Shown in pieces: positions 1-64,000 of a stretch of DNA of 64,000 nt. The DNA comes from Heptranchias perlo (lineage: Eukaryota). The position numbers were made by a program, and so were the translations under genes. The DNA is taken from contig NC_090351.1 in NCBI RefSeq assembly GCF_035084215.1, positions 16,988,001 to 17,052,000 of the forward strand, in the 5' to 3' direction. The notes beneath the pieces were generated by a model, which was given only the letters and a program-made list of their open reading frames with translations, made no database searches and was not told where the DNA came from. Every line of letters begins with the position of its first letter. The first letter of the stretch is position 1.

Positions 1-429
1 TGCATTTTCTGGGGAATCTTGAGCATTGCTGCCCTTTCAAATCAGACGGTTTGTAAAAGACAGCCAGCAGCCTCTTGGGACATCCAGAAAAGTAAGGTTT
101 TACATTTTTTGACCGTAGCATGTGGATGGTGTGAGGTGGAGGGGAAGAACTCTGCTACTGAGGGAAACAGCAGTCACTATGTAAAATGGAGTCCTCCTTT
201 TACACCTTGGCTTTGAACAAGGGAGAATAATCCCGCCCAGAGCTTGCTCAAATATTTAAAATTGCTCAATCTGGAAAAATAGTTAAGGTTAACTCAAGCG
301 ATTGCAAAAAGTGCACTATCTGACTTACAGTGGTGTGAGCGATAGGAGGAGGTGGAAATCAGCCTCAATGTCCCATGACCTGATAAATGACTGCTGCATT
401 CCAAGTAGTAAACAAGAGGCACTATTCAG

Positions 430-770
430 CTGTGGTGAGGGTACTGCAGTTGTCCTCAGCATCCCTGGGCTAAGGAGTGGGGGGCAAACAAAATCAGACA
501 GGGCTCTCATTTCCAATTGCTATACAGTGAGCCCTGCTGAAAAGTGAGAGTATGCAGGGATCAGGTGAAGACAGTATCTGGCTTAGCTGTGATGTCCCTT
601 CTCCCATCGCCAGTGGATACCCTGCTGACAATCACTATCCAGTCTCATGTGAAGAATGACAACTTGAGTGGGGTATTAACGGGCTCCAAGCACCTCTAAA
701 ATCATACCCATGAGTTATTGCCTTTAGGAGAGGAAGGGACAGAGATGGGAAAACAATTGGAAAAAAAACT
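430..770 (+). mobile_element. Old, unclassified dispersed SINE-like repeat (copy 1)
   Basis: Diverged reverse-complement copies at ~39060-39185 and ~62050-62830, e.g. GAGGGTACTGCAGTTGTCCTCAGCATCCCTGGGCTAAGG here vs GAGGGTACTGCACTTGACCTCACTATCCCTAGACTAAAG on the minus strand near 62270-62305; A-rich 3' end. Family not named. Confidence 0.55.
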
Positions 771-922
771 CCATCTTTGATTGTCACAGACGTCGATCTG
801 ACCTGTTTTAGCTTGAATCTTGATTGTGTGATTGTATCACTTCAATAAAACAAATCAATGAGACAACCATCTTCCATCAAACCAATTCATCTCAGGTGAC
901 AAATGCAGTATTGTCAAACATT

Positions 923-1646
923 GGGGCATAAATTGCTCACCCGAGGACGCCATTCATCAATCACGTCCTCTCAAACCACCGGCGAAGACAGCGAGCAAGT
1001 TTGCGAATGCGCACTAAAACCAGGACCAAGTCCGAATTAAAGGGCCACCTATGCTACAATCAATAAAAACATTAAACATTCGTAAACTTTCCCATCTGCC
1101 CAGTTGGAATGAAGTTACTTAAGCCACCAAAAGGTACGCTGGAAAATACCAGCCCTACACTATTTTTTAAAAGCCAATGACTGTTAATGACTGAGAAACA
1201 ACAAAAAGTAAATTTTAAAAACGTGGAATGTCATATTACTCTTATTTTAATATTTTTTGATCAAAAAAAAAATTTAAAATTTAAAATTAATTTTTTTTTT
1301 ACTTGTAAGTTCTGTAAGTTTCATTACATTAAATCATTTGCTTGGCTTTTTATAATAAGATATGTTAAATTAAACTAATATACAGGAGTTAACTGTGAAG
1401 GAATGATTCCCAGTGGGCTGCTTGTGGGCGTGACTTCTCTTCTTGACAGATTCTGTGGGCGTGGCTTCCATTCCCACAGTCTGTATCAGTTCTGAATGAA
1501 TTTGCGCTGAAATCACAGCGCAGAGCTTAAAAATTTGAAAAGGGATCAAGTGGACGTCGGAGACCAGGAGGTAAGTTTTTTCATAATGTTTGTCCGCAGG
1601 ATGTGGGGACAACCTTGCCACGCCGGTCGGAGCAAGTTCCAGCCTC
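923..1646. mobile_element. PIF/Harbinger-type MITE, diverged; same family as 39600-40352 in opposite orientation
   Basis: Imperfect termini GGGGCATAAATTGCTC / GAGCAAGTTCCAGCCTC; the AT-rich interior (1200-1300) aligns by eye to the reverse complement of 39950-40030. Confidence 0.65.
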
Positions 1647-2129
1647 TCATCTTTTTATTTATCAAGTTAGGTGTCTCCAAAAACTTGCAATCAGAACATA
1701 CTAATAAAATGGCAAATGCTTTAGTCCCATATGTGTCCTGCCTACAGACTTTATAAGTGCCAACAATCTACAAACATTATTTCCCAATCCTCCATGCAAC
1801 TTTCTCTCAAGAACAATTTTCAGACGATCATTGTGTCAAAAATATTGTTACGATTTTCTGGGCTCGAATTTAGCAGGCCTGCGGGTTCCCAGCGGGTGGT
1901 CCTCCGGGAGCGTGGTCAACACGCTCGGCGAAATTAGTGGGTTGCCCGCGCGATCGTAGCAGGCAACACACTAATAGGAATCAATTACCTGCTCCTCCGG
2001 GGTCCACGGCCCTGGTCTGCGCGTCGGGCGGGCTGCGCATGCGCAGTACGATCTGTCAGCTGGAGGCTCTCTAGTTAAAGGGGCAGTCCTCCACTGACAG
2101 ATGCTGCAACCAATGGGACAAATTGCAGC

Positions 2130-2374
2130 ATGGAGCAGCCCAGGGGGAAGGCTGCTCCCAGTTTAATGATGCCTCACACCAGGTATCATCAGATGGGGTG
2201 AGGAGGAGTGGGAGGACACAGATCTTCCCCCTGGCGGGCGGGAGGAAGCGGCCTGCCTCTGCCACCAAGAAGGCCTGGCTCGAGGTGGCAGAGGGGGTCA
2301 CCTGCGCCACCAACATATCGCCCACCTGCATACAGTGCAGGAGGCGCTGCAATGACCGCAGTAGGTCAGCCACA
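2130..2374 (+). pseudogene. Harbinger Myb/SANT-like DNA-binding protein, exon 1 (frameshifted)
   Basis: ATG 2130 (MEQPRGKAAP), then a frameshift into FNDASHQV...KKAWLEVAEGVT...CIQCRRRCND, matching the F..D/W.EVA/QCRKK.NDL pattern of NAIF1/MSANTD-type Harbinger proteins; GTGAGA donor at 2375. Confidence 0.8.
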
Positions 2375-2963
2375 GTGAGAACACGAAGTCTTTCCCCTAC
2401 ACTCCATCTGCCACAACACTGCCCCCACCCCACATCTCCTTCGGCACCGCCAACACTACTCTGTCACATCACCCTTCATACCCACTCAAACCCCATCCTC
2501 ATCTTACCTCCACCTACTCACCTCGCCAGTACTCATCCTGCCACTAACACGCGACCCAATCCTCATACAATCTCATTGCTCCATCCCATACTCACCCTCT
2601 CGTGCATCTCCCTCACGGCCAGCCTCACGCAACCTGCCACCACCTGTGCTGCAGCCACAGGGCATGCATCACATATGTGCAGTAGGCAGCGTAAGGCAAA
2701 TGTGTCGTGAGCATGAAGGGGGTGCACAAGGGTGTCTGAGGGTTTGTCCTGGGTGTTACCTATATTGAATTTCAGAGCAACAAACAGCACACATTATATT
2801 GACACCACCACTGCCATGTCTCCGCGAATCCTGTCCGTTGTGTCCAATAATGCCCGCTCCTGGGTATCACTATGAGGACCCACCACTGATGCCACCCATC
2901 GTGTTACTGCAGAGTAGGTGCAGGTGTATTTGCAGGGCTCTTCCGCGCAGACGACTGAGAGAC

Positions 2964-3341
2964 GGAGGAGAAGTTGTGGAGGGCAGTGGTGACTTTGACA
3001 GCGACAGGTAAGCAGTTGGTGCTGGGACCAGCCAGGAGCAGCTCGGCATGAAAGAGCCTGCAGATCTCCACGACTACATGTCGAGCGAATCTGCGCCTCC
3101 GTGTGCACTGCTGCTCGGAGAGGTCCGGGGAGCTGCGCCTCGGTCTGTGGACCCTGCGGCGAGGGTAGTGCCCTCTGCAATGCGTCTCTCCCTGCGGTAG
3201 CCCTCCCTCCCGCTGTGCAGGTGGGCGTGCAACAACACCGTGTTGGGGGGCTCCACGTCTCTGCGGCGGACGGCGTGGACTGCGAGGCTGCTGGGGCTGG
3301 TCATGCTGTTCGTCCTCCGAGGGTGTCCACGCACCACCCAT
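2964..3341 (-). pseudogene. HARBI1-like Harbinger transposase, N-terminal fragment
   Basis: Minus-strand translation YPRRRVHRPRRSSPDLSEQQCTRRRRFARHVVVEIC...LPVAVKVTTALHNFSS matches the N-terminal HTH region of HARBI1-type transposases; breaks off near 2964, before the DDE domain. Confidence 0.85.
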
Positions 3342-4477
3342 CTGGCAGGTGTTGGTCTGAGGGGTTGTGCAGGGTAGGTGGGTGGTTCCTCGCACTAGGG
3401 CTGCGGTTTCGTGTCGGTCTGTCCTCTGGCTTGGCGGGGGGTGGTGGAGGGCAGGGGTTGCCCTATGTGACGCGGTGGCCTCCTGCGTGGGTGAGGGCTC
3501 TCCCCCGTGGAGTGCACCTTGGCACCTGCCACAGGCTGCTGGCTGCAACACGCCTGGTTGGAGAGAGACTGTTTCCCCCAGTGTGGGAAACTCACTGCCT
3601 TGAACCCAAAATCCCACACTTCCTCTTTTGACAGCTGCTTCAGCTCATTAACTGACCTCAACAAGCAAGGTCAGTACTCTCAAGTGGAACCCCGCTGGCT
3701 TTAATTGCCTGCGGGATTCCCACCAGCGGGGCTTGCGCGCGCAGCCCCGCACGTCAGCGCGGTACCCGGAAGTGGGCGGGATTTCGGCGCAATCCGGTCA
3801 CGTGACCGGATATCGGGATTTTCGGGGCCCCCCCGCTGGAAACACGCAGGTAACCCGACACGAAAATCGAGCCCTCTGTGTTTTGTGTTAGTTTGCTTGG
3901 ATGCTTAAATAATATTAAAATACTAAAACTGCTCTGTATTTGTTATTAACTGACACCTTATTAAAATTGCAGTTCATTTCGGTTTATTTCTCTCGGGTTT
4001 TTTCATTGAATGAAGACTGAGAAGACAGATTTTTTTTACTATAATAAAGTCCAGGCTATTAAAGCCAGTTCACATATTTCTCCTAAAATGGGAATACAAA
4101 GTGTATCACATGATTGGATTAACTGTACACGGACGGCAGTGCTTGTAAATATCTCACCACAAAAACACTACAGGTCTGTGTTAACAAAAACCTCCTTAAA
4201 TGGAAACAATTCAAACAGTAGCGTCTTACACAATGAAATGTGCTGAGTAATTCCTGTATTCCAAGAAATATTTAGGACATTGTAGGTGGTCGAGAATCAT
4301 TCCAAATTACAAATGATTTAACTAATTGCTTTTACTGCACATAATATTTACTAATTTGATTTTAAAAACTGGAACTTATAGGGGAAATTGCTGTTGTGTT
4401 GGGAAGGGGAAGAGCCGAAGAGAGACAAGCAATGGGCGAAATTGGCTTGTGCCAATTGAGCACCAAATGAGTATTCG

Positions 4478-5050
4478 GTGGATGAATTTCGGATTGCGGT
4501 ATCCCATGCCCGATCCCACCCAGGAGGGCACCGGCTGCCATATTGGAAGCCACGACTTCTGAGTGCCCAGGGTGCCTGCCTGAAACAGGAGTTGGACCCT
4601 TTGAATATGCTAATCAAGGGCCTAATGCTTGGTTTAGGACCCTGCTTCCAAATATGGAAGAAACTCGGAGGAGCACGTGCAGCGCATGCTCCGCTCAGTT
4701 TTTCTAGGCCGACTGCAGCCTAACCAATGGTCTTTAAAGGGATTGCTGGAGGCTGCTGACAAAAAGTTAAGTCATTCTTTTTAACTTACCTTAATATGGA
4801 GCCAGGAGGATCACGCCTACTCATCCTGGCTCTGCAGCTGTACTGATAGCCCGGGCTTGCCTCCCCCTCCTGTTTGCCGCCCAGGACTTACTGTCAGGCC
4901 GGCGCAGCATCAAAGCCAATGGTTTTGACAAGACCTCGACCGCAGCTGCAGCGGGATGCCCAAATGGGATCCGCAGCTCACCAGTTTTATGGAATCGAGG
5001 CCTGAGTCCCAATTTGAAGCGAGCTTTAGGCAGACACCTTCGGAATCGCC
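4478..5050. mobile_element. Probable Harbinger-type MITE remnant
   Basis: GC/CpG-richer island with motifs shared with other MITEs here (TTGAATATGCTAAT, TTTTTAACTTACCTT); termini not resolved. Confidence 0.4.
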
Positions 5051-5117
5051 TTATACGTACGTCAAAATAGTTAAATGTTTCGAGTGTGACCTTTCATCAA
5101 ACCTTGGTGATCTATTC

Positions 5118-5750
5118 GACCCTGACCCTGAGCTTCTGACCCATTATGCTCTCCATCACAAACTCCATCTACTTCAACCTGTCTCTGCCTCCTCCTCAGC
5201 TCATCTGCTGCTGAAACCATCATTCTTTTGTTAGCCCCAGACTTGGTTATTCCTATGCCCTTGTGGCCAGCCTCCTATCTTTCACCCTCCATAAATTTCA
5301 GCTCATCCAAAACTCTGTTACCCATATTCTATCCTGTACCAAGTCTCATTCACCCATCACCCCTCTGCTCGCTGACCTACATTGGCTGCCGGTCCACCAA
5401 TGCCTCAAATTTATAAATCTCATCCTTGTGTTCAAATCCCTTCATGGCCTCATCCTGCCATATCCCTGTAGCCTCCTCCAGCCCGACAACGATCCCCAAC
5501 TCTGGCCTGTTGTGCAGCCTCTCTTCCCTTCGCCCCACGATTGGCGCCTGTGCCTTCAGCTCTCTAGGCCTATGGTCTGGAATTCTCTCCTTAAATCCCT
5601 CTGCCTCTCCACCTCCCTCTCCTCCTTTAAATCCCTCCTTAAAACCCATCTCTTTGACCAGGCTTTTGGGCACCTGTGCTAATATTTCCTTCTTTGGCTT
5701 GGTGTTCATTTTTGTCTGATTATGGCCCTGTGAAGCACCTTGGGGCGTAT
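5118..5750 (+). mobile_element. L2-clade LINE 3' fragment
   Basis: Translation LHKFQLIQNS..HITPLLADLHWLPVHQ..KF..W NSL..SLSSFKSLLKTHLF is the typical L2 RT C-terminus; shared 3'UTR. Confidence 0.85.
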
Positions 5751-6408
5751 TCCACAGATGACTTTTCGATCGTACAACTAATAAAAAAATCACAATGTTC
5801 CATTCAGGATTTGAATATCTCTGTCCATACATATCCCTATAAACTCCTATCCCATTCCAACAACAACTTGCATTTATATAGCAACTTTAATATAGAAATA
5901 TAATCCAGAAATTTATTTCATATTTTTTGAAGGAATTACCTAATAAAGCATTAGTTGCTTTTGCTGGGAATCTGTTGCATATATCTACCATTAAAGAAAT
6001 ATCTAGGCCCTGAAATTCATGGGGCTGGTGAGGGTGAAAAGCCTGATTTCTGTCAGGGACAGCCCAGGATTTGGGCTGGGATCTAGTTATGCTAGGATTC
6101 CATCCATTTGCCGTAGCATTTTAAATTCCAGTAAGGAGAGCTGTGGGCTTTCCTGCCCACCCAACTACCCAACTCCCACCACCCAACTCCACACCCAGTG
6201 GGGGCATGTTAGAGGGAGTTCCTGTGCTTTCTTGGAAAATTCTGCCCTTTGTGCCCTTAAAAGCCTCAATGAAACTCATTCCAACTTAAAGCTACCATTA
6301 GTCCTTTTGTGGCATTTTGAAGGGCCCCAAACCTCTAGTAGAGTACGGCAATAGAGAGGGTCAAGCACATCATCTGGATTGTAAGTGGCTCCTTTTAGAG
6401 CTTACCAA

Positions 6409-7148
6409 CTACATGCATTTATATAGCACCTTTAATGTAGTAAAATGTCCAAAGGCGCTTCACAGGAGCATTATTAAATAAAATTTGACACCGAGCCACA
6501 TAAGGAGATATTAGGATAAGTGACCAAAAGCTTGGTCAAAGGTAGGTTTGAAGAGAGAGGTGGAGAGGCAGAGAGGTTTAGGGAGGGAATTCCAGAGCTT
6601 AGGGCCTAGGCAGCTGAAGGCACGGCTGCCAATGGTGAAGCAATGAAAATCAGGGATGTGCAAGAGGCCATAATTGGAGCAGTGCAGAGATCTCGGAGGT
6701 TTGTAGGGCTGGAGGAGGTTTCAGAGATAGGGAGGGCAGAGGCCAAAGAGAGATTTGAAAACAAGGATGAGAATTTTAAAATCGCCAGACTAGGAGTCAA
6801 TGTAAATCAGTGAGCACAGGAGTGATAGGCGAATGGGATGTAGTGGGAGTTAGGACACAGGCAGCAGAGTTTTTGATGAGCTCAAGTTTGCAGCGGGTGC
6901 AAGGTGGGAGGAGAGCATTGGAATAGTCAAGTCTAGAGATAACAAAGGCATGGATGAGGGTTTCAGCAGCAGGAGAGCTGAGGCAGGAGCAGAGACGGGC
7001 AATGTTACTTAAGTGGAAGTAGGTGGTCTTGGTGATGGAGAGGATATGGGGTTGGAAGCTCATCTCAGGGTCAAATAGGGCATTAAGGTTGCGAACAGTC
7101 AGGTTCAGCCTCAGACAGTGGCCAGGGAGTGGGATGGAATCGATGTCT
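6409..7148 (-). mobile_element. L2-clade LINE 3' fragment
   Basis: Minus ORF 6797-7063 YFHLSNIARL..AAETLIHAFVISRLDYSNALL..SPITPVLTDLH; tail GCTATATAAATGCA on the minus strand at ~6415-6428. Confidence 0.9.
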
Positions 7149-7341
7149 AGGGAACAGAATTTGTGGCGTTAAGTCTGAATAAGATAACTTTTCTCTTTGG
7201 CCCCATTGGGCCTCAGAGGAAGTTCATGTTGAATGGCTGTAGGCTGTAAGCCACTCTGCCGCACAAGGATGGGATCGGACTAGAGGAGCAGGTAAATGAA
7301 GAGTGTGGTGAGAGGCCCGAAGTTACTAGGAGGAGCGGAGG

Positions 7342-7472
7342 CAGTATATATTCAGTATATATATTTGGTATATATAGTCAGTATATATATTTGGTACATA
7401 TATTCAGTATATATATTTGGTACATATATTCAGTATATATATTTGGTACATATATCTAGTATATATATTTGG
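7342..7472 (+). repeat. 26-bp AT-rich minisatellite, left part
   Basis: About 5 tandem copies of CAGTATATATATTTGGTACATATATT. Confidence 0.95.
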
Positions 7473-8866
7473 AATTTATAGTCATTATGCTGGAGTCTAT
7501 AATTAAGGATAGGGTGACTGAACACCTCGAAAATTTTCAGTTAATCAGAGAGAGCCAGCATGGATTTGTGAAAGGTAGGTCGTGCTTGACAAATTTAATT
7601 GAATTTTTTGAAGAGGTGACTAAAGTAGTGGACAGGGGAACGTCAATAGATGTTATTTATATGGACTTCCAGAAGGCATTGGATAAAGTCCCACATAAGA
7701 GACTGTTAGCTAAGATAGAAGCCCATGGAATTGAGGGAAAAGTACGGACTTGGTTAGGAATTTGGTTAGCGAAAGGCGACAGAGAGTAGGGATAATGGGT
7801 GGGTACTCACATTGGCAGGATGTGACTAGTGGAGTCCTGCAGGGATCTGTCTTGGGGCCTCAATTATTCACAATATTTATTAACGACTTAGATGAAGGCA
7901 TAGAAAGTCTTATATCTAAGTTTGCCGATGACACAAAGATTGGTGGCATTGTAAGCAGTGTAGATGAAAACATAAAATTACAAAGGGATATTGATAGATT
8001 AGGTGAAAGTGCAAAACTGTGGCAAATGGAATTCAATGTTGGCAAATGGAATTCAATGTAGGCAAATGTGAGGTCATTCATTTTGGACCAAAAAAGGATA
8101 GAACAGGGTACTTTCTAAATGGTAAAAAGTTAAAAACAGTGGATGTCCAAAGGGACTTAGGGGTACAGGTACATAGATCATTGAAGCGTCATGAACAGGT
8201 GCAGAAAATAATCAATAAGGCTAATAGAATGCTGGCCTTTATATCTAGAGGACTAGAGTACAAGGGGGCAGAAGTTATGCTGCAGCTATACAAAACCCTG
8301 GTTAGACCGCACCTGGAGTACTCTGAGCAGTTCTGGGCACCGCACCTTCGGAAGGACATATCGACCTTGAAGGGAGTGCAGCATAGGTTTACTAGAGTGA
8401 TACCTGGACTTCAAGGGTTAAGTTACGAGGAGAGATTACACAAATTGGGGTTGTATTCTCTAGAGTTTAGAAGGTTAAAGGGTGATCTGATCGAAGTTTA
8501 TAAGATATTAAGGGGAATAGATAGGGTGGATAGAGAAAAACTATTTCCGCTGGTTGGGGATTCTAGGACTGGGGGCACAGTCTAAAAATTAGAGCCAGAC
8601 CGTTCAGGACCGAGATTAGAAAACATTTCTACACTCAAAGGGTGGTGGAAGTTTGGAACTCTCTTCTGCAAACGGCAAATGATGCTAGCTCAATTGCTAA
8701 TTTTAAATCTGATGTAGAAAGCTTCTTGCCAACCAAAGGTATTAAGGGATATGGGTCAAAGGCAGGTACATGGAGTTAGATCACAGATCAGCCATGATCT
8801 TATCAAATGGCGGAGCAGGCTCGATGGGCTGAATGGCCTACTCCTGTTCCTATTTCCTATGTTTCC
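7473..8866 (+). mobile_element. Young 5'-truncated CR1 LINE (RT and 3'UTR) nested in the minisatellite
   Basis: RT motifs SQHGFVKGRSCLTNL, DFQKALDKVPH, QGSVLGPQLF, KFADDTK, YKTLVRPHLEY; (TTCCTATG)-type tail; ATATATATTTGG on both flanks (7461-7472, 8867-8878). Confidence 0.95.
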
Positions 8867-9137
8867 ATATATATTTGGTACATATATCCAGTATATATAT
8901 TTGGTATATATACTCAGTATATACATTTGGTATATATAGCCAGTATATATATTTGGTATACATACTCAGTATATATATTTGTATATATATCCAGTATATA
9001 TATTTGGTACATATATCCAGTATATATATTTGGTACATATATCCAGTATATATATTTGGTACATATATCCAGTATATATATTTGGTACATATATCCAGTA
9101 TATATATTTGGTATATATACTCAGTATAAATATATTC
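8867..9137 (+). repeat. 26-bp AT-rich minisatellite, right part
   Basis: About 10 tandem copies of the same unit, ending in CAGTATAAATATATTCGGT. Confidence 0.95.
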
Positions 9138-11200
9138 GGTGGGATCGGAAAAAGAATCAAGGAGTGACGTCACAGGACAGCAGGTAGGTGATTGTTTGGT
9201 GAGCATTACAGCTTTATCTGCTCTCTAAGTTAGGGCAGTGGGTTAAATTAAGAGCTGGGAAAATATAACTGCTATTACTTTATTAAATTAATAACTTAAA
9301 CTAGATTAACAAATTAATTAATAAAACTAAAACTAATCCGTTGAATAAAAACTTTAACTAATTAAATAAATAAAACAAGGTTAGATAGAGATGGCAGGGC
9401 AGGTGGTGTGTCGTAACTGCAGCACGTGGGAATTGGTGGAGACTAGCGAGATCCCAAGCAACCACATCCGTGGTAAGTGCCTGCAACTCGAGGAACTTTG
9501 GCTCAGAGTTGTTGAGCTGGAGTCCGAGCTGCAGACATTGCGGGTGCATCAGGGAGGGGGAGAGTTACCAGGATATTTTGTTCCAGGAGGCAGTCACACC
9601 CCTTAGGTTAAGTAATACTTTAGAGTTAGTCAGTGTCCAGGGACAGGAGGGTGTGACTGCGAGTCAGGCAGGTATGGAGGAGCCTCAGCCCTTGACCTTG
9701 TCCAACAGGTGCGAGGTACTTGCTACATGTATGGATGAGAACAAGGACTGCAGGGAGGATAGGCAAACTGACCATGGCACCATGGTACAGGTGGCCATTC
9801 AAGTGGGGGGAGTAAAAAGGAATGTGGTAGTGATAGAGGATAGTATAGTCAAGGGGATAGATACTGTTCCCTGCAGCCGCGAGCACGAGTCTCGAAGGAT
9901 GTGTCACCCGCCCGGTGCCAGGGTTAAGGATATCTCCTAGTGGTTGGAGCACGAGGGGGAGGCTCCAGTTGTCGTAGACCACATATGAACCTACGACATA
10001 GGTAGAACTAAGAATGAGGTTCTGCTGAGGGAGTTTGAGGAGCTAGGATCTAAATTAATATGCAGAACCTCAAAGGTAATAATCTCTGGATTACTACCTG
10101 AGCCACGTGCAAATTGGCATAGGATCAAGCAGATCTGAGAATTAAACGCGTGGCTCAAAGAGCGGTGTGGGAGGAAGGCGTTTCGATTCATGGGGCACTG
10201 GCATCAGTACTGGTGAAAGAGGGAGCTGTTCCATTGGGCTGGGCTCCACTTAAACCGGGCTGGGACCAGTGTCCTGGCGAATTGAATAACTAGGGCTGTA
10301 GACAGAGCTTTAAAGTAAAAGGGTGGGGTGGGAGAAGGGGTCATGTGAGGGGAAATTTAGAAATCTATGAGAAAAGACAAGGCAATAGAGCAGTGTAGCG
10401 ATTTGGGTCAAGGTAAGCAGAATGTGACAGGAAGGGACAGAGAGTTTAACGGAAATAATGCATCAACGAATAAGGTCAAAGCAGGGGTAAATGGTTAAAA
10501 AGTTAAAATTAAAGACTCTATATCTGAATGCACAAAGCATTCATAACAAGATAGACAAATTAATGGCACAAATAGCGATAAATGGGTTTGATCTAATAGC
10601 CATTACAGCAATCTGCTTGAAAGGTGACCAAGGTTGGGAACTAAATATTCCAGGGTACTTGACGTTTCATAAAGACAGGCAGAATGGAAAAGGAAGGAGG
10701 TAGCCCTAATAATAATGGATGACATAAAGACAGCTGTGAGAAAGGATCTTGGCTCAGGAGATCAGGTAGTAGAATCAGTATGGGTGGAGATAAGAAATAA
10801 CAAGGGGCAGAAAACGCTGATGGGAGTAGTTTATAGCCTCCCTAACAGTAGCAATGCCATTGATCAAGAAGTAATAGCAGCTTGTAACAAAGGTAATACA
10901 ATAATTGTTGGGGACTTTAATCTTCATACAGACTAGGCTAATCAAATTGGCTAAGGTAGCCTGGAGGACGAGTTCATGGAATACATTCGAGACAGTTTCC
11001 TAAAACAATACGTCAAGGAACCAACCAAGGAACAAGTTATTTTAGATCTTGTATTGTGTAATGAGACAGGATTGATTAGTAATCTTATAGTAAAGGATCC
11101 TCTGGGGAAGAGTGATCATAATATGATTGAATTTCACATTGAGTTTGAGAGTGACATACTTAAGTCTGAAACTAGAGTCTTAAACTTAAATAAAGCCAAT

Positions 11201-11505
11201 TGTAGCAAGACCTCCATACTCTTGTATTCCAACCCCCTTGCAATAAAGGCCAACATGCCATTTGCCTTCCTAATTGCTTGCTGTACCTGCATGCTAACTT
11301 TTTATATTTCTTGTACGAGGACACCCAAACCTCCATGAACACCAACATTTAATAGTTTCTCACCACATTATACTCTATCTGCCACCTTCTTGCCCACTCA
11401 CTTAACCTGTCTATATCCCTTTGCAGACTCGTTGTGTCCTCCTCACAACTTACATTCTCACCTAGCTTTGTATCATCAGCAAACTTGGATACATTACACT
11501 TGGTC
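11201..11505 (-). mobile_element. Inverted CR1 RT fragment joined directly to the plus-strand endonuclease region
   Basis: Minus strand reads SKFADDTKLG...VQQAIRKANGMLAFIARGLEYKS..VLLQ; abrupt strand switch after AATAAAGCCAAT at ~11200. Confidence 0.85.
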
Positions 11506-11886
11506 TTACTGGGTTCCTCAAGTGTTTTAAACCTTTACTGAGCAGGATTTGGTCTTTATAATTTATAACACTGTGAATTAAAATGACAGACTATTGTAAG
11601 GAAGTATGAAGATAGATGGCAAACCAAATATATAATCAAATCAAGTTAGTCCAGTTTACTGTGTAAAATGATCCAGTGATAATACAGGTGTAGTACTAAA
11701 AATCTTATGTCTTGCTTACAGCGAGGCTCTGTGCCATAATCCGAGAGAACTATGTCCTTTATAGTGCTGGCTTCCAATGGGCAGGACAATGGATAATGTT
11801 TTAAAGGAAATAAATTTCGATTTATGTACACTCACAGTTTAAAAGCATACATTAAGATTCTGTGTCAACTGCACACCCCAGATAGC

Positions 11887-12225
11887 AACATAGGAACATA
11901 GGAACAGGAGTAGGCCATTCAGCCCCTCGTGCCTGCTCCGCCATTTGATAAGATCATGGCTGATCTGTGATCTAACTCCATATGCCCGCCTTTGGCCCAT
12001 TTCCCTGAATACCTTTGGTTGCCAAAAAGCTATCTATCTCAAATTTAAATTTAGCAATTGAGCTAGTATCAATTGCCGTTTGCGGAAGAGAGTTCCAAAC
12101 TTCTACCACCCTTTGTGTGTAGAAATGTTTTCTAATCTCGCTCCTGAAAGGTCTGGCTCTAATTTTTAGACTGTGCCCCCTACTCCTAGAATCCCCAACC
12201 AGCGGTAATAATTTCTCTCTATCCA
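11887..12225 (-). mobile_element. CR1 LINE 3' end
   Basis: Minus ORF DREKLLPLVGDSRSRGHSLKIRARPFRSEIRKHFYTQRVVEVWNSLP; (AACATAGG)n tail; same family as 7473-8866 and 18809-19103. Confidence 0.93.
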
Positions 12226-14197
12226 TGTGGCATATACTGGAGACACTGCATATTTTTGTTCTTGTTTTAGTTTAAGAAGTGTCCAGAACAGACAACAGGT
12301 AGAATTGAGTGGATGTTGCAAGGGAGATAGTGAGGGGTCGGTTGTAATGTAGGTGTAACGTAGGTGAGCAGAATGGAAGGAGCAGATTTGGTTACAGTTC
12401 TGCCTCCTGTTTATAGGTTTAGAGATACTGAAAATAATAAGATATATATCAGTGTATATATGTCAGTGGATTTTATTGTCTAAGGCAATTAATTTAATTT
12501 TTAAACAATATATTATTTAAAATGTGAGACGCCTATTTTGTTAATGAACCAAAATTCTGTGGAAAGTAATACTGTATAAAAGGTAGGGGATAAGGTGTGT
12601 CCTGTTCATGCACTGCAGAAAGTCAATGAAATGAATGTTACAAGGTGGATTTCTACATACACAACACTGCCTAATTTAGAATAAGAATGAACATATCTGT
12701 ATATATTTTTTGAAAGTCTTTGATTCTTTTAATTGTTGCTGTAAACCATTCCAAAATGTCAACGCAGAGAGTAAACTTCTACAATGAGCCAACAGTGCAA
12801 GATTCAGCACATTGCCTTTCAAACAAAGCTTCCTGCCTGTATTAGCGTGCCAGTGAAATCCATCCAAAGCAAAATTACATACAGGTGCCTGGTAAATTCC
12901 CCAGCTGTTTCCTTCACTAGTAGAGTATTTCCTCAGCATTTCTACTGAGATGATATAAATGATTATCTGGGGCAACATTAACACAAAAAAGATTGGCATG
13001 CTGCATCTCAGGTTCATCTTAGAAGTACATTGTGATCTGTGTGAACTTATTTTCACGGTATAAGATTATATTTTGGGATAGAGTGAGGCACGAATCATAA
13101 TGTGTGTTCAGTGGGTGGGGAAGGGACTGTACCAAATATGCTTGTTGTTTCCTTTGGATATTTGACCGTGTTACTACTTCCTTGGTCATTATGAACATTC
13201 CCCAAGGTCCTTAGCACTGCAGGGGAGGCCATGGGAAGGTCATCCTGCGTCCTTACTACAAAACCATTCAGCTATTCAAATTCCTCCAGTGCTGGTCCTC
13301 TGGGCAGCCAGCACTGTCAGTGTGGGGCTCTAACCTCTACACCGTTACAGTCAGTCATTCATCTCCTCTCCACAACAGACATCCAGATTAACAGTTTCAA
13401 AGTATAGCAAAAATTTAATAAGATATTGTCATAACAAATAAAATTATAATGTCATGATAATGTGATTTTATGAATTTAGCCCTCTATCTCATGATAGTGG
13501 ATGGAAATAAATAACATTTTTAAAATCGGTGATTTAAAGCAATTTGTAATATTAAAGGCCCACAGTTTTTTTCCAAAAGCATTTGATGAAGCTTTTCAGT
13601 TTGTATGTCAAACACTTGATCCAATTTGCAGCAAAACACATCATTGTATCATGAAAATATCACTTTGTACGATTTCACAAAAATAATTCAAGCATGTGAT
13701 TGTTCTCCCTCCTCGACCGTACCTTTTTAAATTGAAATTTTACTGCAGTCTAGAAGATGATCTGTATACAATGAGGATGGTCTTAATTGTTCACCCCCCC
13801 CTTTAATGAAATATTGTCAGTTGAAGCATTGATAAAACAGCAAGACCTTCCTGCTTAGCCTGTCACTTTTTTTTGAAGTGCAACAACACCACCTACTGGA
13901 AAAAATGTTATATGAGAAAACATTTTTGTTTCTGGCCATCTTAAAAAGTGATGGTGTCTAACTGCTACCCTTCTGATCCACTGTGAAAATGTGAATCAAA
14001 CTATCCCTGAATTTCTCCGAGAAAGACCGCTTTAGGTCAGCAATTTCCATTTGAATCCAGTGTGATTTTTATAATTCTCTGAACGTCAAATCCAGGGGAA
14101 ACCACCATGCAGTCTCCACGATGCACCTCACACAGTACCACCTGCAGTTTCTATTTATGTCCCTTTGAAGTGAATGGAGAGACTTGGCTAAAAGCCT

Positions 14198-14438
14198 CAC
14201 TCAGAGGGTGGTGAACCTGTGGAATTCTCTACCACAGAAGGCAGTGGAGGCCAAGTTATTAGATGTATTCAAGAAGGAGATAGATATATTTCTTAATGCT
14301 AAAGAGATCAAGGGATATGGGGAAAAAGCGGGAACAGAGTACTGAGTTAGACGATCAGCCATGATCATTTTGAATGGCGGAGCAGGCCCGAAAGGCCGAA
14401 TGGCCTACTCTTGCTCCTATTTTCTATGTTTCTATGTT
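14198..14438 (+). mobile_element. CR1 LINE 3' end (different subfamily)
   Basis: TQRVVNLWNSLPQKAVEA coding remnant, CR1 3'UTR GAATGGCGGAGCAGGC...GAATGGCCTACTC and (TTTCTATG)n tail. Confidence 0.88.
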
Positions 14439-14944
14439 TAAGCAGGGCTGCTGAATACAACACAATACTGCTGCAGTAACCCGACTAATCATTTACTTGC
14501 TAAAGATAAATCTGCTAATTAAGCTGTAATTACTTTCCAGAATTTTAAACCTGCCACATCTAATCTGTGGGTCATTTGTACACATGGGATTACTCACCTC
14601 CCCCCACCCCACCACCATGAATAAATAGAGAAGGTAAATTGATCAAACAAACTAAATCAGGTGATGTCAAAGTGTGATGTATCAAAGTAGTTTCAGCATG
14701 AAAATGTGGGCCTAATCTTCAAACAAGAGGTCAGTGGCAAATTGTGCTTGGTTAATGAATACATAGCAGATCCCAACTGCTGATGACTGACAAGTTTTTG
14801 CTATCAGTTGTATCTTTTTCAGAGAAGAACTAAGGTCTTGGCGATGGCAGTAACAACTGCTTGCCTTTATTGTAGGAAAGCATCCCAACTTCACAGTGAA
14901 GGGAAAGGATCAGCCATCGAGCCTTTGTGGGAGTGGGAGGAGAG

Positions 14945-15445
14945 ATGACCAAAAAACTTGGTCAAAGAAATAGGTTTTTAAAGGCAGGCAGGGAGGTGTT
15001 GAGATGAAGGGTTTAGGGATAGAGAGTAGTGCTGAAACACCTGAAAGCTTTGCCCCCAGGAGTGCAGTAGAGGAAGGGGGTCGAACAGTAGGCCAGAATC
15101 AGTGCACTGGAGAAGATGTAAGGTGATGGAGATAGGGTGGAACAAGACTGTGCAGAGATATGTAAATGTGGATATGGTTTTAAATCCAATGCAGTGGGTG
15201 ACAAGAAGCCATTGTACATTAGCAAGGACAGTAGTGATGAGAATTTGGGAGGTGAAGTTTTGAACCATTTAGAGATCATGAAGGGTGGAGGTTGGGAGAT
15301 GCCAAGCAAGTCGCTAGAGAAACTATGTCTAGACAAGTGGATAAGGGTTTTGGCCGGAGGGAGGGAAATGTTGTGAAGTGAAAATAAACAGTATCGATGA
15401 TGGATAGGAAATGAGGTTTGAAGTTCAGCTCTGGGTCAAACACTG
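14945..15445 (-). mobile_element. Degenerate L2 LINE 3' fragment
   Basis: Diverged similarity to 6409-7148 (ACCAAAAAACTTGGTCAAAGAAATAGG, AGGGTTTAGGGATAGAG). Confidence 0.6.
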
Positions 15446-15570
15446 CAAGGATTTTGGGACAGTGTTAAATATAAGTTGAAAGCTATCGGAGTTTGGTCCA
15501 ATTAGAACCAGCTACTATTTTTGTATTTCAACAGCCTTCAATACATCATTATTATAACATATAACACAAC

Positions 15571-15724
15571 AGCCAAGAATTTCCTCAGAGCTGCTCCTGC
15601 TCTGCCACCATAACTTTGCCAGGAGTGTGGCAAAAACCCCATTAAGGGACATAATGAGATTTCCGCTGCTGTTCCGACAAAGTTACTGTGACAGAGTGGG
15701 AGAAGTTCGAGGAAATTCCTGATC
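15571..15724. mobile_element. Short palindromic MITE
   Basis: Imperfect arms GAATTTCCTCAGAGCTGCTCCTGCTCTGCCACCATAACTTTG vs CAAAGTTACTGTGACAGAGTGGGAGAAGTTCGAGGAAATTC. Confidence 0.65.
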
Positions 15725-16006
15725 AGACCCACAGATAAAGCTGCAATCCCCGACAAAACGCCCTCTTGTGGTAATAAGGTGGTAATACATCTTCTAATAC
15801 GTCCAACGTACATTAACTCTTTAAAGGTCCATTGTCTTTGTTTTTTTTGGGAGAATACACATCGACTGTAAAGAGTGAGAGAAAAGTGAAAATGTTCTGA
15901 TTTCTGTTATTATTCATATAAATAGTGTGAACTGATCACATTGATGTGCAGTTGACAGACTTGAGTTATACTGGCAGCTGTACCTTGTTGCAGATATTAC
16001 TGACCC

Positions 16007-17614
16007 AGAATCATAGAATTGTAGAAAGGTTACAGCACGGAAGGAGGCCATTCAGCCCATCGAGTCTGTGCCAGTTCTACGCAAGAGCAATCCAGCTAGT
16101 TCCAATACCCCGCCCTATCCTCATTGCCCTGCAAATCTTTTCCTTTCAAGTACTTATCGATTTCCCTTTTGACGGCCATGATTGAATCTGCCTCCACCAC
16201 CTTCAGGCAGTGCATTCCAGATCCTAACCACTTGCTGTGTAAAAAAGATTTTCCTCATGTCACCTTTGGTTCTTTTGCCAATCACCTTAAATCTACGTCC
16301 TTGGGTTCTTGACCCTTCTGTCAATGGGAACAGTTTCTCTCTTCTACTCTGTTTTGACCCTTCATGATTTTGAATACCTCTATCAAATCTCCTCACAACC
16401 TTCTCTATTCCAAGGAGAACAACCCCAGCTTCTCCAGTCTATCCACGTAACTAAAGTCCCTCATCCCTGGAATCATTTTAGTAAATCTCTTCTGCACCCT
16501 CTCTAAGGCCTTCACATCCTTCCTAAAGTGTGGTGCCCAGATGTGGACACAATACTCTTGTGGCTACAAGAGCAGGTCAGAGGCTGGGTTTTCTGCGGCG
16601 AGTGACTCACCTCCTGACTCCCCAAAGCCTTTCCACCATCTACAAGGCACAAGTCAGGAGTGTGATGGAATACTCTCCACTTGCCTGGATGAGTGCAGCT
16701 CCAACAACACTCAAGAAGCTCAACACCATCCAGGACAAAGCAGCCTGCTTGATTGGCACCCCATCCACCACCCTAAACTGTGGCTGCAGTGTGTACCATC
16801 CACAGGATGCACTGCAGCAACTCGCCATGGCTTCTTCGACAGCGCCTCCCAAACCCACGACCTTTACCACCTAGAAGGATAAGAGCAGCAGGCACATGGG
16901 AACACCACCACCTGCACGTTCCCCTCCAAGTCACACACCATCCTGACTTGGAAATATATCGCCGTTCCTTCATCGTCGATGGGTCAAAATCCTGGAACTC
17001 CCTTCCTAACAGCACTGTGGGAGAACCTTCACCACATGGACTGCAGTGGTTCAAGAAGGCGGCTCACCACCACCTTCTCAAGGGTAATTAGGGATGGGCA
17101 ATAAATGCTGGCCTCGCCAACGACGCCCACATCCCATGAACGAATAAAAAAAAAGTTGTGGCTGAACCAGTGTTTTATAAAGGTTCATCATGACTTCCTT
17201 GCTTTTGCACTCTATGCCTCTATTTATAAAGCCCAGAGTCCCGTATGCTTTTTTGACCACTTTCTCAACCTGCCCTGCCACCTTCAACAATTTGTGTACA
17301 TATACCGCCGATCTCTCTGTACCCCTTTAAAATTGTGCCCTTCAGTTTATATTGCCTCTCCTCATTCTTCCTACTGAAATGTAATACCTCGGATTTTTCT
17401 GTGTTAAATTTCATCTGCCATGTGTCTGCCGATGCCACCAGTCCATCTATATCCTCTTGAAGTCTATCACTATCCTCCTCACTGATCACTACACTTCCAA
17501 GTTTTGTGTCATCTGCAAATTTGGAAATTCCCTGTACACCCAAATCCAAGTCATTAATATATATCAAGAAAAGCTGTGGTCCTAGCACTGACCCCTGGGG
17601 AACACTACTGTACA
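16007..17614 (-). mobile_element. CR1 LINE 3' portion, split by a nested LINE
   Basis: Minus ORFs VPQGSVLGPQLFLIYINDLD..KFADDTKLG and KKAYGTLGFINRG..YKTLVQPQL; (AGAATCAT) tail at 16007; same subfamily as 52495-53463. Confidence 0.92.
16566..17154 (+). mobile_element. Poly(A)-tailed non-LTR retrotransposon 3' end (CR1-group, family unassigned) nested in CR1
   Basis: YKAQVRSVMEYSPLAWMSAAPTTLKKL..QDKAA; ends GAACGAATAAAAAAAAA; TTGTGGCT duplicated at 16558-16565 and 17156-17163. Confidence 0.92.
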
Positions 17615-17799
17615 CGTCCGTCCAGATCTCAGCAACAAAATAGCACAGCACATGCAAGCTTGACGCACAAACAGAGCTCTGCTTTCCATGCAGCTAATTT
17701 TTAATGTAAGTGAGAATGGCAGAAATGTTACTTTACTCAAAATGTTAACAAGAGTCAAAAGTATGTTTCTAAAATGTCAAGGACATCCAATGGTCACTT

Positions 17800-18066
17800 T
17801 TAATTTCCTTCACCCCACCATTGACGGCCGTGCCTTCAGCTGTCTAGGCCCTAAGCTATGGAATTCCTTCCCTAAACCCTTTAGTCTCTCTACCTCTCTC
17901 TCTCCCCCTTTAAGGCGCTCCTTAAAACCTCTTTGACCAAGCTTTTGGTCGCCTGTCCTAATATCCCCATGTGGCTTGGTGTCAAATTCTGTCTGGTAAT
18001 GCTCCTGTGAAGTGACTTGGGAAGTTTTATGACGTTAAAGGTGCTATATAAATGCAAGTTGTTGTC
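17800..18066 (+). mobile_element. L2 LINE 3' end
   Basis: PTIDGRAFSCLGPKLWNSFP remnant and tail GGTGCTATATAAATGCAAGTTGTTG. Confidence 0.88.
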
Positions 18067-18279
18067 GTTAAATGTAACTTTGTACCTGGCTGGATTTATA
18101 CTACAGCCAATGCTAAGGCCAAATAATATACTACCAAATAGAAGTGACCTCACAACCCCTCCTTCAGTGCGCTCAGGAGTCCAATTGGTGACTTAACCCA
18201 TCAGCTATACTGTCACTTACTCATTGGTGCAAGAGTGATGGCATAATGCCAGTCTGAGAATACAGTTTCAGTCACTACA

Positions 18280-18505
18280 CCACTTGCATTAGAAAGGACA
18301 CAGAAAAGAGCAGCAAGACTGATCCTAAATGTAAAGAGGATGAGCTATGTGAAAGATTAGAGAAGCTTATGCTTATCAGTAAGGTAAACCCAGAACATTA
18401 TTTCAAAGTAAGCTAAGAGAATCGGATTACAGGATATAAATGGAAATTAGTGAAAGGTAAACTTAGGACAGATATGAGAAAAAAAATCTTTACTCAGAGT
18501 GATAA
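18280..18505 (+). mobile_element. Highly degenerate CR1 fragment
   Basis: Remnants of LERxQKRAxRLI, MSY..RLEKL and GHKWKLVKGK.R.D.RK.FFTQRV. Confidence 0.5.
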
Positions 18506-18808
18506 ATAGGATTAGTGATTTACAGAATGTGAACCAATGAGTAATTATGAACCCTTTGGGCTCCATACAGCTTTGGTACACTTTTAAAACAAAGGTGACT
18601 TCAAAAACATGGGTGTAAACAGGGGCTACAAAAAGACATCACGAGAACATAAACAGATGGGAACTGGAAGTCACATTGCTGTGTGAGTTACTGGACTGTA
18701 CGTGAGAGGAGGTGGATTCATATCAAACGTTCACCTGATTTCATGATTACTCATTCTATTGTATTTGACCATTTCAAACTTACATCAACTTTACAAAGCA
18801 GGGAAATA

Positions 18809-19103
18809 ACATAGGAACATAGGAACAGGAGTAGGCCATTCAGCCCCTCGTGCCTGCTCCGCCATTTGATAAGATCATGGCTGATCTGTGATCTCACTCC
18901 ATATACCTGCCTTTGGCCCATATCCCTTAATAACTTTGGTTGCCAAAAAGCTATCTATCTCAGATTTAAATTTAGCAATTGAGCTCGTATCAATTGCCGT
19001 TTGCAGGAGAGAGTTCCAAACTTCTACAACCCTTTGTGTGTAGAAATGTTTTCTAATCTCGCTCCTGAAAGGTCTGGCTCTAATTTTTAGACTGTGCCCC
19101 CTA
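18809..19103 (-). mobile_element. CR1 LINE 3' end
   Basis: Near-identical to 11887-12183; (AACATAGG)n tail. Confidence 0.93.
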
Positions 19104-19396
19104 CAGCAGTGCAATTTCTGTATGGAGGACACTACAGTTGTGGTGTTCGTTTTCTTACTGTTGTAAACATAATAAAAATAGGTGAACATTTAAGGGGTTA
19201 TTCAACATATAATTAAAACAGGTCAGCTTTAGACAGCAAAATTGGGTAATATGAAATAAAGCTCAATAATTTCTGGGCCAAATCCACACTTTTACTAAGG
19301 ACTGCAATTTCCACATGTTTCACTAAAAAAAGGGGCAAGTGCTTTTATTCATTGATTTTACTCCTGGTCAAATTGAAGAAGGCACCTGAATTTGTT

Positions 19397-19660
19397 ATAA
19401 AAGCAGAAAATGCTGGAGAAGCTCAGCAAGTCAGGCCGCATCTGTGGAGAACTAAACAGAGTTAACATTTCAGTTCGAAGACCTTTTATCAGAACTGGAA
19501 GATGTTAAAAGAGTTAAAGTTTTTGAGAAAGTAGAGAGCCAGGGAAAGGGCGGGGAAGGAGGGAAGAGGAGGAAAGAACAAAACGGAAGGTCTGTGATAG
19601 GGTAGAGGGCATGAGTGATTAAATGACAAAAGGGATGATGGTGCAAGGCAAGGAAGGCGG
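19397..19660 (-). mobile_element. Penelope-like element terminal fragment with degenerate hammerhead motif
   Basis: Minus strand 19495-19461 reads AGTT CTGATAA AAGGTC TTC GAACT GAAA TGTTAAC (G8 mutated), followed by GCATTTTCTGCTTTTAT, the end I recognise from shark Penelope-type repeats. Confidence 0.65.
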
Positions 19661-21123
19661 TGTCCCATTTCAGTTTTTTTGCAGGAGGAAGAGGATCAAC
19701 TGAGGGAAGTCAGACAGGCCGCTAAATCAGAAGTTGTTCTGTGCCCACTGCCAGTAGATGACCACCAACAGATGTGCACGTAGCTCACTCTGGCAGATGA
19801 TCAGTGCACACGGAGCCTCCTATTCACAAATTGAAGCCAGAAACGCAGGCCAAATGGCATAGATAAGATGTGTAAATGCCTGAGTAACTGTTATCCTTGA
19901 TTCATCCTTAGAAACAGCCTATCACATAAGTCATGCTTTCAGTGGTGTCAGGGTGAACAGCCAACATGGTCTGATGGTCTGATCGACCATGCCCATGATG
20001 CCACCACTCATTTTTGCGGGCATTGCTACACCCACCTGGCAACAACTGTAAGAAACTACCTTCACAAGGATTGGGTCAATAAAGAGCCAGATACAGATCT
20101 GTGCCATCTGTTTTAATGGCATCTGCTACTATCATTCATCATAAGGCTGGCACAGCCAGTGGCAATACCAGTCAGCTGTGGCATCATGCTTACCTCTACT
20201 TCCTTGTTGGCATGCTGCAATGCTGACTTATAGGGATAATGACAAACAGCATTACCCTCCTTGTAACCATCTTCAGCTCAGCAGTCATCAAACAGGGGGT
20301 TTGGTGTTGTGCTGCTCCAGCAAACTGCTCCTCAGACTCATGCCTACCCTTTGTCTTTCCTGTCACTCTTAGCCCTCTCCCCATTCAGCCTTCGCAAAGA
20401 CTGTCAATTGATTGAGATGCCTTTAAGTTTGTCCAAAGACTGTAATAATTTATGTCCACCTACTATGCTACTTCCCTTTAATCATATGCATCCCTTTAAG
20501 TTTCACCTTGCATGCCATTTTCTGCTCCTACCAGTAGTGTGCACCCTGTATCTGTCTCAATCTGCACCTGAGCTGTTAATAATTATGCAAATGGAACCCC
20601 GGAGAATTGACTTATTATAATATGGATACTGTGGTGAGATTTGTACTTATTAACTATTTTGAACTGACTTTCACCAGTAGATAAAAATCAGCCCCAATCA
20701 ATAGAATTAGTGCACCTCATAAAAGGACCCCAAAAAAGCAAAATTCTTAGGGCATTATTCTTTGAATCAAGGATGATTTCTGCCTTTCTAGGCCATATGT
20801 AGGTAAGACATTTGAAGAAATTACATGTAATTGCTGAATTTAGGATTGATCCAACAGATAAGGGAAACTGTGCACAGCTCCTTACCAGTGGGATGAATAT
20901 TTCTGTTAGTATATAAATAAATATGCATGTGTATGCTTTTTGCGCTGCTACCATCTGATTTGGATATGTTTAAGATTCTCTGAGGTGACGTTCATTGGGT
21001 GTAAAGCTTCCATGTGTGAAATCACCTAAGAGGGCACTAATGTTGTAATTAGGCCTATTATCACAAAAATCATAGAGAGGAAATTACTGTTGGCAATAAC
21101 AGCAGATGAACACTGAACACATT

Positions 21124-21202
21124 CTCTGTCTGCTATTTTAATGGAGGTGTTATCCCATTTAAAATGAATGGGTTCACACATCTGTTAAAATAGCAGACAG
21201 AG
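21124..21202. repeat. Inverted repeat/hairpin, core of a palindromic MITE
   Basis: Perfect 18-bp arms CTCTGTCTGCTATTTTAA / TTAAAATAGCAGACAGAG with inner CCCATT...AATGGG pairing. Confidence 0.85.
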
Positions 21203-21681
21203 GAACGTCAAGCCTTCGCCCACTAACACTGACATTTGGATATTATTAAATATTTTAATAATTTATCAAAAAACTGGTTCAACTTTTAACCTTTAAGACA
21301 TATTTGGGATTGTAACTAAAAACATGTCTCCTGCTTTACTCGTGCCTGGTAAAGGTGCAGTCGTTATTTTCAAAAATAAAAAGTTTTGAATTTTAATGAT
21401 TCATAGAAGTAGAAGTTCTAAGTAACTCCATGATTTAAATAAATTGTTCTTGGAGCACTGCGTCTGCAGGAACAGCAGATTCTATCCTCAACACAGTTCT
21501 ATCCTGAACAAAGGTCGATTTTAACCCTGCTTGCCTGGCGGAAACCGGGCAGGTGGGCAGTTAAAAACTAAATTAATTACCCGCTCAGACCTCGACACTT
21601 CACTGCCGGCTCTGATATTAACCTGAAGGGTTCTGCGGGTGATTGAGGCGCCTGTCTAAAGCAGACGGATTTTGCAAATCA

Positions 21682-22038
21682 TAGTCCAGTGCAGTACTGA
21701 GGGCATGCTGCACTGCTGGAGGTGCCATTTTTCGGATGAGACGTTAAACTGAGGCCTGTCTGAGGTGGACATAAAAGATCCCATGACACCATTTGAAGAA
21801 GAGCAGGGGAATTGTCCATGGTGTCCTCGGCCAATATTTAGTCTTCAACCAATATCACTAAACAAAACAAATTATCGCATTGCTGTTTGTGGGACCTTGC
21901 TGTGCGCAAATTGGCTGCCGCGTTTCCCACATTATGACAGTGACTACATTTCAAAAGTACTTAATTGGCTGTAAAGCACTTTGGGATGTCCTGAGGTCGT
22001 GAAAGGCGCTATATAAATGCAAGTCTTTCTTTTCTTTT
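21682..22038 (+). mobile_element. DeuSINE (SacSINE1/AmnSINE1-related), head missing, inserted in a MITE-like sequence (~21512-22090)
   Basis: Deu-domain-type sequence GCTGCACTGCTGGAGGTGCC..TTTCGGATGAGACGTTAAAC.GAGG..AAAGATCCCATG.CAC.ATTTGAAGAAGAGCAGGGG; L2-like tail GAAAGGCGCTATATAAATGCAAGTC. Confidence 0.8.
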
Positions 22039-24333
22039 ATGGTCCTATCATGTCAATAGGACCACAATGGCATTTTAACCGGGGTCTGAGCAAATAAACT
22101 GCTGCTTCCCCCTTATGGTCCCTTCTGTGCTGTAAATGTTATGATTCTTGGGATGATGTAAAGTGATGGCATATAGAAAAATATACATTTACTTCACAGT
22201 TTGTGTAACCTCATTGGCAGTATAGGTAATTAAACTGAATAAAATAAAAAGCATCAAAAAAGTACAAGGAATAAAAACACTGGACTCATTGGTTTGTGTA
22301 GACTCTAATAAATTCTTCTGACATTTGTACTTTTTACACTAGGAGGCAGCACTGTCACATTATAAAGCACCCCCTGTAACTAGAGTTACAGGGTTATTGT
22401 ATCAAAATATGAACCATAAATACTTATTTGGAATAACTTATTAATGAAATCCAATAAACATAGTTTGAATCAGTAACAGTTCATGTCAATTTTATGCAAC
22501 TCTCCATATTCAGTGCTATTTGCACAGCAAAAAGTACTGAGGTAAAAGTCAGTCATTTTTGGCAGGTAAGTAAAATCTATCGCCCTGATTTTAACACAGC
22601 CCACACGGCAGGAACGTAGCGGACGGGGAGGGGCGGGGAGGGGTGGTGGTTATTAAGGATGTTGGGCAGGCAGAAGCCACAGCATTCCCGCACCTCCAAC
22701 AGTTTAACTGCCGGGATTCCGGCAGCATGGTGACCGCCCGCCTAATTAAAATGTGAATGGTGGGGCCCCATGATATCATCAGAGCTGTGTTGGGATTTTA
22801 CCTTAAAATCGCACAGCACCAAACCTGCCAGCAAAACCTGGTGGGAGGCAGCAGAGTGGCCAGAGGAGGTCAATTGTTGATATTTGGAAGATATGAACAT
22901 ATCCATTCATTGGCCTGTAAGATCTAAGTCATCACACCAAATCAAGCTAATTATATAACTAATACCACAATTATAGTAACTAAAGGTATATAGCGCCATT
23001 TACAGCTAGCAGAACCTAATTTATGTTGGGGGCTCCAGATCATACTCTGGGCAGTGAGAAAGCACTGCTCGTGTGGTACATTTTGAGATCACAGCTGAGA
23101 CTGCCTGCTTTTTCAAAACATTGAAAGCATTTAATGAAAAATTCTGCTAATGTCTATAAAGTGCTCACAAAGGCAAACTTTAAGCTTTTTTTAAGCCTGG
23201 CTGGAGACTGCACCGTCAAGCCAGGCGAAGAGAGACAGCTTCACAGAGGAAATCTTACCCCCAATATATTCCAGGGCCCCAGATTTGGCTCTGACTCTAA
23301 AGTTATACTATCACTTTTTTACCATTGCAATGAAGGAGCAACTTCACAGCAGCATAAAAATGACAGTATAACTGGACCTAACCCTTTTCTTACAGTTATA
23401 ATAGTCAGAAGAGTGGATCCTCCTCAGACTAGCCTAAAGTAGGAATGTCATACAGATGTGCAAAAAGTTCCCACTATCTATCAAAACACTAACCCTTTTG
23501 ATACCCCAGATGTTCCATCCTTCTCCATGGGAAGTGTCTGGTCTTTGCCTTGTGTCTTTTCTTAATTATACGGTAAAACCTCAGAATGTACAGGTGTGAA
23601 GCAACATCCTGCCTGCCTTTCTGTGCTGCAGTACACTCATATCCCACTATGCTGTGTCACAATACTGCCCATAGAGGGAGGGTTTCTACTATTTTCAACC
23701 TTAAACAAGTTAGCTCTTGCTGTGGAGCGTTGTGGTCTGTAGCGTGTTCTATCCATGTCCTGCTCCACTATCGCCCCTGTCCTTAACATTCTCCATTGGC
23801 CCCATCCCCCAATGAACTTAATTCAAAATCCTTGTCCTCATTAACAAATCCCTCCATGGCCTTTCCTCTCCCTATCCCTGCCACCACTTCCAGTCCTACA
23901 TGTCAGCATAAGATGAAAAAAAGCTCATGGCCTCCTCACACCTGATACTAGAGATGATGACGGGGGGCAGAGAAAGGAAGTCAGAGGAGGCAATTCGTTA
24001 TTGAGAAGAGGAATTTGGGATTGTCTTTTTCCTCCAGGATAATCCTGGAGCAGTAGAAGGATTAAAGCAAACTTTAATGACATATTTCTAAAGATAAATA
24101 AGGTACAATTACATAGTTTTAAATTTTCGGAAAATATGTTGTGGTCGGTTATTTACCAGTTTCGCTTTGCGGAAGTGGTTAATGCATCATTAAAAATATT
24201 TCATTGTTGAGATAATGCAGTTGCAACAAAAGTTGGTCATGGTATGTTAACAAAGAATATTTATTTCTAGCAGAAGGAAAATCATATTTGGTCTAGCATC
24301 ATAAATTACAAGGGGGCAAAAAAACCACAGACA

Positions 24334-25374
24334 CAGTGGTTGTTGGAGGCCAATCATCTCAGCCTCAGGACATTGCTGCAAGAGTTCCTCAGGGCAGTGT
24401 CTTAGGCCCAGCCATCTTCAGCTGCTTCATCAATGACCTTCCCTCCATCATAAGGTCAGAAATGGGGGTGTTCGCTGATGATTGCACAGTGTTCAGTTCC
24501 ATTCGCAACCCCTCAGATAATGAAGCAGTTCGTGCCCGCATGCAGCAAGATCTGGACACCAACCAGGCTTGGGCTGATAAGTGGCAAGTAACATTCGCAC
24601 CAGACAAGTGCCAGGCAATGATCATCTCCAACAAGAGAGAGTCTAACCACCTCCCCTTGACATTCAACGGCATTACCATCGCCGAATCCCCCACCATCAA
24701 CATCCTGGGGGTCACCATTGACCAGAAACTTAACTGGACCAGCCACATAAATACTGTGGCTACAAGAGCAGGTCAGAGGTTGGGTATTCTGTGATGAGTG
24801 ACTCACCGCCTGACTCCCCAAAGCCTTTCCACCATCTACAAGGCACAAGTCAGGAGTGTGATGGAATACTCTCCACTTGCCTGGATGAGTGCAGCTCCAA
24901 CAACACTCAAGAAGCTCGACACCATCCAGGACAAAGCAGCCCGCTTGATTGGCACCCCATCCACCACCCTAAATATTCATTCCCTTCACCACCGGCGCAC
25001 TGTGGCTGCAGTGTGTACCATCTACAGGATGCACTGCAGCAACTCGCCAAGGCTTCTTCGACAGCACCTCCCAAACCCGTGACCTCTACCACTTAGAAGG
25101 ATAAGGGCAGCAGTCACATGGGAACAACACCACCTGCACGTTCCCCTCCAAGTCACACACCAGTCCGACTTGGAAATATATCGCCGTTCCTTCATCGTCG
25201 CTGGGTCAAAAACCTGGAACTCCCTACCTAACAGTCCTGTAGGAGAACCTTCACCATACTGACTGCAGCAGTTCAAGAAGGTGGCTCACCACCACCTTCT
25301 CAAGGGCAATTAGGGATGGGCAATAAATGCTGGCCTTGCCAGTGACACCCACATCCTATGAACGAATAAAAAAA
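24334..25374 (+). mobile_element. Poly(A)-tailed non-LTR retrotransposon 3' 1 kb (same family as 16566-17154)
   Basis: VPQGSVLGPAIFSCFINDL, FADD, LGVTIDQKLNWTSHI; tail GAACGAATAAAAAAA. Confidence 0.93.
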
Positions 25375-27017
25375 GTCTTTCTGGCACACTCCATTGGGAG
25401 TGAGCAAGAAGGACTGAAAATCAGGTTGGGACCCAGATATGCCATGTTGCTTGCCGAACATTGGGATTTCCACAGGAGGGGGCAGGGCTCGGTACTCCCA
25501 CATCCCCAGCCTCTCAATTGGTGGGGGCAGGATCACCAATCAATACACCTGGTTAGACCAGGTGTCCCAGGCCACCTGAGGGCACATGTGGGCCCTACCT
25601 GAGAATCCGGGCTGGAATTGTGGCTTTGAATCCTAAAGGACAAGCAAGTTTTTTCATTATTATTATTTAAATGCAGCCCCCTTGTACATGGGGCATCTGG
25701 GGCAATCTATACTTCTTTGGAGCAGTCTGATGACCCCCTCCCAACTAGCCAACATTGCACTGCAATTTGTGGTCTCCTCAGAATACGGATGCCCTAGATG
25801 TGCCCCCTGTAATGTGGGCACTCATCAATGGTAGGCTAATTAAAGGACCTCTCCCTGACTTGGCAAAAATTAGCAGGGTCAGCGGCAGAGGTCCCGGGCA
25901 GGTGCATCCTGGGTCTTACATCAGGATGTAACCTCTCACAGATATTTCTCCCTGAAATGCAGCGCACAAGGTTCATTGTATTTCAGTGGGTTCTATTACT
26001 TTCATTTTCAAAGTCTGAGGCACAAGTAAGAAATGACAGTGAAAAGGTTTCAAATGTGGTTTTTTCAAGGGAACATTTAAAATCACTAATAATTGGATTC
26101 TGACAATTAGACTGCCAGATATTAGATGGATGTTTACCAGGCCTTCCCTCTCTGAAATGTCTGGACCATACTTGCATGCCCACCATGAGATCTTCATGAT
26201 CTGATCCCATTCATTAGACTGTCAGCAATCAGTCCCCCCCACCATATACCTGGATCACATGAAAATATGGACACTAGATATTAGGATCAGATATCCCCAC
26301 ACGAGACTGCCATGGATCAGCCTCTCCCATTCTACCAAGGATCAGATGGATGCCTACCCCCCCAAATGCTAAGAACATATCAACCACAAGGCTGCCCAAG
26401 ACTGGTAGATTGCTATTCAAGGAAAAGTCCAGGCTGAAATGACACCAGAGGCTGTTTCTCCTGGGTGTAGTTCTTACCTACTTTGTGTACTGAGCTGATT
26501 CAGAAGTTCTTGTCACTTTCTGTCATTAAGAAACTGATGGCCAAACACTGATAAATGTATGTCATTTTCACCAGAGCGAGTCACCATTTGCAGTAATGGG
26601 CAAAAGATAATTAAATGAAAAGAAAATAAGTCAGAGGAATCATATATACACTATTTGCAGCCTGTCCATATGTCTCAATTGGCATTTGATTATTTTTTGT
26701 AGTTGGTTCTTTTGTTAGAACTTGAACTCTAGCAATTTGATGCTGCCGTTCTCATTCATTTTGTGCTATTCATGATTGTTGTCTGTCTGGCTCATATTCC
26801 ACTTGTCGGTAGACACCAAAGGACAGTCTTTTTCATTTTATTTCTGAAGCATGTGATAGAAATGCGATCACTTCTGGATAATTTAATCAAAAATTCTAAC
26901 ATACTAATCAAACACCTCTGCCCATCAATAAAGATGTGGAGATGCCGGTGATGGACTGGGGTTGACAATTGTAAACAATTTTACAACACCAAGTTATAGT
27001 CCAGCAATTTTATTTTA

Positions 27018-27062
27018 AATTCACAAGCTTTCGGAGATTTTCTCCTTCCTCAGGCAAATGTT
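27018..27062 (-). ncRNA. Minimal type I hammerhead ribozyme motif (mirror copy)
   Basis: Exact reverse complement of 27354-27398. Confidence 0.7.
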
Positions 27063-27353
27063 TCAAGATCTCCTTGAAGCCTACGCATTTATACATATTG
27101 AACAATAATAAATGGTGTTTACAGACTGCCTCTGCAACTGCCCGTTGCCAAGGCAATCACCGTGTTCAGACAGAGAGGTGTTACCTGCAGAACCTCCGAA
27201 TCCTCTGAATGTGTATTCGGAGGTTCTGCAGGTAACACCTCTCTGTCTGAACACGGTGATTGCCTTGGCAACGGGCAGTTGCAGAGGCAGTCTGTAAACA
27301 CCATTTATTATTGTTCAATATGTATAAATGCGTAGGCTTCAAGGAGATCTTGA

Positions 27354-27398
27354 AACATTTGCCTGAGGAAGGAGAAAATCTCCGAAAGCTTGTGAATT
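27354..27398 (+). ncRNA. Minimal type I hammerhead ribozyme motif
   Basis: CTGAGGA (27363-27369), A, stem II GGAGA-AAA-TCTCC, GAAA (27384-27387), palindromic AAGCTT in place of stem III; weak stem I ATTTGC/GTGAAT with two G-U pairs. Confidence 0.7.
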
Positions 27399-28114
27399 TA
27401 AAATAAAATTGCTGGACTATAACTTGGTGTTGTAAAATTGTTTACAATCATCAATAAAGAGATTAAAAGAGAACTCTCCTGAATGCAATTAAGTGTAAAC
27501 AGGGATTGAAAGGTAACTTGGCATTTTAGTTTTCCTATAACAGATGAATTTTCAAGATAGAGAACTAGATTACATTGAAATAATTTAAGTCATATTTTGT
27601 ATTAATTTATTACAAACTTAGAAGAACCAAATTTGCAGATAATTAATATGAAAGATGTAAACTTAATGAATGCCGATAAAGGTTTAGAGTAATAAAGGAC
27701 TAACAACTGTATTTGCTTGATATGAAAAGTGCCAGCATTGAACAACTGCAACAAAGTGTGGATATTTGTCTGTGGTGAGTTTTTATCTTGTTTATCTTAT
27801 TATTAGTACACACAGGGTTAGGAGAGTCAGAGGTAGATATTTTTGACAAGATGGAGACAATTTACATTAGCATTTAGCAGGAAAAAGGGGTCACTTAAGA
27901 TGCATTATTTCTCAGAAGCATTTTATGACACTTTTCTTCTTAGTTGTGCTCTATTTCATTTAAAATTTGGTTACAATCAGGCTACACAGTCTACTTAAGA
28001 TAGTGATTATATTTGGGTGGACAAACATTCCAAGTAATTGTTAGCATATGAATGGTTATTAATGTAATGTAATTAAAAGATACAGTTGTCCACGGTCTTT
28101 TGTTTCAACATAAC

Positions 28115-28445
28115 AACAACTTCAACAACAACTTGCATTTATATAACGCCTTTAACGTAGTAAAACATCTAAAGGCGCTTCACAAGAGCGTTATCAAACA
28201 AAAGTTGACACTGAGCCACATAAGGAGATATTAGGACTGGTGACCAAAAGCTTGGTCAAAGAAGTAAGAGAGGTTTAGGGGGGGGAATTCCAGAGCTTAC
28301 GGCTCGGAGCTTATAGCTGAAGGCACAGCCGCTAATGGTGGGACGATGAAAATCAGAGATGCGCAAGAGACCAGAATTGGAGGAACACAGAGATCTCGGA
28401 GGGTTGTAGGGCTGGAGACAAGGTAGGGTAGGGCGAGGTCATGGA
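28115..28445 (-). mobile_element. L2 LINE 3' end
   Basis: (CAA)n-CTTGCATTTATATAACGCC tail and homology to 6409-6750. Confidence 0.88.
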
Positions 28446-29576
28446 GGAGTTCAAAGGAGTTGCCATCCTTTTTCTGTGGGTAAGCCTATCTAAAATGGCA
28501 GGCTACAATAAGTGTCAGCTTTGCAGCCAGCAGCCAAAGGGTTCTGTGTTTTAAGCTTTGTGCCATGCCAGCAAGGAAGCTGGGACAGACTGAAGCTACA
28601 GCAAGTAAACTTCTGACAGAAAGCGAATAGTGTCTTTATTGTTTTATTTATTAAGAAGGATAGTAGTGTTTTATACCATGTACTGCTCATTCACCCACTT
28701 TGTTTAAATAAAACCATTTGTTGGTTCAGAGTCTGAGTCTTGGTCTGGTAAGAGTGTATATTTAGACTGCTTCACGAGGAGAGGAGAATCATGTGGTGGT
28801 ACATGATACACTCCAGTAGCCCATGCACAGAGTAAGGGTTCTCTGTTATGATCCCGCTATCATTTACCAAAATATTAGGCTGATTTAGATATGCTCCAAG
28901 ATCATAGGGGACACAGTTCCGTTTACAGGAGTAATGGTGACTGTGTCAGTAAGCCTAAGAAAATATCTGGGGTGAAGTGGCAAAACGTGACAAACATCAA
29001 ACATTGGAAATCAGTGCATTAGTAATTATATTGGGCCTGAAATTGCTGGGAAGTCGCGCCATAATAATGACGCTTTAATGGCATGTGCCATTATTTAATC
29101 ATAAAAAAATCCATCAATTTGCCGAGCAACTGAGATACGCCATGAGTTGTGATCCTCTGTAATTTGCTGAACCATTTATGTGGCTCCACTGATAGGCTCG
29201 CCTTAGCCATTAAGATTTCTTTCATGCCGCTTGGGCCACTGTTCAAGGCAATGGCGATTGTGAATCTGCTGTATTTATGCCATTATTCTGTATTAATTGT
29301 GCCGTAGCCAATTAAGGCTGGAAATTAATGACATGAGTGACCTGGTAATGATGTGATTTATGGCCCTCATCTGATGCACAACCTGGAAGGTCAAAAAAGG
29401 GAACATTGCAACTGTGGAGTCTCACTCTAGCATCTGGAAATTGTTCTTAGAGGTTTTTATTTTTTCTCTCTCTGTTTTGACAGTCTTTTCTTGCCAGAGT
29501 CCTGTTATCATTGGAAGGCAATGATTTTCAGGGCCCAGAGCTCTTTCTACATTCATAAGAAAGTGAAAGCATTGCA

Positions 29577-30713
29577 ATGACCTATCCACTCGGTATTCCA
29601 CTATTATTGATCATCATGGACGACATAGAGGAGCAGCAGAGGAAGCAGGAGCATCGAATGAGGCACCATGGCTGGAGGGTGAACAGATATCACTACTATA
29701 ACCCCTCTAGAGTGTATAGGGAATGGGTGTCTTTTGAGGCACTGTCGGAGGAACTCCGTGTTCACAAACTGCGCTTCAGCACGGAAGCTATTGACCGCCT
29801 GTATGAAATGCTCCATGAGGTCCTGAGGCCACGGTCTACCTCCTGCAGGGCCTTGTCAGTGGCAATGAAGGTGATGATGTCCCTCAATTTCTATGGGTGC
29901 AATTCCTTCTAGGCAAGCACTGTAACATCAGCCAAGATGCCATGAGGACTTGCATTCACAGGTCACACATGCCCTATTTCGCAGGTACAGGGAACATGTT
30001 GTACTTCTCATTAAGTACAACATGTCTCTTGCGCAGCAAAGGGGCAGGTCCATCAATTTCCATAGGATTGCTAGCTTCCGCAGGGTACAGGGGGCCAGTG
30101 GTGGGACCCATGTGTTGCTGAAGGCTCCACTTGATGAACCGGTCACATTTATCAATAGGAAAGGTTATCATTCCCTCAATGTCCTAATTATCTGTGATGC
30201 CCAATGGAGGATCCTGCTCGTTAACGCAGAGCATCAGGGAAGCGCTCATTTTGCCTTTGTTCTTTGCCACTCCAACATCCATGACTTGTTCAGCAGTGAG
30301 GGAGAAGGAGGTGGATGGATTGTAGGGGACAAGGCTTACCCACTGAAGCCATGGCTGATAACACCCTTCTGCCTAACCAAAAACGCAGCACAGGCAAGGT
30401 ACAACTATGTACACATCTCAACCTGGCAAGTGCTGGAGAGGACAATTGAGTTGCTTAAATCACAATTTCAGTGCCTGGACAGGTTCTATAGCATTTCACT
30501 AGCAAAGTGGCAAAGATTGTAGTGGTCTGCTGTGCACTGCACAACTTTGCCCTGCAGGAAGGACTGACACTTAACTCAGCAGACAAGATGCCTGTGGAGC
30601 CAGAGGATCCTGACCCTGGGTCCGTGGGTGGTGGCATCCCGGAGGAAGGCATGGCGGCAGTGGCCAGGGTGGCCAGACAGCAGCTGGTAGCTCAGGTATT
30701 TGGACAATGGTAG
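29577..30713 (+). pseudogene. HARBI1-like DDE transposase, frameshifted
   Basis: Three consecutive ORFs (29577-29912, 29950-30522, 30507-30713): RVYRE..LRFS..ALSVAMKV, VQGASGGTHV, FINRKGYHSLNVLIICD, GSAHFAF, GDKAYPLKPWLITP, YN..H..VLERTIELLKSQFQCLD, IVVVCCALHNFA. The GAIDGTH and GS.HD aspartates are substituted. Confidence 0.93.
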
Positions 30714-31450
30714 GGAGGCTCCTGGCCAGGAGAGAAAGCAAAAGGCTTTGACACTCACCTGATGGCGTCAATATGGCTCCAACCTCGGCACGGCCTACAG
30801 TCGCTGCACCATGGTATCCTTGTGACTGCGGGGCCCTATCCTTGTGAGGCTTTAAATTCTTCGGGAAGGGCATCTCACCTCCTGACTGTGCCCACTCCTG
30901 CGTGTTATGTGCCAACTTGCCTTGCGGGGAGTAAACAGAGAGAACGTTACTTGCGTTGCTTAGTTTGAGAGGCTTCTTTTCACACATTGGAATCTTTTCT
31001 TCAGCAGAAAGAAAGCTGTCAAATTCATCAACTGGCTACTGTGAAGAGGCTGTCTCCCACGGCAACTGACTTTTACCACTTACTTGCCTTTGGGTTCTGA
31101 GAAGGACTTATGTGCACAACTGAGCTATTATTAAAGTTATTTTTGTTTGGTTCTCCGCTCCCTCAGCGCTTGAAGAAAAAGTGCAGTATTGGGTTTCAGT
31201 GGGTAGTGATGAGATGAGGACGATTTCCTAATTACTACCCCAGAATTTGAAAACTCTATTAAAGCAACCCCTCCAGTGTGAATAAGTTGATGATCTCCTG
31301 ATTGCTGGCATGAGAAGAGAATCTTGTGTGGTGAAAGCTAGGTTCTGCCTTGAACAAACAGACAGAAAAGCAACTAACCTTCCCCCACTCTTCAAGTACT
31401 GAAAGAAGGATAATTGTCGTCTAATGTTTCAGAAAAAGAAGACAACCTAC

Positions 31451-31692
31451 CTTGCTTATCCTGGTCAGGTCATTTTATTTCTTGCGACATTGGTCCCCCA
31501 TTCGTGGGACAGTCAACGTTGCGCTCAGGGTCTCCGCCACCTCCCACCGTGGCACCTGACCTGTTTTGCGGTGTGCCCTTGCCCTCGCAGTCTGCACCAA
31601 CCACTCTTGCCTCCTCTTTACTTTGCCCAAGAGGGCTTGGAGGTCCTCATCGTGGAAATTTTGGGCGTTTTTCTTGTGTCGTCTTGCGACAT
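31451..31692 (-). pseudogene. Harbinger Myb/SANT-like protein exon 1 (not in the ORF track)
   Basis: Hand translation of the minus strand: MSQDD.. /frameshift/ AQNFHDEDLQALLGKVKRRQEWL...RWEVAETLSATLTVPRMGDQCRKK*NDLTRISK, then donor GTAGGT. Confidence 0.85.
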
Positions 31693-32399
31693 TTCTGTGG
31701 AAAAGTCTCTATGTAAAACATTGTAAATTACATTTTGAAAGGTTTTAAAATGCTTTTTAAAATGTTATTAACATTATAAAGTTGATTTAAGGTAATTTCT
31801 GAAGTTGCAGTGCCACGCCTCAATCTGAGTTATGGCGTCTGTTTTCAACTTTTTCAAGTGTCATTTGGTTGGTCTGAGAGATAGGCCATTGGGCACGCTG
31901 TCCACGTGGTCCCTGATTCGTCATTGACCTCGCCGCGCCATTAATGGATCGACGTTCCAGCCATTTGCGGCGCAAATATAGTGCAATGTTAACGGGGAGC
32001 TCAAAAGTCCAACTGACAGCGTTCACCGCCAAACCCGCCATTGCAGCAATTTCAGGCTCAATGTTTTAAGGCTTGTAAAACCAACAAAGTGTTTCAGTTG
32101 TTTCCAGTGGACCATTCCCTAAATGTTTGTTGTATTTAGGTCCATCAACATATACGGTGAGATAAAGCTGAATATGGCAATTTTACTAACTAAGGCTCCA
32201 TTGCTGTTTAGAGTTTGACGTATTTAGTTTTTCTCAGTACTGAATGTTCTTCCTGCCTGAAGTAAATCATTTTTAAACATTAATAAAAACTTTAAATTGG
32301 GTAAAACTAAATGGTCAAACTCATATGCTAAAACCTCTTGCAAGATATTTCACAAGATTTTTAAATAGAGGAAATCACAATGGCACATTCAGTGATGCA

Positions 32400-33260
32400 G
32401 CAGTAGGAGACAGAGAGTTGGGATAAAAGAAACATTCTTGGATTGACAGTCAGTGACAAATGGTGTCTCCTAGGGATCAGTGCTAGAGTACCAGCTTTTC
32501 ATTCTATATATAAATGACCTGCATTTGAAAATAGAAGGGATCAGTTGAATATTTACTAGGTCCTCCCTGTCTAGAATGTGTAGACCATATAAGAGTGCAG
32601 ACACTCACCTACACATCCACCATTAGACATAAGTTTACAGAAAATACTAATCTAAAAGGTATAATGAAATACATAATGTAAAAGCAAGGAAGCACTGCTG
32701 AAGTTATACAGACTGCTAGTAAGACCACATCTGTAATATTGTGTACAGGTTTGGGTACTCTACATTGGGAAGGACATACTGGCCTTGGTGAAATTTCAGC
32801 AATAATTTAAGAGGATACCTGGAAAGAAGGGACTTAGCTATAATGAGAAACTGGCTAAACTTGAGGTATAGGCCCTGGTGATGAAGAGGTTATGGGGTTA
32901 TTTATTAAAATGTTTAAAATAATGAAAGGCATTGACAAGGTAGATTGAGAACAACTCTTCCCTTTAGTAGGGGAATCGAGAACAAGGGGGCATAATCTTA
33001 AAATTGAAATTTAGCCACTTACAAGTGAAACCAGAAAAAAAATGTTCACACAAAGGTTTGTGAAAATGTAGAATGTACATTTTACATCCCCAAATACCAT
33101 AGATACAGAATCAATTGAAATATTTAAAAAGGATGTGGATATTAAGTGAAAGCATTAAGGGATATAGAAACAAAGTGGGAAATTAAGATTAAAAAGATGA
33201 AACTCCCAGAGCTCACAAAATGGTGCAGCAGGCTGGATAGGTCAAATTATGTAGTCCCTT
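32400..33260 (+). mobile_element. Old degenerate CR1 RT/3' fragment
   Basis: Remnants of RRQRVGI, GVS.GSVL, IYINDL, LLKLY..LVRPHL, FKIMKGIDKVD, SRTRGHNLKI with many stops. Confidence 0.75.
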
Positions 33261-35409
33261 CCAATTACATGTCATATAGTTACTGATTGTCTCTGCCTAT
33301 ATAATTGTTTAAATTTATATAAAGTTTAAGCAAAGTCTAACATTAAAAAGTGAAAACTATAAACTCTAATTTTTGTCCACTGACCAACATGGTGAACACT
33401 GAATGGAATTTTTGGAATAAACTGTTTCTGGCTGTTTTTAGAACTGAGCTTACCCCTAAACTCCCCAATGTGGTGACAGGCCGCTGTCAGAGGTAATTTA
33501 GTTATTCTTCTGTTGTATTGATAAATGTGAATCTATTTTTTTCTATATAGACATATCATTTTTTGTCTCTCATGCAGTGTTCTCTTCAGATATATAATTT
33601 ATGTGTAGATATTAACTTTCTGCAGAGGTTGATTTCTGTTTTATGAACTTGGGTGTGTCAGATTCTGAAGAGATATCCTTTACTTACACATACATCACAT
33701 ATTCCACCGTACTGGATAAAGGCTACAACATTGGAAGAGTAGTTTTGTTTGTGGTCCGTGTACCAATTGGACACTAATGGGGTGAATTTGCATGGTATGA
33801 TTATAGTATACAAATATATTAATATATTCATATGAAATCGGCCTGCCCACTACTTGACAAAGATGCCAATCCATTGAAAATAGATTTTTGTTAGAATAGT
33901 AGACAAATAAATTTCATGTAAACATATTTACCTGTTTCTATGCAATTATTGTACAGCACAGTTTCACCCTAGAAGTATATTTTCCTCTGATTGTATAATG
34001 AAGTGGAAGTTTCGTAAACTAATTTTAACTGTACATACAAATCAGAATACATCCCTTCAAATCTATCCACTTCCCAATGAAAAAGGCAGTATTTCTTTTG
34101 CTGGAGTTGTATTACATTTCCCAAGTACTTTTGTTTAAAAGAAACCTTAAGGCTCAATTAAATAATCATGATTACTTGCTGAGCTCAATTAAATCAGGAC
34201 AATGTTTATTTTATGGGACTGTAAACAGGGCAGTAACTTTTATTTTACTCACGACTATTTTTGGATATATTTTCAATATACATTCTGGTTGTAATTTAAC
34301 ATGGACTGTGAAAGACATGTTAACTCTTCAACCCGCCCGCCTGCTCCACACTGGAACAGGATTAGGGTTTTGCTGTCAAATCTCCCTTGTTTCCTGGCTA
34401 CCCACTCCATTTAATCCTGCTGTCAGATGGGAGATTGTGCAGATGTGCCATGCACTCCTGCACAGTTTGTTTTTCCAGAGACTGCTTTTTGTCTTTTACA
34501 CATACTAACTATACAATAATGTAGTCTAAAGGGTGGACATTGAGTAGTGTTAAATCCCTATCCAGTGGCAGTGGTCCAAAAACAACAGACTAAATCAATC
34601 AGCACACCTCTTTCCAAATCCTCCACTTCCTATAGCCTTCATAGAACTTGGTACTTGCTCCAATCTTAGTTATCCTATAAGTTCTATTGACCTATTTACT
34701 GTTAATAGTTGAGAGGTCTTGCTCCAATTAGTTCCAAATTGGCCTTTAGGCTAGTTTGTCAGAAATATATGCCCCCCCTGTAAACAGTCCTTGACTCGGG
34801 CAGATTCAATGTTAACTGTTGCTATTATGGAACCCTTTCCAAATACCCTCACTGAGCAGAAAAATAAAGTAATCACGTATATGGCTAGCAAACCTTAGTT
34901 CCCAGCAGGGGTTCAAATTCATCACATATTGATGCTTAATTTTGACAGAGAAAGCAGTCTATAAAACTAAATCAAGAGATGAATAGATTGGTTTGTGGTA
35001 TAATGTAGCAGTATTAAAAAGTCTCTTTCTAATGGGATCTGTTTTCTGTCACACAATGATAATTTTTGTTGAACTGCTTCAGTGAAATGTAATAAAAGGT
35101 ATCATTGCTTAACAGATATTTGCAGTTGTTTATAAGCATCATAAAACACATGTATATGACAGAAATTACCATTTTAAGCAGTTATGACTTGGAGAAGTCT
35201 AATGGACCAATCTACAGTCTGAACTTCAATCATTTATTATTTTAAGCTGTATTGAAAAACCAACAATAAGAAGGATTGAAATGAAAGGTTGCCTGGCTTT
35301 TAAACTTCATTGAATGATTCATAAACATTATTGGACTGGTTTTAAGTTAACCTAATGCCAATTGGACTGATAGAATATTGGACAGAAACTCTTCACACCA
35401 CAGGCATCT

Positions 35410-36930
35410 GATTCAGAACAGATCTAGCAGCTCAAAACTAGGCATCCATGAGGCGCGGTGGGCCTTCAGCAGCAGCAGAATTGTATTCCAGCACAATCTG
35501 TAACCGCATGGACCAGCATATTCCTCATTGTACCATTACCAACAAGCCAGGGGATCAACCCTGGTTCAATGAGGAGTGTAGAAGAGCATGCCAGGAGCAG
35601 CACCAGGCGGACCTAAAAATGAGGTGCCAACCTGGTGAAGCTACAACACAGGACTACATGCATGCTAAACAGCAGAAGTAACATGCTATAGACAAAGCTA
35701 AGTGATTCCACAACCAACAGATCAGATCAAAGCTCTGCAGTCCTGCCACATCCAGTCGTGAATGGTGGTGGACAATTAAACAACTAACGGAAGGAGGAGG
35801 CTCCATGAACATCCCCATCCTCAATGATGGCAGAGTCCAGCACGTGAGTGCAAAAGACAAGGCTGAAGCGTTTGCAACCACCTTCAGCCAGATGTGCTGA
35901 GTGGATGATCCATCTCGGCCTCCTCCTGATAACCTCACCATCACAGAAGCCAGTCTTCAGCCAATTCGATTCACTCCATGTGATATCAAGAAACGGCTGA
36001 GTGTACTGGATACAGCAAAACCTATGGGCCCTGACAACATCCCGACTTTATTGCTAAAGACTTGTACTCCAGAACTAGCTGCGCCTCTAGCCAAGCTGTT
36101 CCAGTACAGCTACAACACTGGCGTCTACCCGACAATGTGGAAAATTGCCCAGGTATGGCGTGTCCACAAAAAGCAGGACAAATCCAATCCGGCCAATTAC
36201 CACCCCATCAGTCTACTCTCAATCATCAGCAAAGTGATGGAAGGTGTTGTTGACAGAGATATCAAGCGGCACTTACGCACCAATAACCTGCTGACCGATG
36301 CTCAGTTTTGGTTCCGCCAGGACCACTCAGCTCCAGACCTCATTACAGCCTTGGTCCAAACATGGACAAAAGAGTTGAATTCTAGAGGTGAGGTGAGAGT
36401 GACTGCCCTTGACATCAAGGCAGCATTTGACCGAGTATGGCACCAAGGAACCCTAGTAAAATTGAAGTCAATGGGAATCGGGGGAAAACTCTCCAGTGGC
36501 TGGAGTTATACCTAGCACAAAGGAAGATGGTAGTGGTTGTTGGAGGCCAATCATCTCAGCCCCAGGACATTACTGCAGGAGTTCCTCAGAGCAATGTCCT
36601 TGGCCCAACCATCTTCAGCTGCTTCATCAATGACCTTCTCTCCATCATAAGATCAGAAATGGGGATGTTTGCTGATGATTGCACAGTGTTCAGTTCCATT
36701 CACAACCCCTCAGATAATGAAGCAGTCTGTGCCCGCATGCAGCAAGACCTGGACAACATCCAGGCTTGGGCTCATAAGTGGCAAGTAACATTCGCGCCAA
36801 ACAAGTGCCTGGCAATGACCATCTCCAACAAGAGAGAGTCTAACCACCTCACCTTCAATGGCATTACCATCGCCGAATCCCCCACCATCAAGATCCTGGG
36901 GGTCACCATTGACCAGAAACTTAACTGGAC
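35410..36930 (+). mobile_element. Internal ORF2/RT segment of the poly(A)-tailed non-LTR family
   Basis: PWFNEECRRA, GPDNIP, NPANYHPISLLS, DAQFWFR, ALDIKAAFDRVWHQG, GVPQSNVLGP, FADD; truncated at both ends. Confidence 0.92.
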
Positions 36931-37347
36931 CTTTGCTCAAAAAACTATTTAGCAGTTTCCAACATGCACCCACTTCTAAATTTTGGAGAAAGGAAGTGCT
37001 GCGAGATGCATATCAAATGAATTCTGGGATTTGGTTGCCTAGGAAACTGCTAAAGCTAATTGGTTCTTACGGGAAAAACGTTGCAATGTTCTTTTAAATT
37101 GTTGCAGCTGGCAAATGACACTTACAATAATGAACAATTTCTACCCTCTTTGTTCAGCAGGTATGTCCGAGCACTAAGGAGGCCTACATGCTTTTACATT
37201 TTGGAACCCAAATACCAGAAAAAAAAATCTCGTTTTCATATTGATTGTCCACGAATATTTATTAAGGAAATGTAGAGTACAGGACAAATTAAGCAGAATT
37301 ACTATTTTAAAGTCTTTTAAATCAAACAAAAAGTGTTCGCAGAGGCG

Positions 37348-38060
37348 GTTGCAGAAATTTGATGGAGCCCGAAAATGGGGACGTGCCTGTTAGTGTTGAC
37401 CTGGGTAGCATGTAATATTCGTGCTGCCTGTTCCTTATCATCACTCAGGCATGCCAGCACTACCCTGCTGATCTTAACGACCGGATTTCATTTAAATAAA
37501 AGATCCGGAGACCTGGCCAGATTCACTACCTGGCCGGTGGGTGGGAGCGGGAATTTGGCAGCAGGAGGCCGCAGCCGGTGAACCCTGGGAATAATCCCTG
37601 GCAGTCAGTGAAAGGAGAGCTCTGTAGGCGATTGGGGGGGGTGGGGTTCCATCGTGACCAGGAGGAGGCTGGGGCTGGGGAGGCTCAAGGACTTCTTGAA
37701 GGGGCCTGTGGGGAGCATTCCTGCTCCACCTGGGCCACAAGGAGATCTAAAAGAAGCACATTTTTTAAACTTACCTTGGTCTCTTCTGGCCAGCTGGCTC
37801 CTCCCACCGTTGTTCTGCTACTGGGCTGTGGACAGCGCGGGGTGCCCCCTGACTTCAAGTAAATATTACGTCCCGGCGCTGATGTTGTCATTCGGCCATG
37901 ACTTTTGTATGTTAAGTAGACCCAGCCTGCCTTTAGCGGGAACCTCATCGATGGCATGATTCGCCATCATAAAAATTACAGCGGCCGGGAACTAGATTTT
38001 TCAAATTTTATCCTGTCCCACACACCATTCTCGCTGGACGAGGGGGTTAAAATCCTGGCC
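37348..38060. mobile_element. Probable Harbinger-type MITE
   Basis: GC-rich ~700-bp island ending GGGGTTAAAATCCTGGCC; internal TTTTTTAAACTTACCTT motif shared with 4478-5050; left TIR degenerate. Confidence 0.5.
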
Positions 38061-38239
38061 TATAACACAGAAACAGACCATTTGGCCCAGTCAGTGTTGC
38101 TTTTTATCCTCCACATAAGCAGTAGACCTAATCCCATGTGCCCCCCCCTCCCCAGTTCCCATATCCCTTTTATCCCTCTTTCCATACCATAGAATCCTAT
38201 CTGATTTATTTTAGAGCTTTCTAAACAAATTCCAGCTTT

Positions 38240-38643
38240 CAATCACATCTTGGCCAATGATGGCCTTGATTTTAAAACTCTCATCTTTGTTTTCAAATCT
38301 CTCACTGCCTCGCCCCTCCCTATCTCTGTGACCTCCTCCAGCCCTACAACCCTCTGAGATCTCTGCGCTTCTGCAATTTTGGCCTCTTGCGCATCCATTA
38401 TTTTAATCACTCCACCATTGGCGGCCATGCCTTCAGCAGCCTAGGCCCTAAGCTCTGGAATTCCCTCCCTAAACCTCTCTGTCTCTCTACCTTTCTCTCC
38501 TCCTTTAAGACACCTCTTTAAACCTATCTCTTTTACCAAGCTTTTGGTCACCTGTCCTAATATCTCCTTATGTAGCTCAGTGTCAAATTTTGTTTGATAA
38601 CTCCCCTACTTTAAGCTGCTATATAAATGCAAGTTGTTGTTGA
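38240..38643 (+). mobile_element. L2 LINE 3' end
   Basis: FKTLIFVFKSL..APPYL..LLQPY remnant; tail GCTATATAAATGCAAGTTGTTGTTG. Confidence 0.88.
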
Positions 38644-39599
38644 TGTAAACACTGAGAGGCCTGATTTGAAGCTTAAAATAGGACTGTCCCTCGTGTATAT
38701 TCTGTTCTTCTTCTTTGTGATTTATATTTGAGACTCAACCATTGCTCCCCCGAATCGCGCCTCGACTCAATTTTACATTTAAGAAGCTTTGCACTTTGAA
38801 ATTACTCATGGCATTTTGTCTGCTAATGTACTCAATAATGACTTTATAAAGCCATTACTAAGATTTGGTTTTAAATTTTTGATGACATTTTACAAGATGA
38901 ATTCCCAACTTTTTAAGTTAATCTGCAACAAAAAGTCACAATTTTTAAAAATAATTTTTTTTTGCTTCATTTCAACAAAAAAACTCTTTTTCAAAAGACA
39001 TTGATATCAAAAATAATTTGTATGGTTCCTTGTGCGCTGGCTGTCCTCAGACCTCGCCTGAGTGACCATTATTCATCTGAGCACTGACAGTACGTGTCAG
39101 CAGGCTTTTAGAGCGTGGGAAACATCACAGCTGAACACAATCCTGTCATCACCTGACGACCTGACATGTATACTCTCACCCTCACACTCACATCCTCACA
39201 GTCAGTATGGTTTAATACAACAAAATGGAGTACTTTGTCCACAGTATATTATGTTTCTTTCTTTATTGTATCTCCAGGTTCTAGATAGATTCTCAGCTCA
39301 ATTTGGAGACTGTGCATTTCATTAAGCCAGTCTACTTAACCCTAGAGCCAAAACAGGCTGTGGTAAAACCATGTACTTAGTATGGTAATGATAATTGCAA
39401 CCTTTACTGTCTTGCTTTGTTCTCAAGTTAGTCAGTCAAGATAAAGGAAGTTGGGATCAGGTGTGAACTGATTTGCGTCTGGCATCTATTGTGTAGCTCA
39501 GGTCAAGTACCATTACGTCTGCAGGATGTGATTAACAGCCACATGCCTGTGAAAACTCACAGTGCCTAGTTTCCAACTCAGCAGGAGATGGTACACAAG

Positions 39600-40352
39600 G
39601 GGCCAGAAATCGAGCAGAATGACGAGGCAATGCTCACCGCAGTTCCTGCGAATTTAATTAACGAAAATACTTACTGTGGGCTCTGTGGTGTCCAATTGCT
39701 TGAATTTAAAGTTTAAACAAAATGTGCGCTATCAACCCAGCCTCTGAGCAGCGTGAGTTGCCACGCAGCTGGAAACGTCTGTGAGGAGAAGGCACGCCCA
39801 CAAAATCTGTCAGGAAGAGAAGTCCCGTCCACAGATTCAGGCTGCATTGCTCAAACAGGCAAGCAGACTTCCTGTAAATAAAAATTTTAATTTTTTTTTA
39901 AAAAGCCAATGCAATAATTGAAGAGACAGAAGGGAAAAATTTTTAAAATTCTTTTAATTTTTTTTAATGACCAAAAACTATTAAAATAAGGAATAATATT
40001 AGACTCCACATTTTTAAAAGTTAATTTTTAGTTGTTTGGCAGTCATTAAGACTAACCGCGCTTTTAAAACTTAATTTCGATCTGATATTTTTAAGCGTAC
40101 CTGTTTTGTGGCCTAATTAGTTACTTTCCAGCTGGGCAGGTGAGCAAGTTGGCGCTTTTTCAATGATTTCCCTGATTGCAATGTCCCTTTAATTCGAAGC
40201 TGTCATATCGCCGGTGAACCACTAGGAGCAAGTTCACAATTTCCGCGTTTTACTGTGCATGTGCAAACGCAGGAACTTGCTCCTTCAATTCACCACTAAA
40301 AACTGAGAGTGCTGTTGAGCTCCACCGTTATTTTGGGAGTGATTTCTGGCCC
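39600..40352. mobile_element. PIF/Harbinger-type MITE (753 bp)
   Basis: Perfect 12-bp TIRs GGGCCAGAAATC / GATTTCTGGCCC and 3-bp TSD AAG (39597-39599, 40353-40355); no coding capacity seen. Confidence 0.9.
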
Positions 40353-40704
40353 AAGGTGTTTGTGGGACAGATTGACTGATAGCTCTAGATCCGAGCTGAA
40401 GGATATATTTTGGCAGCCGATTCCAGCTCTTCTGAGCTTATAGAGATAGAGGCGGTAACCTCTGTGTCAGTAAGAAAGAATCTGCATTTATATAGTGCCT
40501 TATTATGTCCTCAGTATGTCCCAAAGTATCTTACAATGAATGGATTACTTTTAACGTACAGCAAACAAATTACCAGATAATCTGTTTTGGTGGTGTTGGT
40601 CGAGGGAGGAATTTGGCCAGGATAACAGAAGAACTCTCTGCCCTACTTCAAATAGTGCACTGCCCTATCTCCCAAGTCTTCTTATTCATTATCACCTAAA
40701 TAAA

Positions 40705-41367
40705 TTTGCAACCTTGCCGTCCTATTTGATCTCGAACTGAGCGTCCAACCACAAATCCTCTCCATCACAAAACCGCCTACTTCCACCTCCATAACATTGC
40801 CTGTCTCCGCCTCTGCCTCAGCCCATCTGCTGCTGAGACCCTCATCCATGCTTTCGTTACCTCCAGACTTGACTATTCGAACAGTCACCTGACCGGCCTC
40901 CCAACTTCTACCTTCCATGAACTTGAATTCATCCAAAACTCTGCTGCCCGTATCCTAACCCACAAAAAGTTCTGCTCACCCATCACCCCTGTGCTTGCTG
41001 ACCTACATTGACTCCTGTTCCACCAATGGCTCAAATTCTCATGTTTATTTTCAAATCTCTCCATGGCCTCACCCCTCCCTATCTCTGTAACATCCTCTGA
41101 AACCCTACAACCCTCAGAGAAATCTGCCTTCCTCCAACTCTGGCCTCTTGTGCATCCCCCACTTCCTTTGTCCCACTGCCTTTGTCATCTAGACTCTAAG
41201 GTCTGGAATTACCTCCCTAAAATTTCCCTCTCTCCCCTCCTTTAGGACCTTTCTTAAGATCTATCTCTTCTTTGGCTCGGTGTCAATTTATGTTTAATTA
41301 TGCTCCTGTGAATTGCCTTGGGATGGTTCTCTACAATAAAGTGCTATATAAATGCAAGTTGTTGTTG
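40705..41367 (+). mobile_element. L2 LINE 3' fragment
   Basis: AYFHLHNIA, AAETLIHAFVTSRLDYS, PITPVLADLH; standard tail. Confidence 0.9.
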
Positions 41368-41849
41368 CTTTTATGTAAATAATATTCTCATATCTAGAAT
41401 ATTTATTTGAGAGGAGCTCTTAGTCATTGATATGAACAAATATTTTGCCATTTTAGAACATGCATAAAGAGAAAGAAAAAACTTGCAGTTATAGACTTCC
41501 TTTTTTGCAATGTTGATTATTTTTGTTGCTATGACAGTTGGTCTGATTTCTAACCTTAAAGGGGCATCGTCTCCAAAGTATAGAATATTTTGGACAGGCT
41601 ATGTTCATAGAACAGCCAGAAATGTCTGGAGTCCTAAACATAGCTAAAAGTCTGCCAAACTTCAATAGACTTCATTATTCATACCTTTACTCAGGGGCCC
41701 TATCAATGTAGCAAGATACAGTGTAACAGTATTAAGGTAATTGGTTTCTGTCCTCTGCATCCTCTGCATTTACTGACAGAGGATGTACAGTGACATTATT
41801 ACATTAAACTCCTTTTTGATGATGTCAGTAGGATTGGTTTACCTAGAGA

Positions 41850-42448
41850 TAACCAAGACTGCATATTCCCATCTCTGCAACACTGCCCACCTCCACCCTT
41901 ATCTCACCTGCACCAGGGCTTCAATCTCTATCCATGTCTTTGTCACCGCAACGATCAGCTTCTCCAATGCTTTGCTTGGTGGCCCCCAAAACTCACCTCA
42001 TAAGAACGATAACTTGCCCAAATTTCACCACCACATCCTGTCCCATGCTAAGTCCCACTTACCCATCACACCTGCCTTGAAAACATCCATTGGCTCCCGA
42101 TCACTTAACACATTGAATCGCCCTCTTTTATAAATCCCTTCACAGCCTTGCACTACCCTCCCTTTGCAACCTCCTCCAGTCCTATGACCAGCTAATGCCC
42201 TCCACTGTTAGGACTCTGGCCTTCTATATCTCCCCCCAGCCCAGTCCACCAAGCTGCCAGAGCAGTCGGAAACCCCTTTGTCTTGCTATTTCTCTCTACA
42301 TTTTAAAAATTTATGTCTATGACCTTGGCCATGCCTTCAGTCACCTTCCCAGTTCATCTACTACTCCTTGGTGTCTGTTTCTGTCAGTGAAGAGCTGTGG
42401 GACTTTTACTATGTTAAAAGAACAATATAAATGCAAGTTGTGCTGTTG
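41850..42448 (+). mobile_element. Older L2 LINE 3' fragment
   Basis: ITKTAYSHLCNTAHLHPYL..IHVFVT..FSNALL; tail ATATAAATGCAAGTTGTG. Confidence 0.78.
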
Positions 42449-43679
42449 ACACATTTCTACTAGTGTATATGTCAGGGCTGTTATTATGAATGCAAGCTAC
42501 CAACTGGGTACCTTGCTCGCTGGCCACAGATATGGGGAAATTGTTGGCAGTGTGCCCACAATGCTCTCTGCAAGTCGTGCACATTCATAAAATCAGCCTC
42601 TGTGTCTTACTTGATTCCCCGTAATAGCTAGAAGTATTGCTAACACATTCTTTTCATTGGCTAGATTCTAAATGCAAAAGAAATGTGCAGTGACAAGCTC
42701 TTAACATCATATCTCTGACAATAATGTTACTTTTTACCACGGGACCCCTCCTGAAACTCCGTCCCCGAGATTTATCTGAGTGCTGGCGACCATTTCTCCC
42801 GCTGCCCAAACCCAAACTTGTACACTTGCCCACCGGCAGCTGCCGCTTCCTGCCTGCTTCGGACGGACAGCTGACTGGCGGCAAGTGGATGAGACAAGGG
42901 AGGTAAATCGCTCGGGTCTCATGCTGCCGACATTTGGGGTGTGGTGGGGTTAGCACTCGCCCGATTCCCATTCCTGATTAAAATTGGAGCTGGTAAGTGT
43001 TGGAATCCAATGGAGTGTTTTACATTCACATCTATCTATTTAAAAATCCTATGTTGGGCGCTACTCTGTCACATCATGTCTTTCAAAGGCATCACACCTA
43101 AAAGTGTCACACTGCAAAGCATCACACTTCAGGATGTCACACGTCTGTAGGACAAAAATTAGGGTTTGGCTGAAATGAAGACTTACCTCCAAATATCCAA
43201 TACAATAAACATGAATCAATCAAAAGCAATTTGATGTAGTTGGTGAGATCCCACCCAGCATTCTTTGCAGTCGAGATTCCCCCATCCCCCACCCCCGCCC
43301 CCCCCCCAAGCTGGGAAGGAGGGAGAAGGGTGCCGGTAAAAACAGTGCATTTAGCAACAGAGACTATGGTTACACACCCACAACAGCCTGCAATTTCTCC
43401 ACGGGAAGTAAGGAAATATCCGTACAATTTTAGCTATAGCATTCTGCTATACAAGTGTTGCAATGTTTTACATGCCTGCAGCTTTGGTTATGCCAAACCC
43501 ATGCCCCTTTACACTTTCCATGTAACTAGATGGCACAGGCCGGTTGGTATTCTGGGCTGTTTTTGAGTTGCCTGCTTTCTTTGAAGTTGTTGGTCAGCTT
43601 TCGCTAGATCTCTAAGTTGGCATGTGTTCCCCTCAGTGCTCCCAGAACCGAGCTTCTCAAAGCTTCCAAATTCCCATCT

Positions 43680-44580
43680 CTCCCTCGGTGCTCTCAGACT
43701 CCCCTCGGTGCTCTTAGACCACCTCCTCCCCCCTCTGTGCTCTCAGACACACACCCCCACCTTGGTGTTCTCAAACCCTCCCACCCCCTTAGGTGCTCCC
43801 TGACACCTTCCCTCGGTAGTCTCTGACACCCCCACCTCGGTGCTCTCTGACCCCTCCCCACCCCCGGGGCTCTCTGACCCTCCCCCCTCTGTGCTCTCAG
43901 ACCCCCTCCCCCCACACCATCCGTGCTCTCAGACCCACCCCCACCCCTCAGTACACTCAGACCCACCCCCACCTCACTATTCTCAGATCCACCCTCACCC
44001 TTGGAACTCTCAGATCTTCCCCTCCCCCCAGCACCAGTGCACCCAGACCCACCCCCCCACTCATTGCTCTCTGAACCCCCCCCCCCACGACCATCGGTGC
44101 TCTCAGACCCCCCCCCCCACCCCACCACTCCATCGGGGGTCTCAGACCACACCCCCCTTCCATCGGTGCTCTCAGACCCCCCCCCCCCCCTCCGTCGGTG
44201 CTCTCAGACCCCCCCTCCCCCCATCGGTGCTTTCAGAACCACCAATCCCCCACCCTCAGTACTCTCAGACCCATCCCCACCTCGGTGCTCTAAGACCCAC
44301 CCTCACCCTCGGAACTCTCAGAGCTCCCCCTCCCCCCAGCCTCGGTGCTCTCAGACCCGCCCCCCCTCAGTGCTCTCTGAACCCTCCCCACCATCGGTGC
44401 TCTCAGACCCCCACCCTACCCTCGGTGCTCTCAGACCCCCACCCTACCCTCGGTGCTCTCAGACCCCCCACCCGACCCTCGGTGCTCTCAGACCCCTACC
44501 CTACCCCAGTGCTCTCAGACCCACCTCTGCTTTGGTGTCTCAGACACCCCCCTCCCCACTCAATGCTCCCAGAACCCTTT
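43680..44580 (+). repeat. C-rich minisatellite, variable ~25-30 bp unit with GGTGCTCTCAGACC core
   Basis: Roughly 30 recurrences of (C)GGTGCTCTCAGAC followed by C-runs. Confidence 0.95.
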
Positions 44581-45667
44581 CAGTGCTTCCACCTCTCATA
44601 CCTCCTACAGTGTTGCCTGCTCTCTCCATCCCTTATAGTCCCACAAACCAGACCAGAACTGTGCTCCAGATTCCAGACTTTCTGTGAGATCAGCCATAGG
44701 AGACCCTCTAGTTTAGAATAAAGGGTAGTCTCGTGTTTAATACAGGGAGCATTCCTTATCATTAGAGTTGCAGGAGATATCTGAATGAACTTCTATTTAA
44801 ACATGACACTGATAAATTAAATAACTGAGTATCTAAATAGCCCAATCTCATGGCTACGGTTATAAATATCTTTGACACTTAGCCAGCAAAATTATCTTTG
44901 TTTTCCTCATAATCAGTCAAGAGCTTTGAAATGCATTGGGATGCTTTGAGGATTTGAAAGGTAATATATAAATGCAAGTTCTTTCTTTAAATTTCAAAAC
45001 AACACGATTTATTCATTGTTCACCTGCTGTCACATATTAAACAATTCTTAAACTCTTAACAATTCACAGTGCACACAAATAATGTATCTATCTTCCACAC
45101 ATTCACACATACTTCCTGCAATAAATCCACTTATGCCAAGTGGACTTTCTCCTCGGTAACTTTGAATAATTTCAATAATGTAATAACATTCTGTACCCTT
45201 AAATTTAGAATGTCATTGCCCGATCACTTGAAATGGCAATTATCTTATATCCCAGAGAGTGAACTTATTAACCTACTTTCATTAACTATTCACTTGGTAT
45301 CCTTTTTAATATTTGTTTCCTGTCTTAAACACCATCAATAGGATCATATCTATCGCTGATCATTAAGGTTATGTGAGTGGTAAATACTAGGCAGTTGTAC
45401 ACACTAATCCCATAGGCAATAGCATGTATTAATAGGCCAGCTATAGTACACATTGATCTGAAGTGACTTTGACTTTGCATTAATGCAAACTCTGTAAGAA
45501 TTCAGGCACAAAGTCACTTGGATTTGTCAACTCTAAGCCATTCTGTACAGTTGGTGATCTGACAGTGGTACCAGTGGCATAATTATGCCTTTAGTACACT
45601 TAAAGTTAGGCCATCCAGTGGAACATTCCTACAGTGCAATCGTGACTGCATTTCAACAAAAAAAGTG

Positions 45668-45749
45668 TTTCTATAGTGCCTTTCCCGGCCTCAGAATTTC
45701 CCAGAGAGCTCTCTGGGAAATCCTGAGGCCGGGAAAGGCACTATAGAAA
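45668..45749. repeat. 82-bp spacerless palindrome built from a SINE/L2 3' tail
   Basis: 41-bp arms centred on GAGAG|CTCTC with one mismatch (45695/45722); right arm CCTGAGGCCGGGAAAGGCACTATAGAAATG resembles the DeuSINE tail at 21991-22020. Confidence 0.92.
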
Positions 45750-46719
45750 TGTAAGTTCTTCTATAAAACGGAATAATGAAATGAAATAGTTTAATAACCA
45801 GAAACAAGTCTCCAGAATTTTGCTAGCAATTCTACCTCAGTTTTGCATTAGCAGTAAATGAAACAAAATAGTCAAGGAAGCCCCATAACCTGTAAACCAT
45901 GTTTCAGGGGGTATTGTCTTATAATTTGACTAAAGCAGAATTTATTAAAAAGGGGAAGTTACAGGCTCAAAAGATCGGTTATTTACAGAAAGCAGCTATA
46001 GAAGCGCCTGGGCACTAAATAAAGTCTCAAAGAGAAAGAGGGACGCCCAGTACTGCAGAAAGCAGAGCCAGTAACCCCAAAAGAGTGAAGGTGGGTCATA
46101 ATAAATGACCTTAAAGCAAGGGCAATTGTAGAATTATGCCGCTGAAGCAGCAGAAAGGCAATTAGTCACACTTTACCATCTCACGAGCAAGGACGAGAGC
46201 ACATCATCCGGGTCTTCGGTTGATCCAACACACAATTTTGCTCTCAGAAGCTCAGAGAGTGAAGGAATCTGGAAAGTAAGTGAATGAACCCAGCCCGCTG
46301 AATGAATATACCTTCCAAGTAAATGAGGAGCAGCGGCCCCAGATGACAGACTGGGGTAAACGCCTGGCCAGAAATAAAAACATAGTACAGGCACAGAGGG
46401 AGATGGGCAGGATGTTAGAATGAATATATAAATATATATATGGCATTTTACATCAGCTTTTATACAGCTCAGAATCCGTGCTCGTCTAATTTGAAATAAA
46501 AACAGAAAATGCTGGATTTTGCTCTCTAATTCGGACCAATTAGAAACATTGGAAATTGATTTTTTATATAAAGCCCTCTTAGTGGTTACGAAAAATTGCT
46601 CACATTGAAACAAGTGTGAGGAAGCCAATGCTATCAAACCAGATGTAATATCTCCGCATTTCATTTTGCAAATATAAGGAACATTTACATAATTTACAAT
46701 GTTACGGGGGATATAGCTG

Positions 46720-46965
46720 TAAGAGAGTGACGTAAAAGACTAAAGAGATGGACTGTCCCTTTTCAGAAACAGATGATGGTACCAAATGTTCCCAAACCTC
46801 AGTCACACAGTTTTGCCGGTATTTCCCCCAGTCTGCCAATATTTCCTTAATGACTAACTGCTGCGTAGGAGCAAGCCTTTGATCTTGGTAACGTCAGAGG
46901 AGGGTTGGGCGAAGAAATGCTGAATTGAATAAAAAGCCATCTGGGCATGTTGCAACAGATCCCAG
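46720..46965 (+). promoter_or_regulatory. Candidate proximal promoter of the PHLDA gene
   Basis: Repeat-free cluster: CRE-like TGACGTAA 46728, NF-kB-like GGTATTTCCC 46818, CCAAT 46836, AP-1-like TGACTAA 46851, TCF/LEF CCTTTGATC 46876, CRE-like TAACGTCA 46889, TATA-like ATAAAAA 46929, p53 half-site GGGCATGTTG 46943. Motif matches only. Confidence 0.55.
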
Positions 46966-47110
46966 GCAGCAGACTAGCACAGATTGGAGGAGGGGGAGAG
47001 AGAGAGAGAGAGAAATAAAGAAATGAACTAGAAAGATCCATCATCCCAAGTTCTTAGCACAGCTAACATTACAGTGAAAGGGAAGAGTGTCCGAATCACA
47101 ATCAGACAGC

Positions 47111-47506
47111 ATGTCTGAAATGAATGGTCAAAACATCCTAAAGGAAGGGTTGTTGGAGAAAAGGAGCGACGGCTTGCTGCAGCTGTGGAAGAGGAAAAAC
47201 TGCGTCCTGACAGACGAAGGACTGTGCATCCACGACCCGAAAACAAGTCGATCGAAATGCAAGGTGCTGCCCTTTGAAAACATGAAGACGGTGGATTGCG
47301 TGGAGAGGAAAGGCAGATATGTCTATTTCACCATCGTGATGGCAGATACCAAGGAAATCGACTTCAGGTGCCTGGAGGACACGACGTGGAATGCAGAGAT
47401 CACCCTGGGGATGGTGCAGTTTAAAAACCGTCAGGCGATCCAGTCTGTGAAATCCAGACAGCTGGCGCACATCTGCACGCCAACAGCCATCAGCACAATG
47501 TCCTGA
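47111..47506 (+). CDS. PHLDA3: Pleckstrin homology-like domain family A protein, 131 aa, most likely PHLDA3
   Basis: [60 protein letters not shown] are PHLDA signatures; ATG 47111 has A at -3; short, with no polyQ or PQ/PH repeats, which favours PHLDA3 over PHLDA1. Family call is firm; paralog call is less so. Confidence 0.9.
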
Positions 47507-49044
47507 TCCGACCACGCGAAGGTGAGTTGATAGATCTCTTGAAAGAGTCCTTACTTTATCAACACATCATCAGATTGCTGGATTCCCCTAATGAAACCTG
47601 CACTTCGTTTTCTAATAAGCGCGGAAATGAATGAAAAAATATGAATACAGTTAAACGATAAGTGAACTTGATCAACAGGCGATCGTCACGCTAGGTAGTC
47701 ACTGACAAGTTTAAAATACTATTCCTATCATTGAGCAACAAACTCACAAGACTTGAACAGAATATTGTGGAGCTCACAATAGTATCAAATTATTGCACTA
47801 ATATGAAAGAGTCGAAATTTAGTGTCTGTTAGTTCGTAAAGAAATAATCAAGAAACGCTACTGCCGGTATCGTGTAGATATTTTGTTATTTTAGGATCGG
47901 GGGAAATTTTTGCTAAGGTTATTGGTTTAGCTTCACACACCCTGGAACCTGATTTTTAATGAATTGGTACCATTTTAAGAAAACATGTGTAATAATTGTA
48001 GATAACAAAAGACTACAGCTTTGGGCAATTGATACCAGTGACAACCAGAAAACAATAAATTCTACAGGATTGGATCCCAGTAAAGAAATATGAGAAATAA
48101 TGAAGATTTAGTTAAAAAGAAAACTCATTTGAATTAAGTGCATCTGTATAAGTGAGCTTTTTTTCAAGAATCGTAACAAAGATTGTTAATTTGATTGTAG
48201 AACCACATTGTGAATTCAATACTTTAAAATTATTGCTTAGATATAGGACAGAAAGATTGCCCTTGATGTAAGTATAAACATACTGAGATATGCTCTAAGT
48301 ACAAGTTTCAATCTATAGCTACGACCAGCCAAATCTCTTGATTGTGAAATATGTTTATAATATATACAATGTACATGTAAGTTATTTCAATAATATGCAA
48401 TGATTGCATGCCACACATCTGTTACTTGTTCATTAATCACGCAAACCACAAATGGACAACAAACATGGAGCTTCTGAAAAAAATTGTATTAAGGAAGTTT
48501 TATTTTAACCTCAGCTTCTTTCAACTCTTTTTCTCATCATTACAAATAAAGGGAACAGTATTTGCTGAATCATCATGAGTACCAGTTTTCTAAAGTACTG
48601 ACCGCAACTACTGATTTAAAAAAAGGCCACAGTTTTCTGACCTTGCACAGGAACCAACAGGAAGAAACATTTCTGCCACATATTACCAATGATACCAGAT
48701 AGAAGGAACAAATACAAGACTGTCATCTAATCTTTGGTTTAGATGATATTCATAAACCACTCAAGCTTCAATCTCATGTGTTCTGGCATCACCTGAAACC
48801 CCCAATTAGATCACAACCTTTTAAGCAATCCCTGCTCCCAATATTTTATATTTAAATAAAGCATTGAGTAACTTAACAGAAATTGCTTTATATCCTCAGA
48901 TATTAATGATGTAGGTTCATATTTGCAATTGTTTATGCTGTGGTATAATTTTTCTACTGAAAAGAAATTGTCAGGATGCCACAATACTCAAAAGACCCAT
49001 GTAATTGTTCTGTGCAATAGTAGTAACAAACAGGTTAACTGGTC

Positions 49045-49178
49045 ATTTATCTCATTGCTGTTTGTGGGACGTTGCTGTGCGCAAGGCGGCTGCTGTATTA
49101 GCCTAGAAACATAATTCATTGGCTGTGAAGTGCACTGAGGCATTCTGAGGATGTGAAAAGCGCCATATAAATTCAAGC
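49045..49178 (+). mobile_element. DeuSINE 3' fragment
   Basis: CATTGCTGTTTGTGGGAC.TTGCTGTGCGCAA..ATTGGCTGTGAAG..CTGAGGATGTGAAAAGCGCCATATAAAT matches 21880-22020. Confidence 0.75.
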
Positions 49179-52100
49179 GTTTACTTAATGTGCTAGTATG
49201 AACCTCCTCTGCTATTTAAACAAGGTGTTAAACTCATTAAAACAAACAAGTTAACATTTTAATAAAATACTGAACAGAAGAATTTCATACCAGCATGCTA
49301 ATACATATATTATTAATATCACAAGGGATGATTTCAAGACATCTATTTCTTTTATGCTTAGATGAATAATGATAGTAAAGCACATTTCATAGAAATCCAT
49401 TAAGAAGAATCCAACCTAATTATATATATTTTAATTATTTAGAATGATATGTATAGGGTTACTTAGAATGGTACTTTAATGATGAGAGTTGTAACAACAA
49501 TGATCTGCCATTAAAACCCAAGGAGTAGCCTATCGTTAACTGTGAACGAACTGAAAGTTCACCTGCTCTAATTTTTTGCCTTCATCTCTTTAAGGCACTG
49601 TCTTATACTGTACTATTTTTCCATTGTGCCATCAGGCCTTTATTAGCTCACCCAAATTCTTGATGTGTGAACTGAGACAATAACTGTTTTGCTAGCACCA
49701 CTGACTGCCAATGAATAGGTCTCGTGCACCTTCCTGGTGGCCAGCCGAAACAAATCTGGCAGGTTTACCATGCAGCCGGCTGCATTAGACCTGTGCATTG
49801 TGAACCAAAGGCACAGCACAAGTCTCAATAGTATAAAAGGAGCTATAGCCTTCAAGCTATTCAACAGTGTTGCATGAGGCATCATAGCCAAACCTGATTC
49901 TATCCTTATTCAATATCCAATGAGAAAAGCAAAAGGAGAACTAACCCCTTTGTCCATTATGTTTCAACATGGGGGAACCCAGGTCTAAATTGAACACATT
50001 GAGTTGGAGCCAAATTATTCCAGCACAAAGCATCTTTTTAAATAGAAAGCCACCAGTTATACCTAATTTAATTTTTGACAAGACTGTATAATTTGAAAGG
50101 TAATGCCTTTGATGTTGTGTACAATAGCTCCTTTAGTACTTAAAAGGATCAGACAACATTGTGTGAACTTAGCATTAACTAACTGGTTTCTTCATGTCAA
50201 TTGTGGGTGGCATACACACCCATAGTTATATCGTGCAATATTGCTTCAAGACCCTCCCTGTAATTAGGTACTATTGACATTGTGTGTCATAATAGCTTTT
50301 AGTCATATTGTACTTGTTACATTAATAGAAATAACCTTGGAGGACTTTATCTTTGAAAATTGTTATCTGGTGCTTAGGATAGTCAGCTTCATTGGGATCT
50401 GAATAGTGTCAACTATGATGCCATGTCTCCAGTCTCAGTGCCGGAATGGATTGCTTTGAACGTGGCTGAACATGGAAACAGATTGGCACTTTTATGCCAG
50501 TGTCATATTTTATAAGTAATTTGTTACCAATCATGATTGTATTTCCCAACATGAGTCGTGTTCAAATTTCATTGATCAAGTGTTGTGCATGATGGAAGGA
50601 AAAATGCGTGTGCAGCTGAGAACCACAGAACGACTTCAAAAACTTGGCACTACTTTTTCTTGTGGCCCAGGTTCTTGACAGTTTGTTAGTGTTCCAAGCC
50701 ACACATCATCAGTTTGATTAGTTTTGCTGTCTAAACAAAACAAATTGTTTCAAACTAGGGAGTAGAGTACTGTAGTACATCTTGCCACATCTGAGACTTG
50801 GGTATAAATCCAGTCTGGACAGATTATCCATTTAATAGTAGAAAGGTGTGCAATATGATCTACAATTTCTAACTTGCAAGTCATTGCTAAAATGACAAAT
50901 AGTGTGTGGAGTAAGTATTGAGGAGGTGGAGGAAATCTTCATCTGTGCAATACTGATAGAAAAACTTTAATGTAAACAAGTAACTACTTGACGATGAAAA
51001 TATTTTTATTACTTAAAAATTGCAGCATATTCCAGACTGGATGCTCTTTAGTGTATCCAGGGATATCTAACATACAAGCCTGAAATTTCAGAGGGCAATG
51101 TTTCTTTAAGGATTTCAAGTGAAAGAGGTCTTGGTTCAATTCCCAGCATATAGTTTACAGCAAATGAAATTTCCATGCAATCTACTGTAAATCATTTTCT
51201 ATCAAACCTGCAGTAATTGTGATACAAAACAGCACCATACTCTTATGTGAACATAATTTAGCATTGGTTCCACATCACTGGAATTGTCAAAAATTCTACA
51301 GCTGTCACCAGAAGGATAAAAATTTATCTATAAAAATACATGAGCCTAGAAATTCCTATTGGTGCTACTGGGATGAATGCTTCATGTATTTGTATAACAT
51401 TCCTTGGTTTATTATCTTAGAGGCGTTAACCTGTTTAAAATAAACAAGTTAATATTTATGTTAAAATATGGGACAATGAACACATCAAGGGTTGATCTGC
51501 CAATATTGGCAATACTAATTTCTAGGTTAATAAGGGTACATTATATCAAGTAAGATTCCAAATATATCATTAAAGGTTATAATCTAATGTTACATTTCAA
51601 ATCAGCATTGTTTTTATGGGTTGTGACATATAAACCTTGTGACAGCCGTAACTCACTTATTTCAATCTGTTATTTTCTATAGCTCCATAAGCAGCATCAA
51701 TCAGATTTAAAGGAGCTGTAATATTGACACTAATTCAACCATCTTGCTTTGAAACTCCCATCAGTAACCAAAGTGTTACTATGGTTCAGTAGAAGCTGTA
51801 CTGAGACTGGGAGTGTAGTGTATTGTTAGGGAAATATAGAAGATGCATCAATACAACAAGACTTTCCATACCTGATGTGAGGTTGGTTACTACTGTATGA
51901 CAAATGGGGAGGGTGTGGGGAGATTCATTTCCTGATACTATCATTTAGAACCTTGATAAGCAAACATTCAAAAACACAGTCAAATAATATTACCTTATTG
52001 ATTTATTCACACATTGCCTTGCCCTAACACATCTGAGGTGACCAGAATGCAATGTCTGCCAGCAGGTACAGTTACATTTGATACATTGATATAAGCTTTA

Positions 52101-52494
52101 CAGATCCAAGGCCCTTGCCTTATTACTGTTTGCATGCAGTGAAACCTCAAAGTGCAGGTCCAATAATTTCAGCTAAGGTGATTAAGCTTCCATTTTGTGT
52201 TTTATTCTGTAACATTTCTAAACTTAACACCTTAATAAAGTAAAATAAACAAAAATAGTCAAAGCAATATACACGCAGTGCTGACAGAGAGAAAATATAT
52301 GCCAGTGTCATATTTTATAAGTAATTTGTTACCAATTTTTCACCTCACAAACTTAATAATGGAAGTACTGATAGGTTACATGTAACTCTGATTATACATA
52401 CACTCAATTGTTTTTTAAATTTCTATCTCACTGAACTTAATAGACTTCACTGTACTTGTATTAATATTTAATAGCTCAGTGGATTGATACAGTT

Positions 52495-53463
52495 AGAATC
52501 ATAGAATGGTTACAGCTCAGAAGGAGGCCGTTCGACCCATCGAGCCCGTGCCGGCTCTTTGTAAGAGCAATCCAATTGGTCCCATTCCCCCACTCTTTCC
52601 CCATAGCCCTGCAGATTTTTTCCCTTCAAGTATTTACCCAATTCCTTTTTGAAAGCCACAATTGAATCTGCTTCCATCACCCTTTCAGATAACGCATTCC
52701 AGATCATAATTACTCGCTGCGTGAAAAGGTTTTTCCTCATGTTGACTTTGGCTCTTTTGCCAATCACCTTAAATCTGTACCCTCTGGTTCTCGACCCATC
52801 CGCCGATGAGAACAGTTTCTCTTTATTTACTTTATGTAAACCCTTCATGATTTTGAACACTTCTATCAGATCTCCCCTTAACTCTCTCTGCTCTTAGGAG
52901 AACACCCCCAGCTTCTCCAATCTATCCATGTAACTGAAGTCCCTCATCCCTGGAGCTATTCTAGTAAATCTGTTCTGCACCCTCTCCAAGGCCTTCACAT
53001 CCTTCCTAAAGTGCGGTGCCCAGAATTGGACACAATACTCCAGTTGTGGCTGAACCAGTGTTTTAAAAAAGTTCAATGTAACTGCCTTGCTTTTATACTC
53101 TATGCCTCAATTTATAAAGCCTAGGATCCCGTATGCTTTTTTTAACCACTTTTTCAACCTGTCCTCCCACCTTCAAAGATTTGTGCACATATACCCCGGG
53201 TCTCTCTGTTCCTGCACCCCCTTTAGAATTGTACCATTTAGTTTATATTACCCCTCCTTATTCTTCCTGCCAAAATGTATCACATCGCACTTCTCTGCAT
53301 TAAATTTCATCTGCCATATGTCCGCCCATTCCACCAGTCTGTCCATGTCCTCTTGAAGTCTATTACTATCCTCCTCACTGTTTACTACACTTCCACGTTT
53401 TGTGTCATCTGCAAATTTTGAAGTTGTGCCCTGTACACCCAAGTCCAAGTCATAAATATATAG
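52495..53463 (-). mobile_element. CR1 LINE 3' ~1 kb, antisense within the PHLDA intron
   Basis: SKFADDTK, KTLVQPQLEYCVQFWAPH, FTQRVIMIWNAL; AGAATCATAGAA tail. Confidence 0.93.
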
Positions 53464-54476
53464 TTGATTGTAGGTCATTGAGAAGACAAGGGGAAGCCTC
53501 ATCAAAGATTTTTGACATAAAGCGATCAATTAGGAGTAATCTCTTGAGAATCTGCTGCCGGTATAGTCTTGCTAGTAATGAACATAGTTTAGTGATAGGG
53601 CTCTAACATTACAGCATAACCCTGATTAACCAATTTACTTTCGCCACTATCCAGGGTCTGTGCCGATAATGCAGCGTCAAAAATTTATCACTCCCTTGCA
53701 AGTGCAGGATACAGGTTCTTTACTTAAATGAGGTAATGGAAACTCTAACCTAACCCGGATCCTTCTTGCTTTAGCAGGAAATGTCTGGAGTATATACGAT
53801 ACAGTATGCCTGATGTGGTAGTGTAAATCACCAGTATCAGTAAAAAATATAACCTCGCATTTTAGTGAATCTGGTGCTTGAATATGCTCTGAGAATTTTT
53901 AGAACAGATCCCTGATTTGTTCGAGCAAGTTGATTTCAGCGGCAGCAGCAGTGAGGACACTAAAATTGGTCTCAAGGGAAAAAATTGTCTCAAGTTTGCA
54001 CTTCAAAACGTTATCTAGTGACCTCTTCCTGAACATCCGCATGTGTGGGCATTGGGTAAGGACATGATCGAGCTCGGCTGCGATGTCCTCCCATGACCAA
54101 ATAGCCTGCTGTGGCTTACCATTGAAGCTTGCACATTAATGATAACATACTTGGCTGAGTTATTGGAGAGTGCATTGTGCGAATGGGACCATAATTCTAA
54201 CAATGAGTCAATGGCCACAGGAGAGATGGGAAGGGAAGAAAATTGGTGAGAGGAAAAAAATCTGAAAGCATCTTGAATAATAGAGTGCCTGTGACACTTT
54301 TTCATGGTTACATTGAGCTCTTCTGTTTCAGTATCTGTTTTTGTCTTTGGATTCTCGATATTGCTAGTGTCAGAATTAAAATAATATACATTTCCAACAT
54401 ATTTTTGCTCTGTACCTCCATAAACCCTTGTTTGATGTCTGACTTACATTTTATAACTTAATTCTTTTATCCCTAG

Positions 54477-54920
54477 GTATCATTGATATGCAGAAGCAAT
54501 GAACAAATCTTGACCTGCAACCAAACAACACTGAATGGGACAGGATTGATTTTGTGTCTGCAGCCATGACAAGAATACACATCAATTCAACCAAATGACA
54601 ATCATGAATCAAAACGGATGTATTTTCATGAGAAGGACTGTATTATAATAATCTAGAGAACAGATTCATTATTCACAATACGCTTCTCTGTCTTAATTTT
54701 TTAATTATTTATTAAATGACCAATATTCACTGTAGGGATGACTTAATGAAAGTCGTGCATAATGCATTGTAAATTACTGATGCCTACTTTATTTATTGAG
54801 ATATATTGTCTTTTCAATGCTTGACATTGTGGTTTTACTCTGCCAAATGGGAAACCTTGCAATCTGTATGAAGATTTTTTTGTCTGTTAACCTGTAAATA
54901 AAAACAATGATGAATATGAA
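54477..54920 (+). other. Inferred terminal non-coding exon (3'UTR) of the PHLDA gene
   Basis: Follows the acceptor; two TTATTTATT nonamers (54705, 54789), TGTAAATA (54893) and AATAAA (54897-54902), with a T/GT-rich tract downstream. Confidence 0.6.
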
Positions 54921-55459
54921 CTAGAACTATTTTGTATTTGACAGCACAATACATCATAGAATACTATGATGACTTCTATGATAATACTATGACTACCAAG
55001 ATGACTTCTTTTTAAATTGAGGTGAAGGGCCAAGGCCAATTTTACAGGACACTACCAAGGTTAAAGAGAGTAGAAGAGAAGATAAGATGAAGCAAGAAGG
55101 AATGGCTAGGTGATGTTGAGTTTGGTTGTTCAAAGATTAAAAAGTATAATAGATCACTAGCTTTTTAGAACCAAAATAACGTACTTAAATGTAGACGGTA
55201 AGGGTCTGTGAGTTGCACAGTGCAATATAGGGTTGTGTTTCCTCCCCCTCACACAACCCCAGTGTAAATCAGGTGGTACCTATTTGAAACTCACGTGACT
55301 TGAACTTTGCTGAACCCGACTGGATTTCCAGGTTCAGCTCATTATCAGGTGCCTACGCACTGGGCATGATTATTGCCTGGAAGTCAGTGCATGTCCGAGA
55401 GTGGGATGTAATTGCATGTTTTAGAGTGGTGGCAGCAGCCTCTGCAGCGAAAGATTTTC

Positions 55460-56600
55460 TGGCAACTGTTAGAAAGAAAAGGCACTCCATTTTGATGATG
55501 AGGCAGTGGAAATCTCTTTGCAGCAATTGCAGCTCGGGGTGAATGTGCCATTGCCCCAAGTTGGCTGTCGGGTGTCCAAAACGATGGGGCACAGTGCTTG
55601 GCAGAAGTGGCTGATGTAATGAATGTGACCTGCACTCCCCAAAGGATGTGGGTACAGTGTCATTAAAAAGTTCAATGACCTTACTAGGAGAGGCAAGGTA
55701 GGTGACGACTGCACAGTCATCTCATATTATACACTGATACTCTTATTGTTACTCATATGATCTCTTTCCTCCTACTCATGCATTTCATTACTGTGTCTCC
55801 ATTTTCCCAGTGCCATTTAGGCTACTCTGTGCATCTCCTTGCAACTCCTGTTCCCAGAACTGCCTTCTTCAGAAGAGACCTGCACTAGACAAGGTCCTGC
55901 TAATTCCTTCCATTATAAAACCTGCAGATCAGTGTACTTCCAAAACCTATTGATAGCTCCTGGACATGTGGGTTTTGAGATAAGATTGGCCATCTGTGGC
56001 AATTATGCAATGCATGCCTCCACCTATGTTGAAGACAGCACTTAAACAAGAGGGAGATTATAACGATGGCAGGAGGTCTGATGAAGCTATACATCATCCC
56101 TTCTCTTTTGAGGAGTAGATCTCTAAATTCAAAGATGAGACTTGGATGAAGAAACTGGAGATGGGGAAGCAGGAGGCATAGCTCAGGGTTTGTCCCACAC
56201 TTATCCTTTCTTCACCATCCATTCATTACACAATCACTTACACCAAAGCTTGCATTGATCAGCAGCTCCATACCAGAACTTGAATGAAGCCCATTTGCCA
56301 ACAAGTTGTAATGAAGACTTGTTGGGAACCCTTTTCCTTTTTTTGTGGCAGAAAAGGCTATGGCATGGCCTCCTCAGCTGTAGTCACCTCCCAAGGCACC
56401 ATGTCACTCAATCTTCCTCTACCAAGCAACAGTAGAGGTACACCCATCCCAGAGGTTTTAGCCAGTCAGTTTGATGGGAACATATTGGGTGAACCAGTGA
56501 GCATAAGGAGATGGAATTGGCATAGGAGGAGCAGGAAATGCCTAGCTGTAGGGTCATTTTGCATCCATCCACAGCTGATGAGTGCAGGGATCCTGATCTT
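55460..56600 (+). pseudogene. Degenerate Harbinger Myb/SANT-like gene remnant (third family)
   Basis: HFDDEAVE...AEVADVMNVTCTPQRMWVQC../KFNDLTRRGK followed by GTAGGT at 55698; later exon-like remnant near 56035-56120. TIRs not resolved. Confidence 0.7.
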
Positions 56601-56714
56601 GCAAACTAGTCCTTGCAAACTGCAGCCCTATCTTCAACCTCCCTTTCCTCTACAAAGTCTTTTGACATGTCCCCTCCCAAAACCATGCCCATCTTTCCTA
56701 CATCTCTACATTTA

Positions 56715-57960
56715 AACCTTTCCAATCAGGTTTCCGCCTCTGCCACAGCACTGAAATGGCCTTAAGCAAAGTTTCAAATGACATAATCTGTAACTGTGAC
56801 CATGATGTCCTATCACTCCTTATCCTTCTCGACCTGCCTACAGATTTGACATGGTTGACCACACCATCCTCCCCCAATGTTTCTCCTCCGTTGTCTAGCT
56901 GAGTGGAACTGCCTTCACCTGGTTCCACTCTTACCTATCCAATTGCAGCCAGAGAAACTCCTACAATTGTTTCTCTTTCTGCCCCTGCACCATTACCTCT
57001 GGAATCCCCTCATATTTCTCACCCATATGCTGCCCTTCGGCGACATCATACGAAGACACAACGTCAGTTTCCACATGTACACTGACGACACCCAGTTCTA
57101 CCTCATCACCACCACTCTATTGCTTGTCCGATATGCAGTCCTGGATAAGCTACAATTTCCTTCAATTAAACATTGGGAAGATCGAAACCATTTACTTTCA
57201 TCCCCTCCACTAATTCCATTCCCAAGTCATTTAGCCTGGCTACTGTCTCAGGCTAAAACAGACTGTTTGCAAGCTGAGCATCCTATTTGACTCTGACCCT
57301 CTCCATTACAAAGACCGCCTACTTCCACCTCTGTAACATTGCCTATCTCTGCCCCTGCAGCAGCCTATCTGCTACTGAAACCCTCATCCATGCTTTTGTT
57401 ACCTCTAGACTCGACTATTCCAATGCTCTCCTGGCAGCCTCCCATCTTCTACCCTTCATAAACTTGAGCTCATCCAAAACTCTGCTGCCCATATCCTAAC
57501 CTGCATCAAGTCCTGTTCACCCATCTCCCCTCCGCTCGCTGACCTACATTGGCTCCCAGTCCACCAATGCCTCAATTTTAAAATTCTCATCCTTGTGTTC
57601 AAATTTCTCCATGGCTTTGCCCCTCCCTATTGCTGTAATTTGCTCCAGCCCTAGAATCCTCCAAGAATTTTCTATGATCCTTCAATTTGTGCATCCCCCA
57701 CTGCCTTCGCCCCCATCATTGGCGGCTGTGCTTTCAGCTGTCTAGGCCATAAGCTCTGGAATTTCCTCCATAAACCTCTCCACCTCTCCTTCTTTAAGAT
57801 GGTCCTTAAAATCTATCTCATTCACTAAGCTTTTAATCACCTGCCCTAGTATCTCCTTTTTTGGCTCGGTGTCAATTTTTGTCTGATAACACTTCTGTGA
57901 AGCGCCTTGGGACGTTTTACCATGTTAAAGGCGCAATATAAATACAAATTGTTGTTGTTG
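56715..57960 (+). mobile_element. L2 LINE 3' 1.2 kb
   Basis: QSGFR..HSTE.AL.KV, HMYTDDTQFY, ITKTAYFHL, ETLIHAFVTSRLDYSNALLA; tail ATATAAATACAAATTGTTGTTG. Confidence 0.92.
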
Positions 57961-59871
57961 AGAGCAATGTCCATTGCGCAAAAAGGAATAATAGCAACTG
58001 AGAAAAGACCTCCCAAACCAGTCTTACAAATCTGCTGGTCCCACATAATGCAGCTCAATCACCCAAAATAACGTAAATGCTGGTTTTCAATAATACCCAC
58101 AAAAAATTATTGCAGCAACAATGACATTTTTTACTCAATGACCTTTTCATTTCACACCGCCTAGCGACAGCTAATGCCAAGTTTCTAAGGACATTCAAAT
58201 TGGCTTCTTTAAAACCAGCATTAATGGTGGAAAGTGACGGAAGGCATTTTGATACCACTTCTGCATCGTTATAATAAAATTGAAAGATGTGTGCTACTTT
58301 CAGGCTGTGCTCCTGCATCCGTCTGCCCTGCCCAGAAATGTTTGTCATTCGCAAATAGGATGGAGCCCCAGCATAACATGCCTCTGCCCCTTTTTCCTCA
58401 TCCTAAAACCCCAGACAATGGTGCACATAGCACATTGGGATAAGAAAAATTGGCCCTATAAGTCTCTTCCTCTAACATACAACAAATACTGGCAGTGCAT
58501 CTTTTCTATTCCCATTTTTGTAGGTCTTTTCTCTCCTGCCATGTTAGGTTTTCCTATGCTACTCACTGCTACCTAGATGAGATGGATAGGCTGCTAACCT
58601 GTTACATAAACAGGGTTTCCACCACACTTCCAGCAAAGTTATGGTAATGGAGTGGGGCCAGTTCAGAGGACATTCCCAGGCAATATATTCTGTTACTGAA
58701 CAAATCATTGGTGTTCTGAAGCCTTAATATTTCAGGAGGAAGCTTACAGTACAAGGGAGTCAAGATATGCAGAATAATTGCATCACATTGTCAATGTGCA
58801 GAGGCTTCAGTGTGAATTGAATTCACCTGTGCAATATCTAGAAAAGACTAAGGGGGTGACCTGGACTTGCTCTATCTAGTTATGTCGACTTAGTTAGAAT
58901 TACAAGCAGCAGAAAGGACAAAAGTAGAGGTAATGTTTTAAATCGAGTAACTGTTTGCTTTGGGTGAGTGTTATAAGTGCCTATCGTGTGTACTTTGTGA
59001 TTATTTTTTATGATCTTGCATGCCTGGCAGGTGAAAGTCATTTCCGGCTCCCTTGTTTTTCCACATCATTGAAATGTTTTCTGACCTTGTACCAGGTTCT
59101 ATGAGGGTTGGGGAGGAGATGGTTGACACAACACTGACCCTGTTGGTGTTATGTTCTTAGGCTCATTTTCTAGCCTATGGCTTGAGCGGCTGGCCAAAAA
59201 TACTTGCACACTGTGTTTGTGAGATGGAGCTTTCCTGGATAGTTTCTGAGGCATAGCTATCAATCTGCACATCTGGATTAGCGACCAGTTTGTTTGTCAG
59301 AAGGGTCAAGAGGCTGATTTTCTTTCTGTTAAGGTGCTTAACTGTCGTTATCATAGTTCCACCTGATCGGTTAATTAAACTTCACAAATAGTGGATAATG
59401 CAGGGTTTCTTAAAGGAAACTTCCCCATTCCCACATATTTATAAATTGTTTACTTTGTGGAATTTCTCCATTAAATGGGTTAACTGCTAATATCTGGAAA
59501 ATCTGTTAGAAAACCCCCACTCTGTTAGAAAACTCCTACTTATAAGTGTATGTGCAATTGAAGTAAGATGATATACCAGATGATTAACATTTGGAGCATT
59601 TTGGTAATTACAAGCATGAAAAGCCTGTTTTTTCTGCTATTTTTGTGACTTATTTTGGGTGGTTTCGGGGTGGGCAAGATTGCAAAATAGGACAGGAAGG
59701 CAGTACACTAGATCCCTGCCCTTAAAAATTACAATAACAAGTTTCTGCTGGAAATCACATTTGCAGGAGGAAGCACCTGCCCAAATTCAGATGAACAATT
59801 TAAAGTTACATGTAAATCAAGTCCTGACGTTGATGTCCAATTTTGTGAGTTGGGTGTTTGTTTGCACCCGT

Positions 59872-59982
59872 GTCAAACATCCTTAATAATGGATTCCAGC
59901 ATTTCCCGATGACTGATGTCAGGCTAACTGGCCTGTAGTTCCCTGTTTTCTCTCTCCCTCCCTTCTTGAATAGCAGGGTAAC
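59872..59982 (-). mobile_element. Short internal CR1 ORF2 fragment
   Basis: VTLLFKKGGREKTGNYRPVSLTSVIGK on the minus strand. Confidence 0.85.
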
Positions 59983-59989
59983 AAGGTAC

Positions 59990-61245
59990 CAGATCAAGGT
60001 ATTGGTGGAGGCTGTACTTCACAAGGGTCGCGGCCATGAGTTGTACCTGAAGTCTGACCTGCAGACTAAACCCACCACAGGCGCTAAAAATTGTGCCCAC
60101 TTTTTCTTATCACCAGCTTCCCCTTGACACCGGTGTGCACTGGTCTACCTCATACCCCTAATCTACTGCTTCTCCTGGGTGCAACCGAGATGGCTGGCTG
60201 CACCACATCAATATGAGTCACCTGAGACTAAAGTAGCCTTCATCTCAGGGTAGCTGAGATTGACCTCCTGTAGGCACATCTCTTATGGTGCCACAAGGTT
60301 ATGCCTCCTTGAGACATGTGTCAGCATGTGATGGGACTGGTGGCAGAAGGTCGATGTGCTGCTATCCTGAGAGACAACAGACTCATGTGTTCATGTTTCT
60401 GTTACGTCACTAGTGCTGGGCACTTGCTCCGCTTAAAAGCAAATCAGATCCTTTAAGGCTTCGGAGCCACTAAAGACAGCCCTCTCTAATTTTGCACTCC
60501 AATCCTCAATGGCAACAGTCTAATATTTTATGCCAGAAAACTGCCTATGGGTCCTCTGTTTGGTGCATCCACTGAAGATAGGCCTGGAGCTGTCATATGC
60601 TCCAGGGTGGACTACAGTGCTGAACTCGCTACATAGCAGACTCCTCCAAGACACCAGCCATCTGATGCACATTACATGAGACAATCCCTAGTATCTCCAC
60701 ATATGCTCTGGTAGCATCTTTCTTTTAAAAGCTGAAACATGAGATCTGAGTGCCAAAACTCCTCAGCCAGGGCCAGATGTCTCCTAATTCCCCAGAAACA
60801 AGCATATGCCTCTTGTTCTGCACCCAGCTCTTCCTGTTCACTCATACTTTGTCCATTACCCCATGCACGCCCCTCTTAGCTCACCACCTAATATCCATGG
60901 GAGGTTATCTCTTGATTGCCGCTTACGAGAGAAACCGTGATTAATGGTGTATGGAAAGAAGTTCTGGCATGAAGCAGAAAGTCCTCTTCCTGTTCCTCTT
61001 CTGCTTCTTGCTGTGTTACTTCCAGACATGCTTTCAGGAAACTTTGAAGTATGATTCAGCTTTTGTGGCTTTTTCCCTTTAAGCTACTGCAGCAGCTTCG
61101 GAAATCCTTCACCCCCACCACTCACCACCCCCCCACCCCACAGGCCCCCCTCCACCACCCCACTGTGGCAAGCTCTCAATGGCAGGTGGCATTAACCAGG
61201 GTCAGGGAAGGGGTGGAAGTTCCATCGCATTGGAATATCCAGTCC
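59990..61245. mobile_element. Possible highly decayed Harbinger-derived sequence
   Basis: GC-richer block with weak resemblance to Harbinger interiors and a TIR-like end AATATCCAGTCC near 61245; no diagnostic protein motif recovered. Confidence 0.3.
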
Positions 61246-62324
61246 AAAGTTTGTACGTTTATTTTAAACCTATGGATTCCACTGCAGCTGAACATGGTAA
61301 ATTCATTTTCTAGTAGCAGATATTTGAATAATTGAAATTAATGTAGGAAAATCTGTACATGGATAAAACCTGCTTCATTAGTGAACTTGTTTTTGCCACA
61401 TTTGTTGTTAATTGGTATAACCCGTGCAATGCACATTTCTGGTCAACTGCTCATTCCTCAACGTGTTATCCAATAACAATGGGTCAGATTTGGAAGGAAG
61501 TCTTCTTTGCTATGAGGTCTCACAATCTCAGAAGTTTGACTATGTTGGGTATTGTCGGACTCAGTGTTAGTTCAGTGACAGATTAAATGGAAAAGACCTA
61601 GTTGGAATTAAGTGACAGTAATCAACCAGTTAGGGCTCTGTTTTGACATCTTGTAAGCCTGACCTGAACCTAACTGCATTCTTAGTAAAATGAATCACAT
61701 TCCTGAGACTAACTGTTTCCTGTTGCTGAATGGAAAGCTTTTTAAAGGTGTAATTAAGTGTGTCTTTTAGGATTTGGACAGAGATTAAGCACTTTAGGAC
61801 TGGAGCCGCTGGTTTTCAGAAATCTGTAAGGCTCGTTTCAGTGCTCTTTATGACAAGAGCAATGAAAAATTATGGACCAAGTTTTTACTATGTCGGTTGT
61901 ATCTTAATTACAGTAGAAATGTTATTCCTTTCAGTTACCTGTTAAGTGAACTGAGACACTGGCACTTGATTACTAAAAACAAAGCCTAACTTTATCTGAA
62001 CTCACTGAAAATGCTTCCAATGTGGTAATTTTTAATTAAATCTGCTACTTTTTTGCCCAATTTTGAAGCAATCTTTTTTCATCCAATTTTCTCCCCGCCT
62101 CTCCTGAAAGTGGTAACATGTGCTGGGATATGGTTTCATTGGTACAAGAGGCTTTCTGCACTGCATCAGAATGCCTATTTTTCATGAGTGAGCCAAGACA
62201 GTGAGAATTGTGGGTATTTGGCGTAAGTGGACATAACAGTTGGGAGCCTGCTGGGTTTTCTTTTCTTTAGTCTAGGGATAGTGAGGTCAAGTGCAGTACC
62301 CTCCCAAAACTTCTTGGGTTAGGA

Positions 62325-62745
62325 CAGTGTTGTCCAATACGTTAGCCACTAGCCACAAGTGGCTAATTGGAAATCCAGACAGGACTAATTGCATTTCTGA
62401 TTAGTATATAAAAAATGAGGAATAGACACTGTTGTAAAGCATGTGATCTCAATACTTGTATTCGCACGGTGTATGCATGTATACTTAACCTTTTTGTGCA
62501 TTTGTTGGTAAAATGGTAAGACGGAAAGCAGAATGTGCGAGTGTTTTTTGATCATTGTGAGTGCTTCACTTCCCTGGTTACTGAATGGTGGTAGGTGTTT
62601 GTTAAGTAAATGTACAAATGAAGAATATTGTGTGGTATTGTGTGTATATGCAAGGCGTTTTCTGTTAAAATTAGTGCACGTGGCTAAAATGGTGTCGCTG
62701 TAGTCACACCTGTGGCTAGTCAGCAATTTCTATTGGACAACACTG
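62325..62745. mobile_element. hAT-Charlie-type MITE (MER3/MER33-like ends), 421 bp
   Basis: Perfect 15-bp TIRs CAGTGTTGTCCAATA / TATTGGACAACACTG; 8-bp TSD GGTTAGGA / GGCTAGGA; subterminal TAGCCACTAGCCACA.GTGGCTA. Confidence 0.92.
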
Positions 62746-62935
62746 GGCTAGGATCACCTAATCCAGATGAGGAATCACGACTGATGCCTTCCTGATCAGT
62801 CACCTTCAGTATTACATTAAAGTGCAATTATCCATTAAGTCATTGGAGAAGCCCTGCACTTTTTAATATTCATTTTTTTTTCTCCCTGATTCTTTCAAAT
62901 TTTCAGTTTAGAAGAACTCTAGCCTTTATTCAAGT

Positions 62936-63869
62936 TCTATCAACTAGAACTCTGAGGTGGTCAAGGCCATGATCCGTACCAACAGTAGTAGATCTATTTG
63001 TGTGGCAGGGTGAGACAGGCAATGTATGTCAGTTAAATAAAAAGTGAACATTTTAACAGCACTATCTTGTTAAGCACTGTGGGAGATTTTTCTATGGTGC
63101 TATATAAATGCAAGTTTATTAGCTTATTGTGCAATGATCTGAATTACTGACCACTGGGAACTAATTATTGACATTCCTCCTGAGCTCCAAATGTCCTTGA
63201 AATGCCTAGGAATGCGTTTATTTATTAAAATGCATAATATATGCACTCTACTGCAATGGTTGTACTTACAACTGAATTGCTCTAACCAGCTCTCTATCCT
63301 CTATTCCAGCACAGAACTTGTGCAAACACTACAGCCACAGTAAGATGATGTCAGAAGTGTTTTCCTCTGTGCTGTTGGTTCTCCCCCCTCTATTGTTCAG
63401 TCAGATGATGGATCATTTCCTATAACGGAGACAGTCATACCATAATGTCTCATTTTAATCTGTTTTGGTCAATACTCTGGATTCTGTCACAACAGATTTA
63501 GAACGCAATGTGCTGTTAAAGTTGTAATGTAATTTTATGCCTGAGGATTTGCAAAGTTTTACTCAAAATATTTAATAGATTAGATATTAAGACATATATT
63601 AATAGCTGGAACTTTTTAAAATTGTTCAAGAAAATTGAATGAGTTCAGATTCTCTTATCACAAACAGGCAGTAATCTGAATTGACTGGCTGCATGACCAG
63701 TTAACCAATAAGGCAATGTGTACCCAATGCGAGTAAAACATATTTAGCTTTGTAGGCAAGTAGAGAGAGGTCTATCAACCAGAACTCAGAGGTGGTCAAG
63801 GCTAGAGTTTTCCATGATCCATACCGACAGTAGTACATCTATTTATGTGGCAGGGTGAGACAGGCAATG
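62936..63869 (+). repeat. Pair of ~90-100 bp diverged direct repeats (62936-63024, 63771-63869)
   Basis: TCTATCAAC.AGAACTC.GAGGTGGTCAAGGC..CATGATCC.TACC.ACAGTAGTA.ATCTATTT.TGTGGCAGGGTGAGACAGGCAATG occurs twice; copy 2 has a 10-nt insertion. Confidence 0.9.
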
Positions 63870-64000
63870 GCAGTTTCTCCTTCGTTTAACTTATTTCTTT
63901 GATTGAAAAGGCAATGCTGCAACAATTGCCTGATACCTGTTGAAGTATCTGCTTTCAATTCCTAAATCAGGAGCTGCAAGGTTTTCAAAAGCCAGAACTG

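Follow-up and report, generated by a model that had tools for sequence, protein, structure and literature searches.

Insertions of endonuclease-positive (EN+) Penelope-like elements (PLEs) typically include an inverted, 5'-truncated copy and a 30-40-bp tail on one side only (Craig et al. 2021, PMC8557442; Arkhipova et al. 2013, PMC3846280). In vitro, the purified protein of a PLE from Anolis carolinensis cuts and extends both target strands; reverse transcription (RT) starts at two sites bracketing the tail, the protein is predicted to be a dimer, and insertion proceeds without a need for hammerhead cleavage (Frangieh et al. 2024, PMC11167929). A 2014 study reported dual minimal hammerheads on opposite strands, spaced about 100-700 bp apart, the minimal motif itself having been located with a custom descriptor (PMC4209133), and non-LTR retrozymes have been described as head-to-tail tandem repeats (bioRxiv 10.64898/2026.07.22.740005).

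The locus studied here lies in a 64,000-nt stretch of Heptranchias perlo DNA (NC_090351.1, 16,988,001-17,052,000), referred to as the window, in whose coordinates its features are given. Like canonical complex insertions of EN+ PLEs, it combines a head-to-head inverted pLTR, a tail at one end, a target-site duplication (TSD) within the usual range of about 9-13 bp, a palindrome at the inverted junction and a TATA motif in the pLTR. Unlike them, both of its arms are reduced to the pLTR, with no ORF sequence left, and its tail ends at the start codon, whereas that of the rotifer and Anolis elements ends inside the ORF. The spacing of its twin hammerheads, 334 bp start to start, falls within the range given in PMC4209133. 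With non-LTR retrozymes it shares its non-coding nature, its origin from a PLE pLTR and a type-I hammerhead; in contrast to their head-to-tail repeats, its two arms lie on opposite strands around a unique junction. The locus is an ordinary truncated copy in the known head-to-head PLE layout rather than a novel type of mobile ribozyme element. It is almost certainly a head-to-head insertion, with double 5' truncation and dead on arrival, that derives from an active EN+ PLE.

Anatomy and reality of the insertion

The original prediction described a perfect fold-back with terminal extra sequence, a TSD and outward-reading motifs, and this anatomy was largely confirmed. The arms (26968-27201 and 27215-27448) are 234 nt each and are reverse complements without mismatch, with 13 nt in between. 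The left arm has 33 additional nt (26935-26967), and the 514-bp insert is flanked by an identical 12-mer at both sides (26923-26934 and 27449-27460). TATAAAT, CTGAGGA, GAAA and AATAAA begin at 27323, 27363, 27384 and 27402, as had been claimed, and the insert has no credible ORF, its longest ATG-started frame being 61 codons. The supposed 13-nt spacer has that length but is not pure spacer, consisting of 4 nt of filler (27202-27205) and 9 nt of element sequence (27206-27214). As these 9 nt belong to the right arm, the arms are actually 267 nt (tailed) and 243 nt (tail-less) long. Reference positions are those of the natural copy L033, numbered from its ATG; the left arm including the 33 nt corresponds to L033 2819-3085 on the minus strand (3087 counting the 2 nt in common with the TSD). 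The features are as follows.

26923..26934, plus strand: left TSD copy, 12 bp; its last 2 nt also match the element 3' end (microhomology)
26935..26967, minus strand: PLE 'tail' of 33 nt, or 35 nt if the microhomology is counted; directly precedes the ORF start codon in tandem copies
26968..27201, minus strand: tailed arm, 5'-truncated pLTR, 100% identical to L033 2819-3052
27019..27059, minus strand: minimal type-I hammerhead motif of the tailed arm, mirroring 27357-27397
27087..27093, minus strand: TATAAAT of the tailed arm, mirroring 27323-27329
27202..27205, no strand: junction filler, 4 nt; with the following 5 nt it makes an imperfect 9-nt tandem copy of the left arm end
27206..27448, plus strand: tail-less inverted arm, 5'-truncated pLTR, L033 2810-3052; holds the GAAT-GTGT-ATTC mini-palindrome
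27323..27329, plus strand: TATAAAT, probable element promoter, judging by the many copies whose 5' ends lie 7-33 nt past its first base
27345..27350, plus strand: AGATCT palindrome, a family turn-around hotspot at 179 other loci, unused at this insertion
27357..27397, plus strand: minimal type-I hammerhead; stem I 27357-62 with 27392-97, stem II 27371-75 with 27379-83; core CTGAGGA, bulged A, GAAA, palindromic GC; predicted cut after 27391
27402..27407, plus strand: AATAAA, upstream of both putative RT start sites; copies of the element lack a terminal poly(A)
27449..27460, plus strand: right TSD copy, 12 bp, identical to the left copy

Evidence for the integrity of the site came from short-read runs. 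In runs X5 and X8, from two other organisms, an orthologous empty site was found in which the 12-mer is present once and is then followed by the right flank (in X5, 27 of 30 loose letters match the window from 27461 onward, and likewise in X8). As each of these organisms has one 12-mer at that site, the TSD is real. Run X1, possibly from the assembled individual itself, has a 1,602-nt contig that crosses out of the left flank and takes in 18 nt of the tail; the filled left junction is all that this run reveals. An assembly fold-back artefact would account for the perfection of the arms and for the absence of the central junction among the short-read pieces listed. However, both flanks are unique, the empty sites and the X1 contig speak for a genuine insertion, and the tail asymmetry is the norm of the family, which leaves an artefact with next to no likelihood.

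Elsewhere in the window, a Pfam scan of 77 of the 103 frames of at least 90 codons gave nothing besides pieces of RTs, a DDE transposase and a single frame with a PH domain. The fragments of other retroelement RTs and the single DDE_Tnp_4 fragment lie at 7460-8058 (+), 17268-17693 (-), 24297-24791 (+), 35901-36949 (+) and 29926-30519 (+). The PH domain (47078-47506, plus strand; Pfam E = 2.6e-6) occupies a single frame 20 kb from the insertion, which resembles a PHLDA-family gene.

The parent element and its hammerhead

A search of the genome (3.25 Gb) with the insertion gave 2,329 candidates, 40 of which were scored; among these, most top copies match the 33 nt and the left arm at 99-100% and then extend into a longer body. 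In 20 longer stretches, a 3,086-bp unit with a single long ORF was found in partial tandems, the 3,086-bp period being seen in L032-L036, where the partial tandems form pLTRs. The ORF encodes 902 aa, and its ATG directly follows the 33-nt piece. It matches RVT_1 (E = 3.3e-10), with DKG and YIDD motifs, and its C-terminal part matches GIY-YIG (PF01541) at E = 3.9e-4 and 21.1 bits, below the Pfam cut-off of 22.6; a Pfam scan of the whole protein gave no GIY-YIG match. Inspection by eye identified the endonuclease residues VVY...YIG with two cysteines between them and later R, H, E and N (CCHH-type GIY-YIG), and PF01541 is carried by many homologues of the ORF. The autonomous RT and GIY-YIG partner sought by the original prediction is therefore present as a full-length element in the same genome. 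Both arms are its 3' end (pLTR) at 100% identity, which bears out the proposed Penelope relationship and the reading of the locus as a single Penelope integration product.

A CX4CX2C linker at residues 753-761, situated between RT and EN, fits the CX2-5CxxC of Neptune and Nematis PLEs; the motif does not tell Neptune from Nematis. In contrast to these, the targets examined here are mostly AT-rich ordinary sequence and not microsatellites. Sharks provide the closest named proteins (93-95% for Heptranchias perlo and 85% for Scyliorhinus torazame), with no named reference PLE proteins among the protein matches, and a PDB search gave one uninformative match (E = 0.86). One named shark protein model (an epn2 isoform) contains a stretch 95% identical to the parent ORF and is either an annotation chimera or an exonised copy. 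Six intact full ORFs, in five loci, are 0-3 residues apart. The genome holds 6,910 copies of an exact 39-nt stretch across the hammerhead and 689 copies of the exact tail-ATG junction; an exact-pattern count along the element, 8,143, takes in sister subfamilies and is not comparable. From its sequences, the family is a young one and is probably active. No paper on it was found in the open-access literature, and it is possibly unnamed so far. Sister subfamilies that are 80-97% identical share the inverted-plus-tail layout and carry hammerhead variants of their own (L009, L018, L020, L034, L043, L056, L059 and L110; for example L020:2717-2943).

A minimal-hammerhead descriptor gave two matches in the window, one in each arm, against a mean of 0.03 in 100 shuffles. 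The motif has the core, stems I and II and, like the type-I minimal motif of PMC4209133, a bulged base after A9, G10.1-C11.1 and palindromic 15.2-16.2; it differs from the published motif in its stem II of 5 bp and its stem I of 6 bp with two G-U pairs. The core positions and minimal-motif traits thus support the predicted hammerhead, whereas a match to Rfam models was not obtained, the scan of the insertion finding no hammerhead family at E <= 10. The other Rfam matches, hairpin-driven miRNA and weak snoRNA or other families, were all below gathering score. In the local minimum-free-energy fold both stems form, and longer context displaces stem I. Among 10 variants from sister subfamilies, in an alignment omitting four junction-truncated ones, the core is unchanged save at N7, stem cells are paired at 99.1% (19-49% in slid controls) and two pairs are changed on both sides; the stem covariation score was reached by 34 of 500 shuffles, the aligned rows being related.

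Minimal hammerheads are thought to act as dimers. Dimer folding in cis, by comparison with published minimal hammerheads, is impossible in the inverted layout of this locus. As one transcript would contain one motif together with its complement, fully paired in the predicted fold, the hammerhead would be buried, and its activity at this locus is unlikely. The insert is predicted to fold far more stably than expected (z = -52.7; 0 of 100 shuffles equally stable). The earlier claim that a read-through transcript would form long dsRNA with a ribozyme motif in each polarity is accordingly upheld for the predicted long fold and not for the ribozyme, since the sense hammerhead is buried by its complement in any one transcript. 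The idea that the hammerhead cut is a truncation hotspot was not supported: none of the first 50 fold-backs listed near the predicted cut joins exactly there, 36 of them joining on the adjacent AAGCTT and 5 having 1-2 nt between.

Inverted insertions and their junctions across the family

The tail asymmetry of the locus recurs throughout the family. Among 55 inverted pairs at 54 of 120 loci, the longer end lies at reference 3086-3089 in all 55 and the other end at 3049-3058 in 52; this is a selected set, drawn from the top matches in BLAST, from matches to patterns and from pairs taken in order of position, with both ends past reference 3020, and the end positions include some BLAST overshoot. 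In an unselected sample, the first 100 exact hammerhead matches on contig 1, there were 27 head-to-head pairs within 7 kb versus 2 tail-to-tail. Fourteen of the 27 are no more than 700 bp apart, three of these belonging to a 15.4-kb repeat. Most TSDs measure 12-13 bp (12-16 with microhomology at 14 of 15 loci examined at AGATCT), and copies end without poly(A). One tailed arm, one head-to-head tail-less arm and a TSD of about 12 bp are the normal product of this family. The repeat on contig 1 (15,341,335-15,372,217) contains one short fold-back three times with a 15.4-kb period; either a segmental duplication in tandem took place after the insertion, or the repeat stems from the assembly.

The two arms of a pair are related in sequence and often in length. 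At reference position 2889, a variant position, both arms are concordant in 29 of 29 pairs (17 G/G, 12 A/A), and 8 pairs have arm-common variants found nowhere else in the pair set. Outside the main hotspot, 12 of 29 pairs have 5' ends within 20 nt of each other, where 10,000 shuffles gave 1.2 on average and 6 at most; when four short pairs chosen by pattern are left out, 8 of 25 do (0.8 on average in shuffles). Concordant variants and near-equal 5' ends together point to one template source for both arms. Variants common to both arms could also arise from successive single-source bursts or from arm-to-arm conversion. The arms in the window equal the master sequence and are therefore uninformative on the number of templates. 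Arm lengths across the family range from about 90 to more than 2,700 nt; the longer arm may be tailed or tail-less, with a difference of up to 1.9 kb. Differences between arms are mainly in poly-T length (8 pairs), were seen in near-equal and unequal pairs alike and may be assembly errors, and they were discarded as a means of discriminating twin priming from fold-back.

In 12 of the first 30 position-ordered copies, the 5' end lies at reference 2934-2960, just past the TATAAAT at 2927. Either run-off at the transcription start or a local hairpin would explain this cluster, and the 5' ends of the copies suggest that TATAAAT is probably the element promoter. Of the 100 hammerhead matches on contig 1, 43 also carry the exact 27-mer of the TATA region, a figure partly lowered by variants.

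The original prediction had offered, as an alternative to a single integration product, membership of a non-coding, retrozyme-like mobile family. The exact junction, however, occurs once in 3.25 Gb, at the window itself, and the insertion is thus not a member of such a family; the widely varying arm lengths and the head-to-tail organisation of retrozymes contradict this proposal further. With a gapped pattern, four fold-backs were found to turn at this site, namely the one in the window, one on contig 3 with a different junction, and two on contig 6 (L053 and L054). The latter two are of nearly the same size and have an identical clean joint on the natural GAAT-GTGT-ATTC, two subfamily variants in common and different TSDs. 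Turn-arounds occur at AGATCT, just upstream of the hammerhead, at 179 loci, and at AAGCTT, beside the predicted cut, at 99 loci, in both cases with filler variants; the AAGCTT pattern also occurs in sister subfamilies. The AGATCT fold-backs (L106-L120 and 164 more loci) are about 280 bp long, and the AAGCTT ones (L121-L123 and 96 more loci) are shorter still. The centre is identical in 34 of the first 50 AGATCT fold-backs listed, and TSDs differ in the 15 examined.

Other junctions contain fillers of 12 to about 107 nt (L087, L091, L075 and L089), those of L075, L087 and L091 being repeated copies of nearby element sequence. Such fillers resemble the templated insertions of microhomology-mediated repair. 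At L093:457-4283 (contig 2, about 21,272,856-21,276,682) there is a head-to-tail array of about 9.5 units of 404 bp within one 13-bp TSD, each unit consisting of pLTR 2812-3089 and the first 128 nt of the ORF and including a hammerhead. This array matches what is defined as a non-LTR retrozyme, here derived from the present family through a single insertion, and its unit junction, at 2812, is at the same site as that of the window locus.

Formation of the fold-back and its meaning

The best explanation overall, that the locus is such a PLE insertion made from two nicks and two RT start sites, is considered fairly probable. The RT/GIY-YIG protein would nick both target strands, 12 nt apart. The 3' end of the top strand (26934) would prime cDNA at the distal start site, the end of the tail (reference 3085-3089), and that of the bottom strand (27449) would prime a second cDNA at a proximal site (reference about 3052). 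Both cDNAs would copy the RNA of one source element, probably one molecule, and would stop at 2819 and 2810, just 3' of a U-rich tract. Their ends may then anneal via the GAAT/ATTC mini-palindrome after a short templated slip, host repair filling in the rest. With two primers at two start sites, the expected product is precisely one arm with the tail and one without it, placed head to head within the TSD. The product would have no ORF and no mobility of its own, its hammerhead and TATA motif being passengers of the pLTR. Support for these steps comes from genomic patterns and from in vitro work on a different clade (Poseidon). The family resembles Anolis Poseidon in its AT-rich targets and its two putative RT start sites; in Anolis, however, these lie at least 111-118 nt into the ORF, whereas here they are just before the ATG, and in the text covered of the Anolis study (PMC11167929) the inverted structure is not derived from the two sites.

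A parallel exists outside PLEs. In LINE-1 twin priming, a further cDNA is started from the second target strand, and the outcome is a 5' inversion within the TSD with a microhomology joint. The process proposed here would likewise involve a second-strand-primed cDNA and an inversion in the TSD; in LINE-1 the segments cover different parts of one RNA, whereas here both cover the same part, from two fixed sites. No paper linking PLE inversions to twin priming was found in the main texts of the open-access literature.

The closest competitor is self-priming, in which a strand folds back on the mini-palindrome and copies itself, the tail being gained or lost in resolution; it has been proposed for rotifer Penelopes, there on an antisense template (PMC3846280). 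Joints located on palindromes, arm-common variants (locus-unique in 8 pairs) and near-equal 5' ends would all follow from it. However, self-priming from the tail predicts the loop in the tailed arm, whereas the tail-less arm has it here, in L053 and L054 and in most near-equal pairs; many pairs are unequal by hundreds of bases in either direction; and a second priming event that supplies the tail would still be required. Self-priming is judged unlikely.

Appreciably less probable is the shortening of a longer inverted insertion after integration, by deletion at the centre of an unstable palindrome. Deletions at the centre are a known fate of long inverted repeats, and these would yield coupled 5' ends and short fillers. 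Against such a deletion, the same end points occur in non-inverted truncated copies (L056, L062, L071, L080 and L084), the tandem junction of L093 uses the same site, and arms without divergence from the master leave little time for it. The idea that the fold-back itself is mobile, as a MITE- or retrozyme-like non-autonomous unit that the PLE enzyme copies anew, draws on the shared joint and variants of the two contig 6 loci and on the identical centres of AGATCT fold-backs with their differing TSDs. Palindrome-guided joining also yields identical centres, however, AAGCTT giving a second set (36 of the first 50 listed); many filler variants exist at each palindrome, the outer ends vary as in long copies, and the junction in the window is unique. 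A mobile fold-back is hence very improbable, marginally more so than central deletion.

A more specific form of the two-nick, two-start-site mechanism, held tentatively and at somewhat less than even chances, is that a dimeric RT-endonuclease makes two overlapping cDNAs from one RNA molecule at two fixed start sites, joined at short palindromes. If this is true, a one-RNA, two-primer reaction would cover PLE inverted ends, the one-sided tail, coupled truncation points and many twin-hammerhead minis, most of which would have run off where pLTR transcription starts. No statement of such a reaction was found in the open-access literature. How the tandem and inverted structures of PLEs and the tail originate was still called undefined in a 2021 paper. 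The locus itself is inert, one of thousands of copies, and its layout has been known since at least 2013-2014. The AGATCT fold-backs are the best place for asking whether a fold-back can re-mobilise, and fold-backs that are read through are, from the predicted folding, potential sources of long dsRNA. As the family is very young and has many inverted insertions, it provides a test bed for how PLE inversions form.
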